From the IMG/VR virus record IMGVR_UViG_3300014205_000003, positions 1 through 64,000 of that record: 64,000 nucleotides of DNA; one strand, 5' to 3'. Positions within the stretch are counted from its first letter, which is position 1; each line of letters begins with the position of its first letter. Source of the stretch: a virus. Its lineage: Duplodnaviria > Caudoviricetes. The notes below the pieces were generated by a model, which saw only the letters and a program-made list of their open reading frames with translations, made no database searches and was not told the origin of the DNA. Both the position numbers and the translations under genes were made by a program. Shown piece by piece: positions 1-64,000 of the stretch.

Positions 1-2
1 AT

Positions 3-737
3 GTGCAAACCCGCATCCTTTGTCCTCTCCATCGGACACAAAGCTCACTTCTCCACAAAACAGACTCCCACGAGGAAATTATCCAGGAGCACGGGCTCTG
101 CCCGGACGACGGAAGATTCTCCAAAATAGTTCGTGTAGAACTCTCCCCAACTGACGGAAATCTCAACTCCGATCCCTCCACTTGGATCTTTACAGCCGAC
201 CAAACCGAAGTTCCCAAGTGGTACTCCCCTGAAGAAGCTGAAGCTGCTGTTCGTCTCAAAATAGCTGAGTGGAAAGCTTGCAAAGTCTTCACCGAAGGTG
301 AACATACTTGCAAAGAAGGCACCTGCTACGCATATGGCAATGCTACTGTCTATGCCAACAACAATGCTACTGTCTATGCCAACAACAATGCTACTGTCTA
401 TGCCAACAACAATGCTACTGTCAATGCCTACAACAAAGCTACTGTCTATGCCTACGACAAAGCTACTGTCAATGCCTACGACAATGCTACTGTCAATGCC
501 TACGACAATGCTACTGTCAGTGCCTACGACAAAGCTACTGTCAATGCCTACGACAATGCTACTGTCTATGCCTACGACAAAGCTACTGTCTATGCCAACA
601 ACAATGCTACTGTCAATGCCAACAACAATGCTACTGTCTTGACTTATTCCACGTATGTCGTTTGTATATTGTCGGGTTCTCTTGCTGTAGAAGTCAAGCG
701 TGTTTTAAGCAGTGCTCTGGTGACCATAGGCAAATAG
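3..737 (+). CDS. Repeat protein with about 13 octapeptide repeats (VxAY/NxNAT), beta-solenoid-like; 5' end may be truncated
   Basis: Translation shows tandem ATVYANNN/ATVNAYDN units after a globular N-terminal region. Confidence 0.75.
   Translation: MQTRILCPLHRTQSSLLHKTDSHEEIIQEHGLCPDDGRFSKIVRVELSPTDGNLNSDPSTWIFTADQTEVPKWYSPEEAEAAVRLKIAEWKACKVFTEGEHTCKEGTCYAYGNATVYANNNATVYANNNATVYANNNATVNAYNKATVYAYDKATVNAYDNATVNAYDNATVSAYDKATVNAYDNATVYAYDKATVYANNNATVNANNNATVLTYSTYVVCILSGSLAVEVKRVLSSALVTIGK
339..638 (+). repeat. 24-bp coding tandem repeat (AAWGCTACTGTCWRTGCCWACRAC)
   Basis: Directly visible, contiguous units without spacers. Confidence 0.9.
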
Positions 738-754
738 TATCGTTATGTACTTGA

Positions 755-796
755 GAAGCTTGCTGTGGCTCTTCGGAGCCCCTCAAGCTTTTCTTT
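755..796 (+). terminator. Rho-independent terminator with UUCG loop
   Basis: AAGCTTG..GGCTC-TTCG-GAGCC..CAAGCTT followed by TTCTTT, after the stop at 737. Confidence 0.7.
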
Positions 797-897
797 AGCT
801 ATCGGTGGATACTGGAAAATATTTATTGTATGTCTGTTTGACTTCTCAGATTCAGCTTCGAAATTATAGATATCTGCAACCCCTCAAGGAGACTCAT

Positions 898-1158
898 ATG
901 AAACGTATCCACTACTCCGAGTCCGATGAACTGCAAGTCGATACCTTCTGCGACGTCTGTAAGCAACCCTCCGATCGAGCAGTCTCCGCAACTTACGAGG
1001 GTCCGGTAACCATCACCAACGATAAAGGAGACTCTCGTACAGGTCTTGCAAGTACTGTTATTGATCTCTGCTCAATTTGCATGCACAACATCCTCACAGA
1101 AGCTTATAAGTTGAAACTCTTTGCAGTTCAAGACACTAAACTTCCTGATGAACTTTAA
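898..1158 (+). CDS. Small Zn-finger protein (CDVC...CSIC)
   Basis: AGGAG RBS before ATG 898; two CxxC pairs. Confidence 0.6.
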   Translation: MKRIHYSESDELQVDTFCDVCKQPSDRAVSATYEGPVTITNDKGDSRTGLASTVIDLCSICMHNILTEAYKLKLFAVQDTKLPDEL

Positions 1159-1194
1159 CTATACTTACGATATTTAGCAATAAGAGGGTTAGAT

Positions 1195-1404
1195 ATGACA
1201 ACTGAAGAGAAAGAACTCTGTAAACAACTTCCTGAGCATCTGGTGAAAGCTCTTAAACTGGCAGGAGTCCCTCTGCGACTCCTTCTCGACGAAATGAACG
1301 ATATCCAGAAATCAGCAGATGCTGCAGGGATCTCCTACGAAAAAGAAATAAAGAAACGTCTAGATCAATGTGACTCTACAGAAAAGGAAACAGCCCATGC
1401 CTAA
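1195..1404 (+). CDS. Hypothetical protein
   Basis: ORF track, RBS, overlap with next gene. Confidence 0.55.
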   Translation: MTTEEKELCKQLPEHLVKALKLAGVPLRLLLDEMNDIQKSADAAGISYEKEIKKRLDQCDSTEKETAHA

Positions 1405-1660
1405 ACTCACAGTCGATGCAGGTAACAAGAACACCCCAGATCTCCACAGCTGTACTCTCATGAGCGCTGTCCTGGAAGGCAAGACAGCTGAACCTAAGAT
1501 CCTCATCGTAAACGACACCTCTCAGATCTCCAAGATCGTCCCTCTTCCAGTCAATGCCTCAGAAGCCTTCTACATCGGCTTCAAGTCTGCATGCGACTGG
1601 CTTGCCTCTCAAGACCTCAAAGTACTAAGAAGTGTTTCAACAGACAGCAAGGAGAAGTAA
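1397..1660 (+). CDS. Hypothetical protein
   Basis: AAGGA RBS, ATG 1397. Confidence 0.55.
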   Translation: MPKLTVDAGNKNTPDLHSCTLMSAVLEGKTAEPKILIVNDTSQISKIVPLPVNASEAFYIGFKSACDWLASQDLKVLRSVSTDSKEK

Positions 1661-1664
1661 CTCT

Positions 1665-1967
1665 ATGGAAACTCCTAAACTCTTATCTGAAGATTCTGTT
1701 CCAGTCTTGTCTGTTGCAGAAGATCTTGGCTACACAGATCTCAAAGCTCACTTTGCGGAAGATACAACGCTCTCCTGCTTGCAACACCATGAATTCCATG
1801 CAACGATGCAACATGGTAAAGATCGCATCCTTACTTGCAGATATCGCAAGACCAATCCTACACTCAAAGATGCCTTCATGGTAGGACTTATGTGCGGACA
1901 AGACCTCTACGGAGAAATCCTTAGAAAGTTCATGTACGATCAATCTGTTAAGAACAAGGAGAAGTAA
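1665..1967 (+). CDS. Hypothetical protein
   Basis: AAGGAG RBS, ATG 1665. Confidence 0.55.
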   Translation: METPKLLSEDSVPVLSVAEDLGYTDLKAHFAEDTTLSCLQHHEFHATMQHGKDRILTCRYRKTNPTLKDAFMVGLMCGQDLYGEILRKFMYDQSVKNKEK

Positions 1968-1971
1968 CTCT

Positions 1972-2121
1972 ATGTCCAATAGTCTTGACATGAGTGGCTA
2001 TGATGTCCTTGGCTGGCTCGTAGTAACTATGATGATCCTCTGCCTAACCTTTGTTCCTCTTGGAATTTGGAAAGCTGTAGAACTTCTCATTGCAGTCTGT
2101 CAATATATCCATTGGAGCTGA
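1972..2121 (+). CDS. 49-aa membrane protein (not in ORF track)
   Basis: MSNSLDMSGYDVLGWLVVTMMILCLTFVPLGIWKAVELLIAVCQYIHWS; AAGGAG RBS; fills the gap exactly. Confidence 0.6.
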   Translation: MSNSLDMSGYDVLGWLVVTMMILCLTFVPLGIWKAVELLIAVCQYIHWS

Positions 2122-2123
2122 AT

Positions 2124-2477
2124 ATGAAAAAACGCCCTGACATCTTCGTAGAAGGAGACCTCCCAAAGTCTCCTACAAATGTTCAAGTTGAGTCTGCCCT
2201 TACATATCTGCGCAGTCTCCTCGCAGCAGACCCTGAAGCAATCGAAGAACTCTTCTCTATAACAATTCCTGCAAACAAGAACCTCGTCAATCACCCTCTC
2301 ATCCCTATCCATCGTACCGCAGATGACGTAGACATTATTCGTGTAGGTGGACTCCTTACTGGCCTCTGCCTCTCTATGGGACTTCCTCGCATAGGTTCTG
2401 TTTGGAGTACTCCAACTGCAACCTCTCCTGAATCTGAACAACACCTGACAGACTTCGCTATCTATCCAGAACGCTGA
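2124..2477 (+). CDS. Hypothetical protein
   Basis: GGAG RBS, ATG 2124. Confidence 0.55.
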   Translation: MKKRPDIFVEGDLPKSPTNVQVESALTYLRSLLAADPEAIEELFSITIPANKNLVNHPLIPIHRTADDVDIIRVGGLLTGLCLSMGLPRIGSVWSTPTATSPESEQHLTDFAIYPER

Positions 2478-2489
2478 GGAGTCTCCAGA

Positions 2490-2837
2490 ATGCCCAAGAG
2501 CACATCTAAGTTGACCAAGAAGACCCCTAAGACACGTAAGCAGTCTCCCAGTATCCCCCAGTACCCTAAGGGCCTCCAAGAGGCTTTCTTGCAAGGGCTG
2601 ATGCAGAGTGTACTCGACGGAACCTTCCAACTCACAACCCTTCTGCCAGACGCAAAGCTCAATCTGCGATGCTCTGGCAGAGACCAGGAAGGCTGCAAAG
2701 GGGATTGTCCACACAGAATCAAACACTCAGAAGTTGTAGCAGTTGTCGGTACTGTAGATAAACCTGAAGTCCTTTCCTTCTGTGGTAAATGCTTCTGCTA
2801 TCAAGTAGACAAAGAAGTAACCTGTACAAACAAGTAG
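2490..2837 (+). CDS. Cys-rich hypothetical protein
   Basis: GAGGAG RBS; C-x-x-x-C-P-H and CGKC motifs. Confidence 0.55.
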   Translation: MPKSTSKLTKKTPKTRKQSPSIPQYPKGLQEAFLQGLMQSVLDGTFQLTTLLPDAKLNLRCSGRDQEGCKGDCPHRIKHSEVVAVVGTVDKPEVLSFCGKCFCYQVDKEVTCTNK

Positions 2838-2850
2838 GAGACTTCCCCCA

Positions 2851-3336
2851 GTGCTTACAGACTTCATCCTCATCCCATTTGACATGACCGTCAAATACAT
2901 CCCTCCGAAACCTATCCCTAAGATTCTCCTCGTTGCTGCTCCTCCTGAACTCCCTAGGAATGGCTCAGGTATCTGTCCCATCTGCTTCAAAGACTGTACA
3001 GGTGATAATCGCTTTACCTTCCGAGTACCTGAAGGATCACGCTTTGAAGACCCTGTAGAGTACTGCGGACGTGTCTCCTGCTGGAAAGAACTCTATCACT
3101 CAGGTCTCTATATCTGCACAGGTAAAGGCATACATGAAGGTTGCAAAGACTGCTCTCATGCAGTTCCTCACTACCTCGACAAGAAAGCCTGTAACCCTGT
3201 TCAGTGTGTACGAGGAGAAACTAAGATGTGGGTCAAATGTGTAATGATGAATCAAGGCATCCCCGCAGATCCTGATACTCAGAACAGGCTGAAAACATTT
3301 ATTGAGCGCTTCAGCAAACTCTCAAAGGAGAAGTAA
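2851..3336 (+). CDS. Cys-rich (Zn-binding) hypothetical protein
   Basis: CPIC and CKDCSH motifs; AGGAG RBS. Confidence 0.55.
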   Translation: MLTDFILIPFDMTVKYIPPKPIPKILLVAAPPELPRNGSGICPICFKDCTGDNRFTFRVPEGSRFEDPVEYCGRVSCWKELYHSGLYICTGKGIHEGCKDCSHAVPHYLDKKACNPVQCVRGETKMWVKCVMMNQGIPADPDTQNRLKTFIERFSKLSKEK

Positions 3337-3338
3337 AC

Positions 3339-3578
3339 ATGCTAGATCAGTCTCCTCAGCAGTTCGTAGTAGTCTGGCCGAATCCTCCTATGGAGAAAGG
3401 CCTAGATGAATACTTGACTGTTACCTTCAAAACAGATTCTCGAGTAGCTAAAGCTCGTCTCTTCTCAACTCTCGAAGACGCTATGTCTACAATGAAGCAA
3501 GCCGAAGAAGTCGTCTACTACCCTAATCGTACTCCTTACGTTCAAAAGGTTGAACTCGCTTGGAGGGTTGTACAGTGA
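3339..3578 (+). CDS. Hypothetical protein
   Basis: AAGGAG RBS. Confidence 0.55.
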   Translation: MLDQSPQQFVVVWPNPPMEKGLDEYLTVTFKTDSRVAKARLFSTLEDAMSTMKQAEEVVYYPNRTPYVQKVELAWRVVQ

Positions 3579-3919
3579 GAATCGTCAAGAGGAAAGAATT
3601 CTTAGCTCTCCCCGCAGGTGCAGTCTTCGCTAAAGGATACCTCCTCAACTTCTCCTCCTGGCAAATCAAAGGAGATACCTGCTACTCTGATGACTTCTAT
3701 GCTATGCAGACAGACTACTCAGCTACTGACAATAACGACTCTGGAGAACTCCTCGACCAGTACATCAGCATGATTGATCACCAGAAAGAAGTTCCCCTCT
3801 GCATCAACTCCGAATGCCGCGATGGAGTGTTCGCAGATAAAGATCTCTTCCTCATACTCGATAACAAAGACATTCAACACTTGATCACAACCCTCCAAGC
3901 ATGTATCACAAAAGGATAA
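3575..3919 (+). CDS. Hypothetical phage protein
   Basis: GGAGG RBS; GTGA overlap with upstream stop. Confidence 0.6.
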   Translation: MRIVKRKEFLALPAGAVFAKGYLLNFSSWQIKGDTCYSDDFYAMQTDYSATDNNDSGELLDQYISMIDHQKEVPLCINSECRDGVFADKDLFLILDNKDIQHLITTLQACITKG

Positions 3920-3924
3920 GTACT

Positions 3925-4686
3925 ATGTCTAAACAACCCCGCAAACCCAATGGACAGTTCTGCAAGACAACTCTCAAAGTCTCTCGTAGTATGGGTAAAA
4001 CCTTCCCCATGTGTACAACCCCTAAAGAACTTCCTTGCACAGATACTCAGCAAGACGCCCTACGGGCAGAACGACTGAAAGACCTGCAAGAGAAACTCAA
4101 GACCTTTAATGACGTACTTCTTACTGGCAATGGTAAGTCAGCTCCTTCTACGGGATCATGGCTAGAACGCCTTAATGAAGACGTTGTAAAAGAAATCTAC
4201 GCAGAAGAAGACGCTAAGTTCCTGAAGACTTTGGATGACATGATCTATGTCTGTAGTAACTCCGAAGTTACTAGCAAGTCATCTGAAAGTAACCAACCTA
4301 TATCTAGCGAAGCTAGGTATCAGTCGAAAAAGTGTATCGATACAAGTTGCCCCAAACAAGACCTTCCAATCGACCTTGGACATCCTGGAAAGTCAGCTGA
4401 AAGTACAAAGGAAACGAAAGAATCCTTGACTAATCTTACTTCAGATCAGAAGATTGTCCATCTCGCCAATGCTCTGTATACAACTCTTGGTATCCTTGAA
4501 TCTGTTGATAAGACTACTTCAAAGGACATTGAGGACTTGGTTAAGTCGATGAAGGACTTCGCTGATAAGACTGCAGATTGTATCGAAGCTCTGCTGAATG
4601 TTCATGACGTTGAAGTGAAAGCTTTGAATGAGAGGATTGAGAAGCTTGAAGCAGTTATCAATGAATGTCGCGGAATGCAAGCTTAA
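3925..4686 (+). CDS. Coiled-coil protein with N-terminal RKPNGQFCK motif
   Basis: ORF; heptad-rich C-terminus. Confidence 0.6.
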   Translation: MSKQPRKPNGQFCKTTLKVSRSMGKTFPMCTTPKELPCTDTQQDALRAERLKDLQEKLKTFNDVLLTGNGKSAPSTGSWLERLNEDVVKEIYAEEDAKFLKTLDDMIYVCSNSEVTSKSSESNQPISSEARYQSKKCIDTSCPKQDLPIDLGHPGKSAESTKETKESLTNLTSDQKIVHLANALYTTLGILESVDKTTSKDIEDLVKSMKDFADKTADCIEALLNVHDVEVKALNERIEKLEAVINECRGMQA

Positions 4687-4696
4687 CTAAGGAGAA

Positions 4697-5128
4697 GTGT
4701 ATATGATGCGAAACTCTAAAGGTCAGTTCTGTAAAGAGTGTAAATCTGAATTAGTGTTTACAAACTCTCCAATGGGTCATGAGCAGTTTGCCCGTGAGAT
4801 CTGGAATGAACTTGTAGGTCTTAGAGAAGATGACAAGGAGATAGCTAAGAGCTTGGTGATCTTACGTAAAGATGCTGAGCTGATTAGTGAGACTGTAGCG
4901 ATTACTACAGAGACTCTTGTCAAAGCTGTTGTGAAGCTGCAGAAAGAATTAGCTGCTGTCAAGGAAGAGAATCTGTTTACCTTGAAGCTGCTGAACATGG
5001 CTCTGGAGAAGGTTTGTCTGAGGAACAAGGAGACAAAAGATGATCTCGCTACAGTGCGATCAGTGCTTAAAGAACATACGAGTTGCAGCGACACTTACAC
5101 TTCCAGCTCCAAAGGAAATCAAGGATAA
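4697..5128 (+). CDS. Coiled-coil protein with N-terminal RNSKGQFCK motif
   Basis: ORF, AAGGAG RBS. Confidence 0.55.
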   Translation: MYMMRNSKGQFCKECKSELVFTNSPMGHEQFAREIWNELVGLREDDKEIAKSLVILRKDAELISETVAITTETLVKAVVKLQKELAAVKEENLFTLKLLNMALEKVCLRNKETKDDLATVRSVLKEHTSCSDTYTSSSKGNQG

Positions 5129-5264
5129 AGTTGCCTTCGGATTTGCAAGTCTACCTAAAGGGTGTACTTTACATTTCTGCTCAGATGTCTGCTTGTCTGA
5201 GTACTTCAACGACAGCATCGAAGCAGATCAATATGCAAACGAAGGTAAGGGGAAGAAGACATGA
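5040..5264 (+). CDS. Small TRASH/FCS-like Zn-binding protein
   Basis: CDQC...HFCSDVC. Confidence 0.5.
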   Translation: MISLQCDQCLKNIRVAATLTLPAPKEIKDKVAFGFASLPKGCTLHFCSDVCLSEYFNDSIEADQYANEGKGKKT

Positions 5265-5779
5265 ACTGCCCACAATGCTCTGTTGAGATCGACGAAGACA
5301 TTACGATGGCTAACGCAGACCGCTGCGTAATGTGTCAGGGTACTCTTGATGCAGAGAAGTTCCGTAAGCAGCTTGACATGCCTGCAATCACCTATCTGCG
5401 TACAGTATGTAGCGACCTGAACTATCCCGCATATCCTCTCTACTTGGATGTGACTTCGTTCTTCTTAGTGAATGAGCGTCACATTCGTCCAGAGTACAGC
5501 TTCAGTGTTGAGAGGTGGCAAGGAGCTTTGACTCAGTTCCCTTACTTGCCTTCACATCTGTGTACAAGGGACATCCACATCAGCGAAGGCTTCTTTAGTG
5601 CTTGGAGGAAGGCTAAGGACTTGGATGAAGTGTCTGTAAAGGTTCAAGAACGACTCAAGGACTCGTATATGTCTCAAGGTACACGGATGAAGACTGTAGA
5701 GGGTTTGTTTGGTCTTCCTATGCGTATGTATATGTACAGGGAAGACTTCTGGTGTGTCATGAGTGCCCCACAACTGTAA
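5261..5779 (+). CDS. Hypothetical protein with N-terminal Zn ribbon
   Basis: CPQC...CVMC; ATGA overlap. Confidence 0.55.
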   Translation: MNCPQCSVEIDEDITMANADRCVMCQGTLDAEKFRKQLDMPAITYLRTVCSDLNYPAYPLYLDVTSFFLVNERHIRPEYSFSVERWQGALTQFPYLPSHLCTRDIHISEGFFSAWRKAKDLDEVSVKVQERLKDSYMSQGTRMKTVEGLFGLPMRMYMYREDFWCVMSAPQL

Positions 5780-5792
5780 GGGATTGATTTAT

Positions 5793-6863
5793 ATGCAAAA
5801 CATTGTAAACGCTGTTAAACTCTGTGTCAACAATCTCTCGATCAATCCAGAGCCTTGTCAGTTGGACGTAGCTGCTGTGGAACGTCTCAAGGACTACTCT
5901 TCTAAGCTCTGCAAGGCCTACGATGAGCTTTCTGACAAGTATTCCAGGCTTAGTCTGAACATGTCGATGATTCAGGAGGATGCTAGAAAGGCTCTCAGTG
6001 TTTCTCCTACACTTCCAGAGACTTCTGAAAAGTCCTTTCCCCCGAAGGGGGAAGGAAAAACGATATCCTACAAAGCATTGGACATGTTGTGGAATGCTTT
6101 TAAGGAGATCTACGGTGGTGTTGAAGGACGTCCTTACTCTGATCCTATTCCTTCTAAGGTTACGATTGACTGGGATGCTGAGCGTAAGAGAATTATCGAC
6201 GAGATGGAAGACGAAGCACTGATAGAAGTACAGAAGGCTACTGGTGCTGTTACACAGAGATGTAGTGAAGCGCTTAAGATTACTGATTGGAAAGTAGACA
6301 AAGCTATTCACTGGTTGAAGCTGTCTGATCTCAAGTATATGGGATACAAGAATGACTTCGACAACGAACAAGCTCTGATTGCCTGTAAGGACTCTGTAGG
6401 TGATGCAAGTTTCTATCTCTTCGTTCAAGCGCAGGGATGTAGGACTGCAGACAAGATTGAAGCATTGATGCAGTTGACTAAGTGTACTCAGGATACTGCA
6501 GATATTTGTCTACAGATGTACAGCGGTGATTGGTACAAAGCTTTGACTCACATTCGAGAGACTTGTGAAAAGTCCTTTCCCCCTAAAGGGGAAGGAAAAG
6601 AGGCTTCCAACTCTGCTGAGTCTATTCAAGACCCTGTGATCTACAACAGTGTTCAGAGTCAGAAGGCAGATACATACACAGAGCCTTTTGTCAATCCTCC
6701 AGACGAACACTCGTTGCTTACAGCAAAGCTTCACTTGGATACTAAGGCATCTCTTGAACTCTGCTACAATGCTCTTGAGCTCAACAAGTGGGATTACGAG
6801 AATGCTAAGAATGCGTTAGTCTGTTACAAGCAACTCTTTGATACTGTCAACAAGAAACGATAA
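5793..6863 (+). CDS. Protein with three UBA/EF-Ts N-terminal-like helical repeats
   Basis: LIEVQKATGAVTQRCSEALKITDWKVDKAIHWL resembles the EF-Ts N-domain; two further degenerate copies. Confidence 0.55.
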   Translation: MQNIVNAVKLCVNNLSINPEPCQLDVAAVERLKDYSSKLCKAYDELSDKYSRLSLNMSMIQEDARKALSVSPTLPETSEKSFPPKGEGKTISYKALDMLWNAFKEIYGGVEGRPYSDPIPSKVTIDWDAERKRIIDEMEDEALIEVQKATGAVTQRCSEALKITDWKVDKAIHWLKLSDLKYMGYKNDFDNEQALIACKDSVGDASFYLFVQAQGCRTADKIEALMQLTKCTQDTADICLQMYSGDWYKALTHIRETCEKSFPPKGEGKEASNSAESIQDPVIYNSVQSQKADTYTEPFVNPPDEHSLLTAKLHLDTKASLELCYNALELNKWDYENAKNALVCYKQLFDTVNKKR

Positions 6864-6882
6864 ACGCACAGATGTGCACTTT
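6862..6882. repeat. Dispersed palindrome, copy 1 (AAACGCACAGATGTGCACTTT)
   Basis: GCACA-NN-TGTGC core with A/T flanks. Confidence 0.85.
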
Positions 6883-7009
6883 CAGAGGACTAAAGATCGT
6901 CAAATGCAAACTATTTGAGAAGTTTGCAGTGTGCGAGAAAACCCAAGTAAACCTTCTCAAATTCAATTAAAGCACTGCAAAGAAGTTTGCAAGCCAGTTA
7001 GAGCTAAAG

Positions 7010-7030
7010 AAAACGCACAGATGTGCACTT
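7010..7030. repeat. Dispersed palindrome, copy 2
   Basis: AAAACGCACAGATGTGCACTT. Confidence 0.85.
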
Positions 7031-7046
7031 GAAGGAGAAAGAAAGT

Positions 7047-7229
7047 ATGTCGGATTCTGTTGAACTAGCTGTACAGAGTGCTCGAGAGGACATGAAGGAC
7101 TGCATCTACCGAGAACTCTTTGAGAAGATCTTCGGATACGCCGCAGGACATGGGATGAATACTGAGACTGTTATGCAGTGGGTACATGACTGGGTAAGCA
7201 ATAGAGTAACTGAGGAGACATGGAAATGA
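7047..7229 (+). CDS. Hypothetical protein
   Basis: AAGGAG upstream of ATG 7047. Confidence 0.5.
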   Translation: MSDSVELAVQSAREDMKDCIYRELFEKIFGYAAGHGMNTETVMQWVHDWVSNRVTEETWK

Positions 7230-7597
7230 AAAGTTCCTTCACCGATGGAAGTCTGTTAGGCAACAAGCAAGAACGAGGACACATGTGTATAAAGCAGGAC
7301 TATGTAAACAAAACGACAACGCGCTGGACTATTCCTCCTAATCGTGAATGCTTGAAGGTTGCTTCTGCAAAGTCACTGAAAGCTTCTGATGCACTTACCC
7401 ATTGGGTCATTGTCCTTTCACCAGAGAATCAGTGCACTGCATGCATCGGTTTTACGTCGCAACAGGAAGCTACAGGTTTTGCAACAGATATGAATGAGAA
7501 GCAGAGCAGTCTTCACGCTATGGTCTGTACGAAGTTCAAAGCTGTGACAGACATTGTAGATCTTTGCTGGAGAAAGGAGACTACTAACAATGCTTAA
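7220..7597 (+). CDS. Hypothetical protein
   Basis: ORF track, GAGGAG RBS. Confidence 0.5.
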   Translation: MEMKSSFTDGSLLGNKQERGHMCIKQDYVNKTTTRWTIPPNRECLKVASAKSLKASDALTHWVIVLSPENQCTACIGFTSQQEATGFATDMNEKQSSLHAMVCTKFKAVTDIVDLCWRKETTNNA

Positions 7598-7823
7598 AAC
7601 AAAACAAATCTACCTGAAAGGTAGTTCTGAACTTCCTTGGTGGCTCATCATCGTTCGTACAGACACTGATACGGTTGTCCTGACTACTTGTTGGAAGACA
7701 CGTAAAGAAGCTCGAGCTGGCCAAAAGTGGTATACCGAGTCACCAGAACTCATACGAAGTGTTCCAGTACGTGCGATAATCTGTAAAGACTTCGAGTGTC
7801 AAGCAAACAAGGAGATTAAGTAA
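7590..7823 (+). CDS. Hypothetical protein
   Basis: ORF track, AAGGAG RBS. Confidence 0.5.
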   Translation: MLKTKQIYLKGSSELPWWLIIVRTDTDTVVLTTCWKTRKEARAGQKWYTESPELIRSVPVRAIICKDFECQANKEIK

Positions 7824-7824
7824 T

Positions 7825-8739
7825 ATGAAATGTTTCTACCATGCTGATAATGATGGCAAGGCTTCTGCGTTCTGTGTATATGCTTGGGTAGGGATAAAGA
7901 ATGAAGAAGCTCCTAGTTCTTTTATTCCTATGGTGTATTCCACTCCTTTTCCAATGAGTGAAATTGTGAAAGACGAGCAAGTCTGGATTGTTGATTTCTC
8001 TATTTCTCCAGATGAAATGACACAGCTTTTGCAGATTACTAAGGATGTGACGTGGATAGATCATCATAAGACAGCAATTGAGAAGTTCAAGAACTTTCCT
8101 ACACATATCAAAGGTATTCGAAAAGATGGGGAAGCTGGTTGTGTCCTAACTTGGAAGTATGTACATTGGTATTCTGGTAGAGGGTCTGACACGGAAAACT
8201 TTGAGGACTCAGAGAATGCAAAGATCTACCCTGTGCCTAGATACATCGATTTGATTGGGGATAGAGATATTTGGGCGTTTAAGTACGGGGATGAGAGTAG
8301 GAAGTTCTTTGCGGCGTCTGTTTTATATGATCTCGATCCATCTTCAGATTTCTGGTGGAAGTGTGAGAACAAGCTAAATACAGATTTCTGGCACATTCTT
8401 TTGTTGCAAGGGAATACGCTACTTCAGGCGTCTAAGATGCAGGCTGTTGAGCGTGTTAAAGCTAACGCTTTTTTGACAACTTTGGATGGTTTTGAAATGT
8501 TAGCACTCAATCATTGGCCAACTTCTTCAGAAGCCTTCGGTGGAGATGAACTGTTTACGAAGCACACAATTCTTTGCTGTTTTTATTACACAGGAACAAA
8601 ATTCTCTGTCAGTCTATACAGTCAGTCCGTGGATGTAAGTACTATCTGTAAGGCGCACGGAGGTGGAGGACACAAAGGCGCTGCGGGTTTTATCTGTGAT
8701 ACTTTACCCTTTACGTCGGTAAACAAGGAGGTTAAGTGA
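7825..8739 (+). CDS. DHH/DHHA1-family phosphoesterase
   Basis: YHADNDG, IVDFS, WIDHHKT and GGGGHKGAAGF motifs. Confidence 0.9.
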   Translation: MKCFYHADNDGKASAFCVYAWVGIKNEEAPSSFIPMVYSTPFPMSEIVKDEQVWIVDFSISPDEMTQLLQITKDVTWIDHHKTAIEKFKNFPTHIKGIRKDGEAGCVLTWKYVHWYSGRGSDTENFEDSENAKIYPVPRYIDLIGDRDIWAFKYGDESRKFFAASVLYDLDPSSDFWWKCENKLNTDFWHILLLQGNTLLQASKMQAVERVKANAFLTTLDGFEMLALNHWPTSSEAFGGDELFTKHTILCCFYYTGTKFSVSLYSQSVDVSTICKAHGGGGHKGAAGFICDTLPFTSVNKEVK

Positions 8740-8740
8740 T

Positions 8741-8962
8741 ATGAAGTACATATTCAACGAAGGTTGCAAAGCCATTTGGATTCTGGTAGAAACTACACCT
8801 AATGGTGACCTTGTAGGCCTTCGAGCTCATCCTTCCAGGACCAACGCAAGAGCCTGTAAGAAAAAACTGGAAGAACACAACAAGCTCTACGCAGAAGCGA
8901 AGCGAAACTTCTATACAGTTGTTCACTGTTCAACACTCAGTTGCTATTCAGAAAGGGATTAA
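8741..8962 (+). CDS. Hypothetical protein
   Basis: AAGGAGG RBS. Confidence 0.5.
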   Translation: MKYIFNEGCKAIWILVETTPNGDLVGLRAHPSRTNARACKKKLEEHNKLYAEAKRNFYTVVHCSTLSCYSERD

Positions 8963-8967
8963 CTCAT

Positions 8968-9468
8968 ATGGGTATCGCATCGACAATCCAAGCAGTTATT
9001 CGTGCAATAGCTAACTTCTTTGGGTACAAATACGATCCCAAGACAATCGCTAAGAAGGAAGCTAAGGAGACTGAAGTAGCCAACGCTAAGAACGCTAAGG
9101 CTATTCAAGACAAAGACGTTCCTAAGGTCAACACAAACCTGAAGGATATCCTGGATGGTAAACCTCTGCAGATTCTAGTGATCTGCTTTATCCTTACTAT
9201 GTGTACAGGGTGCTGGATTCACTTCGGAGACAATACGAAACCTCCAATCGTATACATTCCAATTGAGCAGAAGGCTACTCCTATTCCTAAGGACTCTGTA
9301 GTACTTCTGCGTCAAACTCTAGATGATGTTGTACACAACAAGAAGGTATTAGTAGAGACTGACGTGATAAGTTATACAGTGACAGACGGATGGTTCGTAC
9401 CGGACGGCGTTATGACTATTCTGATGGACAAAGCCAACAGGTGGAATGCTTCGCAAGTAGGCAAGTAA
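8968..9468 (+). CDS. Membrane protein or lipoprotein (internal lipobox-like CTGC), possibly spanin-like
   Basis: Hydrophobic ILVICFILTM followed by CTGC. Confidence 0.4.
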   Translation: MGIASTIQAVIRAIANFFGYKYDPKTIAKKEAKETEVANAKNAKAIQDKDVPKVNTNLKDILDGKPLQILVICFILTMCTGCWIHFGDNTKPPIVYIPIEQKATPIPKDSVVLLRQTLDDVVHNKKVLVETDVISYTVTDGWFVPDGVMTILMDKANRWNASQVGK

Positions 9469-9592
9469 CATGCTGAGAGCTTTAGCCAAACTGGTTGTAG
9501 ATCTTCTGCAGTCACCAATGGCTAAGACTTTCATAGCAATGGTTGTGCAAGAAGTCGTGTCTCAAGTGGTAGTCAAACTAAAGAGGTGTCTA

Positions 9593-9925
9593 ATGAACGC
9601 GTTCCTGAAAACTATCCTGAATGTCATCCTGCCGAAAGTCAACGTCAAACAAGTTGTTGCGATGTGTCTTGGATATCTGCTCAACAAACTCTTGAAGGGC
9701 AAGACTCCTGAACAGATCAAGGAAGCTACTGACATTGTGGATTGTGTCCTTGAGGGTGCTGTCGCTGCTAAGGCAGTAGTTGAGAAGGTCTCAGCAGTTG
9801 CTGCGGATGCTTCAGTCAGTTCTGTAGAGTCTGACGAAGTAGTTACTAGTGCTATGGATGCGTTCAAGGCTTGGGGACAGGCTGACAGTACTCCTGCGAA
9901 ATACAAAGAGTTGTTCCGCAAGTAA
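9593..9925 (+). CDS. Amphipathic hypothetical protein
   Basis: AGAGGTG RBS before ATG 9593; ORF could start at 9470. Confidence 0.5.
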   Translation: MNAFLKTILNVILPKVNVKQVVAMCLGYLLNKLLKGKTPEQIKEATDIVDCVLEGAVAAKAVVEKVSAVAADASVSSVESDEVVTSAMDAFKAWGQADSTPAKYKELFRK

Positions 9926-9947
9926 GTGAGTTAGTACAGATTCTTTC

Positions 9948-9982
9948 AGACCCTTCAAGCCCTATCCGGGTTGGAGGGTTTA
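9948..9982 (+). terminator. Rho-independent terminator
   Basis: AGACCCTTCAA..TTGGAGGGTTT hairpin after the stop at 9925. Confidence 0.6.
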
Positions 9983-10041
9983 TCTATTTGTAGAAGATGT
10001 CATATTAGATACCATCGATTCTTTTCTTTAGCTCTTAGTGG

Positions 10042-10060
10042 AAAAGTGCACATCTGTGCG
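10042..10060. repeat. Dispersed palindrome, copy 3
   Basis: AAAAGTGCACATCTGTGCG(CGGAA). Confidence 0.85.
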
Positions 10061-10073
10061 CGGAAGAACACAT

Positions 10074-10445
10074 ATGCAGAAACAGGCAATCTATTCTAAG
10101 GAAATGTACTTAGCTGCTAAGAAAGCTTTGGAGGGATTGAAGCGACTTGGTATGACTAAAGATTCTCCTGCAGTACGTATGATGCGCTTAAACACTATTA
10201 AGGACTTAGCCCTTGGAACTCGTAAAGAGAATAGTCTTGCTCGCTTAGGGTCTAGAGTTGCTAAACGAATTCCTCAACCTGTTAAACCTTTTCCAGAGTT
10301 TACCAAGTTGAAACGATCCGTAGGGATTACTCCAGACATTCCTTTACCTGATACAGGATATAATGTTCCTGAGGCTTTCAAATCTGTAGTAGATCCTAAG
10401 AAGTACTTGGAGTCCCTTAACCAGTTCGACTTCTCTGCAATATAG
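10074..10445 (+). CDS. Basic protein beginning MQKQA (KxA family)
   Basis: ORF; KxA motif at N-terminus. Confidence 0.5.
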   Translation: MQKQAIYSKEMYLAAKKALEGLKRLGMTKDSPAVRMMRLNTIKDLALGTRKENSLARLGSRVAKRIPQPVKPFPEFTKLKRSVGITPDIPLPDTGYNVPEAFKSVVDPKKYLESLNQFDFSAI

Positions 10446-10514
10446 TGAAAGTTCGTCGACACTTATATTAACTCAGTATCTGAAGTACTGTATTGTAGAC
10501 ACAAGAGGTTGGAC

Positions 10515-11363
10515 ATGGATACTCTTTTCGACGCTGTCTTAGGCAAACTTCGCATTCACGATATCGGCAACACTGGAGCAACAGGTCCTCAAGGTACTCC
10601 TGATGGTCCTACAGGTCCCACAGGTCCTCAAGGAAACACTGGAGCAGTTGCTTCTACAGGTCCAACAGGCGCTCAAGGTACTACAGGTCCTGCCGGAACT
10701 ACTGGTCCTCTTGGCTACACTGGCCCTACAGGTCCTCAAGGATCTACTGGAGCAGGCACTACAGGCGCTACGGGTCCTCAAGGTGGTAGTGGAGCCACTG
10801 GAGCTACTGGTGCAGGTACTACAGGCGCTACAGGCCCTATTGGCTTAACTGGGGGACAAGGCTTTACTGGAGCTGGTACTACAGGAGCTACTGGTCCTAC
10901 CGGACTAACTGGTGGAACAGGCAGTACTGGTCCTACAGGTGCTGGTACTACTGGAGCAACAGGCCCTCAAGGAGCAACTGGCGCAGATCAGAAGCTCTAC
11001 AGATATGCTGTAAGTGCAGCTTCTGGCGAAGATGTCGTAGTCCTTGCCTCTGGCACAGGCATTACATATGCTCGCGTCAGCAATGTAGGAACCTTTACGA
11101 TTCCTGCAAACGTTCGACTTGTGTCTGCTATGTTGCGTATTCCTTCAGACGTTCAAGTTCTGGGAGTCTTTACTGTAGATACTGGAACTGTTGACATGGC
11201 TAATACAGGTAATGCTGATCGTTGGCAACCTATTGGAAGTGCTATACGAGAAGACACTGGCGCTGTACAAGCTATGACGATTGCTTTTGGGTCAACTGCT
11301 TCAAAGTACGACTTGAACAACATGAACACGACTACTACAACGCATGTGCGTTTGACTTTCTAA
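10515..11363 (+). CDS. Collagen-like (G-x-T/G-P-Q) fibre protein
   Basis: Long [10 protein letters not shown] tract and beta-rich C-terminal domain. Confidence 0.85.
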
Positions 11364-11402
11364 GTAGTGGTTGTTCATATATCTACTAGGATCTAAGCAG
11401 AC

Positions 11403-12338
11403 ATGAGTACTACTCTGTTTCAAGCTCGCTATGAAGTTGTAAGCATTACAGAGATTACTCCAGGTACTTTGTGGCAACTCTACGGACGGATCTACGATTC
11501 TAGTGGATCTGGATTCTCTCCTGCAGATGCGTCTGTAGGGAATTTAGTCTTCGACGAAGATCTCAGTTACTATGTTGGTACAACTAACTGTTGGAAGGTT
11601 TCCGACATTGTTGCTGCAGGTCCGGGAACAGCACTAACTGTTCAAGTAGTGTACAACGAGACTGGAGATCCTGGAGGATTGGGACAGCCTCTTCCTGGAA
11701 GTTCTATCATCTGCGCTGCTGTAGGAACTTCTGATCTCTCTCAAGTAGCTGCTCCGGGCTGGACTCAAGTAAGTGAGACACTTGTCAATGCTGTAAGAAA
11801 CTACGACAATCGGAAAGATGCTGGAGGTACTGGAGGAGAAGGAGCTACAGGACCTCAAGGAGCAACAGGACCTATTGGAGAAACTGGAGCAACAGGTGCA
11901 GCTTCTACAGCTCCTGTAATCTACCTAGATTTTCAGCAAGCATCTGCCCCTACAGGACCCTCTATTGGCGACACTAGAATCTTCGCTTCAGAGGTTGGTA
12001 AGCTGTATATTCAATCTTCTACAGGGCCTTCTGCGTACTTTGGAGGAGCAACTGGACCAACAGCTTTTGGTAATATCTCTGGAAGTGTTTCTCTTACTCT
12101 TGAAAAAGATATGACACATACAGCGTCTATTACAGGAGCTGTTACAGATTGGACAATTGCTGGACTAATCGATGGAGACAGTGCTGCAATCATATTGACG
12201 AATGCTGAGGCAAGCGTAGTAGCTACAACAGGGTTGACAGCTTGGATAGGAGCTTCAGCAGCTCTCACAAACATTGCAACAGACGGCATTGAAGTAATTG
12301 TAAAGCGTAGAGGAGATACCTACTATGCGATTTGCTAG
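11403..12338 (+). CDS. Virion structural or fibre protein with short collagen-like tract
   Basis: [19 protein letters not shown]; T/G/S/A-rich. Confidence 0.7.
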   Translation: MSTTLFQARYEVVSITEITPGTLWQLYGRIYDSSGSGFSPADASVGNLVFDEDLSYYVGTTNCWKVSDIVAAGPGTALTVQVVYNETGDPGGLGQPLPGSSIICAAVGTSDLSQVAAPGWTQVSETLVNAVRNYDNRKDAGGTGGEGATGPQGATGPIGETGATGAASTAPVIYLDFQQASAPTGPSIGDTRIFASEVGKLYIQSSTGPSAYFGGATGPTAFGNISGSVSLTLEKDMTHTASITGAVTDWTIAGLIDGDSAAIILTNAEASVVATTGLTAWIGASAALTNIATDGIEVIVKRRGDTYYAIC

Positions 12339-12975
12339 ACACGCCGCATTGTTGGCACAGCACCGCCGATCCTCGCCATGGTGGCTCGCTGGCGGTGTTG
12401 ACCCCTCTAATACCGTGTGGGCGTATCAACCCAAAGGCGCCGCAGACTTGGCCACGTCCTACATCAATCTTGCCAGTCCTGACACGTACGACGCCGCGCC
12501 TGGCGTAGCTCCGACTCATGCCCCGGAAACGGGATGGTACACCAACGGCAGCAAATGGCTGTCAACAGGGTACGTTTTGCCGGCATCGCAGACGCATTCG
12601 CTGGTCGTGCGATTTGCGGGCTGCACCGTAAACAACGACGTGCATGCACTGGTCGCCACATATCCCGGATTAAGCATCTACAACGACGCTGGAAATGTGA
12701 TCGCTTTTACGCTCGGCATTTCCCAGATAACATCGGCGCCAGGAATGACCGACGGTGTGCTCGGTGTTGCAGGTAGAGACTGTTTTAAAAACGGAGTATA
12801 CCTTGGCACCACAAGCGAGTCGGATAGAGCACCTTCCGCTTCGCCCATAAATCTTCTTGGCTTGCCGGACTATGGGCAAATGATGATCGGCTACATGTAC
12901 GCTGCCGCGCTCTACTCGACGATCATTACCGCCGATCAGCAACTTGCCATCACGGAGGCTGTAAATGATCTATGA
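12325..12975 (+). CDS. LamG/concanavalin-like beta-sandwich, candidate receptor-binding protein
   Basis: C-terminal GYMYAAALYSTIITADQQLAI resembles the LamG terminus; GC-rich segment. Confidence 0.55.
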   Translation: MRFARHAALLAQHRRSSPWWLAGGVDPSNTVWAYQPKGAADLATSYINLASPDTYDAAPGVAPTHAPETGWYTNGSKWLSTGYVLPASQTHSLVVRFAGCTVNNDVHALVATYPGLSIYNDAGNVIAFTLGISQITSAPGMTDGVLGVAGRDCFKNGVYLGTTSESDRAPSASPINLLGLPDYGQMMIGYMYAAALYSTIITADQQLAITEAVNDL

Positions 12976-13378
12976 CTACACGCATAACGGCTCCCCCCGC
13001 GTTGTCTCCCGCCCCGCCACCGGGTGCATGTATCTGGACGGCGTGAGCATCCCGTCCGGCGCCACGGACGTACAGCTTGCCGCGCTTGGCCTGACGCCGC
13101 ACGTTGAGCCGCCTGCACAACCTCCTGCGGATCCTCAGACATTGAAGAGTCTTGGCTTGAAGCAATCAGAGAATCGCTTCATTCTCTTCTGCCGATCTCT
13201 CAACCTTCCAGACGTTGCTGGTTCTGCGGACTTTGAAGGTCTTGCACAGGATATGGAGGTTGCTGGTCTGCAAGCAGAGGCTATGGTTATATCTATCAAA
13301 GCCTTAGCTCTTATCAACGATGTGACTCAAAACAATGGTAAGTGGTCAGACATAGCTTTCCATCCTGAGATCATATGA
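12965..13378 (+). CDS. Tail-fibre-associated hypothetical protein (chimeric composition)
   Basis: GGAGG RBS; GC-rich 5' part, native-composition 3' part. Confidence 0.5.
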   Translation: MIYDYTHNGSPRVVSRPATGCMYLDGVSIPSGATDVQLAALGLTPHVEPPAQPPADPQTLKSLGLKQSENRFILFCRSLNLPDVAGSADFEGLAQDMEVAGLQAEAMVISIKALALINDVTQNNGKWSDIAFHPEII

Positions 13379-13473
13379 AGCTCTCTCCACAACTCAAAGA
13401 ATTCCTGATGTGGTTCGTAGGAATTCTCATTACCCTTATCTACATCTTCGCGATCTACAGGTTGACATCATGA
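13375..13473 (+). CDS. 32-aa single-TM protein (not in ORF track)
   Basis: MKLSPQLKEFLMWFVGILITLIYIFAIYRLTS; ATGA overlaps at both ends. Confidence 0.55.
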   Translation: MKLSPQLKEFLMWFVGILITLIYIFAIYRLTS

Positions 13474-13610
13474 ACGAGTCAAAAGAATCTAAAGAAGCTT
13501 TTCGCTGGTTCATCTCTTTTATTGTCTTCACACTTGTAACCTTCTTCATTGTTTCTCTTGCTTGTGGATGTGCTCACATACATATCGTTCACAATCCTGT
13601 AACCATGTAG
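13470..13610 (+). CDS. Small TM protein or lipoprotein
   Basis: MNESKES..FISFIVFTLVTFFIVSLACGC. Confidence 0.5.
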   Translation: MNESKESKEAFRWFISFIVFTLVTFFIVSLACGCAHIHIVHNPVTM

Positions 13611-13621
13611 GAGACTTGCAG

Positions 13622-14428
13622 ATGAATCTCTTTACTTCTCTCTGGAGGAAGTTCATATTTTTCACTGGAGATGTAAGGAGACTGCACAAGTTTCCCTATG
13701 TGACTTGGGACACAGAAGAAAACGAACTGACCTACAGAGAGTGCTGTGAAGCCTTAACCTTAGTCAAAGCAGGTGATGTAGGTCTTCACAGAGACAGAGG
13801 CTTCCTCAGCAATCTTGCTATTCCTGGATGCTTCAAACATGCTTGGATCTTTGTTACAGGCTCCAATGGTAACGACATTACAGACTGCATGATTGTCGAA
13901 GCTACCTCCGACGGAGTAATTCATCGACATGCCATGTATCCTATGTGGGCAGACTTCGACATTATCCTTCGTCCAAAGAACATTACCAAAGACTGCATCG
14001 ACAAAGCTGTAGGGAAAGCTCGTTCTATCATTGGACATCCTTACGACATCTTCTTTCGCTTCAATGTAGAAGAAGAGCTCGATAAGCTTCAAACGATAGA
14101 CATTGATCAAGATGGAAAGGCTGCAGCTAAACAGTTTGAAACTTTCGATATGGCCTTCAGCTGTACTGAAGTGGTTGCTTACAGTTATTGGCATGTACGT
14201 AATGCACTTCAGATCTTTCGTACAGGATCGATGGGGAAGAAGGTTATCCTTGCAGACTCATATGTAAATCCAGCTTGGGAAATCATATATGTTTCTCCCA
14301 ACTTGACCTTAGAGCAAGCAGCAGAGTTTGGACTTCCTGAAGAAGGACTTGAGCAGTTAAAGTTCTACTGGCAAAAGAAAACCCCTAGTAAGCTATTTGA
14401 CACAAGCCTTTTAAGCGATAAATTGTAA
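13622..14428 (+). CDS. Permuted papain-like NlpC/P60 (YiiX/YebB-like) enzyme
   Basis: KAGDV, FKHAWI, IVEA, IGHPYD and FSCTEVV (His before Cys). Confidence 0.8.
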   Translation: MNLFTSLWRKFIFFTGDVRRLHKFPYVTWDTEENELTYRECCEALTLVKAGDVGLHRDRGFLSNLAIPGCFKHAWIFVTGSNGNDITDCMIVEATSDGVIHRHAMYPMWADFDIILRPKNITKDCIDKAVGKARSIIGHPYDIFFRFNVEEELDKLQTIDIDQDGKAAAKQFETFDMAFSCTEVVAYSYWHVRNALQIFRTGSMGKKVILADSYVNPAWEIIYVSPNLTLEQAAEFGLPEEGLEQLKFYWQKKTPSKLFDTSLLSDKL

Positions 14429-14433
14429 TTACT

Positions 14434-14880
14434 ATGTCGAACTGCAAGAATCAACGCTTCGAACAAATTCTCCAGCGACTCGACACGTTGTACAGTGCTG
14501 GAGACTTGTACAGACGTTCTCCTACACGCTTTCCAATTCCTGGCTTAGATGATAAGAGCTGGGAACGCTTTACTTCATTGGTGTCATTCTTCCGTGCTTA
14601 TTACAGCAATGCCAATCGTTGGAAGGTTGTTCCTTTCCTCATTGGTCCATACGACGGAAGAAACTGGTGGGGCATCATAACGTTTATCCGTAAGGATGTC
14701 TTCTATGGAAACATCGACGAAGCTCTGACAATACTTATCCATGAAGCCCAACATGACTGGATACAGTTTGGAGCAGATATTCCACACAGCAAGCCGGGAT
14801 ACAAGTGGGATGAACTAATAGGCGATGGGATCTCTGCTTGTGTATGTGCTTTGCGAGTGCAAGCTGAGCACAAAACTTGA
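14434..14880 (+). CDS. HExxH metallopeptidase-like protein
   Basis: ILIHEAQHD. Confidence 0.5.
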   Translation: MSNCKNQRFEQILQRLDTLYSAGDLYRRSPTRFPIPGLDDKSWERFTSLVSFFRAYYSNANRWKVVPFLIGPYDGRNWWGIITFIRKDVFYGNIDEALTILIHEAQHDWIQFGADIPHSKPGYKWDELIGDGISACVCALRVQAEHKT

Positions 14881-14905
14881 GAAAAGTGCACATCTGTGCG
14901 TTTTT
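14881..14905. repeat. Dispersed palindrome, copy 4
   Basis: GAAAAGTGCACATCTGTGCGTTTTT immediately after a stop codon. Confidence 0.9.
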
Positions 14906-14926
14906 CTCTCTATCTGAAAGCTCTAT

Positions 14927-15712
14927 ATGCTAGATCTCTCTGATGTAACCTTTGTCATGCGGTACAAGCACGACTCCAATGAGCGCATGTACAACATTCG
15001 AAGCATCATCAACTGGCTGCAGACAGACTTCGACACACACATCACTCTTGTAGAGCAGTCTGCAGATTCATTCGCACTCAAGGACATCTTAGGTATTCAG
15101 CACATACCGTTTGTGTCTGAGAATAAGTTGATTCAGATGACTGCGATGAATAATGCAGCTTTAGGCAGGGTAAAGACCCCTTTTACGGCCATTTTGGATG
15201 CAGATGCGTGTACTCGTACATCGAGTATTCAGAAGGCCTTGTACTTGCTTCGCTCTGACATTGCTGACGTAGTCTATCCTTACAGGAACCGTTTTGTCAA
15301 TGTGCCTCGTCACATCTTCGAGGGGTCTTCGAATGTAGTCAAGTCTGTCTTGGAAGGTCCTTTGTCTACATATCCAGTAGTGAGTATTACATCTGTTGGA
15401 GGACTCGTCTTCGCTTCTACAGAGAAATACAAAGCTTCTGGAGGAGACAACCAAAAGATTGAAGGTTGGGGCTACGAAGATGTAGAGCGCTTCTCCAGAT
15501 GGAACAAGCTAGGCCTTCGTGTACTTCAGGGAACTGCTCAAGAAGACATACTATTTCACTTAGATCATCCTAGAGGGATCAATTCTGGATACGATCACGA
15601 GATGATCTCTATGAATCAAGCAGAATACGAGAAAGTCTTTCAGATGCCTCAATCGCAATTGAAAGCCTACATAAGGACTTGGTCATGGACTCAAAACTTC
15701 AAGTCGGAGTAA
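14927..15712 (+). CDS. GT-A glycosyltransferase, GT7/galactosyltransferase-like
   Basis: DADA, VGG, GWGYEDVE and FHLDH motifs. Confidence 0.85.
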   Translation: MLDLSDVTFVMRYKHDSNERMYNIRSIINWLQTDFDTHITLVEQSADSFALKDILGIQHIPFVSENKLIQMTAMNNAALGRVKTPFTAILDADACTRTSSIQKALYLLRSDIADVVYPYRNRFVNVPRHIFEGSSNVVKSVLEGPLSTYPVVSITSVGGLVFASTEKYKASGGDNQKIEGWGYEDVERFSRWNKLGLRVLQGTAQEDILFHLDHPRGINSGYDHEMISMNQAEYEKVFQMPQSQLKAYIRTWSWTQNFKSE

Positions 15713-16434
15713 TATTCCTAGGCACTTCCAACTACACGCAGTTCCTTCCTGCATGGGTTCAATCTGTGTGCGCAAATCTATTGGTGAACACGGATAGACA
15801 CTTAGTACTGCTTACAGACGACCACGAGAGAAGTGAGCAGACTGCCCTGGAGTTTGCAGATTTACCTATCCAATCATATCATGTAGACCACGAAGAGTGG
15901 CCACTGGTTACTCTTAACAGATATAAGAACCTGTTGAGCTATTCAGAGCAGCTCTTAGACCTTGACTTGCTTGTCTATCTAGACGCAGACATGAGTGTAG
16001 TGAAGGATGTAGACCTCAACGATCTCTTAGGAGGTAAGAGGCTCTTTTCTGTAACACATCCAGGACTCTGTATAGGTGACTTGGGTGATGTTGAACAGAA
16101 TCCGCAGTCGTGCGCGTATATCTCTAACAGAGATCCTAAAGTTTCTGCATATTGTCAAGGATGTCTGTGGGGCGGATATAAGCCGTTCATATGGGATTTG
16201 ATTGCAACTTGTGCAGAGTGGACTCAGCAAGATTGGGACAGGAAGATAATTGCTAAGTGGCACGACGAGTCCTACCTGAACAGATATATGTACGAGCACC
16301 GTAGTGATAAGTATTTAGCTCCTCCTTCGTTTGCATATCCTGAGAAGTGGAAACTTGACTTCGAGCCGGTTATCATTCATCGTCACAAACTTCAGACAAT
16401 CTTTCCAAGATTTCCTGGAGGAGTTGTCTCATGA
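15685..16434 (+). CDS. GT6-family alpha-1,3-Gal/GalNAc transferase (ABO-like)
   Basis: WPLVTLNRY, YLDADM and AKWHDESYLNRY signature. Confidence 0.85.
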   Translation: MDSKLQVGVIFLGTSNYTQFLPAWVQSVCANLLVNTDRHLVLLTDDHERSEQTALEFADLPIQSYHVDHEEWPLVTLNRYKNLLSYSEQLLDLDLLVYLDADMSVVKDVDLNDLLGGKRLFSVTHPGLCIGDLGDVEQNPQSCAYISNRDPKVSAYCQGCLWGGYKPFIWDLIATCAEWTQQDWDRKIIAKWHDESYLNRYMYEHRSDKYLAPPSFAYPEKWKLDFEPVIIHRHKLQTIFPRFPGGVVS

Positions 16435-17210
16435 TCGACATGTCTGACTTCACCTTTTGTATTCCCTGCAAGATTGACACTCCAGCGCGTCAGGAGAACT
16501 TAAACGATACGATTGACTTTCTTACCAAGCACATCAAGACAAACATCTTGGTTGGCGAACTCGATACTATACAGAAGTGTAAAGTTTCTGTCAGTGTACA
16601 ACACTTGTTCTTCAAGGACACTAAGACTTATTGGGATCGTACAGGACTTAGGAACAAACTTTTCCAAGAGGTAAAGACTCCTTATCTTGTCAATCACGAC
16701 ATGGACATCTTTACAACTCTCAGTGCTTGGGAGAGAACTGCAAAGATCTGCAGAAGCAACAAGTACAGCTTTGTCTTTCCCTACAACGGGATTTGCTACT
16801 ACGCAGACAGAAGCTTCAGGAAGGCCATTCTAGACACTTGTGCATCGAACCAGCACTTGTACCACTCTTCCTTCAAGTACACGCCTGCAGTGATCCCTGG
16901 AGGCTCTGTAGCGTGTCGTAGAGATCATTGTCTGGAGTTTGGTGGAGAGAATGAGAATTTTCGAAGTTGGGGATGGGAGGATTGGGAGCGATGGGTTCGC
17001 TGGGAAACGCTTGGATACAACTGGAGTCGAGTAAGTCTTCCAGAAGCTGTTATCTATCACATTGCACATCCAACCCCTCCAGATTCCTCCAGAGCTAATC
17101 CTTATGCAGTAAGCAACGAAGCTTTGTACAAGTGGATTAAGACGTTGAGTAAAGAGCAACTCGAAGAGCAGATCAACATGTGGCCTTGGAGAAAGAACTT
17201 CAAACTATGA
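16431..17210 (+). CDS. GT7-like glycosyltransferase
   Basis: HDMD, GGENENFRSWGWEDWER, YHIAH. Confidence 0.85.
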   Translation: MIDMSDFTFCIPCKIDTPARQENLNDTIDFLTKHIKTNILVGELDTIQKCKVSVSVQHLFFKDTKTYWDRTGLRNKLFQEVKTPYLVNHDMDIFTTLSAWERTAKICRSNKYSFVFPYNGICYYADRSFRKAILDTCASNQHLYHSSFKYTPAVIPGGSVACRRDHCLEFGGENENFRSWGWEDWERWVRWETLGYNWSRVSLPEAVIYHIAHPTPPDSSRANPYAVSNEALYKWIKTLSKEQLEEQINMWPWRKNFKL

Positions 17211-17989
17211 TCGACATGTCTGACTTCACCTTTTGTATTCCCTGTAAGATTGACACTCCAGAGCGTCAGGAGAACTTGAGGATAAACCTTGAGTACATGA
17301 CGCAGAATGTCAAAGCTACTTATCTGGTTGGAGAACTGGACGAAGCTCCTAAAGCAGTTGTGCTTAAGCATCCGAGTGTTCAACACATATTCACTAAGTC
17401 TACCGAAAGTTTCTTTTATCGTACAAGGCTGCTGAATAGTCTGTTTACGCAAAGCAAAACTTCTTTTGTTGTCAATTACGACTTAGATGTTCTGATACCG
17501 CTCAGCAGTTGGAAGATGACTGCAACACTGCTTAGAACAACAGTCTACAGCTTCGTGTATCCTTACAACGGCATCTTCTACTTCTGTCCTCGTACGTATA
17601 TAGACGGAGCTCTGAAGGCTTGCACAGAAGGCACGCACTTGTTCAGTAAAGACTTCCTGTATGCAGGACATACGTCTTATGGAGGTGCTGTAGCCGCAAG
17701 TAGAAAAGATTACCTTGCAATGGGTGGAGAGAACGAGAACTTCAAGTCTTGGGGATGTGAAGACTGGGAGCGGATGTGTCGTTGGCAAGCCCTGCAGTAT
17801 CGTTGGACACGTGTAAGCGCACCTGAAGCTGTTCTCTATCATATGAATCATCCAATGCTTGCAGACTCAAGTAAAGGAAATCCTTACTACACTGCAAACG
17901 AGAACGAATACTTTCGACTTCAGCGAATGACTACGGAAGAGATGCAAGCACATGTAAACAGTTGGTCGTGGAAGAAAGGACTTTCTTAG
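17207..17989 (+). CDS. GT7-like glycosyltransferase (paralog of 16431)
   Basis: YDLD, GGENENFKSWGCEDWER, YHMNH. Confidence 0.85.
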   Translation: MIDMSDFTFCIPCKIDTPERQENLRINLEYMTQNVKATYLVGELDEAPKAVVLKHPSVQHIFTKSTESFFYRTRLLNSLFTQSKTSFVVNYDLDVLIPLSSWKMTATLLRTTVYSFVYPYNGIFYFCPRTYIDGALKACTEGTHLFSKDFLYAGHTSYGGAVAASRKDYLAMGGENENFKSWGCEDWERMCRWQALQYRWTRVSAPEAVLYHMNHPMLADSSKGNPYYTANENEYFRLQRMTTEEMQAHVNSWSWKKGLS

Positions 17990-18778
17990 ATGTTTACCTT
18001 TTCTCGCTTGGGAAACTATGGGCGTTTAGGAAATCAACTCTTTCAAATAGCAAGTACTACAGGACAAGCTTTACTCCATGAAGAGGACGTAACTTTCCCT
18101 CCTTGGAAGTACAGCGAGTGTTTCGACTATCCTTTTCCTTCATATCCTGTAACAGGTTCCGTTAAGACATATGAAGAACCTTGTTATGCTTATCGTCCAG
18201 TTCCTTCCTATTCGCCAAATGTGACAAACCTCTTTGGATACTTTCAAAGTTGGAAGTACTTCAAGCATTGTGAACAGTCCATTCGACGCATGTTCACTCC
18301 TACAGCACGCTTGTTAGGAGAAGTCGCGCAGTTGTATCCACAGATCTTAAAGGAAGAGGACACTTGTTCTATTCATGTGCGCAGAGGTGATTATTTAACT
18401 ACATGTCGGGGTTGCTTTACAGAATTGAACCCCTATGGTTACTACTCAGCTGCTATGCGTGAAGTAGATACAGGCTCTACAAAGTTCTATCTCTTCTCAG
18501 ACGAACCTGTATGGTGTCAGATGCACTTCAGACATCCTCGAATGACCATCGTAAGAACCTCTCAAGATATCTACGACTTTACCTTGATGTCTCTCTGCAA
18601 GAACAACATCATAGCTAATAGTAGTTTCTCCTGGTGGGCAGCTTGGCTAAATCCACATCCCTCCCACAGAGTAATCGCTGCAAACTTCAACAAGTGGTTC
18701 ACAGGACCTTTAGCAAATCACGATGTATCGGACCTCATCCCTCCAGCTTGGCAGCAGATTTCTCCTACCGGAAGCTAA
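17990..18778 (+). CDS. GT11 alpha-1,2-fucosyltransferase
   Basis: GRLGNQLFQ, GYFQSWKYF, SIHVRRGDY and IIANSSFSWWAAWL. Confidence 0.92.
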   Translation: MFTFSRLGNYGRLGNQLFQIASTTGQALLHEEDVTFPPWKYSECFDYPFPSYPVTGSVKTYEEPCYAYRPVPSYSPNVTNLFGYFQSWKYFKHCEQSIRRMFTPTARLLGEVAQLYPQILKEEDTCSIHVRRGDYLTTCRGCFTELNPYGYYSAAMREVDTGSTKFYLFSDEPVWCQMHFRHPRMTIVRTSQDIYDFTLMSLCKNNIIANSSFSWWAAWLNPHPSHRVIAANFNKWFTGPLANHDVSDLIPPAWQQISPTGS

Positions 18779-18820
18779 ATTAAGACTTACAACAAGTTGA
18801 GCGGAAAGGATTTTCTCCAT

Positions 18821-19033
18821 ATGCCTGCCAAGTCTAAGAAGCAATCCAACTTCATGAAGCTTGTATATGCTTACAAGAAAGGGGCTCTTAAACAAAAGGA
18901 TGTTGGAGAGAATGTAGTTAAAGCTGCTGGCTCTATATCTGAACAAGCAGCTAAGGACTTCACTAAGACTGCTGCAGAAGAAAAGGCAAAGATCAAGCAG
19001 TTGCTGATGACTGTTGTATTTCCAATCCGCTAA
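18821..19033 (+). CDS. DUF3008-like small protein
   Basis: MPAKSKKQ..M...KKG..SISEQAAKDF pattern. Confidence 0.55.
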   Translation: MPAKSKKQSNFMKLVYAYKKGALKQKDVGENVVKAAGSISEQAAKDFTKTAAEEKAKIKQLLMTVVFPIR

Positions 19034-19048
19034 CCAAGAGGTTCCTAC

Positions 19049-20356
19049 ATGTCTATCGCTTATCAAATCCGTAATACAGATCTTACAGTCCAAGTAGTTC
19101 GAGACATCAAGAAAGATTTTGCAGAAGGCCTGACTAAGACAGAGCTGGAAATCAAGTATCAGATTCCTCGCAAGACCATTCATCGCCTGCTCGAAGCCCT
19201 CTCAGAGGATCGTGAACTTGAATTCCTCGACGGTACTCGCGTATGCTCTTGTGAGCTTGACAACGTATCAGATGAAGAGCTTGTAAGTGAAAACAAACGT
19301 CTGGCGAAGTCTCGTCAGAAGCAGATGGACACCAATCGAGTTGAACGCAAAGCTTTCCGTGAAGTAGCTCGAGTCGAGAATGCTCAGGAAGAATACGCGA
19401 AAGCTCTTACAGGACTCTTGGAAGAGAACAAGTGGCACGATCCAGAGTTTGAAGTTCAGGACAAAGGTGGAGACTCTGTAGGAATCGTTCATCTGTCTGA
19501 CTTGCACTTCAACGAAGAGATCAAGGTTCAAGGAAACGTCTATAATTTTCGAGTAGCTTCTGCGCGTCTCAAGTACTTCATTGAACAGCGAGCTCTTCCC
19601 TGGTTTAAACAACGCGGAGTGAAGACTGTTCTAGTTGCTATGACAGGTGACATGCTGAACAGTGATCGACGGCTTGAAGAGTTGATGTGTAATAGCTACA
19701 ACAGGGCTAAGGCTACTTACTTGGCTGTAGACATACTACAGCAGGTTATCCGAACCCTCGCGGCACACTTCGAGAACGTTAAAGTTGCTTATACGGTAGG
19801 TAACGAGTCGCGTGCTACAGATAAAGTTGCTTGGTCTTCCAACACGGCAAGTGACTCGTACGATTGCTCGATCTTCTATTGGCTTCGTTCACTGTTCTCT
19901 CAGTCGAAAAATGTTTCCTTTATCATAGGCGACGAGAGCGAACTGGTGATTGAGATTGCTGGTAAGAACATTTTGCTGACTCATGGACACGGCTTCAGCA
20001 AAGACCTTGAAGGTTCTGTTGCGAAGTGTCGTGCACGTTACGCAGCTCGTGGTGTCATGTTGAGTAAGGTCTTGTGCGGACACGTTCACAGTGCTTGTAT
20101 CAGTGACACGTATGCTCGCAGCAGTTCTCTCAGTGGTCCTAACGCCTTCTCGGAGACTGGTCTGAATCTTACAGGACGTGCCTCTCAGAACTTGTACATC
20201 TGTTCTGCTGATGGTAGTTTTGACGGACAGGTTGTGGATCTGCATAAGGTTGATGTTGAAGATCGCTATGCTTTTGAGGAACATCTTGAGTCCTACAATA
20301 CTCAAGCTAACGAGAAGCTTCACAGAGAGACAACTATTGTCAAAATCGTCATCTAA
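19049..20356 (+). CDS. Calcineurin-like metallophosphoesterase with N-terminal HTH and coiled coil
   Basis: SDLHF, GDML, GNE, THGH and GHVH motifs. Confidence 0.85.
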   Translation: MSIAYQIRNTDLTVQVVRDIKKDFAEGLTKTELEIKYQIPRKTIHRLLEALSEDRELEFLDGTRVCSCELDNVSDEELVSENKRLAKSRQKQMDTNRVERKAFREVARVENAQEEYAKALTGLLEENKWHDPEFEVQDKGGDSVGIVHLSDLHFNEEIKVQGNVYNFRVASARLKYFIEQRALPWFKQRGVKTVLVAMTGDMLNSDRRLEELMCNSYNRAKATYLAVDILQQVIRTLAAHFENVKVAYTVGNESRATDKVAWSSNTASDSYDCSIFYWLRSLFSQSKNVSFIIGDESELVIEIAGKNILLTHGHGFSKDLEGSVAKCRARYAARGVMLSKVLCGHVHSACISDTYARSSSLSGPNAFSETGLNLTGRASQNLYICSADGSFDGQVVDLHKVDVEDRYAFEEHLESYNTQANEKLHRETTIVKIVI

Positions 20357-20357
20357 G

Positions 20358-20381
20358 GAAAGTGCACAGGTGTGCGTTTTT
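20358..20381. repeat. Dispersed palindrome, copy 5 (GG centre)
   Basis: GAAAGTGCACAGGTGTGCGTTTTT after a stop codon. Confidence 0.85.
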
Positions 20382-20440
20382 CTTGACAACCGGATATATT
20401 CTCTTTGTATGACTTGACAACTATTTCTCTGGAGAAGTCT

Positions 20441-20992
20441 ATGTTGAAGACTGCAGATTTCGATTCAAGTGGCAGTAAGCCAGTTGATGCCTCGAAGTAT
20501 CGTCCCTTGTCTATTCGCCGTGAGCCAACTCACTTAGACAAAGCTCTCATAGATGCAGGTTCGTCTCAGCTCTTTGGACCTATCTTCGACGATCCCGGCG
20601 ACCCTATTGCGGCTGACATGTCTTCTCCTGCTAAAGGAGCGGCCATGTATGGTGCTTTGGCAGGTTTGCTAGGTGCTGCCGCAGGCAAGGGTGTCAGCAA
20701 GTTGTCCAAAGAAGTTTCTCCAGATAAGCCTGTAGATGAAACAAAGGCGATGCTGATTGGTGGATCTACTACAGCTGTCTTAGCTGCTATGGCGGCTTAC
20801 ATCAGTCGCTTCCGCAAAAACAACGAGTTGAAAGATCAGATGTTGCGACTTCCTCAAGGTGCTACTCGACGAGATGTAGCCTTGAATCCTGTCTTAGGTG
20901 CTGAGAACAATCCCGAATACGTCAAGCAGATGGGGATTCTCAATGCCGCTCTCAAGGGTCGTCTTCCCAAAGACTGGAATCAGATGGCATGA
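20441..20992 (+). CDS. Gly-zipper protein starting MLKTA (KxA family)
   Basis: GGAG RBS; GALAGLLGAAAG. Confidence 0.6.
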   Translation: MLKTADFDSSGSKPVDASKYRPLSIRREPTHLDKALIDAGSSQLFGPIFDDPGDPIAADMSSPAKGAAMYGALAGLLGAAAGKGVSKLSKEVSPDKPVDETKAMLIGGSTTAVLAAMAAYISRFRKNNELKDQMLRLPQGATRRDVALNPVLGAENNPEYVKQMGILNAALKGRLPKDWNQMA

Positions 20993-21345
20993 GCATGTTT
21001 GCTACAGAGCACGGCTATGATAAGCGTGTCCATAGGGATCATCGTCCTCGACGTGGAGGAAATCCTTTTGGGTCTGACTCTAAACCTGACTGGATGGACC
21101 CGAAGACTTACTTAGCTCTTAAAGAACTCTCATTGCGTTCTGCTCCTGCAAAAGCTCCTGCTAAGTCAATAGAACCTCTTCAACAGTTCTCTACTCCTTC
21201 TACTCCCAAAGAACCTACTCAGGTTCAGATTCCTTCTCAGGATGTCTTTCAGAAGATGTTGGAGTACTTGACGGCTCGTTCAAGAGTTACGGCAAAGCAA
21301 CCTGCAATAAGTGATAGTGAGGCGGCTGCTGTAAGGATGTCTTAA
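20989..21345 (+). CDS. Hypothetical Pro/Ser-rich protein
   Basis: ATGA overlap. Confidence 0.5.
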   Translation: MSMFATEHGYDKRVHRDHRPRRGGNPFGSDSKPDWMDPKTYLALKELSLRSAPAKAPAKSIEPLQQFSTPSTPKEPTQVQIPSQDVFQKMLEYLTARSRVTAKQPAISDSEAAAVRMS

Positions 21346-21346
21346 C

Positions 21347-21565
21347 ATGCTTGTTGCGCTACCTGAACACCCACCACAACAGTATACACGACCGTCGCAA
21401 TCCGTAGAAGACTCATCTGTTCAGGAATTCTTAGATTTGCAAAAATCGTTCTTAAGTCGCACCATTGAGATGTGCAGTGCCATCAATTCATTTATAGTAG
21501 TAGCAGACACTCACATCAACCGCCAGGTGCAGCCAAAGGATCATTCTCATGCCGACCGATATTAG
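21347..21565 (+). CDS. Hypothetical protein
   Basis: ORF packing. Confidence 0.45.
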   Translation: MLVALPEHPPQQYTRPSQSVEDSSVQEFLDLQKSFLSRTIEMCSAINSFIVVADTHINRQVQPKDHSHADRY

Positions 21566-22130
21566 TGCCGACATGCTCAGCGAACTCCGCAACGTTATGT
21601 CCAAAGTCAATGAGACTATGGGCAAACTTTCCGTCTACTCCAGTTCTATGGAACGCTTGGCAGAAGATCGAGCAACCATTCAAACTCTTAAGGAGAAGCT
21701 CCAAGAACTTAAAGGTTCTGTGGACGAACTCTACGACTTGATGCAGAAGGATACGACTTCTCCTGCAGTGTTTACTCGACTCAGTAGGATTGAAGGTTCC
21801 CTTAGAGCTATTGATGATACTCTGAAGACTTTGGAGAAGAACACAGCCGTTCTTCCTGGGATTCAGAATCAGATGCACGACTTTGAGAAAGATTGCATGG
21901 TCTGTAAGGAATCTGTAGAAGAGCGCTTGGATGCAATTGAAGGAACTGCTAAGGAAGAAAAGAAGAATCGTGAAGAGTATAGCAGGAACTTTAAGATCTC
22001 GTTGATTGCTGCGATTGCTCCTCAGATTCTCACTTGGCTCTTGGCAATTCTTGGATATGTGTATATGATGTCACAGCAGGCAACAGTAGCTACGAATGCT
22101 GCTCCTGACACTGTTAAGGTGGCGAAGTGA
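21549..22130 (+). CDS. Coiled-coil protein with C-terminal TM helix
   Basis: Heptads followed by ISLIAAIAPQILTWLLAILGYV. Confidence 0.65.
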   Translation: MPTDISADMLSELRNVMSKVNETMGKLSVYSSSMERLAEDRATIQTLKEKLQELKGSVDELYDLMQKDTTSPAVFTRLSRIEGSLRAIDDTLKTLEKNTAVLPGIQNQMHDFEKDCMVCKESVEERLDAIEGTAKEEKKNREEYSRNFKISLIAAIAPQILTWLLAILGYVYMMSQQATVATNAAPDTVKVAK

Positions 22131-23653
22131 ACAAAGAGTCGTATACAATCCCTCCGGCTTTCAAAGACGCCTTCAAGTTGCGTGGAGGTCAAGCACTTGC
22201 TCTAGGTGCCGCAGGTGTTTCTCCCTATGTAGGGAGTCAACTGCTGGACAGGTCTAAAGAGACTGCAGAGGACATAAAGAACAAGGACATCAAGGGAGCG
22301 ATCGGAAGTGGCCTTGCAGGCTCTTCTAGGTTGATTCTGCTGTCTCTGTTGGCAGGTCCTGCTCTGCGTGGTGTAGGGCTTACTCTTAAGGCTCCTGCGG
22401 CACTTGCTACAAAGATGTCTACTGCTTCTCCTGTAGGAGAAAAGGCTTTAGGCCATGCCGCAGATTACTTTGGAGAAGGTTCAAAGGCTTTGGAGAGTGC
22501 TGGTCAATCGTTCTCGAAGTCTCCCTTTACAGGAAAGACTGTAAGTCCTTTGTGGGATATTCCTGTGGTTGGTGGAGTAATTGGTGCAGACATGTTGGCT
22601 GAGAAGATTAGGAATAGAGCTGTACCAGACATGCCTGGGACTTCAGGAATGATTGAGAAGCAGGTGAAGACTAAGTTCCAAGACGTACTGGACAGACTTC
22701 ACTTGTCTAAGGATGACAGGGATCGCAAGAAAGAGCTTACACGTACTTTGGATGCTCTTACCAGTTTGAAGCAGGCTTCTATGGATAAGGAAGCACTTCT
22801 TCCACTTGCGCTTGCTTGGCCAGTACTTAAGATTCTTGGTGGCGCTGGAATGGCTTACCTGTCCGGTAAGCAGGTTCTGGAAGATGTTCCTCAAGCGTAT
22901 AGAGCGTTTAAAGCTGGTGATTGGAAGAGTGGGCTCTTGCACGGTGGAAGTGCTGCTATCAACACTTTGTTTGCTCCTATGATGGGAGCAGGGGCTGTCA
23001 AAGGTTTGTCAATGCTTCCAAGTGTTATGAGAGCACACAAAATTTCCAAGATGGTTAAGGGTACAGAAGGAGCAACGGAGGCAATAAATGCTTTGTCTCC
23101 CATTAAACCCCGCTGGAATTGGAACCCCTTTAATCAGGCTGGAACAACTAGATCTTTGCATAATCAGCAGATGGAACAATTTTCGAATCTTGGTGAGAAA
23201 TATCAGCACGGCGAGAACGGCGTTCATCGACTCTTCCAGAAGAACCCCGAGATTGCCGACGCCATTCATAACTACAACGAAAAACGTCTGATGAATCCTG
23301 TGCATAATTGGACGAACAAAGCAATGAACAAGGTTCACATGGGAACTCCTGAAACCTTTATGGGTCAGACTATACCCGGAACTAAAGGTACATTGGGGCA
23401 TGTTGCCGGATATGGTGGTTTAGCTCAGATGGCTCTTCCTATTGCAGGCATCAATCCTACGAGCTACGGTGCAGATGGGCGTCCTGAGATTGATCAAACG
23501 GAATCTGTTGTCAATGCTGTCAAACCTCTTGCTACTAACTGGAAAGATACGTTTAACAGTCAGAACATGCAGAGCACATTCAATGCTGTAAAAGCGCGCG
23601 CTGGCAAGATGGACGTAGATGTCCGCAATCGCGCTAACGCTATATTGAGATAA
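22127..23653 (+). CDS. Two-module Gly-rich amphipathic protein with KxA/S motifs (candidate internal-head or ejection polyprotein)
   Basis: MNKES and LKQASMDKEA each followed by a similar hydrophobic module. Confidence 0.6.
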   Translation: MNKESYTIPPAFKDAFKLRGGQALALGAAGVSPYVGSQLLDRSKETAEDIKNKDIKGAIGSGLAGSSRLILLSLLAGPALRGVGLTLKAPAALATKMSTASPVGEKALGHAADYFGEGSKALESAGQSFSKSPFTGKTVSPLWDIPVVGGVIGADMLAEKIRNRAVPDMPGTSGMIEKQVKTKFQDVLDRLHLSKDDRDRKKELTRTLDALTSLKQASMDKEALLPLALAWPVLKILGGAGMAYLSGKQVLEDVPQAYRAFKAGDWKSGLLHGGSAAINTLFAPMMGAGAVKGLSMLPSVMRAHKISKMVKGTEGATEAINALSPIKPRWNWNPFNQAGTTRSLHNQQMEQFSNLGEKYQHGENGVHRLFQKNPEIADAIHNYNEKRLMNPVHNWTNKAMNKVHMGTPETFMGQTIPGTKGTLGHVAGYGGLAQMALPIAGINPTSYGADGRPEIDQTESVVNAVKPLATNWKDTFNSQNMQSTFNAVKARAGKMDVDVRNRANAILR

Positions 23654-23673
23654 GATGTTTGAAAGGATACACG

Positions 23674-24483
23674 ATGCAGAAGTACTCTGAAGATACAAAG
23701 CAACTCGCTACAGTTATCGCAGGAATCCTCCAGAAGGAAGCAATCACTCCGGGGTATACACCTCAGGGTGGAGGCTATCAAGTACAGCCACCCCTAGTTA
23801 CCCCTCTTCCTGCCACAGCAGCTACCACCTCTCCCGCAGCGGCTGTTAAGAAAGCTTCCAGTCTCGGCAAAGGAGGCAAGTGGGCTATTGCAGGTGTACT
23901 TGCGGCGTTGGGCGTTCCCTATGCCTACAAAGCTATTCAGCGCATGAACTGGGGCAACATGGCCGATCAGAAGATGGGTCCTGAACGCGCGCAGGAAGAA
24001 CTTGCCAAAGAGTACAAGCGGCGTATTGCCGCTCGCGACGAAGCTATGGATGCCTACAAGGGCAAGTGGCAGGAAGATTCTACTGGCGGCTTCTACAATC
24101 CTGAGACAGGTGCTCTCACTGGACGTCAAGCTTTCTTCGCTCGCATGGGCAAGATGAAGAGTTCTGCAGATGCGGCTGAAGCTCAGTGGCTGAAAGATCG
24201 TATCAAGAAGCAGACGCGTTCTGGTACGTTGCTTTCGCCTAGTCTTCCTAATGAGACTGAAGCAGACTTCCAAGCTTGGAAGCAGAAGCGGTTTGAGCCG
24301 GGGATTCTTCCCTTCTTCACACATCATGGAACAATCTTTGGTAAGGATACTGGATTGACTGCGGCGCTTACTGGACGTCGTCCTCTTGGTGGTGGAGACA
24401 AGGCTGAGGACGAAGCGAAGTTGAGGGACATCTACAACAAGGCTCGTGGAAGTCTGTACTCGAATCCTACGGGGACTGTATAA
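23674..24483 (+). CDS. Leader/KxA-family protein with one TM segment
   Basis: IAGILQKEA; WAIAGVLAALGV. Confidence 0.6.
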   Translation: MQKYSEDTKQLATVIAGILQKEAITPGYTPQGGGYQVQPPLVTPLPATAATTSPAAAVKKASSLGKGGKWAIAGVLAALGVPYAYKAIQRMNWGNMADQKMGPERAQEELAKEYKRRIAARDEAMDAYKGKWQEDSTGGFYNPETGALTGRQAFFARMGKMKSSADAAEAQWLKDRIKKQTRSGTLLSPSLPNETEADFQAWKQKRFEPGILPFFTHHGTIFGKDTGLTAALTGRRPLGGGDKAEDEAKLRDIYNKARGSLYSNPTGTV

Positions 24484-24486
24484 CAT

Positions 24487-25587
24487 ATGAAGAATCCACT
24501 GTACAGTTTTTGCTTTGAGAAGAGCGGAGCTACTGTTGGCGGTATTCCTGATTGGAAGAGCACGCTTAAAGGGGAAGTCGTTACAGACAACCCTAATAAG
24601 GTTGTTGGGGGAACTGATAAGTTTCCTGCCAAAGAAATCAAAGTTCCTGAAGCTGTAGGTACTAAGCCTTTGACTACTTGGGGAGATACTCCACGATCTG
24701 TACTAGCACCTTCAGGGGATCTTGCTAAAGATTCCAGGAATCAGTATCACGAAGATCTTAATCAGTCGGCAAACAGGGCACGTGTTACAGCCCTTATGCA
24801 GAACAACGCTGTGACGGAAGCGGATTATGATCTTGCGAGTGAGATTGATCCACGTAGTTATCCTAATCGTCAGCGTAAAGCTCAACTGGCTGAGAAGTAT
24901 AACTCTGTTGTGCGAAACGATGCTCTACTTGCTGAAAAGAAGAAAGCTGAAGATGCTGCTAAAGCTGCTTTGTTAAAGAACCAAGTAGCGCCTCCTCCTG
25001 TTACGGGAGATCCTGGAATTCTTCCTACCGATGTGAAAAAGACGCCAGAAGAGAACAAAGCAACAACGGAAGCACATAATAGAGCTGTTGCTGAAAACAC
25101 TCGTACTATTACAGGACAGGACATTGCAGGGCCTGGAAAAAAGCCTAACGCCTTTCAAGATGCGGGGGCGGGTTCTTTGAATGCCCTAGGTACAACGCCA
25201 GAACTTGCAGCGAAAGCTACTGAAAAGCTTTCTCCAACATACGCAGAACGTCTTGATAAGATGTCTCCAGGACAAGCGGCGGCTGAAGGGGCTCTTGCTG
25301 GATCTGTTGTTCCTGGTGTGGGTACGTTAATTGGGGCGTTTGCTAATCCGATAAATCAAGTAGGTGTTGCTCGTAATCGTGCTAACGAGTCAACAGTAGA
25401 AGCTTCTCGAAAAGAGCAGATCTATCGACTTGACCAACAAATACGTGACCCTAGGAATAAGGCAATTCTTCCTAACCTTTGGAAGTCAGCTATTGCCAGT
25501 GGTGTAATTCCTCCCACAATGAGTCTTCAACAGTTCTCTACTCCTGGAAGTCTGCGTCAATACTTCAATGCGTCCTTTGCTCAGTAA
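24487..25587 (+). CDS. Leader-family protein with Gly zipper
   Basis: MKNPLYSFCFEKSG; GALAGSVVPGVGTLIGA. Confidence 0.6.
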   Translation: MKNPLYSFCFEKSGATVGGIPDWKSTLKGEVVTDNPNKVVGGTDKFPAKEIKVPEAVGTKPLTTWGDTPRSVLAPSGDLAKDSRNQYHEDLNQSANRARVTALMQNNAVTEADYDLASEIDPRSYPNRQRKAQLAEKYNSVVRNDALLAEKKKAEDAAKAALLKNQVAPPPVTGDPGILPTDVKKTPEENKATTEAHNRAVAENTRTITGQDIAGPGKKPNAFQDAGAGSLNALGTTPELAAKATEKLSPTYAERLDKMSPGQAAAEGALAGSVVPGVGTLIGAFANPINQVGVARNRANESTVEASRKEQIYRLDQQIRDPRNKAILPNLWKSAIASGVIPPTMSLQQFSTPGSLRQYFNASFAQ

Positions 25588-25608
25588 TCCTGTATAGTAT
25601 TCCTTCAT

Positions 25609-26319
25609 ATGCAACCAGATATTCCAGTAGTCATCACGAACTTCAATCGCTTCGAGCCATTTCTCCAACAGGTGAAGTGGCTTCGAACTTTAGAAGGCCT
25701 TTCACAGATCCATATCTTGGACAATGCTTCTACCTATCCTCCCCTCCTTGACTACTACTCTGCAAATCCTGACAACCTTTCTATACATCGTATGTCCACT
25801 AATACTGGACACTTGGCCTTTAAGAACAACATCTTGTCTATTACAGATACCAAAGATCGTATCCTTGTAACTGATCCAGACTTGATTCCTTATCCTACAA
25901 CTCCTAGTGATATTCTGCAGAAGATGCACAGACTCTTGGATACTCACTTAGACACTCACAAGATTGGCGCTGGACTAGGCATCAAGGATATTCCAGATTG
26001 CTATCCCTTTGCCAACGACGTCAGGAGACACGAGAGCAACCTTCTAGGGGCAATCTATCCAGACGGGAGTAGAAAGTCTTTGGTAGACACTACGTTTGCC
26101 TTGTACAGGTGTCCTGAGGCCTTTGGCAACTGGAGAGATCAAGCCATTCGTACAGTGCATCCATATATGTTGAAGCACGTAGATTGGTATGTTGATCCCG
26201 AAAACCTTTCAGAAGAGTACATTTATTACTTAGAGCATTGTACAGAGTCTGCAAGCTATGCGTGGAAGCTGAAAGACTGGATGACAAGACTCAAGATCAA
26301 TTGGAAGAAACGACAATGA
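25609..26319 (+). CDS. GT2-like glycosyltransferase
   Basis: VVITNFNR, ILDNASTY, VTDPD and VDTTFALY. Confidence 0.75.
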   Translation: MQPDIPVVITNFNRFEPFLQQVKWLRTLEGLSQIHILDNASTYPPLLDYYSANPDNLSIHRMSTNTGHLAFKNNILSITDTKDRILVTDPDLIPYPTTPSDILQKMHRLLDTHLDTHKIGAGLGIKDIPDCYPFANDVRRHESNLLGAIYPDGSRKSLVDTTFALYRCPEAFGNWRDQAIRTVHPYMLKHVDWYVDPENLSEEYIYYLEHCTESASYAWKLKDWMTRLKINWKKRQ

Positions 26320-26624
26320 ATAAAAATGCTCTCAATGCTTTTTATGCAGGATATATGACTAAGGAGTCAAGTAAGAACACAGAGATTAGCGCTCAAGGAA
26401 ATATTGCAGCTCCTAAGCGGACTCTGTCTAATTTGAATCCTGCTAAACCTATGGACATGTCTGATTCTCCTTTGAGTGGTGCTAAGCGAGAGAATGCAGG
26501 ACAAGAAATTACCAAAGGACAGATTACAAATGAAATCAAGGCTCCTGCCGGTGCTGGTACGCCAAAAACACCTACACCATTGGTAGCAGGACCTACTACG
26601 TCTCCTCTGTGGACTCCTCCTTAA
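26316..26624 (+). CDS. AFxxGY-leader protein
   Basis: MNKNALNAFYAGYMTKES. Confidence 0.65.
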   Translation: MNKNALNAFYAGYMTKESSKNTEISAQGNIAAPKRTLSNLNPAKPMDMSDSPLSGAKRENAGQEITKGQITNEIKAPAGAGTPKTPTPLVAGPTTSPLWTPP

Positions 26625-26639
26625 GATTGTTAGCTTTAC

Positions 26640-26864
26640 ATGCAACCTCCTCAAATCAAACGAACGCTGTCACGTTTTGAGATCAAGATTGGTGACTGGA
26701 TTCACCTCTTCGATCTCAACGGAAAATACTTCGACTCTGTCTCAATGGCTGATCTGCCACCTATGCAGCGCGTAGCTGAGTTCTATAAGTGGATGCCCAA
26801 ACGTAAACCAGTACTAGGTAAAGGAAAAGCTAGACATGGAAACAGAAAACAATCCGGTAAGTGA
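26640..26864 (+). CDS. Hypothetical protein
   Basis: ORF packing. Confidence 0.45.
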   Translation: MQPPQIKRTLSRFEIKIGDWIHLFDLNGKYFDSVSMADLPPMQRVAEFYKWMPKRKPVLGKGKARHGNRKQSGK

Positions 26865-27336
26865 CGCGTGCTACGCTAAGACCTTTGAAGCAATGCGTAA
26901 AGATCAGCAAGAAGCAATCAAGAAGTTGCTCGACAAGTCCATGTGGGACGATCTGAAGGATATGGATGATAAACTTCAGACAAAGCACAATTGGAGTGGA
27001 GGCCTTATGGAGTCCAGTAGTTTCATTGCGGATATTATTCCGGGACGTGTGTACAATGGTGAAGCTGGGATGTGGACAAAGGGACATCTTTTCAAAGATC
27101 TTTACGCCGCTGACAAAATGATGCAACGTGAGCGCGATCACGAGAAGAACATGGAAACGTCTCGCTGGTATCGCTTCAAGTACTTCTGCTCAGAGTTTCC
27201 TGGAATGTGCAAACAGAAGTATCTGAACTGGAAGTCAGATCTTAATCGTAATGGCTTGAAACAGCAGGTACGGTTACTTCAGTGTCGTTGTGACTATCTT
27301 GAGATAAAATTGAAAGAACTGAAAGAGGTCAAGTAA
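26836..27336 (+). CDS. Hypothetical protein
   Basis: AAGGA RBS. Confidence 0.55.
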   Translation: METENNPVSDACYAKTFEAMRKDQQEAIKKLLDKSMWDDLKDMDDKLQTKHNWSGGLMESSSFIADIIPGRVYNGEAGMWTKGHLFKDLYAADKMMQRERDHEKNMETSRWYRFKYFCSEFPGMCKQKYLNWKSDLNRNGLKQQVRLLQCRCDYLEIKLKELKEVK

Positions 27337-27338
27337 CT

Positions 27339-28046
27339 ATGGCAACAGGACATCTCTTTCAAGAGTCTGAAGAACACGCTGTAGGAGACCTCGACAATCC
27401 TATCAGTCATCCTACTATCCGTGGAGCTCAAGTAGACGGCACTGAACAGTCTGCCTACAAAGTCTCCAAGGAAGTCAATCAAAGCATCCGCACAGGCACT
27501 CAAGTACCTATTGCCACTACTACAGGAGGCATTGCTGGCACTAAAGACCTTGTAGGATATGTCAAACCAGGCAAGCAGTGGGAGATTGATAAAGAGTCAG
27601 GTCACTTGGTTCCTGTAGGACCTTCTATCATCGATCCCCAAACTGTTGAGTCCTGTACGAATGGTGTACAAGAGACTAACATCAATACTGCTCCTGTAAA
27701 GAAGCAGACCAAACGTCAACAGAAGAACACACTTGCAATTGAAACCATACTGAAGGAGATGCCAGAAGTTATGCAACCAGCAGCTAAGAAAATCAAAGTG
27801 AAACTCTCTGGCTACTTCGGAGAGTTTGTCGGAAGCTATCTCCAAGCTGTCAAAGAGAAGAACCTTGTCGTACTTGCTATGGAGGAAGACGCCAATGGTT
27901 TTGTTCCTCCTGTAAGTCAGGAAGATCAGACCTTTACACTTACGATGTACACAGAGAGCTCATCTGTTGATTGTGAAGTGCAATACCTCGGATTGACATT
28001 CACAATGCTTGAGATGCGTTTCTTTCTGTATCATGCAGTCGGTTGA
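27339..28046 (+). CDS. Hypothetical protein upstream of portal
   Basis: GAGG RBS, 235 aa. Confidence 0.6.
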   Translation: MATGHLFQESEEHAVGDLDNPISHPTIRGAQVDGTEQSAYKVSKEVNQSIRTGTQVPIATTTGGIAGTKDLVGYVKPGKQWEIDKESGHLVPVGPSIIDPQTVESCTNGVQETNINTAPVKKQTKRQQKNTLAIETILKEMPEVMQPAAKKIKVKLSGYFGEFVGSYLQAVKEKNLVVLAMEEDANGFVPPVSQEDQTFTLTMYTESSSVDCEVQYLGLTFTMLEMRFFLYHAVG

Positions 28047-28093
28047 GCAATTAGATTAACTTCTAGTTCCTATACAGCTAAGGCAGGTAAACT

Positions 28094-29947
28094 GTGGGCA
28101 AACGACTAAGTATTCGTCGAGTACCATATGCGCTGACAGCGCCTATCTTCAAGTCTCTTACTCGGATGCTCTATCCGAAGAACGTTGAAGAGACTATGGC
28201 GTGGGCGTCAGAGCTGTGGAAACATCACGGACTCTACGCTCAGGCTATCCGCAAAGCTGTAAGATACTTCATGACAGAAGTAGAGCTTACAGGCAAAGAT
28301 GTAAGCTTCTCAGAACGCAAGTCATATCTTGAAGTCCTCAACGACAAGTTCAATGTTCTTGGGGAAGTAGCCGCTGTAGGCGATGACTGTATAGGTTGGG
28401 GACAGTCCTTCACTTCTACTTATGTTCCCTTTACTCGCACTCTCTCCTGTCCTTGTGGGTGTGACTGGGGGTTTAGAGTTGCCTCTGAACAGATGGGACT
28501 TACTCATGACAAACAAGGATTCACTATCAAGTGTCCTGCTTGTCGTAAGACTACTCGTCCTCAAGTGAAAGACCGTACGTCTGAAGACAGTCGCAAGAAG
28601 ATGATTGTCAACAGATGGCCTCCGCAGTATGTAAAGATTCGGATGAATCCAATTTCTCGCAGGAAGATCTTTGAAGTAGACATCTGGAATTATGACTGGC
28701 TTGCAGATGGTATTCGCAGTGGTGATCCTCTGTATCTTGAGGACACTCCTATGGAATACATCCAAGCTATTATGAATGACCAGTCCATTGAGTTTACTGG
28801 TGATGGTTTCTTCCACATGATTCTTCCTAATCCTGCCGCAATCGAATGCGACTTGAAGGGCTGGGGAGTTCCTCTCTTTATGAACGAGTTTGAAGATGCT
28901 CTGCGTGTGATCATGCTGGATCGTATGAACGAAGCGATCATGACAGACTGCAGTGTACCTTTCAAAGTCCTTGCTCCTCCTACTGCATCAGGTACTGGAA
29001 GCGATCAGGGCGGCTCGATGGATGCTATGTGGGGCATTGGTCTCAATCAGTTTGCTGGTAATGTCAAGGACATGCTCTTGCGTCATCAGACGAATCCTAC
29101 TGGATACAACTTCCTTCCGTTCCCTCTCGAGTATCAGCAGCTTGGCGGTGGCGCTAAGGATATGGTGAACATTGAGATGATGGAACATGAAGAGATGCGT
29201 CTGTTGAGAGCGATGGGAATCCCTACAGAGTTCTATACAGGATCGTTGAACTCTGCTGGGCCTATTATAGGGCTTCGTATGTTCGAGCGAGAATGGCAGT
29301 TCTTTGCGAAAGCTCTCAACGATTGGATTTCTTGGCTGGTTAGACAGCAAGGACAGCTTATGCAGTGGAGTAAGGTTAAGGCCAACTTGATTCCTGTATC
29401 CATGTATGAAGATCCCAATGAGAAGGGTGTCATCATGGAGATGAACAACGCCGGTAAAGTTTCGGATGCTACAGCGTTCCGTCAGCTTCGCCTGAATCCT
29501 GAGTACGAGGCTCAGAGGATTATGGATGAGCAGGACGAGAAGCAGGACTTGCTTGCGAAGCGTCAGGAGAAGATGCAGGCTCAGGCAGAGAACTCGAGCG
29601 CATTGAAGAGTCCTTCAGTGGCGGCTACTGTTCAATCTCAGCAGGCTCCTCAGGGCGGTCAGGGAGCTCCTGCTGGCGGTCCTACTGGACAAGCTCCTGC
29701 GACACCTGGAGCGGCTGGAGCACAGAGCATGAGTCCTCAAGGTGCTACACTTGATCAGATGATGGCTGATGCAGAGAGCAAAGCTCAAGAGCTCATGCAG
29801 ATGGACTCACTGACCAAAAGACGTAGTATGCAGGACTTGAAGCACAACAACGAGACTATGTACAATCAAGTCAAGGGCTTTTTGGACAAGATGGAGAATG
29901 ACGCAAAGATGCAGGGTCTTCAACAGGCTCGTCAGCCTCAGCAATAA
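28094..29947 (+). CDS. Probable portal protein with Zn-ribbon insertion
   Basis: 617 aa, largely helical, CPCG..CPAC insert, Q/A/G-rich tail, upstream of head-associated genes; inferred from context. Confidence 0.55.
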   Translation: MGKRLSIRRVPYALTAPIFKSLTRMLYPKNVEETMAWASELWKHHGLYAQAIRKAVRYFMTEVELTGKDVSFSERKSYLEVLNDKFNVLGEVAAVGDDCIGWGQSFTSTYVPFTRTLSCPCGCDWGFRVASEQMGLTHDKQGFTIKCPACRKTTRPQVKDRTSEDSRKKMIVNRWPPQYVKIRMNPISRRKIFEVDIWNYDWLADGIRSGDPLYLEDTPMEYIQAIMNDQSIEFTGDGFFHMILPNPAAIECDLKGWGVPLFMNEFEDALRVIMLDRMNEAIMTDCSVPFKVLAPPTASGTGSDQGGSMDAMWGIGLNQFAGNVKDMLLRHQTNPTGYNFLPFPLEYQQLGGGAKDMVNIEMMEHEEMRLLRAMGIPTEFYTGSLNSAGPIIGLRMFEREWQFFAKALNDWISWLVRQQGQLMQWSKVKANLIPVSMYEDPNEKGVIMEMNNAGKVSDATAFRQLRLNPEYEAQRIMDEQDEKQDLLAKRQEKMQAQAENSSALKSPSVAATVQSQQAPQGGQGAPAGGPTGQAPATPGAAGAQSMSPQGATLDQMMADAESKAQELMQMDSLTKRRSMQDLKHNNETMYNQVKGFLDKMENDAKMQGLQQARQPQQ

Positions 29948-29966
29948 GTCAAGGAGTTTTAGATAT

Positions 29967-30257
29967 ATGAATAAACTTGCTGTTACCTTAGTAGAGCTGG
30001 GACTGGTTGGAGCGCCTCTTACAGCGGTTGCAGGAGCTGGTGGTTATTTGCTCGGTAAGAACAAGAAAGATCCTAGCCTAGGGAAAGCGATAGGCGGTTC
30101 TACCTTGGCAACAGCAGGTGTTCTTCCTGCTGCAGGTCTTGCAGGGATGATGGCGCATCCTGTAGGTTCTCCTTTGACTGTCGGGGTTCCTTTAATGGCA
30201 GCTGTAGCGTCTTATCTGGTGGCGAAGAAGAGAACTCCTGATACCAGAAAGAAGTAA
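29967..30257 (+). CDS. Gly-zipper membrane protein starting MNKLA
   Basis: AAGGAG RBS; hydrophobic Gly/Ala helices. Confidence 0.55.
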   Translation: MNKLAVTLVELGLVGAPLTAVAGAGGYLLGKNKKDPSLGKAIGGSTLATAGVLPAAGLAGMMAHPVGSPLTVGVPLMAAVASYLVAKKRTPDTRKK

Positions 30258-30258
30258 G

Positions 30259-30284
30259 AAAAAACGCACAGATGTGCACTTTTC
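30259..30284. repeat. Dispersed palindrome, copy 6
   Basis: AAAAAACGCACAGATGTGCACTTTTC after a stop codon. Confidence 0.9.
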
Positions 30285-30314
30285 ATAGGTAGTTAAGAAC
30301 AAAGGATCACACAG

Positions 30315-30878
30315 ATGAACAAGTTCCAAGCAATGACATATCTTGAAGGATACCTGTCAAAAGAAGCTGTTCGTGGAGATCAGCTTGAAATACTGAAAAA
30401 GAGGTTGGAGAATACCCAGCGAGCTTTTGAAGATCCTGCAGCAGTGGAGACAATTTCTGGCTCAAAAGTAAAAAGGGACCTCGATACTGTCGCACAAAGG
30501 TTACAGCAAGCTTTGAATTCAAAACGTGCAGTACGTATGACTGATTACACAGAAGCTCCATATCTGAAGTTGCCGTCCTTAAATGAGTCGGGGTTAGCTC
30601 GCACTACCGAGCTTTATGATCCTGCTTCCAAGCACATACTAAACAGGAACTCAATGGACGCGCACGGCTATAGTCTTAGGGAGTTGGCCAAAAGTATGCG
30701 CGTAGCAAAGAAAGATGTGTCGTCAGCAAACAAGGAATTGCCCTCGCTGGTTCGTAAGGGGGAAACTATACTCAAAAACAAAGCAAAGGCACAGGGAGCA
30801 TCCGTGCGAAATATTGCTAAGCCCATATCTAAAGGCCTTGTAGACTTTTTGCAAAGCGTCTTAAAGCGTGTGAAATAA
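30315..30878 (+). CDS. Leader-family protein
   Basis: MNKFQAMTYLEGYLSKEA. Confidence 0.65.
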   Translation: MNKFQAMTYLEGYLSKEAVRGDQLEILKKRLENTQRAFEDPAAVETISGSKVKRDLDTVAQRLQQALNSKRAVRMTDYTEAPYLKLPSLNESGLARTTELYDPASKHILNRNSMDAHGYSLRELAKSMRVAKKDVSSANKELPSLVRKGETILKNKAKAQGASVRNIAKPISKGLVDFLQSVLKRVK

Positions 30879-30897
30879 TCTTAAAGGAATTAGAGAC

Positions 30898-31245
30898 ATG
30901 CAGAACAAACAACAGCTCGAGGCTTTCTACACAGGGTACGTTCAGAAGACTGCTATGAATATCCCTCCTGTGGTAGGGGATGCGGCTAAATTTGCAGGAG
31001 CGGCAGCTCAGTCTACAGGGTCGGAACTTTTGCGGAAACTGAAATCGGTAGTCCCGTTTCTAAAAAAGGTTCAGGAAGACGCTGGTTTAACAGGTGACGA
31101 TTTTAAGATGGTCGGTAGAGTGTTGAACAAAACAAAACCGTCTATTGCAGTCGGTGCCGCCGCTGGTTTACCCGTAGGAGCTGCTTTAGGTTCAGCTCTT
31201 AAGAAAGACGAGAAGCCTGTGGATCTTGCTACTGCGAAGGTGTAA
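30898..31245 (+). CDS. Leader-family protein
   Basis: MQNKQQLEAFYTGYVQKTA. Confidence 0.65.
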   Translation: MQNKQQLEAFYTGYVQKTAMNIPPVVGDAAKFAGAAAQSTGSELLRKLKSVVPFLKKVQEDAGLTGDDFKMVGRVLNKTKPSIAVGAAAGLPVGAALGSALKKDEKPVDLATAKV

Positions 31246-31247
31246 TT

Positions 31248-31526
31248 ATGCCTTCCACACTTGATTCAATCAAGGCATGGGCCGCGAACAGCGCTCTGGG
31301 CCAAAATTATTTGCAGAGGAAGTTCTCCACTGCCCTAGAGACTGGAGAGCTTCCTGAGGGTTCTGGAGAGTCCTTGAAAGATCCTCGCATGCGCGAAGCG
31401 ATCCTCAAGGCTTTCCACACGTTCAGCTCTACTCCTGAGAATCAGAAGAAGATTGCAGAAGCGCTTCCTAGGATTCTGCAGAAGAAGTTCAGCAAGATGT
31501 TTCCTAGCGGAGACGTAAATGCCTGA
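31248..31526 (+). CDS. Hypothetical protein
   Basis: ORF packing, AAGGTG RBS. Confidence 0.5.
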   Translation: MPSTLDSIKAWAANSALGQNYLQRKFSTALETGELPEGSGESLKDPRMREAILKAFHTFSSTPENQKKIAEALPRILQKKFSKMFPSGDVNA

Positions 31527-32295
31527 CCCCTTCCAATTGACGCGCAAGTACCAAGAATCTGTAGGCAACGATCCGAGGAGAGATATTCCTTTCCTTGCAG
31601 GAGCTGCGGGGCTTGGTACGTATGCTTTGGCTAAACCTCTCGTCAGTGCTCTGGTAAGTGCTGCAGGTACTGCTGGTGGTCCACAGATGCAACAAGGCAT
31701 CCAAGACTACTTAGCTCCTGGTGGTGACGTAGAGAAGACTCGACGTCGCTTAACCATTATGGCAGCTCTTGCCGCTGCTGCTTATGGTGTATACAAGCAC
31801 GGGGACACTCGTGGTGGTTGGCAAGGCATGAAGGCAAGTCTTACAGATCCTGACTACTGGAAGAAGAATCCTCAGCGTGTTGAAGCATACAAGACAAAGG
31901 TTCCTCCGACACTTGCGGAGCAGGAAGCAGATGCTGTCAGTATGACGAAGACTGCTTATGGCCTTGATGAAGGCTTCAACAAGAATCCCTACTTCCGTGA
32001 GAACATTCCTGTAGGAGCTTCGATCAATCTTATTAGGAACGATCCTATTCTCTTTCAGAGTTCTAGGAACAAGGTAAGTTCTTTGCTTACTAGCAGTGCG
32101 TCTGGCACACATACAAGCAGTTTCAACTTGACTAATGCTGCTGTGAATGCTGGAGTGGACTTCGGAGCGGCTTATTTGTTTGGACAGGGTGTTGGAAAGA
32201 TCTTGGCTATTCCTCAGCCAGTTGTGAATCGTGTAAGTATGGCTGGAGGACTTGCCGCTGCTGTAATCGGATCTGGAGTGCTTAAACAGCTATGA
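31519..32295 (+). CDS. Gly/Ala-rich membrane-type protein with internal MTKTA
   Basis: Several hydrophobic helices. Confidence 0.6.
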   Translation: MPDPFQLTRKYQESVGNDPRRDIPFLAGAAGLGTYALAKPLVSALVSAAGTAGGPQMQQGIQDYLAPGGDVEKTRRRLTIMAALAAAAYGVYKHGDTRGGWQGMKASLTDPDYWKKNPQRVEAYKTKVPPTLAEQEADAVSMTKTAYGLDEGFNKNPYFRENIPVGASINLIRNDPILFQSSRNKVSSLLTSSASGTHTSSFNLTNAAVNAGVDFGAAYLFGQGVGKILAIPQPVVNRVSMAGGLAAAVIGSGVLKQL

Positions 32296-32840
32296 GTATT
32301 TTAGACGAATCTGTTAGGTCTAATATTCAGAACATCAAGAAGTTGTTGGCTGCTATAGAGCGCGAGACACCTTCGATGTCACATCTTGCTGCAGATAGAT
32401 CGAGAGCTACTGGTTATAATCCTAGAGAGGTACTCAAGAAGATCTTTCCAGATTACGAAACTACATTAAGTAAGAACTCTAAGGATGTTTCCAATATGCC
32501 CACTAAACAAGCTTCTAAAGCTTACTTCAACGGATACATGTTTAAGAACGCTGGTTGGGGCGAAGCTCTTGGCGGCATCTTGGACAAGGCCACTGGAAGT
32601 GCCTTAGCTCTTGGACAGAACACAGCTCTATTGGCTCCTGCGGCTGCTGGCTTGCTTGGTGGAGCGGCTGTAAGTAAGTTGACTTCTCCTTCTGGTGAGG
32701 CAACTGTTGCTCAGAAGGCTTTGATTGCAGCTGAGTTGGAAGAAGCTGTTGCAGAGATGAAGCGTCAGCGTAAAATTGAAACCATTAAAGAGGTCATGCG
32801 AGATGGACAAGGATACAAAGGTAGAAGTCTCCACATCTAA
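32292..32840 (+). CDS. Protein with internal leader motif and Gly zipper
   Basis: MPTKQASKAYFNGYMFKNA at 32496. Confidence 0.6.
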   Translation: MSILDESVRSNIQNIKKLLAAIERETPSMSHLAADRSRATGYNPREVLKKIFPDYETTLSKNSKDVSNMPTKQASKAYFNGYMFKNAGWGEALGGILDKATGSALALGQNTALLAPAAAGLLGGAAVSKLTSPSGEATVAQKALIAAELEEAVAEMKRQRKIETIKEVMRDGQGYKGRSLHI

Positions 32841-33147
32841 GGAACCTAAAGAACCTTCGTGGCAAGGATTGCCTTTCAGAGGACAGATTCCTCACATTAA
32901 GAAGGACGATCCTGAGCACATGCTTCCAGTAAAAGACTGGGACATCTTTGTTGAGATCTTCGACATAACTAATGCTGAACAGAAGGCTAAGTACATTGAG
33001 GTCTGCAACAAAGCTGTTAAAGGACAAGCTCAGTGTTTTATTGAGAAGTACTTGGATGTGAAGGACACGGTTAAGATCTATCTGAAGTGGGGAGAACCCT
33101 ACTACAGGAATCGTACTAAGACAGAGAAGTCGAGGATGCTATCCTGA
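32803..33147 (+). CDS. Hypothetical protein
   Basis: GAGG RBS, ATG 32803. Confidence 0.55.
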   Translation: MDKDTKVEVSTSKEPKEPSWQGLPFRGQIPHIKKDDPEHMLPVKDWDIFVEIFDITNAEQKAKYIEVCNKAVKGQAQCFIEKYLDVKDTVKIYLKWGEPYYRNRTKTEKSRMLS

Positions 33148-34019
33148 TGTCTAAAGACTCAAAGACACGCAATGAACAACTTGCTGTAGCTGCACGACAC
33201 GCTGCAGGTATCGGAGCAGGTTGGTTTACTCTTACTCTCCTTGCTCGTCAGCTGATGGATGCTGCGGGTAAGGCAGAGTCAGACGACTACAACAAAACCC
33301 TCAAGAGCCTTGTCAATGCTCGTCGTCCTACCTTCTCTCCTGACTTGAAACTCAACGATCAAGCCAAAGAAGATGCTATGGCGAACTTAGGCTCTACTGA
33401 AGAGACGTCTAAGGACATCAGTGCTCTGTTGAGCAAACGTGCTTCCGATGACAATGAGAAGGACTCTGGGATTGGTCGTAAGATTATGGACAAGTTCATC
33501 AATCCAGTTCCAGTAGGTCCTGGACCAGTTACTCCCGGAAGTGTTGCAGGAGCCTTTGGTAATACTGGAATACATCCTTTGCACATTGCCTTGACACTTG
33601 CCGCAGGTATTGCTGGTACAGCAGGTGGAATGGCACTCAGCAAGAAGCTGTCAAACAAGTCTAAAGAACGTGAACTGGACGAACGGATTCGCGTCAGTAA
33701 GCAAGAGATGGATCAATTGATTGCTGAAGAGTATCGTCGTACTCGCGGATTGGACAAGACTGCTAAGGACAATGACACGTTTCTTGAGAAGGGTTTGAGT
33801 GGAGCTACAAAGCTCTATCTGCTGTATGCGGCTGGAGTAGCCGCTTTGAGCTATGGCATCAGCAAGAAATATCTTGACGAGAACGATCCTAACAGGGCTC
33901 GCTTGAGTGCCTTGAAAGACTTAGCTAAGGATCGTGCTCGCATGAGTGGTGCTCCGCAGATCATGGTAGATCCTACAGATCCTACTTATAGTAAGCTTTC
34001 ACAACCAGCACAGGGATAA
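33147..34019 (+). CDS. Three-TM protein segmented by KRA and KTA motifs
   Basis: LLSKRAS and GLDKTAK lie between hydrophobic helices. Confidence 0.6.
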   Translation: MSKDSKTRNEQLAVAARHAAGIGAGWFTLTLLARQLMDAAGKAESDDYNKTLKSLVNARRPTFSPDLKLNDQAKEDAMANLGSTEETSKDISALLSKRASDDNEKDSGIGRKIMDKFINPVPVGPGPVTPGSVAGAFGNTGIHPLHIALTLAAGIAGTAGGMALSKKLSNKSKERELDERIRVSKQEMDQLIAEEYRRTRGLDKTAKDNDTFLEKGLSGATKLYLLYAAGVAALSYGISKKYLDENDPNRARLSALKDLAKDRARMSGAPQIMVDPTDPTYSKLSQPAQG

Positions 34020-34024
34020 TTAAC

Positions 34025-34339
34025 ATGTCTAACGTAAAATTGCAGGCCTTTTACACAGGATATATGGAGAAACGTGCAGAGTTTCCTCCAGAAGCAAATG
34101 ACATTACTGGTGGGAAGATTAACCAGCTCCCAGAAGTGAAGAAAGCTACTTTAGAAGTTGTTAAGCCTGTTGCGGCGAAAGCACCCGCAACCTTTGTTGA
34201 TCCTGCTCCTAAGATGTCAGCAAATGCTCAACAGGTAGCTAACGAGACTATGCAGGATGCTGAGCGTATCAAAAAGAAACAAGCAACAGTTCCTGCACAG
34301 ACAGTAAAACGTGTGTCTTCGACTCCTAAGGACAAGTAA
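34025..34339 (+). CDS. Leader-family protein
   Basis: MSNVKLQAFYTGYMEKRA. Confidence 0.65.
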   Translation: MSNVKLQAFYTGYMEKRAEFPPEANDITGGKINQLPEVKKATLEVVKPVAAKAPATFVDPAPKMSANAQQVANETMQDAERIKKKQATVPAQTVKRVSSTPKDK

Positions 34340-34340
34340 C

Positions 34341-34898
34341 ATGGCTACCTTGGCAATTCAAGCATTCTTCGAAGGTTACATGACCAAGCAAGCTTCTCCA
34401 CTTGAGGGAGATGCTCCTACAGCTGGGACTGGCGGTGCTGGTCCTTCTCAGGAAGCTACTGGAGCTCTTGGAAGTGCTGTCGGCCAACCTGCAGGTGCTC
34501 AGCCTACGGCAGATGCTCAGCAAGGCCCTTCGAATGTTGCTCCTGATGCTTCTGCTGGAGCGGCTCCTGAGCAGGCTTCTGTGGGTGTTCAAGAGGCCCC
34601 TGCAGCCTTCAACAGTCCTATGCAGAAAGAGATGGCAGAGCGCGAGAAGAATAAGAAGAAGAATGCGGAAGCTGTTGCCAAGACTACTGAGAAAGTCCGT
34701 GGTGACATTCAGAAGCATGAGCAGAAGGCTCAAGAAGCTGTTCAGGAAGTTAAGGTTTCTCAGGTTAAAGGTAATTCTGAGATTCAGAAGGCTAACGCTG
34801 TTGCTCAAGTGTCCGCTCAGCAAGACAACCAGCTTGCAAAACAGCTTCAGCAGATGATGCCGAGAGCTATGCAACAGCAACCTCAGCAAGTCGCGTAA
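34341..34898 (+). CDS. Leader-family protein (A/Q/P-rich)
   Basis: MATLAIQAFFEGYMTKQA. Confidence 0.65.
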   Translation: MATLAIQAFFEGYMTKQASPLEGDAPTAGTGGAGPSQEATGALGSAVGQPAGAQPTADAQQGPSNVAPDASAGAAPEQASVGVQEAPAAFNSPMQKEMAEREKNKKKNAEAVAKTTEKVRGDIQKHEQKAQEAVQEVKVSQVKGNSEIQKANAVAQVSAQQDNQLAKQLQQMMPRAMQQQPQQVA

Positions 34899-34913
34899 TA
34901 AGGAACACATAAG

Positions 34914-35144
34914 ATGAATATCCAACTACAAGCCTTTTATGCCGGATACATGAATAAGGATGCCAACTCAACTACAGAGAGTCCTACTGTGGATACTCCT
35001 GTAGCCAAGGTTGATCCTGTAGATCCTTCTGCAGAAAAGGGAATGGCAATCTCTACTAATTCTACTCCTACAGGGTTTGGTAAGGTGTTGAAGCAGAACA
35101 AGTCGATTTCTGTTCCTGAGAACAAGACTTCTGGAAACACCTAA
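34914..35144 (+). CDS. Leader-family protein
   Basis: MNIQLQAFYAGYMNKDA. Confidence 0.65.
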   Translation: MNIQLQAFYAGYMNKDANSTTESPTVDTPVAKVDPVDPSAEKGMAISTNSTPTGFGKVLKQNKSISVPENKTSGNT

Positions 35145-35353
35145 TGGATAAGCTGGCAGCATTCTTTGCAGGATACATGCACAAGTGTGCGGCTCTTCCA
35201 GCTGTGTTGCCGCCTTCTCCAATAACTGCTGATCCTGCGACAACCTACAAGACTCCTAGGACTAAGGGAACTCCTCAGCCAGGACAAGTTGTACAGAACA
35301 GTCCACTTCCTACGACTCCTTCAAATGTTATTCAGGAAGGTCCTTCGAAATGA
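35144..35353 (+). CDS. Leader-family protein
   Basis: MDKLAAFFAGYMHKCA. Confidence 0.65.
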   Translation: MDKLAAFFAGYMHKCAALPAVLPPSPITADPATTYKTPRTKGTPQPGQVVQNSPLPTTPSNVIQEGPSK

Positions 35354-36327
35354 CAAAGCTTCAGACTCTTATTTATCTTCAAGGCTACCTGAGCAAGGAA
35401 GCTTTCGACTTCAATCCTTTTGGCGATCGCAAGGGGCGTGCACAAGATGCTAAGGCAAATGCTCGTACTGCTAAGATCAATGCAGCTGAAGCTAAGTCGA
35501 ATCGTCAGAGCTACTTGACTGCTAATGATCTAGGGCTTCAAGATGCTTTAGCTAATCGTGCAACAAATAAAGGTGTGTATGGTCAGATGACTGCAGCGGC
35601 AAATGCTAAAGCTGCTCAGACGCCTGCACCGACTCCTGCTGCTTCTCCAGAGCCTATGCAAGATCCTGCGATTACTCGAGCACAGCAAGTAGCTGCCGCT
35701 AAGAAGATGTCTCCCTATATGCGCGGAAGCACAATGCCTCGGGCTCAACAGCTTAATCAAGCTGCTCCAACTGTTGCACAAGCAACTCCTACAGCTACTC
35801 CTAAGACTGTTGTTGATCCTAATCCGATGAATACAGGAAATGTAGGCGAGAAGCAACGCACAGCACTTTTACAAGAAGAACAACCAAACATGAATCGGTT
35901 AGCTATTCAAACAAAAGCACCTGCAATGCCTCAGTATCCTAGGAAAAATGTTGTTCCTACCTCGCCTAGACCTACGAGAGCTCAAGCGGCGGCACTGAAG
36001 GGTGAGGTAGCTAGTATTAAAGCAGCGCAGACAGCCCAAACACAACAACCTGCAGCAACTCCTTCGTTTAGACCTGTTGCAGCTGTTCCCCAAGGACGTG
36101 CGGCGTATACAGCAAGTAACAAAGATGATATGGGTCAAATTAGAGCAGGTACTGCTACAATGAATCCCGAATGGCTAAAAAGACCGTCTGGGGATTTTTC
36201 AAATAGTCAAAAGCGTCGAGATCTGATTAGAAATCAGCTGGTTGCTTTGCAAAGAGGGAAACGGACTCCAGATATTAACCAAGTTGCAAAAAATACGGGT
36301 GTTAACCTGCTTCTTCCGGCACTATAA
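35350..36327 (+). CDS. Leader-family protein (basic, A/P/Q-rich)
   Basis: MTKLQTLIYLQGYLSKEA. Confidence 0.65.
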   Translation: MTKLQTLIYLQGYLSKEAFDFNPFGDRKGRAQDAKANARTAKINAAEAKSNRQSYLTANDLGLQDALANRATNKGVYGQMTAAANAKAAQTPAPTPAASPEPMQDPAITRAQQVAAAKKMSPYMRGSTMPRAQQLNQAAPTVAQATPTATPKTVVDPNPMNTGNVGEKQRTALLQEEQPNMNRLAIQTKAPAMPQYPRKNVVPTSPRPTRAQAAALKGEVASIKAAQTAQTQQPAATPSFRPVAAVPQGRAAYTASNKDDMGQIRAGTATMNPEWLKRPSGDFSNSQKRRDLIRNQLVALQRGKRTPDINQVAKNTGVNLLLPAL

Positions 36328-37271
36328 TGACATCTCTCTCACATCTCCTAGAGAAAGACGCAGCTCCTGTTGCGGGTCGAGGTCCATTGAAGACCGTCCT
36401 GCGACAAGCTGTTGATCATCCAGACAATCACGCTGTCTCTGAAGACCAGTTGATTGACCTGCATGACTATCCACGCCATCGCCAAGACATCTTCGACAAA
36501 ACCCTCAAAGGTGTCGAAGCCGCCTTCCCAAAAGCCAATACTAAACATACGTTGACAGTAACTGATCTGCACTACGATGGTCCTGATCACTACTCCAAAG
36601 AAGACTACAAGAACGCGATTCTTGAACGACGTTCGATGACTCGCAAGCTTGTAGGAAAGTACGTCCTTACAGACAACGCAACAGGTAAAGTGATTTCGAC
36701 TAGTGGTCGTAAAACCATAATGAACGTTCCTTACTTGACAGATCAAGGGACGTTTTTGCGTAACGGCACAGAATCTGTGATACCTAGGCAGCTTAGGCTT
36801 CAACCAGGAGTCTATACGCATATGACTTCTGATGGATATCCAGAAGCACAGTTCAACGTAAAGCCCGGAACGGGAAGTGGCTTTCGTACTTATCTAGATC
36901 CTGAGACGTCTGTCTTCTATATGACTACACGCGGACGCAAAATTCCCCTTTATCCCCTGATGCAAGCCCTAGGAGTCGATGACAGATCTTTGCAGGCTAC
37001 TTGGGGAGATGAGATCTTCAAGGCCAATCAGGAGATGCGTACGAGTTCTCATGCTGCTCGCTGGCTGAACGAAATGAATACTAAGCTTGCTCCGAAGGTT
37101 GTAGATGTTCCTGAAGTGGAAGAACAGGATGTGAATCCTGGCGACGAAGAACTGCCTACTTCCAATTATCAGGAGACACCTGACGATGAACTCACAGATC
37201 TTACAGTTGGAGAAGCTGATCGATTACCTTCTACCGTTTCTGGAGATCAAGGAATCCTCGAACAACCCTAA
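36327..37271 (+). CDS. RNA polymerase beta subunit, N-terminal fragment
   Basis: [31 protein letters not shown] aligns with RpoB IPLMT..[34 protein letters not shown]. Confidence 0.85.
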   Translation: [314 protein letters not shown]

Positions 37272-37587
37272 AGCTGTTGGAGACAACGGCAAGGCTCGAG
37301 GAATCCTTCAGATACATCAGATCTTTGTTGACGACGTCAATCGAATATATGAAAGCAACTTCACTTGGGATGACTGCTGGAGCAAGAGTCTCTCCGAGCA
37401 AATAGTTAAGCTGTATCTTGTCCATTATGGTCAACGCTATATGGACAAGGAGAAGCAAGACTTAACGATCGACGTACTCGCTAGACTACATCAGGGTGGA
37501 CCAGATGGATATAAGCACACTTCTACAGTTCCTTACTGGCACGCAGTCAATCAAATCATTCGACATTCAGAAATAACGAACATGTAA
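37186..37587 (+). CDS. Invertebrate-type lysozyme/destabilase-like muramidase
   Basis: KESS, GILQIH..FVDD and ARLHQGGPDG. Confidence 0.7.
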   Translation: MNSQILQLEKLIDYLLPFLEIKESSNNPKAVGDNGKARGILQIHQIFVDDVNRIYESNFTWDDCWSKSLSEQIVKLYLVHYGQRYMDKEKQDLTIDVLARLHQGGPDGYKHTSTVPYWHAVNQIIRHSEITNM

Positions 37588-37614
37588 AAGTGCACATCTG
37601 TGCGTTTTCTGGAG
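37586..37614. repeat. Dispersed palindrome, copy 7
   Basis: AAAAGTGCACATCTGTGCGTTTTCTGGAG. Confidence 0.9.
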
Positions 37615-37798
37615 GATGCGTGTCACAGCTCTGGCAGAAAGCTCAAGTATACGAAGCACATGCTCATGGTGACGCAGAGATCGCAAGAATTATAGTGATT
37701 AATCGACAGTACGGTTTAGAGACGTTCAGTTGGGAAGTTTTGTTGAAGAGATATCAAGAGAGTCTTGTCACCTTGTTGCAGGGGCAGTGTAAGAACTA

Positions 37799-39055
37799 AT
37801 GAGCATTTGTACGAATCTCTTGCAGGATGTAAATGCAGGATATCAAGTTGCAAGAAATATGGATAGACTGTATCCTTGTGTAGATCCTATTCAGCGTCTA
37901 CAGGAAATGCATCCTGTCATTGTAGACTACGGAAGTAACTTTGGGGCTTTCTCTCTTACACTCGCTCAGATGTTTCCTAACGCTACAGTCTTCTCTATTG
38001 AGAGTGGGGAGATGCAGTATAATCCTGATCCGAGGTTTATAACCTCTAAGGGAGTAAGCTATCAAACGCAGAAAAAGGCTGAAAGAGGTTTAACCAACTT
38101 AGAGATCGGCCAGACTCACCTTACTTGTGACTTCTTCGAGCGTATGCGCAGATCCAACTGTCATGTAAGTGTTCATTTGATGATGAGCTTCATTCACTGG
38201 TTGGATGTGAAGAACTACACCGACTTCAGAAACCTGATTGAGAATCTCGTCCTTACATCTAGGGTTGTAATCTTGGAGTTGCCCTGTAAGAATGTGGATC
38301 AGTACAATCGAGCTGTAATCGACAACTGGTATGAAGGCGTAGAGACACCTGCGGAACTTCTCAAGAAGGTAAACAGAGATACAAAGCTAAACTTCAAGTT
38401 GATTCAAGTACGTCTGGCTGCGGCCTGCAGTCGTCCAATCTTTGTACTAGAAAACACACAAGCAGTTGTCTGCGGACGTTCTCCAGAAGGCTTGAAGTAT
38501 ATACTCACAGAGCAGGACAAGAAAGAGCCTTTAAACGAGTTGAGAAGACTGCCTTGGACAAAGACAAGTGTCAGTACAGTTGCTACAGATATACTAGAAG
38601 CCTCGTTCAATGGTAAGCCGGTTATCTGTAAGACGTTTAGAGATGTGCTGACTTGGCCCGATGGTGGACCTGTGGAGGAATCTACTGCAGTACGTCTGGA
38701 TGTACTTAGACATTTGAAAGGTGTTGCAGGTGTTCCTGAGTATCTTGCCTATGACTCTTACACAAAGCGGTTGTATACGAGTCATTGTGGTTGCAGGTTA
38801 ACTAAAGCGAATCTGCCTGCTGACTGGAAAGTACAACTTACAGATTTGTACAGTAGTTTGTGGAATTGTGGGGTTCTGATAAACGACTTCAAGTTAGAGA
38901 ATCTAACGGTTAGGGATAAAAGATTGTCCTTGGTAGACTTTGGGGCTGACGCTTTGATAGGGATACATTGCAGGACATCTACATATTTGCAGTATCGAGA
39001 GAGTGAAACTGCGGAGAATAGTATTGGGTGTTTGATTCGAGTCTTGTCCTTGTAG
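37799..39055 (+). CDS. SAM-methyltransferase plus kinase fusion (WbdD-like architecture)
   Basis: VDYGSNFGAFS SAM motif; NDFKLENL and LVDFG kinase motifs. Confidence 0.7.
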   Translation: MSICTNLLQDVNAGYQVARNMDRLYPCVDPIQRLQEMHPVIVDYGSNFGAFSLTLAQMFPNATVFSIESGEMQYNPDPRFITSKGVSYQTQKKAERGLTNLEIGQTHLTCDFFERMRRSNCHVSVHLMMSFIHWLDVKNYTDFRNLIENLVLTSRVVILELPCKNVDQYNRAVIDNWYEGVETPAELLKKVNRDTKLNFKLIQVRLAAACSRPIFVLENTQAVVCGRSPEGLKYILTEQDKKEPLNELRRLPWTKTSVSTVATDILEASFNGKPVICKTFRDVLTWPDGGPVEESTAVRLDVLRHLKGVAGVPEYLAYDSYTKRLYTSHCGCRLTKANLPADWKVQLTDLYSSLWNCGVLINDFKLENLTVRDKRLSLVDFGADALIGIHCRTSTYLQYRESETAENSIGCLIRVLSL

Positions 39056-39075
39056 TAGATGCGGTAAATTAGTAG

Positions 39076-39097
39076 AAGTGCACAGATGTGCGTTTTC
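39076..39097. repeat. Dispersed palindrome, copy 8
   Basis: AAGTGCACAGATGTGCGTTTTC. Confidence 0.85.
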
Positions 39098-39117
39098 TCC
39101 TTTGAAAGGATATACAG

Positions 39118-39375
39118 ATGAGTCAACTTCAATTGCAGGCTTTCTACTGTGGCTATATGGACAAGAAGGCGGCTGATCCTGCTAATCAGCAAGTGCTGGC
39201 AACCAAGCTGCAAGAGGAACAGACGAAACCTAAAGCAGGTATGTGGGGCCAGTTGCCGAGTGTTGTTGGACAGAAAATCAAAGATATAACCCTAGGCAAA
39301 CAGACTACTCCTAGTCTTAATCAGCAGATTGCTCCAGTTAAGAACACTCAGAAAGACTTGATGTCGTCCCTGTAA
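39118..39375 (+). CDS. Leader-family protein
   Basis: MSQLQLQAFYCGYMDKKA. Confidence 0.65.
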   Translation: MSQLQLQAFYCGYMDKKAADPANQQVLATKLQEEQTKPKAGMWGQLPSVVGQKIKDITLGKQTTPSLNQQIAPVKNTQKDLMSSL

Positions 39376-39382
39376 CCTTAAT

Positions 39383-39455
39383 GCACTACTGGTGTTCAAT
39401 GGTAGCACATGACCCTTCCAAGGTTATGGAATCAGTTCGAATCTGATGTAGTGCT
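39383..39455 (+). tRNA. tRNA-Gly (UCC)
   Basis: Acceptor GCACTAC/GTAGTGC; D arm; anticodon arm TGACC-CTTCCAA-GGTTA; T arm ATCAG-TTCGAAT-CTGAT; U discriminator. Confidence 0.92.
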
Positions 39456-39519
39456 CTCCACTTAACTCTTATGTCAAAAGAAGATACAAGTCACAAAGCA
39501 GATCAGACGGAGGTGTCGG

Positions 39520-39804
39520 ATGATTCCGAGCCCCCTCTCAACTCTAGTTCTCTATGGACTGTATTTACTTGTTGGTGCGAGCGAGTGGTCGCTCTGTGTC
39601 GTTCGTACAAGGGCAATAGCCTTGAATCATGTGCGGACAGCGGTTGTTATTGTCTTTATCGAAAACGCGCTTTCGCTTTGGGTACTCTCGAACTTTGTAA
39701 GAAGTAATGACTTTGGTCTAGCGTTTGCTTATTGCTTAGGTGGTTCAATCGGGGCGTATACAGTTTGTAAGAGTTCTGCGGGGAATAAGACAAATGACAA
39801 ATAA
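39520..39804 (+). CDS. Small 3-TM membrane protein
   Basis: GGAGG RBS; AYCLGGSIGAY. Confidence 0.6.
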   Translation: MIPSPLSTLVLYGLYLLVGASEWSLCVVRTRAIALNHVRTAVVIVFIENALSLWVLSNFVRSNDFGLAFAYCLGGSIGAYTVCKSSAGNKTNDK

Positions 39805-40366
39805 TCAACTGAACGCTTTCTTCACTGGCTACTTGCAGAAGTCTGATACAGACACTATGCAGAAGACTGCCAACAGTGTAGATATGCCTATTGGAGAGTT
39901 CTCCAAGATTCAACCTTGGGATCTGTACAAGCGCTTAGGCATTGCAGACAATACTGGACACGCTCCTCGAATAGAAGCTATCATTGCCAGTCGCAGAGAA
40001 CAAGGACAGCGGCTCAATGGAGATACCGCTAAGGCCTTTGAGTGTACTAAGCTCGCCAATGACTCTACAGATGCACGCAAGTATAGAGACTTCGTCGACA
40101 ACGACGGCAAGTACAACAAGTCAAAAGACACTGATGTAGATAACGAAAAAGCAGAGCTTGCTGCTGGACGTAAGGTAGAGAAGGAACATACGAGTAATCC
40201 TGAGATTGCTACTCGCATAGCGAAGGATCATCTCGTTGAATCCAAGGAAAGTCCTCTAGGATACTACAAGGGCTTGAGCATGCTGGAACGATTCATGGAC
40301 AAGCTCAAGCAGAAAGCACGTCCAACAGAAGCCATCAAAGAGTTCGATGAGGTTACTAAGAAATGA
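39794..40366 (+). CDS. Leader-family protein with DUF5661-like domain
   Basis: MTNNQLNAFFTGYLQKS; GRKVEKEHT..IAKDHL.E...YY..L. Confidence 0.65.
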   Translation: MTNNQLNAFFTGYLQKSDTDTMQKTANSVDMPIGEFSKIQPWDLYKRLGIADNTGHAPRIEAIIASRREQGQRLNGDTAKAFECTKLANDSTDARKYRDFVDNDGKYNKSKDTDVDNEKAELAAGRKVEKEHTSNPEIATRIAKDHLVESKESPLGYYKGLSMLERFMDKLKQKARPTEAIKEFDEVTKK

Positions 40367-40944
40367 CTAGAGCTCAGCAGACAGCTTTCATGCATGGTTA
40401 TCTGGAGAAGTCTGGGAGCATTGTACAGAACGGTATTCGTTTCTTTAGTCGTGCAGGATTAGGTACATCTACACTTAAACCTAGTCAGTTTGAGTTCATA
40501 GAAAGATCCAAAAGCTGGAATCCTGTTAATAGGATGTTTCTAAAGGCTCTTAAAATGGCGGGTGGAGAAAAAGCTTTAGCAAAAATACGTGATGCATCTA
40601 TGCTTGAGGATATACAACCCGGAACAGGTCTTGCAGGAGTCGCGGCGACAGGCGGAAAAGTTGTTGCGTTGGCAGATGCAAAAGCTTTCACGCCAATGCA
40701 ACGACGATCTGTTATAGCACACGAGGCATTTCACGCCAACAATCCGCAGATAGGTAAATATGAGTTACTAGCTCGTCTGTATGGAGGGTATAAATCCCAG
40801 AAGAGTAGCAGTCTGTTCTCCAGACTGAAAGCAAGTGCAGACGAAGGGAGAGATTATATATCTTCCTTCAAGAATCCAGAGTTTGCAAAGCATTATCCTA
40901 AATCTCCTTTTCAGAACGAGACGGTTAGACGTCTTTTTGTGTAA
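40363..40944 (+). CDS. Leader-family protein with HExxH motif
   Basis: MTRAQQTAFMHGYLEKSG; IAHEAFH. Confidence 0.65.
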   Translation: MTRAQQTAFMHGYLEKSGSIVQNGIRFFSRAGLGTSTLKPSQFEFIERSKSWNPVNRMFLKALKMAGGEKALAKIRDASMLEDIQPGTGLAGVAATGGKVVALADAKAFTPMQRRSVIAHEAFHANNPQIGKYELLARLYGGYKSQKSSSLFSRLKASADEGRDYISSFKNPEFAKHYPKSPFQNETVRRLFV

Positions 40945-40970
40945 CACTAGAGACCTTATAGGACACCCTT

Positions 40971-43900
40971 ATGCCCGATGATCTCAAAACACCCATCGTT
41001 GAACCAACTCCTAACTACATCAAGTCCTACTTCGAGAAAATGGAGCTCGATCCTGAATCTGTCCAGTCAACACTCGGTCGTCCGCATACTCATGCGACAG
41101 CCGATGCGATCCTCGACGCCACCTCCAAAGTCCTCAAGCTCTCCCGCCGAGAAGTAGATCCAGACGACAGAGACTCTCTGGAGTTTCAAACTGTCCACGA
41201 TGCTTCCGACTTCCTTCCAGACAAAGTACGTATGGACCAAGGTGGAATATTGCGGAAAGCTCTGTGGAAGCTTACAAACAAGAACGGAGACTTCTCTAAG
41301 GTTCCTGCAGGACTCTTGGACAAACACAATGACAACCTGTTCAACGTCAGTGGTTTAAGCCAAGGCATTGAAGAAACGTCAAATTTCGAGATGTATGATC
41401 AGAACACTCGAGTTCATCGAATGGGTGAAGGCGCTCTTCCTAGCATTGATGCCATTCCTTTGGAAGCACGTGCAGTCTCTCCAAGTTACTTAGGTTTAAT
41501 AGATTGCGTCCGCACCCCCGAAAGTTTGAAGGTAGGTGTTGACCTCAAATTTGCGCGTAATGTGAAGAAGGGTCCTAACAACCTCGTCTATACCAAGATG
41601 CTGGATAAAGATGGGAAAGAGGTTTGGGTATCTTCTAGAGATTTACCTCGGTCGATCGTTATGTTTCCAGACTCTGGAGATAAAAACGATAAGTTCGTGC
41701 CTGCTATTGTTAGAGGACGTACTTTGGAGTATGTGGATAGGAAAACTGTAAATTACACGCTTCCTTCTGGAGATGACATGTTCTCAGAGGGCGGTAATCT
41801 TACTCCTAGTGTGTCTGGTGTAAAAGGTATGCGCTTGTTGCTTGCAGGCAAATATCCTGCGGCAGCACTGTCTATTACAGGACGTGAAGCTCCACTAGTA
41901 CAGACAATGTCTTCTGATGGAACTCCTACGTCCGATCGTATAGGAAAACACTTGGGGCCTTCCTATTCGTCTATTGAGGGTACTGTTACTAAGGTTACTC
42001 CTACAGAGATCTGGATCAAAGATGCTAAGGGTAAGATTGAAAAGAAAGATCTGTACAATGATCATCCGTACATGCGTAAATCCTATCTGCACAACACTCC
42101 TGAAGTAGAAGTCGGGCAGATGGTTAAAGCTGGAGACATTCTAGCTTCCAGCAACTTTACAGACTCTAAGGGTAATGCGGCCTTAGGTGCAAACGTACGT
42201 ATGGCTTACATGCCGCACGATGGTTTGACCTTTGAGGATTCCTCAATCATATCAGAGTCTTTGGCTAAGCGCATGACTTCGTTACATATGTACAACGAAG
42301 ATATTGACACAGATGACGCTACTCGCTTGGATAAGAAGACCTTCATGCAGATGTTCCCTGGAAAGTACTCTAAGGAACAACTGGCTAAGCTGGATGCCAA
42401 AGGCATGGTATTGCCGGGAGTAGTCCTCAATAGTGGCGATCCTATGTTCTTAGGAATTAAGGAAACTCCTCCGGGTCCTGGTAATATGGGACGTGGCTCT
42501 GTTCGACAGGTTGTCAAGAACTGGGAATACGACACTCCCGGAACTGTTGCGTACGCAGCTAAGACTAAGGGAGGCTTTACTGCCTTTGTAAAGACTCAGG
42601 AACCTTTTCAAGAGGGTGGAAAGATTGCTACTCCATATGGAAGCAAGTCAGTAGTTGCTAGAATCTATCCCGACGATCAGATGCCTAGGGACAATCAAGG
42701 ACGTCCTGTAGAGTGGATCATGAGTCCTTTTGGCGTTCAAAGCAGAACGAATCCAGCACTTATTCCTGCAGGAGCTTTAGGTAAGATTGCTGCCAAGACA
42801 GGTATTCCTTACAACCTTAGAGGCTTCAATCCCGGCGAGGTTAAGAAATTTGCAGACGAAGAGCTTGCTAAACATAACATGACCGATAAAGAAGACGTGT
42901 ACGATCCTGTGCGCAAAGTAACAATTCCAGGCATCTATGTTGGAAACGTTTACGCCTACAAGATGCAGCAAACTGCTGAGAATAAAGGACATGCACGTTC
43001 TGTAGGTACGTATAGTGCTGAGGATGTGCCCCTTAAGGGTGGTTCTAGCGGAAGTAAGCATGTGGGCGACATGGAGTGGTTTGGTTTACTTTCTCACAAT
43101 GCAATTGCGAATATCTATGATATGAAGCAAGTTAAAGGTCGTCGCAATGATGACTACTGGCGTCAGGTTAAGCTTGGACAGACTCCTAGTGTTCCCGGAA
43201 CTCCTGTAGTCTATTCCAAGTTCAAAGACTTGCTCAAAGCTGCTGGTGTAAATCTGTCGGAAGGTAAGGACACCACGTCTATCTTTGGTATGACTAACGC
43301 ACAAGCGGAGAAGTTGACAGGTAATCGAGAACTTGACTCTGCTTCTACCTTCAACGCGAATACCTTCAAGCCAATTCCTGGAGGTCTCTTCGATTCTGAT
43401 AAGACAGGTTCGTTGGGGGATGGTAGAGGCTGGAGCTACTACAGTCTTCCAGAACCTTTGCCCAATCCTGTAATGGAAGAGCCTATTCGAGCTTTGCTTG
43501 GAGTTACTAAGAAAGACTTCGACAAAGTGATCTCTGGAGAACTTCCTCTCAACGGTAAGTATGGTGGACAGGCTATTACAGAATACCTGAAGCGTGTCAA
43601 TCTGGATGATGTGATGAACACAGCTTCAGAGACCATTCGCAGTGGCAGTAAGTCTAAGCGAGATGCCGCTGTTAAGGTTTATGGCTACGCCAGTGCCATG
43701 AAGAAGCAGGGTGTACGCCCTGAAGAGTTCATGATGACTCGTGTACCTGTCCTGCCTCCTGCTTGGCGTCCTATTACTGCTAGTGGAGCTCGTACGATGG
43801 TTGCTGATCAGAACTATACGTATCGAGCATTGTTCGACAGTATTCAGGACTACAAGGATTCCATGAGTCTTCCTGAGGATCTTCGACAGACAGCTCGACA

Positions 43901-44663
43901 GAACATGTACAACAGCTACAGAAGTCTCGTAGGCACTACTGATCCTACACAGGAGAAGCTGGTACAGAAGAACGTTGGCGGTTTGCTGGACAGTCTGCTT
44001 GGCAAATCCTCGCCAAAACTGGGATTCTTTCAAAGGCGTGTAATTGGTTCTAACATTGACATGGGTGGTTTAGGGGTTGTTACCTTGAACTCCTCTCTCA
44101 AATTGAACGAAATAGGTTTACCAGAAGCGACTGTCTGGGACTTGTACAGTCCTTTCATTGTTCGTAAGCTTGTTCAGCAGGGTATGCCAGCTATGCAGGC
44201 AGCTGAAGCAATCAAGAGTAAGACAGAACAAGCAGGTAAAGCTCTACAGGGTATTATGAAAGAGCGACCTGTACTGATGAATCGTGCGCCTACCAACCAC
44301 AAGTACAGCATTATGGCTGTGTGGCCTAGAATGACTAAGGGACATTCTGTACAGGTTAATCCTACCCTTATGGGTCCCTACACAATGGACCTGGACGGCG
44401 ACGTTGCAAGTTATTCTGTTCCAGTGAGTAATAACGCTGTCAAGGAAGCAATTGCGCGTATGCTTCCTGAGAAGAATCTGCTGTCTGTTTCAAATGACAA
44501 GCCGATGTATGTTCCGAGTCAGGAGTTTGCTATGGGTGGCTGGACGATGTCCAAGGAGCCTAACAGGGACAAGCCTGTACGTTTCAACACTTGGCAGGAT
44601 GCTGTGAAGGCTTACAAGACTGGGCAGATTAAGGTAGATACTCCTGTAATTGTAGGACGTTGA
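40971..44663 (+). CDS. RNA polymerase beta(C-terminal)-beta'(N-terminal) fusion with catalytic DxDGD
   Basis: TPES, GGKIATPYGSKSVV, SRTN, GDMEW (beta); VPVLPPAWRP, LMNRAPTNH, TMDLDGD (beta'). Confidence 0.92.
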   Translation: MPDDLKTPIVEPTPNYIKSYFEKMELDPESVQSTLGRPHTHATADAILDATSKVLKLSRREVDPDDRDSLEFQTVHDASDFLPDKVRMDQGGILRKALWKLTNKNGDFSKVPAGLLDKHNDNLFNVSGLSQGIEETSNFEMYDQNTRVHRMGEGALPSIDAIPLEARAVSPSYLGLIDCVRTPESLKVGVDLKFARNVKKGPNNLVYTKMLDKDGKEVWVSSRDLPRSIVMFPDSGDKNDKFVPAIVRGRTLEYVDRKTVNYTLPSGDDMFSEGGNLTPSVSGVKGMRLLLAGKYPAAALSITGREAPLVQTMSSDGTPTSDRIGKHLGPSYSSIEGTVTKVTPTEIWIKDAKGKIEKKDLYNDHPYMRKSYLHNTPEVEVGQMVKAGDILASSNFTDSKGNAALGANVRMAYMPHDGLTFEDSSIISESLAKRMTSLHMYNEDIDTDDATRLDKKTFMQMFPGKYSKEQLAKLDAKGMVLPGVVLNSGDPMFLGIKETPPGPGNMGRGSVRQVVKNWEYDTPGTVAYAAKTKGGFTAFVKTQEPFQEGGKIATPYGSKSVVARIYPDDQMPRDNQGRPVEWIMSPFGVQSRTNPALIPAGALGKIAAKTGIPYNLRGFNPGEVKKFADEELAKHNMTDKEDVYDPVRKVTIPGIYVGNVYAYKMQQTAENKGHARSVGTYSAEDVPLKGGSSGSKHVGDMEWFGLLSHNAIANIYDMKQVKGRRNDDYWRQVKLGQTPSVPGTPVVYSKFKDLLKAAGVNLSEGKDTTSIFGMTNAQAEKLTGNRELDSASTFNANTFKPIPGGLFDSDKTGSLGDGRGWSYYSLPEPLPNPVMEEPIRALLGVTKKDFDKVISGELPLNGKYGGQAITEYLKRVNLDDVMNTASETIRSGSKSKRDAAVKVYGYASAMKKQGVRPEEFMMTRVPVLPPAWRPITASGARTMVADQNYTYRALFDSIQDYKDSMSLPEDLRQTARQNMYNSYRSLVGTTDPTQEKLVQKNVGGLLDSLLGKSSPKLGFFQRRVIGSNIDMGGLGVVTLNSSLKLNEIGLPEATVWDLYSPFIVRKLVQQGMPAMQAAEAIKSKTEQAGKALQGIMKERPVLMNRAPTNHKYSIMAVWPRMTKGHSVQVNPTLMGPYTMDLDGDVASYSVPVSNNAVKEAIARMLPEKNLLSVSNDKPMYVPSQEFAMGGWTMSKEPNRDKPVRFNTWQDAVKAYKTGQIKVDTPVIVGR

Positions 44664-44821
44664 TAATCTCTTATGAGGTTGTCGATGACTTCATTTGATA
44701 TTCCTAGATCTGTTCAGCATGATACGTATTCCTGTGGAGCTCATGCTGTAAGAAGTCTGTTGTGGTACTTCAAGCGTCCTGTTCATTAGTTGTCGAAATA
44801 GTTAATAAGCTGTAAGAAGCA

Positions 44822-44850
44822 TTGACAACTTTGACTTGGTGGTCTATATT
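44822..44850 (+). promoter_or_regulatory. Sigma70-type promoter for tnpB (leaderless transcript likely)
   Basis: TTGACA-N17-TATATT, ATG 7 nt downstream. Confidence 0.7.
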
Positions 44851-45958
44851 AAGATTATGATCAGAACCGTAAATATAGACCTAAATCATCTGACGCAACA
44901 TAAGCGGTCTAGCATTGCTGCGTTACTTACTGCATATAGAAGTGCTGTAAACTTCTACTGCAAAAGCCTATGGAACACTCCAGGGAAACTAGATGCAGTT
45001 ACAGAGAAACGTCTTGTAAACTCTCGTCTGACTGCCCGATATCGTTGCACTGCTCTCAAGACAGCTCTCGCAATTGTTATTACAACCCGCAGAGCTCTGA
45101 AGGTAACTAAGAAGTACGGATCAATTCCAGTTCTTACAGGTATGGTTTCTCTGGATCAGAAGTTCGTTACAGTTGAAAAAGGTAAGCAAAGCTTCGACTA
45201 CGTACTCAAACTCTCCTCGCTGTCTTCTGGAAACCGGATCACAATTCCTTTCAACTCTCACAAGAGACTTCAGTATTGGCTATCGAAGCCAGGAGCGGTC
45301 CTGAAACAAGCTTGTCAGATCTCTGAAGACAGGATGAAACTCTATGTAGAGTTTCCAGACGAAGCTCCTCGCACAACAGGACGTGTCCTAGGTGTAGACG
45401 TCGGAATAAACAAACTGCTGACTACTTCGGACAATGTCTTCTTAGGAACAACTTGGAAAGCTCTGTCTCTGAAGATCAGACGCTGCAAAGTTGGAAGTGC
45501 TGGAAGACAACGAGCATACAGAGAACGTGATCAGTTTATTAATCGTACTGTCAATCTTCTTCCTTGGTCAGAACTTCGAGCAATCGGAATTGAAGACCTC
45601 AAAGGTATGAAGACAGGTAAAAGTAAGAATCGAGGAAAAGCATTTCGTAAAGCACTGGCACCATGGCTGTACCGTCGACTGCTCAACCGCATAGAGGTTA
45701 AAGCAGAGGAGAACCGTGTTCGTCCTCTGCGTGTACCTGCGGCCAATAGTTCACGGGAATGTCCACGTTGTGGAATGGTGTCGAAGCTGAATCGCACAGG
45801 AGAGAACTTTGTTTGTATTCGTTGCGGCCACGCTGCGGATGCCGACTACGTCGGAGCAAGCAATGTTCTCGCTCGTACTATGCAGATCCTAGGGAGCTAG
45901 AGTCCCCTAGTGCCAAAAGCTGGAATTGTTAGCGCAAGTTAACTATTACGGTAACTCT
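44827..45958 (+). mobile_element. Non-autonomous TnpB element (IS200/IS605 superfamily)
   Basis: Starts after TTGAC and ends at ACTCT; removal restores the interrupted reading frame. Confidence 0.7.
44857..45900 (+). CDS. tnpB: TnpB RNA-guided endonuclease
   Basis: GVDVG, IEDL, CPRCG..CIRCG and DAD; RuvC triad intact. Confidence 0.9.
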   Translation: MIRTVNIDLNHLTQHKRSSIAALLTAYRSAVNFYCKSLWNTPGKLDAVTEKRLVNSRLTARYRCTALKTALAIVITTRRALKVTKKYGSIPVLTGMVSLDQKFVTVEKGKQSFDYVLKLSSLSSGNRITIPFNSHKRLQYWLSKPGAVLKQACQISEDRMKLYVEFPDEAPRTTGRVLGVDVGINKLLTTSDNVFLGTTWKALSLKIRRCKVGSAGRQRAYRERDQFINRTVNLLPWSELRAIGIEDLKGMKTGKSKNRGKAFRKALAPWLYRRLLNRIEVKAEENRVRPLRVPAANSSRECPRCGMVSKLNRTGENFVCIRCGHAADADYVGASNVLARTMQILGS

Positions 45959-46229
45959 CTCCCAAGCCCTCTGAATGTCTAGACTACTCCTAAGAACAAT
46001 TCCTGTATGCTTCAAACCACTTGCTGTAAGTGCTCTAAGCAGACACACCCACCTTATCCTTCTTCCGTCGTGCAACATAGCTTCTTCATAGCCCTCCAAT
46101 ATGGTAATAGGACGCTAAATTAGTCTATGTTGTTGATTCAAGCAATGGCAGGGATACAGAGTTCAGTCACTTAGAGTGGTTTCGGTACGAATACGATCAC
46201 ATACGAGTGTTTGCGATAAAGAATTAACT

Positions 46230-47156
46230 ATGACCGAAGCAGACCTTCAAAAACTTGCGGCAATCTCTTGGGGAAAACTTCTGCACGAAGGTTCAGAAGG
46301 GCAGAATGCTTCTAGAGATGCTATCGCAAAACTCTTGCAGATCATGCGCAAGCATACGCCTACAACTTTTCTTCCTCACAAATATCGCTTGCCTAATCTG
46401 TTTAACAAAGCTCCTGACTTCTTCTTTCCTGGTTGGTCAGAGCGAAAAGTTCTAGAGCATCCTGTAACGCAGAAAGTCCTTCAAGCGACTGTAGGTAAAG
46501 TTCCAGGTATGTCCTTGCCTATCTCTAATCTGCCAAACAGGCTTGAGCAGGTTTCTGGACTACTGTCAGATGCCGCTAAGCAGTATACGGCTCCTCTCAG
46601 TAGAGGTGTTAACAAAGCTGTATCTCTTCTTCCTCGTAAGACTCAAAAGATTACACCTCTCAAGGTGGACGATTTGAAGATTACCGACGATGTATCGAAG
46701 CTGGACAAGACAGGTTCAGACGCTTGCAGTCTGTTGCTTCAGAAGCTCGCAGAGAAAAACGATGAGTGGACTGCAGGCGATGTAGCTCTAACAGGCGCGG
46801 CTGGAAGTCTAGCCGCTCCTATCTATGCAGGGTCTGAATATGCTACAATGAAGCACTTGGCCAAGAAGCAACCTGTTGCTCAGGGTTTGATGAATCCTAA
46901 CAAGTGGGCACATGTAATTGCTAAGTTGATCAAAGCCCAGAAAGATGTTGAAGTTTCTGACAAGACACGTGCAACGTATATAAAACAGTGGAACAATGCG
47001 GCTAAGAGTACTTGGAGAAATGGTAGAGACGTTATGCTTACTGCAGAAGGTGTAAATCCTAAGCTGGTTAAAGGCGGTAAGTACAGTTTGATGATTCTTC
47101 CTGCAGTACTTACTGCTTTAGCCATTCAGAGTAAGCATAATGACAAGTTAAGTTAA
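46230..47156 (+). CDS. KxA-family protein
   Basis: LQKLAA, LDKTGS, LQKLAE; C-terminal hydrophobic helix. Confidence 0.6.
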   Translation: MTEADLQKLAAISWGKLLHEGSEGQNASRDAIAKLLQIMRKHTPTTFLPHKYRLPNLFNKAPDFFFPGWSERKVLEHPVTQKVLQATVGKVPGMSLPISNLPNRLEQVSGLLSDAAKQYTAPLSRGVNKAVSLLPRKTQKITPLKVDDLKITDDVSKLDKTGSDACSLLLQKLAEKNDEWTAGDVALTGAAGSLAAPIYAGSEYATMKHLAKKQPVAQGLMNPNKWAHVIAKLIKAQKDVEVSDKTRATYIKQWNNAAKSTWRNGRDVMLTAEGVNPKLVKGGKYSLMILPAVLTALAIQSKHNDKLS

Positions 47157-47179
47157 TAAGTAGAACAAAGGAAACGCAC

Positions 47180-47857
47180 ATGTCAGTTCACACGCAACGT
47201 CTTATCCAGCTTCTGCAAAAAGAAGGCTTCGTTCCTCCGACTCCTCCCCCGCAGGGTATGCCTCCTGGCGCTCCTCCTGCTGATCCGAATGCTGGAATGC
47301 CTCCCCAAGGTGATCCTGCTGCCGCTGGTGCACCTGTTGATCCCGCGACAGGTATGCCAATGGACCCTGCAATGGCTCAGCAGATGCCAGCAGATCCTGC
47401 CGCAATGCCTCCTCCGGGTGATCCTGCAGCTATGGGTGGTGCACCTGTTGATCCTGCTACAGGTATGCCGATGGACCCTAACGCTATGCCTGCTGATCCC
47501 AATGCTCAGCCGCCAGTTCCTACTCTTGCAGAGATTCCTGTGGATCAGTTCATGGCGATGATGCAGGACATGATGACTGCTGGTAAAGCTCCTGAGGGTC
47601 CTGCGGATGACGGCAAGAAAGAATCTGTTGCCGATCTGAGCAAGCGCATGGAGAATCTTGAAGGTATGCTGAGTCAGCTCCTGCAGGCTTCGGGTATGAT
47701 GCCTCCTGAGCAGGGCGCGGCTCCTATGGCTCCTCCGATGCCTCCTCCTGACGCTACGCAGAAGACTGCCGCTCTTGCTGAGTTGAAGAACAAGAACGCT
47801 GTCAAGAACGCAACTCTGGCAGGCAAGCTTCGTAAACTCGGTGGCGTGGTTCGCTAA
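47180..47857 (+). CDS. Pro/Ala/Met-rich protein with leader-like N-terminus
   Basis: LIQLLQKEG; repeated GAPVDPATGMPMDP; TQKTAA. Confidence 0.65.
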   Translation: MSVHTQRLIQLLQKEGFVPPTPPPQGMPPGAPPADPNAGMPPQGDPAAAGAPVDPATGMPMDPAMAQQMPADPAAMPPPGDPAAMGGAPVDPATGMPMDPNAMPADPNAQPPVPTLAEIPVDQFMAMMQDMMTAGKAPEGPADDGKKESVADLSKRMENLEGMLSQLLQASGMMPPEQGAAPMAPPMPPPDATQKTAALAELKNKNAVKNATLAGKLRKLGGVVR

Positions 47858-47885
47858 AAAGTGCACATCTGTGCGTTTTCTGGAG
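47856..47885. repeat. Dispersed palindrome, copy 9
   Basis: AAAAAGTGCACATCTGTGCGTTTTCTGGAG, identical to copy 7. Confidence 0.9.
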
Positions 47886-47892
47886 ATTGTAG

Positions 47893-48570
47893 ATGCCTGA
47901 TCAAGATCATCAGAGTCGTGTTGAGCGCATGAAAAACTCTTTGAAGAGTCTGGCTACTCAAGCTGGAAACACTCTCAAAGAACATCCAGAATACGTTACA
48001 GCGCCTGCTGGAGCTCTTGCCGGGGGTTACTTAGCTAACAAGGCTACAGGTAATCCTTTGATGACTGCTGGAAGTGCCGCTGGTGGTGCAGGACTGGCTT
48101 ATGCTCTAACAGACGTCTTGAAACATCAGACTCCTGGAGTACTTGCTAAAGACTTGAAGCCTGAGAGTACTTCTAATGCTGTCGAGGACTTTGCAGAGTC
48201 TCCAATAATGACGACTGTTGGAACAGCGGCATCTGCTCTACCTTCTGCGGCTCTTACAGGAGCTCAACTTACAGGTCTGTCTGCTATTCCTGGATATGGT
48301 CTCTATCGGCTTAAAGAACTTCTCAGACGTAAGGGTGTTTTTGACAAAGTAGTAGATGAAACAGGTAAAGCAAAGAAACCCACAGGTGTTTTAGGTGGGA
48401 TTAAAGGCTTCGTTACAGGCAATGAACACATTTGGAACCCTATTCAGGCTAGTGGGATAAACCCTATTGCTCAGAAAGCTCACAGAGTTGTTAAAGCTTC
48501 TGCAATTCCTGAAGGCGTTAAGAAGGTCTTGCGTGCGGTCATAGGTTCTGGTATCATTAAGGCTAAATAA
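47893..48570 (+). CDS. Gly-zipper protein
   Basis: AGALAGGYLA and AAGGAGLAYAL. Confidence 0.55.
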   Translation: MPDQDHQSRVERMKNSLKSLATQAGNTLKEHPEYVTAPAGALAGGYLANKATGNPLMTAGSAAGGAGLAYALTDVLKHQTPGVLAKDLKPESTSNAVEDFAESPIMTTVGTAASALPSAALTGAQLTGLSAIPGYGLYRLKELLRRKGVFDKVVDETGKAKKPTGVLGGIKGFVTGNEHIWNPIQASGINPIAQKAHRVVKASAIPEGVKKVLRAVIGSGIIKAK

Positions 48571-48572
48571 GC

Positions 48573-50405
48573 ATGCCTGCTCAAACAGTAGGTCAGTACC
48601 TAATTCAGAATATCCTTCCAGCAGACGTCTACGACGGCTCTCCGCTGGACAAAAAGGGTATTGCTAAAGTCTTCTCCCAGTTGGCTGAAAAGTATCCAGA
48701 CAAGTACGTAGATATTCTGGATGACTACAACCAAGCTGCTGGAGACGCTGTAGCACGTTATGGTGGCGTTGCTTCTATTGGTCTCTCAGACTTAGACATT
48801 CCAGAACCTGTTAAGATTCATCGTGATGCTCTCCGTCTGAAAGTCAAAGCTATTCAGCAGAGTCCTACGCTTACAGGTAAACAGAAGAATGACGCTGTAG
48901 TCAAGTTGATGCTCTCAGAAGCAGACAACATTCGCAAGATGACTACAGAAGAGTCCATGAAAAATGGCTCACACTTCGGTCTTTCAGCTTCCAAAGGCTT
49001 CAGAGGAAATCCGTTGCAGACTACGCAGATGATTTATGGAGATCTTCTCGTAGCCGACCATAAAGATCGGCCAATCCCTGTTGCAGGTCTGCATGGTTAT
49101 GGCGAAGGTGTAACCCCTGCTGAGTACTTCGCAGGCTCGTATGGTGCTCGTAAAGGACAGGTCTCAGTACAGATTGCTACTGCTAAGTCTGGATTCTTAG
49201 GTAAAGAAATATCCTACGCAGCCCAACGTCAAGTAATTACCGGAGACGACTGCGGAGCTAAGAATGTAGGCATAACAGTCAATGGAGATAATCCTGAGAT
49301 CATAGGAAGTGTTCTAGCCAAGACTACAAAAGGTATCCCCGCAGGAACAGTTATTACCAAGAACAATCTTCCAGACCTTGAAGGTACTAAAGTTCGTATC
49401 CGTTCTCTCAGTACTTGTCAGATGCCTAACGGAGTTTGTAAGATGTGCGCAGGCAAGAGAGAACAGGGAAAGTTCCCCGACACAGGGTCTTACGTTGGAA
49501 TCACGTCTGCCAGAAGTTTGTCAGAACCCTTTACGCAATCGGCACTTAGTTACAAGCATACTGGAGGAGTTGCAAAGGGTAAAATTGATCGTGGTCTTCA
49601 AGGCTTTGCAGAGGTTGAGCAGTTCTTCAATGCTCCTGAGAACTTCAAAGGTGTTGCTCTGCAGTCTACCAAGGATGGGATTGTTCAGAACATCATCAAA
49701 GCTCCTCAAGGGGGCTCGTACGTATTCATTGACGGTCAGAAGCACTACGCTGATCCTGACATGACATTGACAGTTAAGAAAGGTGATTCTGTAGAAGCTG
49801 GAGATGTTCTTTCCGATGGAACTCCTCATCCAGGCCTTGTAGCTCACTATAAGGGATTGGGAGCTGGACGCGCTTATTTCATTGATAAGCTTGGCCAGAT
49901 CTTAGAGAAGAATGGTATTCCTGGGCACATGAGACACGTCGATTCTATGGCTAAAGCCTTCTACGACAGAGTACGTATAACTAATCCAGAAGGCTTCATG
50001 GGATACAACCCTGACGACGTTGTTCCCTATACAGAGATCCAAAAGGATTATAGCCCACGGAAAGGTACTATCTCTGTTGCTCCTAAACAAGCTGTCAATC
50101 AATACTTAGAACGTCCTGTTCTGCACTACACCATTGGAACACGTGTTACTCCCAATGTGATCAAAGAGATGAACGAAGAAGGTGTTCCTGCAATTGAAGT
50201 CCATAAAGACCTTCCAGACTTCGAACCTGAAGTCTCAAGGATTATGGATATCCAAGCATCTGATCCAGATTGGCAGACACAGCTTGCGGGCTTCAATCTA
50301 AGGAAGAGTTTGCTGAAGTCTGTTACACACGGCTCCACAAGTACTACAGCTGGTACTTCCTATGTTCCCAAGTTAGTCAATAGTACGGTTCTGCAAAATG
50401 CTTAA
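48573..50405 (+). CDS. RNA polymerase beta' subunit, C-terminal part
   Basis: Bridge helix EYFAGSYGARKG..TAKSGF; Zn site DDCG/RS..TC...GVCKMC; trigger loop SLSEPFTQ..HTGG. Confidence 0.9.
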   Translation: MPAQTVGQYLIQNILPADVYDGSPLDKKGIAKVFSQLAEKYPDKYVDILDDYNQAAGDAVARYGGVASIGLSDLDIPEPVKIHRDALRLKVKAIQQSPTLTGKQKNDAVVKLMLSEADNIRKMTTEESMKNGSHFGLSASKGFRGNPLQTTQMIYGDLLVADHKDRPIPVAGLHGYGEGVTPAEYFAGSYGARKGQVSVQIATAKSGFLGKEISYAAQRQVITGDDCGAKNVGITVNGDNPEIIGSVLAKTTKGIPAGTVITKNNLPDLEGTKVRIRSLSTCQMPNGVCKMCAGKREQGKFPDTGSYVGITSARSLSEPFTQSALSYKHTGGVAKGKIDRGLQGFAEVEQFFNAPENFKGVALQSTKDGIVQNIIKAPQGGSYVFIDGQKHYADPDMTLTVKKGDSVEAGDVLSDGTPHPGLVAHYKGLGAGRAYFIDKLGQILEKNGIPGHMRHVDSMAKAFYDRVRITNPEGFMGYNPDDVVPYTEIQKDYSPRKGTISVAPKQAVNQYLERPVLHYTIGTRVTPNVIKEMNEEGVPAIEVHKDLPDFEPEVSRIMDIQASDPDWQTQLAGFNLRKSLLKSVTHGSTSTTAGTSYVPKLVNSTVLQNA

Positions 50406-51460
50406 CCACTTTTCACGGAAGGGGGACTATAAGCTCCCCTCTGTCGAATATTAATGGCCGCATTGAAGTCTGCGTCCATCGTCATTCCACACGCGGTACA
50501 ACAGAACGACTCTCCCTTACGGGAAAGTTTGTCTACCGCTCCGCACAAGCTGCATGTCTGCGAAGTATAGGCAGGAGGTACTTTCGTATACTTAATGCCT
50601 AATTCTTCGCTGACCATCTGAAGCCGACTCAAAACTTTTGAGTAGCTCCAGCGTTGCAGCTTGTTCATGAACTGTTTGCGAATCTTACCTTTAGACCCCT
50701 TCTTCACATCCTTCAAATCTTCTACTACAAGCTCTCGAACGTTCTGCAAGTCGAGAAGATTAACAGACTGATTGATCTTCTGATCACGTTCTGTAAGAGC
50801 TCGCTTGAAAGCTTTAGATCCTTGCTTCTTCCTAGCAATTTTCTTATACACATCTTCCATACCTACGTCGTAGATTTGCTGATCTGACGAAGCAAGAAGC
50901 TTCTTGTACCCGCAATCAAGACCTAAGGAAGATCCTATAGAAGAGCTAGGAGTAGTCTTCTCGAAGAAGACATCGAGGAACCACTTTCCGTTTACGTTTC
51001 TTAAACAGGAGCCTTTCAGTAGTTTCCAGCCATTCTGACTGAACTTGAGAAAGTGTTTATGTTTACGTGAAGGGATCTTAAGGATGAGCTTGTTCCCAAG
51101 ACAGTATATTTTTATCCAGAAGTCGAAGGAGTTAGTTTCGGCGTAAAAGGTGCAGATATTTTCACTTAAATCAAACGTCTTCTGTTTGATCACCGGCTTG
51201 GAAGCTTTCTTGCCTTTGTTCTTTCGCGTCCTTGTTCTGTTAAGCACGCCAAAAGCCTGAATAAAGAGACAGTGACAAATTCTATGAGAGAGCCATGTTT
51301 GAACAGGTTGTAGCTTGTCAAATTTTCTTGCTGACGGATATTGCCAAAAGTGATCTACGTAGACGTTGAGAACACGTAGAGCTTCATCACTGAACGTATT
51401 AAGCTTCTGGAGCTTTCCAGCATTAGCAAAATTCAATGACATTTGAACTCGACGAATCAC
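50402..51460 (-). CDS. tnpB: TnpB RNA-guided endonuclease
   Basis: GLDCG, VVEDL, TSQTCSLCG..CTACG and DADFNAA. Confidence 0.92.
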   Translation of the reverse strand: MIRRVQMSLNFANAGKLQKLNTFSDEALRVLNVYVDHFWQYPSARKFDKLQPVQTWLSHRICHCLFIQAFGVLNRTRTRKNKGKKASKPVIKQKTFDLSENICTFYAETNSFDFWIKIYCLGNKLILKIPSRKHKHFLKFSQNGWKLLKGSCLRNVNGKWFLDVFFEKTTPSSSIGSSLGLDCGYKKLLASSDQQIYDVGMEDVYKKIARKKQGSKAFKRALTERDQKINQSVNLLDLQNVRELVVEDLKDVKKGSKGKIRKQFMNKLQRWSYSKVLSRLQMVSEELGIKYTKVPPAYTSQTCSLCGAVDKLSRKGESFCCTACGMTMDADFNAAINIRQRGAYSPPSVKSG

Positions 51461-51624
51461 TTAGAGACTTCTCCTATAAGAGCTTCGACAGCCTTTAAAG
51501 AAACCTTACGGCGTTTTGACGGGGTGACGTAACCTTTAAGATGTCCAGAGTCAAACCAGTTACGAACTGTATCAGGATGAACTCCTAGCATCTTAGCTGC
51601 TTTGACGATTGATATGAATTCCAT
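51457..51624 (-). CDS. 55-aa MerR/excisionase-type HTH protein (like the IS607 TnpA N-domain); not in ORF track
   Basis: MEFISIVKAAKMLGVHPDTVRNWFDSGHLKGYVTPSKRRKVSLKAVEALIGEVSK; GTGA overlap with tnpB. Confidence 0.8.
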   Translation of the reverse strand: MEFISIVKAAKMLGVHPDTVRNWFDSGHLKGYVTPSKRRKVSLKAVEALIGEVSK

Positions 51625-51804
51625 GTTTCTTGTTCTTTCTGTTCTAATTCTAATATAGCACCGCTTTTAAATAAACTGTTCATCTGTGCGTTTTTATTCA
51701 TAAGGTAAATGTTTTGTATTTTTGTTCGTATATTATCTCTAATGACTTTCCTCAGTATATTAGTTGTGTGGCACCTGTTGTAATCTAGTAAAGGAAAACT
51801 CACG

Positions 51805-53967
51805 ATGGCTGACATGACTTTCGAGGCAAAATTTGCTCAGCTCGCTGGGAACCAGTTGTCTGACAAACTGCCGTCGATGCTTCCCTACTTCGTCGGCTTC
51901 CAACTCCTCGACAAAGCAGATGACGAGACGCGTGCCGTAGGCATAAACGTCTTTGTTGTCAACGGCTTGTGGATCTATAATCCTGTCTTCTTCCTCAAGG
52001 GAGACATCAAAGGTCTTCAGGACTTGCTCTTTGTCAAGCAGAAGAACATGTTTGTTCCTGCTATGGATAACTGGATTAGTGCTCTGAAAGATCAGGGACT
52101 TGATTCGCTTACTCCGGGCAAAGCTAAGAAGAACACTGGTCGTGGTGGTTCTAAGAACCCTAAAGAGAAGTCCTTCGCTGCTCATCAGATTCCCTTTGAT
52201 GAAATGCTCTTCTCGTCCAGCTCTTCTCAGGACGGCATGGGCAAGACGGGTTCTGCTGCTAATGATATGGTCACTGAAGAAGACTTCAAGATGATGACCA
52301 AGCTTGCTTCCACTACGTGGGAACTCGGCTTGGATACTCAGTTGTCTGCCATGCCTAAGTACGCTCAGGACATGTTCTTCAACACTCTTACAGCTAATGC
52401 AGATTTTGCTAATGCTGTTCTCAAGTTCTACAGCCCTGACAGCATCAACGGTATGGCTTCTATGATGAAGACTGCTGCGACTGTTGTCAAGAATGAAAGT
52501 ACTTCTCCTGCGGAGGACAAGCTTCTGGTCGTTGACAGTATGTCGCATCCAGATGCCAAGAAGCTTTCTACTGCTGAGAAGAAACTGCTTACTCAGAATG
52601 GAGTCTTTGTACGAGACAATCGCAGCAATCATTCTCTGCTCTTCAAGACTGAAGTCAAGCAGAGCGCGCTGGAGAATCCTACAGCTTCAGGTGTCTACGA
52701 TGTCCTTCAGGCTGATGGAAGCATGAAGCCCTATATCGTGTTTGTAGGCGTTCATGGTCTGCAAGCTGGTAATCGCCCGTGTTGCAAGACTACAGATGGT
52801 AACTCTGGACGCGAAGTAGCACTGATCCCTCTGTCTGACACTACAACGTTTACTACAGAGAATGCGTCTAAGCTCTTTGTACGTCCTGTGAATGACAAAG
52901 AATCCTACAAGAAGGTTACTGGTCGAGTTGGTCGTGTTGCTACTAAGCGCGCTTGGAACACCAACACAGATGGAAGCTATGGCGAGATCTTGATGGTTCA
53001 GCCGTCTACTCAGTCTGTCTATGTGTTTGGTCGCACCGGAAATACTGAACTCCGATTCCACGACACTGAGACTGCTAACAGTGTTGGACGCTCTGATGAC
53101 TCTGGTTGTCTTGAGCCGCAGTTTACTGGTGAAGTCGGTAAGCTCTATGTTCAAGGCGGCGTAGTGGTTATTCCGAAAGACGTCAAGATCTTTACTCAGA
53201 TGAAATATTCTGACAAGCCAAACTTTGGAGATATGAATACGATCAATCGTATGGTCTTCAAAGAAGCTGAGATGCATCCTTTGCAGGTGATCGTCCGTGC
53301 TTCTGGTGTGACTATTCGCAGCGAGAAGATCAACCAGACGATGGACAAGACTGCAGCGATTCGTCACTTGGTTGAGAAGGAAGGCATTACAGGTCAGCAA
53401 GCTTTCATGTCTATCCATCATGACGTTGCTGGTAAGCCGGATGGAAGCGTCAAGTACTTTATCAAGTATGCCTTCGACTACGATGTCAATAACAACCAAG
53501 ACATCAAGCAGAACATCAATCGCAATGAAGAGACTGGTCCTGTTGAGACTATCTCTATGCAAGCTGCTCGTCCAGTAATGCCTGCAGATGCGGTACAGCA
53601 GGCCGTCAAGGCGTCTGAGAATGGGAACCGACAGGTATTCGACGTCACAGTGTTGAACAACCTTGTGCAGTCTGCAGACGTGTCCGAGCTCCGTAAGAGC
53701 TTCATCGTAGATATGATGAAGGGCATGGATAAAACTGGACGTCTTCTTTTTATCTATTACTGGCACAATGATCAGTTCTCAGAGCGCTTCGGCAAGGAAG
53801 ACTTGGCCTCTCTGGAGGATAAGATTCGTCAAGTGTTCCGCAATACTGGCGATCTCATTCTGTACCTCAAGGAGAAGATGCCCCTTGAGACTGGAACTCA
53901 GGAACACATCTTGGGTAATCTGTCCGAGGACATTGGCAGTGCTGAAGAGACTGACAGCAAGAGCTAA
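51805..53967 (+). CDS. Large virion/head-associated protein with many KxA motifs
   Basis: 720 aa; MTKLAS, MMKTAA, FKEAE, MDKTAA, IKYAF; high-expression codon style. Confidence 0.65.
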   Translation: MADMTFEAKFAQLAGNQLSDKLPSMLPYFVGFQLLDKADDETRAVGINVFVVNGLWIYNPVFFLKGDIKGLQDLLFVKQKNMFVPAMDNWISALKDQGLDSLTPGKAKKNTGRGGSKNPKEKSFAAHQIPFDEMLFSSSSSQDGMGKTGSAANDMVTEEDFKMMTKLASTTWELGLDTQLSAMPKYAQDMFFNTLTANADFANAVLKFYSPDSINGMASMMKTAATVVKNESTSPAEDKLLVVDSMSHPDAKKLSTAEKKLLTQNGVFVRDNRSNHSLLFKTEVKQSALENPTASGVYDVLQADGSMKPYIVFVGVHGLQAGNRPCCKTTDGNSGREVALIPLSDTTTFTTENASKLFVRPVNDKESYKKVTGRVGRVATKRAWNTNTDGSYGEILMVQPSTQSVYVFGRTGNTELRFHDTETANSVGRSDDSGCLEPQFTGEVGKLYVQGGVVVIPKDVKIFTQMKYSDKPNFGDMNTINRMVFKEAEMHPLQVIVRASGVTIRSEKINQTMDKTAAIRHLVEKEGITGQQAFMSIHHDVAGKPDGSVKYFIKYAFDYDVNNNQDIKQNINRNEETGPVETISMQAARPVMPADAVQQAVKASENGNRQVFDVTVLNNLVQSADVSELRKSFIVDMMKGMDKTGRLLFIYYWHNDQFSERFGKEDLASLEDKIRQVFRNTGDLILYLKEKMPLETGTQEHILGNLSEDIGSAEETDSKS

Positions 53968-53976
53968 CTGTCAGAC

Positions 53977-55106
53977 AAACTGAAAAACAACGATCTTGTA
54001 TACTGTTATACAAGGGAGTAATTAATGATTCGTAGAGTGCAAATGTCTTTAGAGTCGTCCAATAGAAGCAAACTACAGAAACTGGATACTGTGGAGGTAG
54101 AGGCTTTACGTGTTTTAAACCTTTCGATTGATTACTTATGGCAATATCCGTCTACAAGAAAATTTGATAAACCCCCCGCATTTCAGACGTGGCTCTCTTA
54201 CCGTTTTTGTCAATGTCTTTTTATTCAAGCCTTTAATGTTCTTAAAAAACTGCGAGCACGAAAAAATAAGGCTAAAAAAGTATCAAAACCAATCATCAAG
54301 AATAAAACGTTTGATGTGACTAAAAACATCTGTACGTTTTACAGAGCAGAAAACTCGTTTGATTTTTGGATAAAAGTTTACTGTCTGGGAAATAAAATCA
54401 ATCTCAATATCCCATCAAGAAAACATAAGCAGTTTCTTAAGTATAGTCAGAGTGGCTGGAAACTCTTAAACAGTTCCAGTCTGCGTAAAATAAATGGTAA
54501 ATGGTTCCTAGATGTCTTCTTTGAGAAAGCCCCACCTGCACCCGCTACAGGGACTTCCATAGGTCTTGATTGTGGGTATAAGAAACTCCTAGCGTCTTCA
54601 GATCAGAAAACATACGATGTAGGTATGGAGGTCGTTTATAAAAAGATAGTCAGAAAGAAGCAAGGGTCTAAGGCTTTTAAGAGAGCTCTTATAGAACGTA
54701 ATCAGAAGATCAACCAATCTGTTAAGCTACTAGACTTGAAGAACATTCAAGAACTCGTAGTGGAAGATCTCAAAGACGTTAAGAAGAGTTCTAAAGGAAA
54801 GATCCGTAAACAGTTTATGAACAAGCTGCAACGCTGGAGCTATCCAAAAGTTTTGGACAAACTTCAGATGGTCAGCGAGGAAGTTGGAGTCAAACTCCTT
54901 AAGGTGAGTCCAGCTTACACCTCGCAGACATGCAGCTTGTGCGGAGCGGTAGACAAACTGTCCCGTAAGGGAGAGTCATTCTGTTGTACCGCGTGTGGAA
55001 TGAAGATGGACGCAGACTTTAATGCGGCCAAAAACATTCTGATGAGGGGAGTTTATAGTCCCCCTTCCGTGACAAACCAATTAGAGATTATCTAATGCGT
55101 AACTAT
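53977..55106 (+). mobile_element. Non-autonomous TnpB element
   Basis: Follows CAGAC; left hairpin CTTGTATA..TATACAAG; ends at ACTAT; empty site reads in frame. Confidence 0.65.
54025..55095 (+). CDS. tnpB: TnpB RNA-guided endonuclease (paralog of 50402-51460)
   Basis: GLDCG, VVEDL, Zn finger and DADFNAA. Confidence 0.92.
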   Translation: MIRRVQMSLESSNRSKLQKLDTVEVEALRVLNLSIDYLWQYPSTRKFDKPPAFQTWLSYRFCQCLFIQAFNVLKKLRARKNKAKKVSKPIIKNKTFDVTKNICTFYRAENSFDFWIKVYCLGNKINLNIPSRKHKQFLKYSQSGWKLLNSSSLRKINGKWFLDVFFEKAPPAPATGTSIGLDCGYKKLLASSDQKTYDVGMEVVYKKIVRKKQGSKAFKRALIERNQKINQSVKLLDLKNIQELVVEDLKDVKKSSKGKIRKQFMNKLQRWSYPKVLDKLQMVSEEVGVKLLKVSPAYTSQTCSLCGAVDKLSRKGESFCCTACGMKMDADFNAAKNILMRGVYSPPSVTNQLEII

Positions 55107-55970
55107 TTACCTTCAAACAGCTCTGATGACTTTCACGAGCTCGTCTCAGCTCCTCTCAATCAGCGTCCACCAGCTTGGAGGCTGATTGTCGCTATGGACT
55201 TCCTTGCAGATCTCTCTAAGAATCTGCATCCTCTCTCCGTCGACGAGTATCTCATGCAAGCTGCTAGATACTACAGAGAAACCAAACTCTGCTCTCTAGA
55301 TCCCTCAAGGAGATTCAAAGCTGTTCCAGAAATCAAATGGGCCTTCAAGACTTATGGTCAATCTGGAGCAATGGGAATCCGCTGGACTACAGAAGCCCTA
55401 ATGATTGGCGGAATGGACGACGACAACATTGCTAAACTTACAGGAACCTCTGAAGATATCGTAAAGGCCTACAGGAAGATCTTCTTCGATGTCGATGGTT
55501 TCTTAAGCTCTAAAGATCTGGTCTATGCTTGTGTAATCCCTCAGAGCTTTGGCAACGCTAACTCGTATAACATTTGGGACTTCACCTGGAAGACTATTGC
55601 TCTTGAGTGTGGTGCAGAAGAGTTCTTAAAGATTCGTAGAGCAGACGTAAACATCTCTAAGGATCAAGTAAAGTTACTCAAGCATCAGCAGATGGTCAAA
55701 TCTCTTATATCATCTGGACACTTGCTTTCGGATAACAGATTAGCTTTTACTCAGGAAGCTCAAGGACTTATCGGAGTTGCGCAGAACTACTGGAAGCTCT
55801 CTCAAGCAGACACTCAGGAAATTCCTAAGCACGACGCAGCAGATGCGTTCTTCAATCGCGTAGTTCCGTACATTCAGGTAACTCTGCAGAATGCTGAACT
55901 CTTGACAGAAGCTAATTCCAATGGCAGATATCGAGAGATGGTTCCTGTACAACAACTTCTCAATGCTTGA
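55095..55970 (+). CDS. Conserved-looking helical protein with HTH-like segment
   Basis: NIAKLTGTSEDIVKAYRKIFFDV. Confidence 0.6.
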   Translation: MRNYLPSNSSDDFHELVSAPLNQRPPAWRLIVAMDFLADLSKNLHPLSVDEYLMQAARYYRETKLCSLDPSRRFKAVPEIKWAFKTYGQSGAMGIRWTTEALMIGGMDDDNIAKLTGTSEDIVKAYRKIFFDVDGFLSSKDLVYACVIPQSFGNANSYNIWDFTWKTIALECGAEEFLKIRRADVNISKDQVKLLKHQQMVKSLISSGHLLSDNRLAFTQEAQGLIGVAQNYWKLSQADTQEIPKHDAADAFFNRVVPYIQVTLQNAELLTEANSNGRYREMVPVQQLLNA

Positions 55971-55977
55971 GGATCAG

Positions 55978-56298
55978 ATGAAAACTGTAAATGATTATCT
56001 AATAGACTGTCATGAGAAGAAGTTGGTAGATGTTGTAACTGTTTTGAAGGCGCAAAGTATTGCGTCTGTCCTAGAACGTAAGGGGTTAGATCCCGATGTT
56101 ACTGTAGGTGCTAACCAGTCTATTATGCTTGCTCTAGATAATGGAAACAAGCACTTAGAGTTTGAGTGTCTACCAGATGGTACGATTGAGTACTTCTTTC
56201 TATACAGAGATACAAACAAGATGTTAGACGGTGATATTGAGTTCTTAACGCAAGAACCTCTCTTTCATCTTTTGACTTTATTTTCTCAGCAGACATAG
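55978..56298 (+). CDS. Hypothetical protein
   Basis: GAGG RBS. Confidence 0.5.
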   Translation: MKTVNDYLIDCHEKKLVDVVTVLKAQSIASVLERKGLDPDVTVGANQSIMLALDNGNKHLEFECLPDGTIEYFFLYRDTNKMLDGDIEFLTQEPLFHLLTLFSQQT

Positions 56299-56351
56299 AC
56301 TTATATATTAGATACTGACAGCTCGTAGTCTTCGAACTAAGGAAATATCTC

Positions 56352-57929
56352 ATGGGTCGCCTCAGCTCTAAAGAAGAACAGCGCTTGGTAGATGCAGTCG
56401 CTCGCTCCATCGAACAAGTGAACTCTGGCAGTTCACCCAACGATGCTATTGAGAAAGTTGCTCGAGAAGAGAAGTACAATCCTAACTTCATTCGACAGAT
56501 GGTTGCTGCTTTCAACAAGTCTGCTTCCATCGCTAAGTTTACCAAGGAAGCTTCTCCAGAGAAACGTAAAGATACCTTCGAACTCGCAGATGCTCAGATC
56601 ATATGCCGCAGAATCTTTCCACCGATTGAAAAGACCGCTGAAGAAGTTAAGTGTGAAACACCTAGCTTTGAGATCAAAGCTTCCACAATGGAAAAAGCTG
56701 CGACGGCCTTGGAAGACTACAGCGCATATAAAGGTCTGTCCTATGCCAATATGATTTCTCGTATTGACAAGTGTCGCTCAGCACACAATCTTCTCTCTAC
56801 TAGCTTGAAGAACAAAGAAGCTGCCGCAATGGTAGACTTTGAAGAGACTGTAGATAAACTGGTTAAACACTCTCTCACTCTCGCTCCTGTAGAGTTTCAG
56901 AAGTTTGCGAGATTGACTGTCAATGGCTTTCCGATGACAGGTGAGAAGATGCTCAAACTCATCTCTATCAAGAGTGGACGAGCTCTTCCAAGTGATCTTC
57001 AGAAGACTGCTTCTGCTGCTGTTTTCCCTGCTAAAGAACCCTATTTCAGCTTGGCAAGTGCACATCTGTGCGCGGAATCGCTGGTTCGTGCACATAGGGA
57101 ACGTGACAGCTTTTCCAAGTACGCTGAAGGTTTTGTGAGCAATGCTCTGGATTCTCTTGGTTCAACTATTTCAGATGCGGCTGGCTTGTTCTCCAGTAAG
57201 GATGACAAGAAGGAAGTTGCTAAAGCTAAGACGCCTGAACTGGATCTCGATCCGCAGTTCTTCAATGCTCTGAAGGAAGTCGATTCTAGGAAAGCCTTTG
57301 CAGACTTGGCGTTGTATGATCCAGACTTGAAGCAACACGACATTCCTACACTGATTGGAGCATTCAACAGCGCTGTGCAGAGTGTTCCTGAAGCGGCTAC
57401 AAATCCTCCTGCCTTGAAGACCTTGATGCTTCAGCGAATCAACACAGGCAACCTGCAGGACACTTTCCAGATCGGACAGGAACAAGCACTTGGGAAGAAC
57501 CTGCAGTCGTCTGCTACGTCTGCCAAAGCGGCTCTTGATATGCTCAAAGAGAAGCTCAAGGCTAAGACAGAAGGTGCTCAGGACTGGTGGGAGAAAGAGA
57601 AGAAGCCTGCGGCGGCTCCCTCTGAAGGACTTCTCTCTAAGTTGCTTGCTGGTGGCAAAGGTGAGAAGAAGGAAGAGAAGGCTAAGCCTGCTGTAGAAGA
57701 TACTAAGCGCATTGAGCGTCTGATCAAGTCTGAGATGACTGCTACAAATGGTAAGCCCTTGAATATGTATAATGTCATTCAGGGCATGCAGAACAACGCT
57801 GGTGTTACTACAACTCCTCAGCAGATCGACAAGCTTGTTGAAAAAGCAATCAAGGGCGAGGCCTTTGAGGGCGATGAGCAAAAGATCTATGATGCCTTCC
57901 AAGCGGCTAAGAGTATAACTAATCCATGA
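56352..57929 (+). CDS. Head-associated protein with multiple KxA motifs
   Basis: FTKEAS, IEKTAE, MEKAAT, LQKTAS, FSKYAE. Confidence 0.65.
   Translation: MGRLSSKEEQRLVDAVARSIEQVNSGSSPNDAIEKVAREEKYNPNFIRQMVAAFNKSASIAKFTKEASPEKRKDTFELADAQIICRRIFPPIEKTAEEVKCETPSFEIKASTMEKAATALEDYSAYKGLSYANMISRIDKCRSAHNLLSTSLKNKEAAAMVDFEETVDKLVKHSLTLAPVEFQKFARLTVNGFPMTGEKMLKLISIKSGRALPSDLQKTASAAVFPAKEPYFSLASAHLCAESLVRAHRERDSFSKYAEGFVSNALDSLGSTISDAAGLFSSKDDKKEVAKAKTPELDLDPQFFNALKEVDSRKAFADLALYDPDLKQHDIPTLIGAFNSAVQSVPEAATNPPALKTLMLQRINTGNLQDTFQIGQEQALGKNLQSSATSAKAALDMLKEKLKAKTEGAQDWWEKEKKPAAAPSEGLLSKLLAGGKGEKKEEKAKPAVEDTKRIERLIKSEMTATNGKPLNMYNVIQGMQNNAGVTTTPQQIDKLVEKAIKGEAFEGDEQKIYDAFQAAKSITNP
57056..57077. repeat. 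Dispersed palindrome, copy 10 (inside a CDS)
   Basis: AAGTGCACATCTGTGCGCGGAA, a 22-nt match to copy 3. Confidence 0.8.
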
Positions 57930-59398
57930 TCAACAAGTCTGTTACAGCTGCATTCTGGGACAGAGATCTAGAAGCTTCACATCTCATCGATGTAAGCTCT
58001 AAAGGTCTTGAGAAGTCTCAATTGGATAAGTACGCTGCTTCCAGCATCTTCAAGAATGCTGAGATTCATCCTGAAGACGGCTATGCATTCGTACACGTTA
58101 TTACCAATGCCAGTATGGATCACTATGGTCCAAACAGTAATAACGATGGCTTCAACGAAGCGGCTTGTGAATGGGAATTTCCCTGTAAGTGCGGACACCA
58201 GAAGACTGCGATGCTTGGTGGAGGTCTTAAGGAATATCACTCCACCTATATGCAGTACGGCGGTGCCTACAGGAATCACAAGAACTCTAAGAAGACTGAT
58301 CCTTCTACAGGCAAACCCTTTGAGAAGCTTGGAAGTATTGCCGCAGAAGCTTACAATGAAGACATGCACCGTGGCGAACTCATTCTCAAACTTCCTGTCA
58401 ATAAGTGGGGAGATGTTCTTGAGAAAGTAGCTAACAGTGAACCTGTCTGCTGGAGCATGGGTACGGCGGTTCCAACTGACTGCTGCTCAAGGTGTTGCAA
58501 CCGGGCTAAGAAGCGTAGTGACTACTGCGAGCACCTTAGATACGACATGGGTAAGATTGCAGAAGACGGTTCTCGTACCTTTGCTATCAACGATGTAACC
58601 TTCTATCACGACATCTCTGAAGTAGGGATGAATCCTGCTATGAAGGTTGCCTACACGCTTGAGAAGGTTGCAGCCTTTGGAATGATTCCTCAGAAGGACG
58701 AAATCGTACGTGAAGGCTTGTGGCTTCCTCTTGATCTGGTTAAGAAGCTTTCGTCTGAGCGCGAACGTTCTAGGATTGAAGTTCTGCAGAAGCTTGCAGC
58801 TAAGGAGAAAGAAACTCCTACAGAGTCTGATAAGAATCTTAGTGAAGCCTTTGAACACTCTGATGAAGAGCAGACAGATATTGCAGATAAGCTTAAGGGT
58901 GTTCCGCTTGATCAAGTTATCTCTCAAAGCAAGCAACATAAAGTTTTGTTGCCTCCTAAGAGTTTTAGCATTATAGTAATTCGTAGCGGCAAGCCTGCTG
59001 ACGACCAGACTCCTAACTGGTTAGAAGGGGTTCCTGAGAAGCTCAAGAGCATCTTTGGGGATATCCTTCAAGATCCCAACGATACTGAGGAAGTAGCCAG
59101 CGATGGTCACTACTCTCCTTCGTGTCACTTCCCAGATGTTAAGACTTCTCACAAGGTTAAAGATCTTGTACAGGATTTGTCCGTTGACCCTGAACCTGTT
59201 AAACAGAGAGCCATTAAAGCTTCTGTCAAAGGTAAAGAGAAGATGGATAAAAAGGCGTCAAGCTTGTCAGAAGTCGAGGATCAGATGGCTAGAGTGATGG
59301 CAAAGGAATACGCAAAGTATCAACTTGCATTCCTGTCAGACATCAGGACTCCATCAGATTGCTTGTCAATGGTAATAGCGCAAAACAGAGCTGGTTAA
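57926..59398 (+). CDS. Probable prohead maturation protease
   Basis: RNH, WSMG followed by a CCSRC..YCEH Zn motif, DISEV..PA; position before scaffold and capsid. Confidence 0.55.
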   Translation: MINKSVTAAFWDRDLEASHLIDVSSKGLEKSQLDKYAASSIFKNAEIHPEDGYAFVHVITNASMDHYGPNSNNDGFNEAACEWEFPCKCGHQKTAMLGGGLKEYHSTYMQYGGAYRNHKNSKKTDPSTGKPFEKLGSIAAEAYNEDMHRGELILKLPVNKWGDVLEKVANSEPVCWSMGTAVPTDCCSRCCNRAKKRSDYCEHLRYDMGKIAEDGSRTFAINDVTFYHDISEVGMNPAMKVAYTLEKVAAFGMIPQKDEIVREGLWLPLDLVKKLSSERERSRIEVLQKLAAKEKETPTESDKNLSEAFEHSDEEQTDIADKLKGVPLDQVISQSKQHKVLLPPKSFSIIVIRSGKPADDQTPNWLEGVPEKLKSIFGDILQDPNDTEEVASDGHYSPSCHFPDVKTSHKVKDLVQDLSVDPEPVKQRAIKASVKGKEKMDKKASSLSEVEDQMARVMAKEYAKYQLAFLSDIRTPSDCLSMVIAQNRAG

Positions 59399-59413
59399 AA
59401 AAGGTTTCATATC

Positions 59414-60520
59414 ATGGCGAAAACTACTCAGAACGTGCAGGATGCTTTCGATCTCGTGACTTCCATCTACAAAGAAGTCGAAGCTGCGAACTTTCCGAAA
59501 ACTGCAGAAGTGGGCAAAGACATCTCAGCTGGCACGGACAAAGTAAACGACGAAGAGAAGAAAGCTACTCCAGAGTCCCAGAGCGGTGCTGCGAGTGCTG
59601 CGGAAAATGCTAAGGATCAGCCTGGCAAAATGCCTGTGGCTAAAGGTGAGAGCGCGAAGAACACTGGCGCAACTGCTGTGAAGAATACTGAGCTTACTCC
59701 TATCGCTACTGCAGAAAAGCCTGCTGTTGCGAAGAAGGAGGTTGCTGCAATGTCAGATTCTGAGACTAAGACTGCTATGGCGCAGAAACAGGCTCAGGCT
59801 GAACGTCTCATGGACAACATCGTTGGTATCCTGAAGAGTGCTGAAGCTCCTGTGGAAGCCGCTGTTGATCCTCTGCAGAAGGAAGCGATGGACAAAGGTG
59901 CGGAGTATGCGTACTTCTACTACCTTGGTCGCAAGACTCGTCAGGAACACGCGATGGAGCTGAAAGAAGCTAACATTCGCGCTGACCTGCTGGACAAAGT
60001 TGGTGGCATTGATGGTCTGTTGGACAAAGCTGCTGAAGCTGATCCCGGCAGTGTGCTTCCCCCGGAGCTCGCTGGTGCGGCTGGTGCGATGCCTATGGAA
60101 GGTGCTATGCCTGCGGAAGCTGGTATGGAAGCTCCTGCTGAGGGTGGTGGCGACGACGAAGCCGCGCTTGAGCAGATCGCTCAGGTTCTCTCCGAGTCTG
60201 GTGTGAGTGCTGAAGAGCTTGAACAGATGATTCAGCAGATCAGTGCGCTGAAGGCTCAGGGTATGGACGACGAGCAGATCATGCAGGCGCTCTCTGAGTT
60301 GGCTGACGAAGCTGGTGGCGGCGCTGGTGCTCCTGGCGAAGGCGCTCCTGAGACTCCTGCGATGGAAGCTGCTGAAGATCCTGCTGTTGAAGCCGCTGAG
60401 ACTCCTGCTCAGGAAGCCTCTGAGCATCCTGAGAAGACTGCCAGCATCCAGAAGACTGCTGAACAGGTTCGTGCTGGCATCGACATTGCCAAAGCGTTCC
60501 TCCGTAACGGTGGCAAGTAA
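59414..60520 (+). CDS. Probable scaffold protein
   Basis: Acidic and Ala-rich, many KxA motifs, between protease and capsid. Confidence 0.55.
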   Translation: MAKTTQNVQDAFDLVTSIYKEVEAANFPKTAEVGKDISAGTDKVNDEEKKATPESQSGAASAAENAKDQPGKMPVAKGESAKNTGATAVKNTELTPIATAEKPAVAKKEVAAMSDSETKTAMAQKQAQAERLMDNIVGILKSAEAPVEAAVDPLQKEAMDKGAEYAYFYYLGRKTRQEHAMELKEANIRADLLDKVGGIDGLLDKAAEADPGSVLPPELAGAAGAMPMEGAMPAEAGMEAPAEGGGDDEAALEQIAQVLSESGVSAEELEQMIQQISALKAQGMDDEQIMQALSELADEAGGGAGAPGEGAPETPAMEAAEDPAVEAAETPAQEASEHPEKTASIQKTAEQVRAGIDIAKAFLRNGGK

Positions 60521-60551
60521 GCTAGTACCTTGAAAGAATGAGGTACACACT

Positions 60552-60977
60552 ATGAACATTCCAGAAGCTCTCAAAGTTAAGTTGGTAGAACTACTCGAGC
60601 TCAATGACTCGATCAGGGCTGACTACGAGCAGAAAGTGGCTGAACTTGAAGGTAAACTTCAAGAACAGCTGACTAAGACTGCTAGTACAGCTGCCGTGAC
60701 AGTCCCTCAAGAGCTTGTGGAGAAGACAGCAGAAGCACTTACGTATGTAGGTGTGTTCACTAAGAAAGACAAAGCAGAAGTGATTAGTCGTCTAACGTCT
60801 GATCCTACCTTTGCTTTTACTTGCTTGGAGAAACTTGCTGCAATTGAAAAAGACCGTAAGGACACAGTTGTACCGCTGGGCAGAGTGGTGAAGAGCCGCC
60901 CTGCTGCTGGTGATTACAAGTGTGAAAGCGACCGAGTTTGGGACGAAGGCATCAAAGAACTTCGTCAGTACGTTTAA
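60552..60977 (+). CDS. Coiled-coil head/scaffold-associated protein
   Basis: LTKTAS, VEKTAE, LEKLAA. Confidence 0.55.
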   Translation: MNIPEALKVKLVELLELNDSIRADYEQKVAELEGKLQEQLTKTASTAAVTVPQELVEKTAEALTYVGVFTKKDKAEVISRLTSDPTFAFTCLEKLAAIEKDRKDTVVPLGRVVKSRPAAGDYKCESDRVWDEGIKELRQYV

Positions 60978-61003
60978 CAGTTAAGATAGAAAGGGTTTAG
61001 CAA

Positions 61004-61534
61004 ATGGCTACTCCTGCTCAGAGCTACGATCATATCGTCCGCATCTCCAGCGGACCGATCGAGCCGCACACCCTTCAGTACGGTGCGGCTTACAAAGCGG
61101 CGGAAACTTTCGTCGCTGGTGCTTGTGTTTCGATGCATACCGATGGTACCCTTCAGGCTGGTTGCAGCGACACTGCGATGCCGATGTGGGCTATCAACGG
61201 CGTTGCGGACCTCGATGTTCAGGCTGAAGGCATTGCCTATGCTGGTGGTGCTGGCATTAGTGGTGGCAGCGTGAACGCGTATGTTGCTACTGGTGGTTAC
61301 GAGTTGTTTACCACTGAGTACGACAGCGCTACTGGGAATACCTATACTCCCAACTTCCTGCTCACTCCCGCGACTGCTACTGCGGATGTTGGCAAAGTGA
61401 CCTTGGCTGATCAGAATGCGTATTCTGCTCACATGGTCTGCGGCGTGGTCAGCCGTGGTGTCGTGGCCGAAAAGTTCAGCAAGAACGTCCTGTTCTTCTG
61501 GCCGGTGTATCTCCCCGCTTACAATGGTGCCTAA
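61004..61534 (+). CDS. Probable capsid decoration/cement protein
   Basis: 176 aa, beta-rich, G/A/T-rich, directly upstream of the capsid gene. Confidence 0.55.
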   Translation: MATPAQSYDHIVRISSGPIEPHTLQYGAAYKAAETFVAGACVSMHTDGTLQAGCSDTAMPMWAINGVADLDVQAEGIAYAGGAGISGGSVNAYVATGGYELFTTEYDSATGNTYTPNFLLTPATATADVGKVTLADQNAYSAHMVCGVVSRGVVAEKFSKNVLFFWPVYLPAYNGA

Positions 61535-61543
61535 TAAAGGAGG

Positions 61544-62518
61544 ATGACTCATATGTACGATCCTACTGTCAAAGCTAAGAATGCCACCCTCCTGGACTCC
61601 CTCACGTCTACTGACGGGAATCTTCAGAAGGAAGCCGCTGGGAAACTCACCGACTACTTGATCGTCAAAGCTCGTGAAGATGGTATCTTCCGTAAGGTCC
61701 TTCCTCCGACTCCGGTCACGTGGGACGATATGGTTCCCCAGGTTGATAGCCTTAAGCCGGTTATCATCCGTGAAATGCAGCCCGAATCCAATGGCGCGTA
61801 CAGCTTGCCGTTTGGTGGTGTGCCCTATGACACCTTCTTCGGTGCCCCGCGCTATCGGATTACCTTCGATCGCGTCAAGAGCCGTCGAATGACTGCTGAC
61901 GTGATGAACCTCCGTGGCTATACGATGGACATCCGTCAGGTGTTCAACGACCTCCTGCTCAAGGACATCCTTGCTGAGGAAGATCGTAAGTTCATCGTGC
62001 AGTGCAATGCACTCGTTGGTGCGAAAAACTCGACTGCTACTGCGCGTTATACCGCCGTGGCTGCGAAGGGTTACATCGACCTCGGTGGTCCGATTAGCCG
62101 TTCGACCCTCGAGCTGTTCCGCGAAGCTCTTCCGAGCACCAATCGGCACTTGAATCCGGCCCTGGCACTCGTCAACAACGTGACCATCAATCAGGTGATC
62201 ACGCTTGACCGTGCTGCGATCGGTGGTGACATGGCTCAGGATATCCTGCAGGAAGGTTTCTCCAAGAACCGTCTCGTGGGTATGGACTGGATCTCCACTA
62301 TCAAGACCGATCTCGTTCCGAACAACGTCGCGTTCCAGTTCACCACGCCGGAAGCCCTCGGTGACTTCTGCGTGTTGGAAGATGTGACTGTGAGCACGAA
62401 ATCAGAGAATTATTTCTTTGAGATGTTCGCGTATGAAACTATCGGCGGCAGCATTGCGAACGTAGGCGCTTTGGCCAAAGCCTACTTCGGAGGCAGTACT
62501 GCCGGTGCTTGGGTGTAA
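61544..62518 (+). CDS. Major capsid protein (HK97-like, inferred)
   Basis: 324 aa, strongest RBS (AAAGGAGG), strong codon bias, REDGIFRKVLPP and DILAEEDRKF, followed by a terminator. Confidence 0.75.
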   Translation: MTHMYDPTVKAKNATLLDSLTSTDGNLQKEAAGKLTDYLIVKAREDGIFRKVLPPTPVTWDDMVPQVDSLKPVIIREMQPESNGAYSLPFGGVPYDTFFGAPRYRITFDRVKSRRMTADVMNLRGYTMDIRQVFNDLLLKDILAEEDRKFIVQCNALVGAKNSTATARYTAVAAKGYIDLGGPISRSTLELFREALPSTNRHLNPALALVNNVTINQVITLDRAAIGGDMAQDILQEGFSKNRLVGMDWISTIKTDLVPNNVAFQFTTPEALGDFCVLEDVTVSTKSENYFFEMFAYETIGGSIANVGALAKAYFGGSTAGAWV

Positions 62519-62556
62519 GCTGTATCTTACGTAGCTAGAAATAGTTACGGTACTTA

Positions 62557-62585
62557 GAGCCCTCGGAGAAATCCGGGGGCTTTTC
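62557..62585 (+). terminator. Rho-independent terminator
   Basis: AGCCCTCGGA-GAAA-TCCGGGGGCT followed by TTTCATTTT. Confidence 0.85.
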
Positions 62586-62613
62586 ATTTTACATGTTTTC
62601 AAACCACTTATAC

Positions 62614-62663
62614 GAAATGTTTGCGTATGAAACTAAAACCGCTTCTTCGAAATGTTTGCGTAC
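62614..62663 (+). repeat. Two direct repeats resembling capsid codons FFEMFAYET
   Basis: GAAATGTTTGCGTATGAAACT and TTCTTCGAAATGTTTGCGTAC versus capsid 62414-62440. Confidence 0.8.
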
Positions 62664-62688
62664 CTATAAAATAAATTCCACGAACCGC

Positions 62689-62716
62689 TTGACGATGGGG
62701 TGCTTTATGATAAATT
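62689..62716 (+). promoter_or_regulatory. Sigma70-type promoter of the HNH gene
   Basis: TTGACG-N16-TAAATT with extended TG. Confidence 0.5.
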
Positions 62717-62761
62717 ATTCTTAGGTAGAAATTCATCTATCTAAACAAAGGATACTAGAAA

Positions 62762-63808
62762 ATGCGTCCTCTCGAAACCAGAACCTGTGCATGTGGCAAG
62801 ACCTTCCAGATCAAACCGTACAGCAAGCAGCAGTGTTGCAGCTCTGTCTGTGGCGCTAACTTCCGTAAAGGGAAGACAGGCTTTAAGGATATGACAGGCC
62901 TTAAGGTCAACCTGCTTACAGCTACGCGTCAGGCTACGGATGATGACAAGAAGCATCTCCCTGTGATTGCTCAGCAAAAGATTCACTGGGTGTGCACTTG
63001 TGATTGTGGAAAGACGGGGGTTATTGTTGCAGGTGGTGATTTGCGTTCAGGTGCTGTTAAGAGCTGTGGTTGTGCACGTACTAAACGTCACCCTGAAGAC
63101 TATGTCTGCGAAGTCTGTGGAAAGACTTTTTCAGCTATTCCGTATCCTGGACGTCCTCATCGCGCTTGCTCCAATGAGTGCAAGATCCAGCTGGTGGGCG
63201 GTTTCCACAAGCGGAAAGACTATGTAGGGAAGCGATTTGGTCGTCTTACTGTACAGAGTGTTGACGAGACTTTGTCTGCGGCTCTTGATGGACGTAAGCA
63301 CTGCGTGTTGCATCTTAATTGTAAGTGTGACTGTGGTAAAGAGCTTGTTGTGAAAGCAAATGCTCTGAACAATGGTCAGAAGAGCTGTGGATGCTATCGA
63401 AAAGAACTTACTGCAGAGGATAATCGCATCTCTAGTGCTACAACTCTCTATAAGGTGTATGCGAAGAATGCCGCGAATCGTATGCTTCCCTTCGACCTAT
63501 CTCTTTCAGAGTTCATGCATATCGCTGGCCAAAAATGCCACTACTGCGGAGCTTTACCGAACACTCAAGGAAGCTACTGTGATCGTGTACAGGATCGTTC
63601 AAAAGCTTTTCCTGCTACTGGTGTGGACAGAAAGGACGCGAAGCTAGGTTACAGCTTAGAAAATTGCGTCAGCGCATGCTCATCCTGCAACCTTTCGAAG
63701 CAGTCTATGACCTATGATGATTACAGACAGCACCTGCTTAAATCTGCTGCACACATCATTAGTCAAGCAACTGTAGAAGTTATGCCTTCTGCAGAGCTTG
63801 CTGTTTAA
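62762..63808 (+). CDS. Free-standing HNH homing endonuclease with repeated Zn-binding DNA-binding modules
   Basis: Two (CxCG..CS..C + G.RFGRLTV..CDCG..SCGC) modules; C-terminal CHYCG..GVDRKD..GY..ENCV..C..CN..K. Confidence 0.85.
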   Translation: MRPLETRTCACGKTFQIKPYSKQQCCSSVCGANFRKGKTGFKDMTGLKVNLLTATRQATDDDKKHLPVIAQQKIHWVCTCDCGKTGVIVAGGDLRSGAVKSCGCARTKRHPEDYVCEVCGKTFSAIPYPGRPHRACSNECKIQLVGGFHKRKDYVGKRFGRLTVQSVDETLSAALDGRKHCVLHLNCKCDCGKELVVKANALNNGQKSCGCYRKELTAEDNRISSATTLYKVYAKNAANRMLPFDLSLSEFMHIAGQKCHYCGALPNTQGSYCDRVQDRSKAFPATGVDRKDAKLGYSLENCVSACSSCNLSKQSMTYDDYRQHLLKSAAHIISQATVEVMPSAELAV

Positions 63809-63829
63809 GTTACACACGTTTTCTTCTAG

Positions 63830-63862
63830 GAGCCGCTTCTCAGGATATGGGGAGCGGCTCTT
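63830..63862 (+). terminator. Hairpin, probable terminator
   Basis: GAGCCGCTTCTCA..TGGGGAGCGGCTC-TT. Confidence 0.55.
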
Positions 63863-63928
63863 ATGCTTATCCGCTATATTAGGTAGTGTCGCAGTGACAT
63901 TTAAACTGCAAAACAAAGGAATCTAAAC

Positions 63929-64000
63929 ATGGTATTCAAGACAGCGATTAAGAACAATCTGGGCTATGAACGTCGATTGATGTGGTTGAAGGGTGGATTG
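63929..64000 (+). CDS. Partial CDS running off the window
   Basis: AAGGA RBS; MVFKTAIKNNLG... Confidence 0.5.
   Translation, partial: MVFKTAIKNNLGYERRLMWLKGGL

Follow-up and report, generated by a model that had tools for sequence, protein, structure and literature searches.

A transposase-less TnpB element lies among the opening codons of a conserved phage gene, whose start codon it appears to carry

TnpB elements are usually regarded as intergenic passengers or as disruptors. The closest described relatives of the element reported here are IS200/IS605 TnpB elements such as ISDra2 (Karvelis 2021, PMC8612924; Meers 2023, 10.1101/2023.03.14.532601), whose TnpB combines a Cas12f-like TNB domain with RuvC D/E/D residues and a zinc finger. 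In these elements the guide-RNA scaffold shares sequence with both the 3' end of tnpB and the right end, a pseudoknot adjoins the guide, and the guide itself comes from the DNA next to the right end. Free-standing phage homing endonucleases (T4 seg/mob) and cases of 'transposon non-restorative homing' (review PMC13565253; plasmid gene drive PMC11870625) offer a second likeness, a nuclease gene that stands between conserved core genes and that relatives lack at the same locus. In IStrons, which fuse IS605/IS607 elements to a group I intron (PMC10690162), a TnpB element sits in a gene without destroying it, and in the UAAUG coupling of phage and bacterial operons a one-base stop/start overlap, with no Shine-Dalgarno sequence, lies behind structured RNA that a terminating ribosome can open.

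The element studied here, copy B (tnpB at 54025-55095, right end at 55106), resembles each of these systems and departs from each. It lies in the window, the whole 64,000-nt stretch analysed (positions 1 to 64,000 of IMG/VR record IMGVR_UViG_3300014205_000003), which is part of a complete 188-kb phage genome with eight tnpB genes; coordinates are window positions, and all features are on the + strand. Unlike IS200/IS605 elements, copy B occurs in a genome without TnpA, has no recognisable left end or promoter, and interrupts a phage gene close to its 5' end, with the gene's start codon carried in the scaffold. As in T4 seg/mob homing, the predicted target is the cognate uninterrupted allele and spread would be by recombination in co-infection; unlike seg/mob, target recognition would be RNA-guided, a mode that has been proposed for phages, though without a demonstration in the papers that we found. 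Rescue of the gene would be translational, by start-codon donation and reinitiation, rather than by RNA splicing as in IStrons, and, unlike in known UAAUG pairs, a selfish nuclease gene forms the upstream cistron and its guide-RNA scaffold contains the restart codon. We think it probable that this is a transposase-less TnpB/omega-RNA element inserted a few codons into a conserved phage gene, that the start of the gene is now element-borne and used by reinitiation, possibly through a relay, and that the element spreads by homing.

The tnpB gene of copy B (54025-55095, 356 aa, stop TAA 55093-55095) is intact. Its product matches Pfam PF07282 (Cas12f1-like TNB; E 3.9e-19, 69 bits), aligns to solved Cas12f/TnpB structures (PDB matches), and carries RuvC residues D182, E247 and D329/D331 together with a CxxC..CxxC zinc finger (C303/C306/C321/C324), with the catalytic and zinc-finger columns invariant in alignments A3 and A5. 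Three other tnpB products of this phage share 73-76% identity with it; the copies A, C, D and E referred to below are paralogues. Neither PF01797 (Y1) nor PF00239 (Resolvase/serine) was detected in the complete 188-kb genome, which thus has no TnpA, and control genomes did give matches. An Rfam scan over 44-57 kb matched no family and found no intron at copy B, and a promoter and terminator scan near the element returned nothing exceeding shuffles. A TGA inside copy C proved to be merely an earlier natural stop. Automatic gene calls appear to start both genes wrongly, tnpB at M7 and the 291-aa gene downstream at M34.

The omega-RNA scaffold overlaps the tnpB 3' end (54935-55106, 5' limit approximate), and across four paralogues synonymous-site codon identity is 0.71-0.88 in the last ~90 codons versus ~0.48 elsewhere. 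Folding places a hairpin at 55046-55064 with loop ATAGT (55055-55059), followed by a small hairpin (TTAGA 55081-55085 with TCTAA 55091-55095), the linker TGCGTA, and the strand ACTAT (55102-55106), which forms the right end and pairs with the hairpin loop as a pseudoknot. The small hairpin covaries in other copies (CTAG/CTAG in C, ACTA/TAGT in D, GGTT/AACC in A), as does the pseudoknot (ACTCT/AGAGT, ACTGT/GCAGT, CGAAA/TTTCG), such that pairing between the terminal 5-mer and the hairpin loop is present in 10 of 11 elements with four different sequence pairs. The sequence GGTAACTAT is common to copies B, C and D and to an unrelated viral locus (L014), and divergence starts directly after it. As judged from these comparisons, the assignment of the right end of the element, and with it the 3' end of the omega-RNA scaffold, to 55106 is solid, and this part of the boundaries claimed by an earlier note on this DNA (53977-55106) stood. 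We also considered CGTAACTAT as native sequence left by a deletion between two TAATG motifs, and rejected it because GTAACTAT recurs in unrelated insertions and base-pairs with the loop of the hairpin. An exact search of viral contigs for the scaffold motif found no close relative or empty site.

Because the right end lies at 55106, the ATG at 55095-55097 falls inside the element, in the linker of its scaffold, and the native start of the downstream gene has been cut off. The present start and codons 2-4 (ATG-CGT-AAC-TAT, 55095-55106) are all element-encoded; the earlier note had said that the right end supplies this start, and the end sequence common to C, D and L014, together with the pseudoknot pairing, bears it out. 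The tnpB stop and the small hairpin both end on the A of this ATG (TAATG 55093-55097). At the matching site paralogues C and D read TAGTTGG, and many relatives have ATT in place of the ATG of copy B. The chance of an in-frame ATG in a 12-nt tail is ~6%, which is not very improbable. No AAGGA-type Shine-Dalgarno motif, which precedes ~60% of genes in this genome, occurs in the 20 nt upstream of ATG 55095. Since the start overlaps the tnpB stop without a Shine-Dalgarno, translational coupling of the downstream gene to tnpB, also proposed earlier, is the natural reading.

The interrupted gene (55095-55970) encodes 291 aa, read from the element-borne ATG, and is all-alpha. It has 209 homologues at E<=1e-3; among 40 that were aligned, W28 and R29 are invariant, P26 is nearly so, and every sequence begins upstream of the W28/R29 motif. 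Residues 14-33 are ~60% identical to P0002, the nearest homologue that lacks the element, which is encoded on an SRR11566350 contig. An AlphaFold model of the 291-aa protein has a mean pLDDT of 83, with 48 over residues 1-10 and 85-96 over residues 11-30; a fold search with it returned no PDB match. The conserved part of the gene is left intact, which fits the earlier note's reading of a non-disruptive insertion. The predicted guide TTACCTTCAAACAGCT (55107-55122), of a 16-nt length assumed from ISDra2 TnpB, lies directly 3' of the pseudoknot-defined scaffold end and equals codons 5-10 of this gene, within the 5' coding sequence of a conserved gene, in line with the earlier note's view of a guide directed at a conserved gene. 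Elsewhere in the genome, allowing <=3 mismatches, it gave no match with an obvious role.

The conserved gene upstream of the element (51805-53967, stop TAA 53965-53967) encodes 720 aa, and PHROGs and Pfam name neither this protein nor the 291-aa one; a 'portal' label for the 720-aa gene was dropped, as no Pfam or PHROG match backs it. It is 42% identical to the gene preceding the element-free homologue in L009, and on the P0004 contig a 699-aa gene lies between RNAP beta' and the homologue. In element-free relatives RNAP beta' is followed by a ~700-aa gene and then, 11-64 nt further on, by the homologue, and no tnpB occurs at the locus in L009, L018, L020 and the P0002 and P0004 contigs, all distant relatives. 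These comparisons point to presence/absence polymorphism of the element at a fixed site between conserved genes, seen among relatives of <=55% identity. Searches for close relatives or empty sites found none by megablast and tblastn against phage records, nor by scanning viral and metagenome contigs for the 291-aa protein. A related 186-kb virus (the L012 record) has no homologue of the 291-aa gene.

The left boundary must fall in the 57-nt spacer between the upstream stop and tnpB (53968-54024). The spacer contains CTG 53968, a hairpin (CTTGTATA-CTGT-TATACAAG, 53995-54014) with a single occurrence in the genome, and the Shine-Dalgarno of tnpB, AAGGGAG (54012-54018). Its sequence does not convincingly resemble the left ends of A, C, D or E; copy B and its paralogues become alike only around the tnpB start codon, and copy B lacks the TGCTATATTAG promoter and HTH gene that A, C, D and E all have. 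A search for a common 5' flank motif or TAM covered the sequence to the left of copies A, C, D and E, a group of related viral elements, and the intact/orphan gene pair around copy E; it gave loose T-rich patterns and no fixed motif. The spacer also holds a 9-codon open frame (TTG..TAA, 53996-54025, MYTVIQGSN*), which may be what is left of the native 5' end and runs by its stop into the tnpB ATG (TAATG 54023-54027). Its 'IQGSN' resembles the N-termini of the closest homologues, MNLQKSN in P0002 and (GTG)MQKS in L009, and can be set beside MQKI in L018, although the resemblance is short, weak and noticed post hoc, with Q.SN arising in 0.9% of spacer shuffles. TTG 53996 has no Shine-Dalgarno, and it may exist merely as the complement of a CAA codon in the hairpin. 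At its own start L009 carries a similar hairpin, whose 3' arm contains the start codon and the CAA codon. On these sequence grounds it is more likely that the 57-nt spacer holds native start-region sequence (an L009-like hairpin and the 9-codon remnant).

This bears on the earlier model of the left side, in which the element spans 53977-55106 and the native gene began right after the upstream stop as (M)SDLPSN, its ATG since decayed to CTG 53968. Its join is arithmetically correct: the TAA at 53965-53967, CTG TCA GAC (53968-53976) and TTA CCT TCA from 55107 run in frame with the ORF at 55095, AAGAG lies 5-10 nt upstream of the CTG, and the resulting N-terminus is within one residue of P0002 in length. 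However, an in-frame join is expected for one boundary in three, no feature marks 53977, and similarity to the paralogues stops short of it. The model also needs an unobserved ATG-to-CTG decay to a non-canonical start, and although element-free homologues were expected to begin MSDLP, with MRNY as the outcome that would count against the model, they begin with neither, no homologue starts MSD, and (M)SDLPSN is backed by none. The hairpin and the QGSN frame would be unexplained as a 'left end', though L009 has a comparable start hairpin. We regard this origin as improbable, and the idea that excision would leave only a CTG start likewise finds no support, as the spacer more likely holds the native start region and excision is moot without TnpA. 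Somewhat less improbable, if still doubtful, is a different account of the same bases, namely that the spacer, AAGGGAG and ATG 54025 are a native start region captured by tnpB, with the element running from that ATG, or just after it, to 55106; in a variant, the native start was a TTG at 55107, now TTA. AAGGGAG, 6 nt and ATG fit the Shine-Dalgarno style of this phage's genes, the tnpB starts of L012 and L013 overlap an upstream gene without any left end, and TAATG stands at both ends of tnpB. But the paralogues also carry GGAG and TAA right before their GTG start, such that these bases may be element-derived, and the QGSN frame again goes unexplained.

A further alternative concerns the start itself: the downstream gene could begin at M34 (ATG 55194), the ATG in the right end being fortuitous and codons 1-33 an untranslated relic. 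A gene caller chose this start (P0001, 258 aa), GGAGG lies 12 nt upstream of it, and an in-frame ATG in the 12-nt tail could have arisen by chance. Yet a start there would drop P26 and the invariant W28 and R29, downstream of which no homologue begins; M34 is not conserved, with Leu at that position in P0003, and the conserved Trp-Arg codons by themselves account for the GGAGG. The model includes residues 11-33 in the fold (pLDDT 85-96), and the upstream frame is still open and ~60% identical to P0002. ATG 55095 is the sole in-frame ATG, GTG or TTG upstream of W28/R29, with none between 55098 and M34. We consider a start at M34 unlikely.

In the mechanism that we favour, with the start borne by the element, ribosomes finishing tnpB would melt the scaffold and reinitiate at ATG 55095, yielding a product composed of MRNY and native sequence from Leu5 on. 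The first ~10 residues of this product are predicted to be disordered and to tolerate change. Less certainly, the native start region would persist upstream as the hairpin and the 9-codon frame (TTG 53996..TAA 54025), and translation could pass from remnant to tnpB to gene through the two TAATG junctions, a relay that would put the left boundary near 54022/54023 rather than 53977. Given the lack of a transposase, the obvious way for the element to spread is homing-like: it would do so only where TnpB cuts element-free alleles bearing the target from 55107 onward and recombination copies the element in. On this view empty alleles would be cleaved and inheritance of the element biased. A point against the mechanism is that an mRNA whose scaffold is bound or processed by TnpB would be less available for translation.

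A fuller version of this account is possible but tentative. It holds that the scaffold doubles as the gene's translation start, that loss of the element would mean loss of the start (start-capture addiction), that the two-UAAUG relay operates, that TnpB binding or processing tunes expression, that RNA-guided homing takes place among co-infecting phages, and that the viral locus L082 is an independent recurrence. Here a TnpB element in a conserved gene appears to be rendered harmless by way of translation, not splicing, its guide-RNA scaffold carrying the start codon. If true, this would be a second route, beside IStrons, for RNA-guided nuclease elements to become silent and hard to lose; it would tie guide-RNA biogenesis to host-gene expression; and, with eight tnpB and no tnpA, the phage would offer a compact system for transposase-free RNA-guided homing.

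Such start donation by the right end of an element is rare, with a start lying fully inside the right end in 0 of 31 related viral elements. L082 provides a partial parallel, in that its right end carries GGGGG, a Shine-Dalgarno-like run, and the 'AT' of the ATG of a 477-aa ORF, and in L012 the following gene takes the A of its ATG from the last A of the right end.

The tnpB gene at 54025-55095 on the + strand (copy B) is one of eight that we found in this complete viral record (188,069 bp with direct terminal repeats, the window being its first 64 kb) by a tblastn-type search with its product as query. Four are close paralogues with 73-76% identity (copy A, 50402-51460 on the - strand; copy B; and copies C and D, at 142.4 kb and 101.3 kb on the - strand), and four more are distant (E, F, G and H). 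Nearly all genes of the record lie on the + strand, and it encodes pieces of a split multisubunit RNA polymerase, including Rpb1 domain 5 in ORF 48573-50405. Searches for serine and Y1 transposases that did match in control genomes returned none in this genome.

Relatives without the element place the genes on either side of copy B next to each other. In one viral contig (L009) a homologue of the upstream 720-aa gene (51805-53967, + strand; 42% identity) is followed within 11 nt by a homologue of the downstream 291-aa gene (55095-55970, + strand). The contig of database protein P0004 has, in this order, a 608-aa RNAP beta', a 699-aa gene and the 291-aa homologue, separated by 56 and 24 nt, and the gap before the homologue is 19 nt in the contig of protein P0002 and 64 nt in locus L020. 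Judged against this gene order, the tnpB at 54025-55095 is an insertion, and so is copy A.

The right boundary of 55106 proposed in the earlier note was confirmed by alignment of the copies and by base pairing of the terminal 5-mer. In element orientation, the four close copies align through ...GTA(A)CTAT and diverge completely beyond it, which sets the right end of copy B at 55106. Its terminus, TTGGTAACTAT, recurs in a 32%-identical element of another virus (L014), and L021, L022 and many IMG/VR loci end in much the same way. The last five bases are complementary to a 5-mer in the loop of a conserved GGGAG..CCCC hairpin in 10 of 11 elements, this being the sole complementary loop 5-mer found in nine of those ten, and the pairings are of four kinds: ACTAT/ATAGT, ACTCT/AGAGT (copy F), ACTGT/GCAGT (copy E) and CGAAA/TTTCG (L012). 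Covariation is likewise seen in a small hairpin just before the right end: TTAGA/TCTAA (B), CTAG/CTAG (C), ACTA/TAGT (D) and GGTT/AACC (A). Divergence after the terminus, together with this covariation, places the 3' end of the scaffold at 55106 and the predicted guide from 55107. Copy F (44836-45958), a more distant tnpB with 30% identity and no HTH gene, carries CTATATTA 6 nt before its ATG and ends in GGTAACTCT (45958) with the compensatory pseudoknot change AGAGT/ACTCT.

Within this right end lies the present start codon of the 291-aa gene, as had been claimed: the tnpB stop TAA (55093-55095) shares its A with ATG 55095-55097, the small hairpin ends in this same A, and TG opens the linker TGCGTA. 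Codons 1-4 (MRNY) are consequently element DNA, and the interrupted gene's own sequence runs from TTA 55107. Paralogues C and D read TAGTTGG at the position of this ATG and many relatives read ATT, so the ATG arose by one or two substitutions that preserved stop, hairpin and pseudoknot alike. An AAGGA-type Shine-Dalgarno sequence precedes about 60% of long ORFs in the genome and is absent from the 20 nt upstream of ATG 55095, where translation would begin by reinitiation at UAAUG.

Conservation in the protein family shows that a start upstream of M34 is needed. No in-frame ATG, GTG or TTG occurs between 55098 and M34 (55194), where the database gene call P0001 begins (258 aa). Starting at M34 would remove the family-conserved W28, R29 and P26; in an alignment of 40 members (from 209 matches at E<=1e-3) W28 and R29 are invariant, P26 is nearly so, and all members begin 12-45 residues ahead of this motif. 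The GGAGG before M34 is the Trp-Arg codons themselves. Database calls also start tnpB at M7 (350 aa; 54025-54045), though MIRRVQ is family-conserved, and both calls look wrong. An AlphaFold model of the 291-aa protein (mean pLDDT 83) scores residues 11-30 at 85-96 and residues 1-10 at 48, which would fit tolerance of four foreign N-terminal residues; it has no fold match in the PDB. The family comprises all-alpha proteins of about 280 aa, syntenic in relatives with RNAP beta' and a ~700-aa gene, with W28, R29, D50, E100, D132, W165 and K166 invariant and no Pfam or PHROG match to the 291-aa protein.

The left half of the earlier proposal, unlike the right, found no support. It set the left boundary at 53977, where we found no sequence mark, and copy B shows no similarity to its paralogues until the tnpB start codon, or perhaps the TAA before it. 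It also took CTG 53968, a non-canonical start codon, as the old start of a protein beginning (M)SDLPSN; element-free homologues begin MNLQKSN (P0002), MQKS from GTG (L009) and MQKI (L018) rather than the expected MSDLP. The 57-nt spacer (53968-54024) contains a perfect 8-bp hairpin (53995-54014) and a frame from TTG 53996 to TAA 54023-54025 encoding MYTVIQGSN*. The QGSN of this frame is similar to QKSN/QKS in the three homologues closest to the gene (in a post hoc test, Q.SN arose in 0.9% of spacer shuffles), and its stop and the tnpB ATG overlap to form a second TAATG. A comparable hairpin occurs in L009, with a 4-nt loop and a start codon plus CAA codon in its 3' arm, where the window has ATA-CAA. 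The QGSN likeness, second TAATG and comparable hairpin favour a left boundary near 54022/54023, with the native start region kept as a leader upstream of tnpB and translation potentially relayed via two stop/start overlaps. Alternatives are the CTG start, and capture by tnpB of a native Shine-Dalgarno sequence and ATG 54025. In A, C, D and E, tnpB follows an extended -10 promoter, TGCTATATTAG, and a 55-aa HTH_17 gene; copy B has neither.

This HTH_17/MerR-like ORF stands behind TGCTATATTAG and lies at 51457-51624 (- strand) before copy A and at 143.5, 102.4 and 147.9 kb of the genome; 185.8 kb is also among the HTH loci, and one precedes copy G. In three of these copies (A, C and D) its stop TGA overlaps the GTG with which tnpB starts. 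The same promoter motif occurs in L021, an unrelated contig of another genome, before a small ribbon-helix-helix gene and tnpB.

Full start donation is rare. Among 31 non-redundant related elements on viral contigs, with right ends set by the pseudoknot, none holds a start codon wholly within its right end, and downstream same-strand genes usually start 12-100 nt past it. L082 (IMGVR_UViG_3300033148_002693, 2586-2600) is an independent partial parallel: its right end, GGGGGTAACTAT|G, includes a G-run resembling a Shine-Dalgarno sequence and contributes 'AT' to the start codon ATG of a 477-aa ORF downstream. In L012 the next ATG begins with the right end's last A, and in L021 the tnpB frame stays open for 25 nt past the right end, its stop falling on the native ATG of the following gene. 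On this evidence the tnpB family is commonly in tight coupling with its neighbours. Our literature search found no paper describing a TnpB right end that donates a start codon. Copy A is a second case of a gene end made from element DNA: read in antisense, its right end (50380-50405, - strand) supplies the C-terminal codons (N)STVLQNA and the stop of the RNAP beta'-like gene 48573-50405, and the stop codons of both genes overlap as TTAA.

The nuclease of copy B is intact: it matches Pfam Cas12f1-like_TNB and solved Cas12f/TnpB structures, and retains D182, E247, D329/D331 and both CxxC pairs, none of which varies among 27 members of the family. Codon identity at conserved residues among the four paralogues rises from ~0.48 over most of tnpB to 0.71-0.88 in the last ~90 codons, the signature that an overlapping omega-RNA would be expected to leave. 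A tension remains, as RNA matured to omega-RNA or bound by TnpB cannot double as mRNA for the downstream gene. TnpB would presumably cleave empty alleles and home into them, which would agree with the 'non-restorative homing' that has been discussed in the context of OMEGA systems (PMC13565253) and demonstrated with plasmids (PMC11870625). Copy E (genome 147323-149712, outside the window) is flanked by an intact 179-aa gene and by an orphan 3' fragment of a diverged allele of that gene, the fragment beginning precisely where the element ends on the right (149433); over its first 12 nt, the predicted guide of copy E does not match the intact gene.
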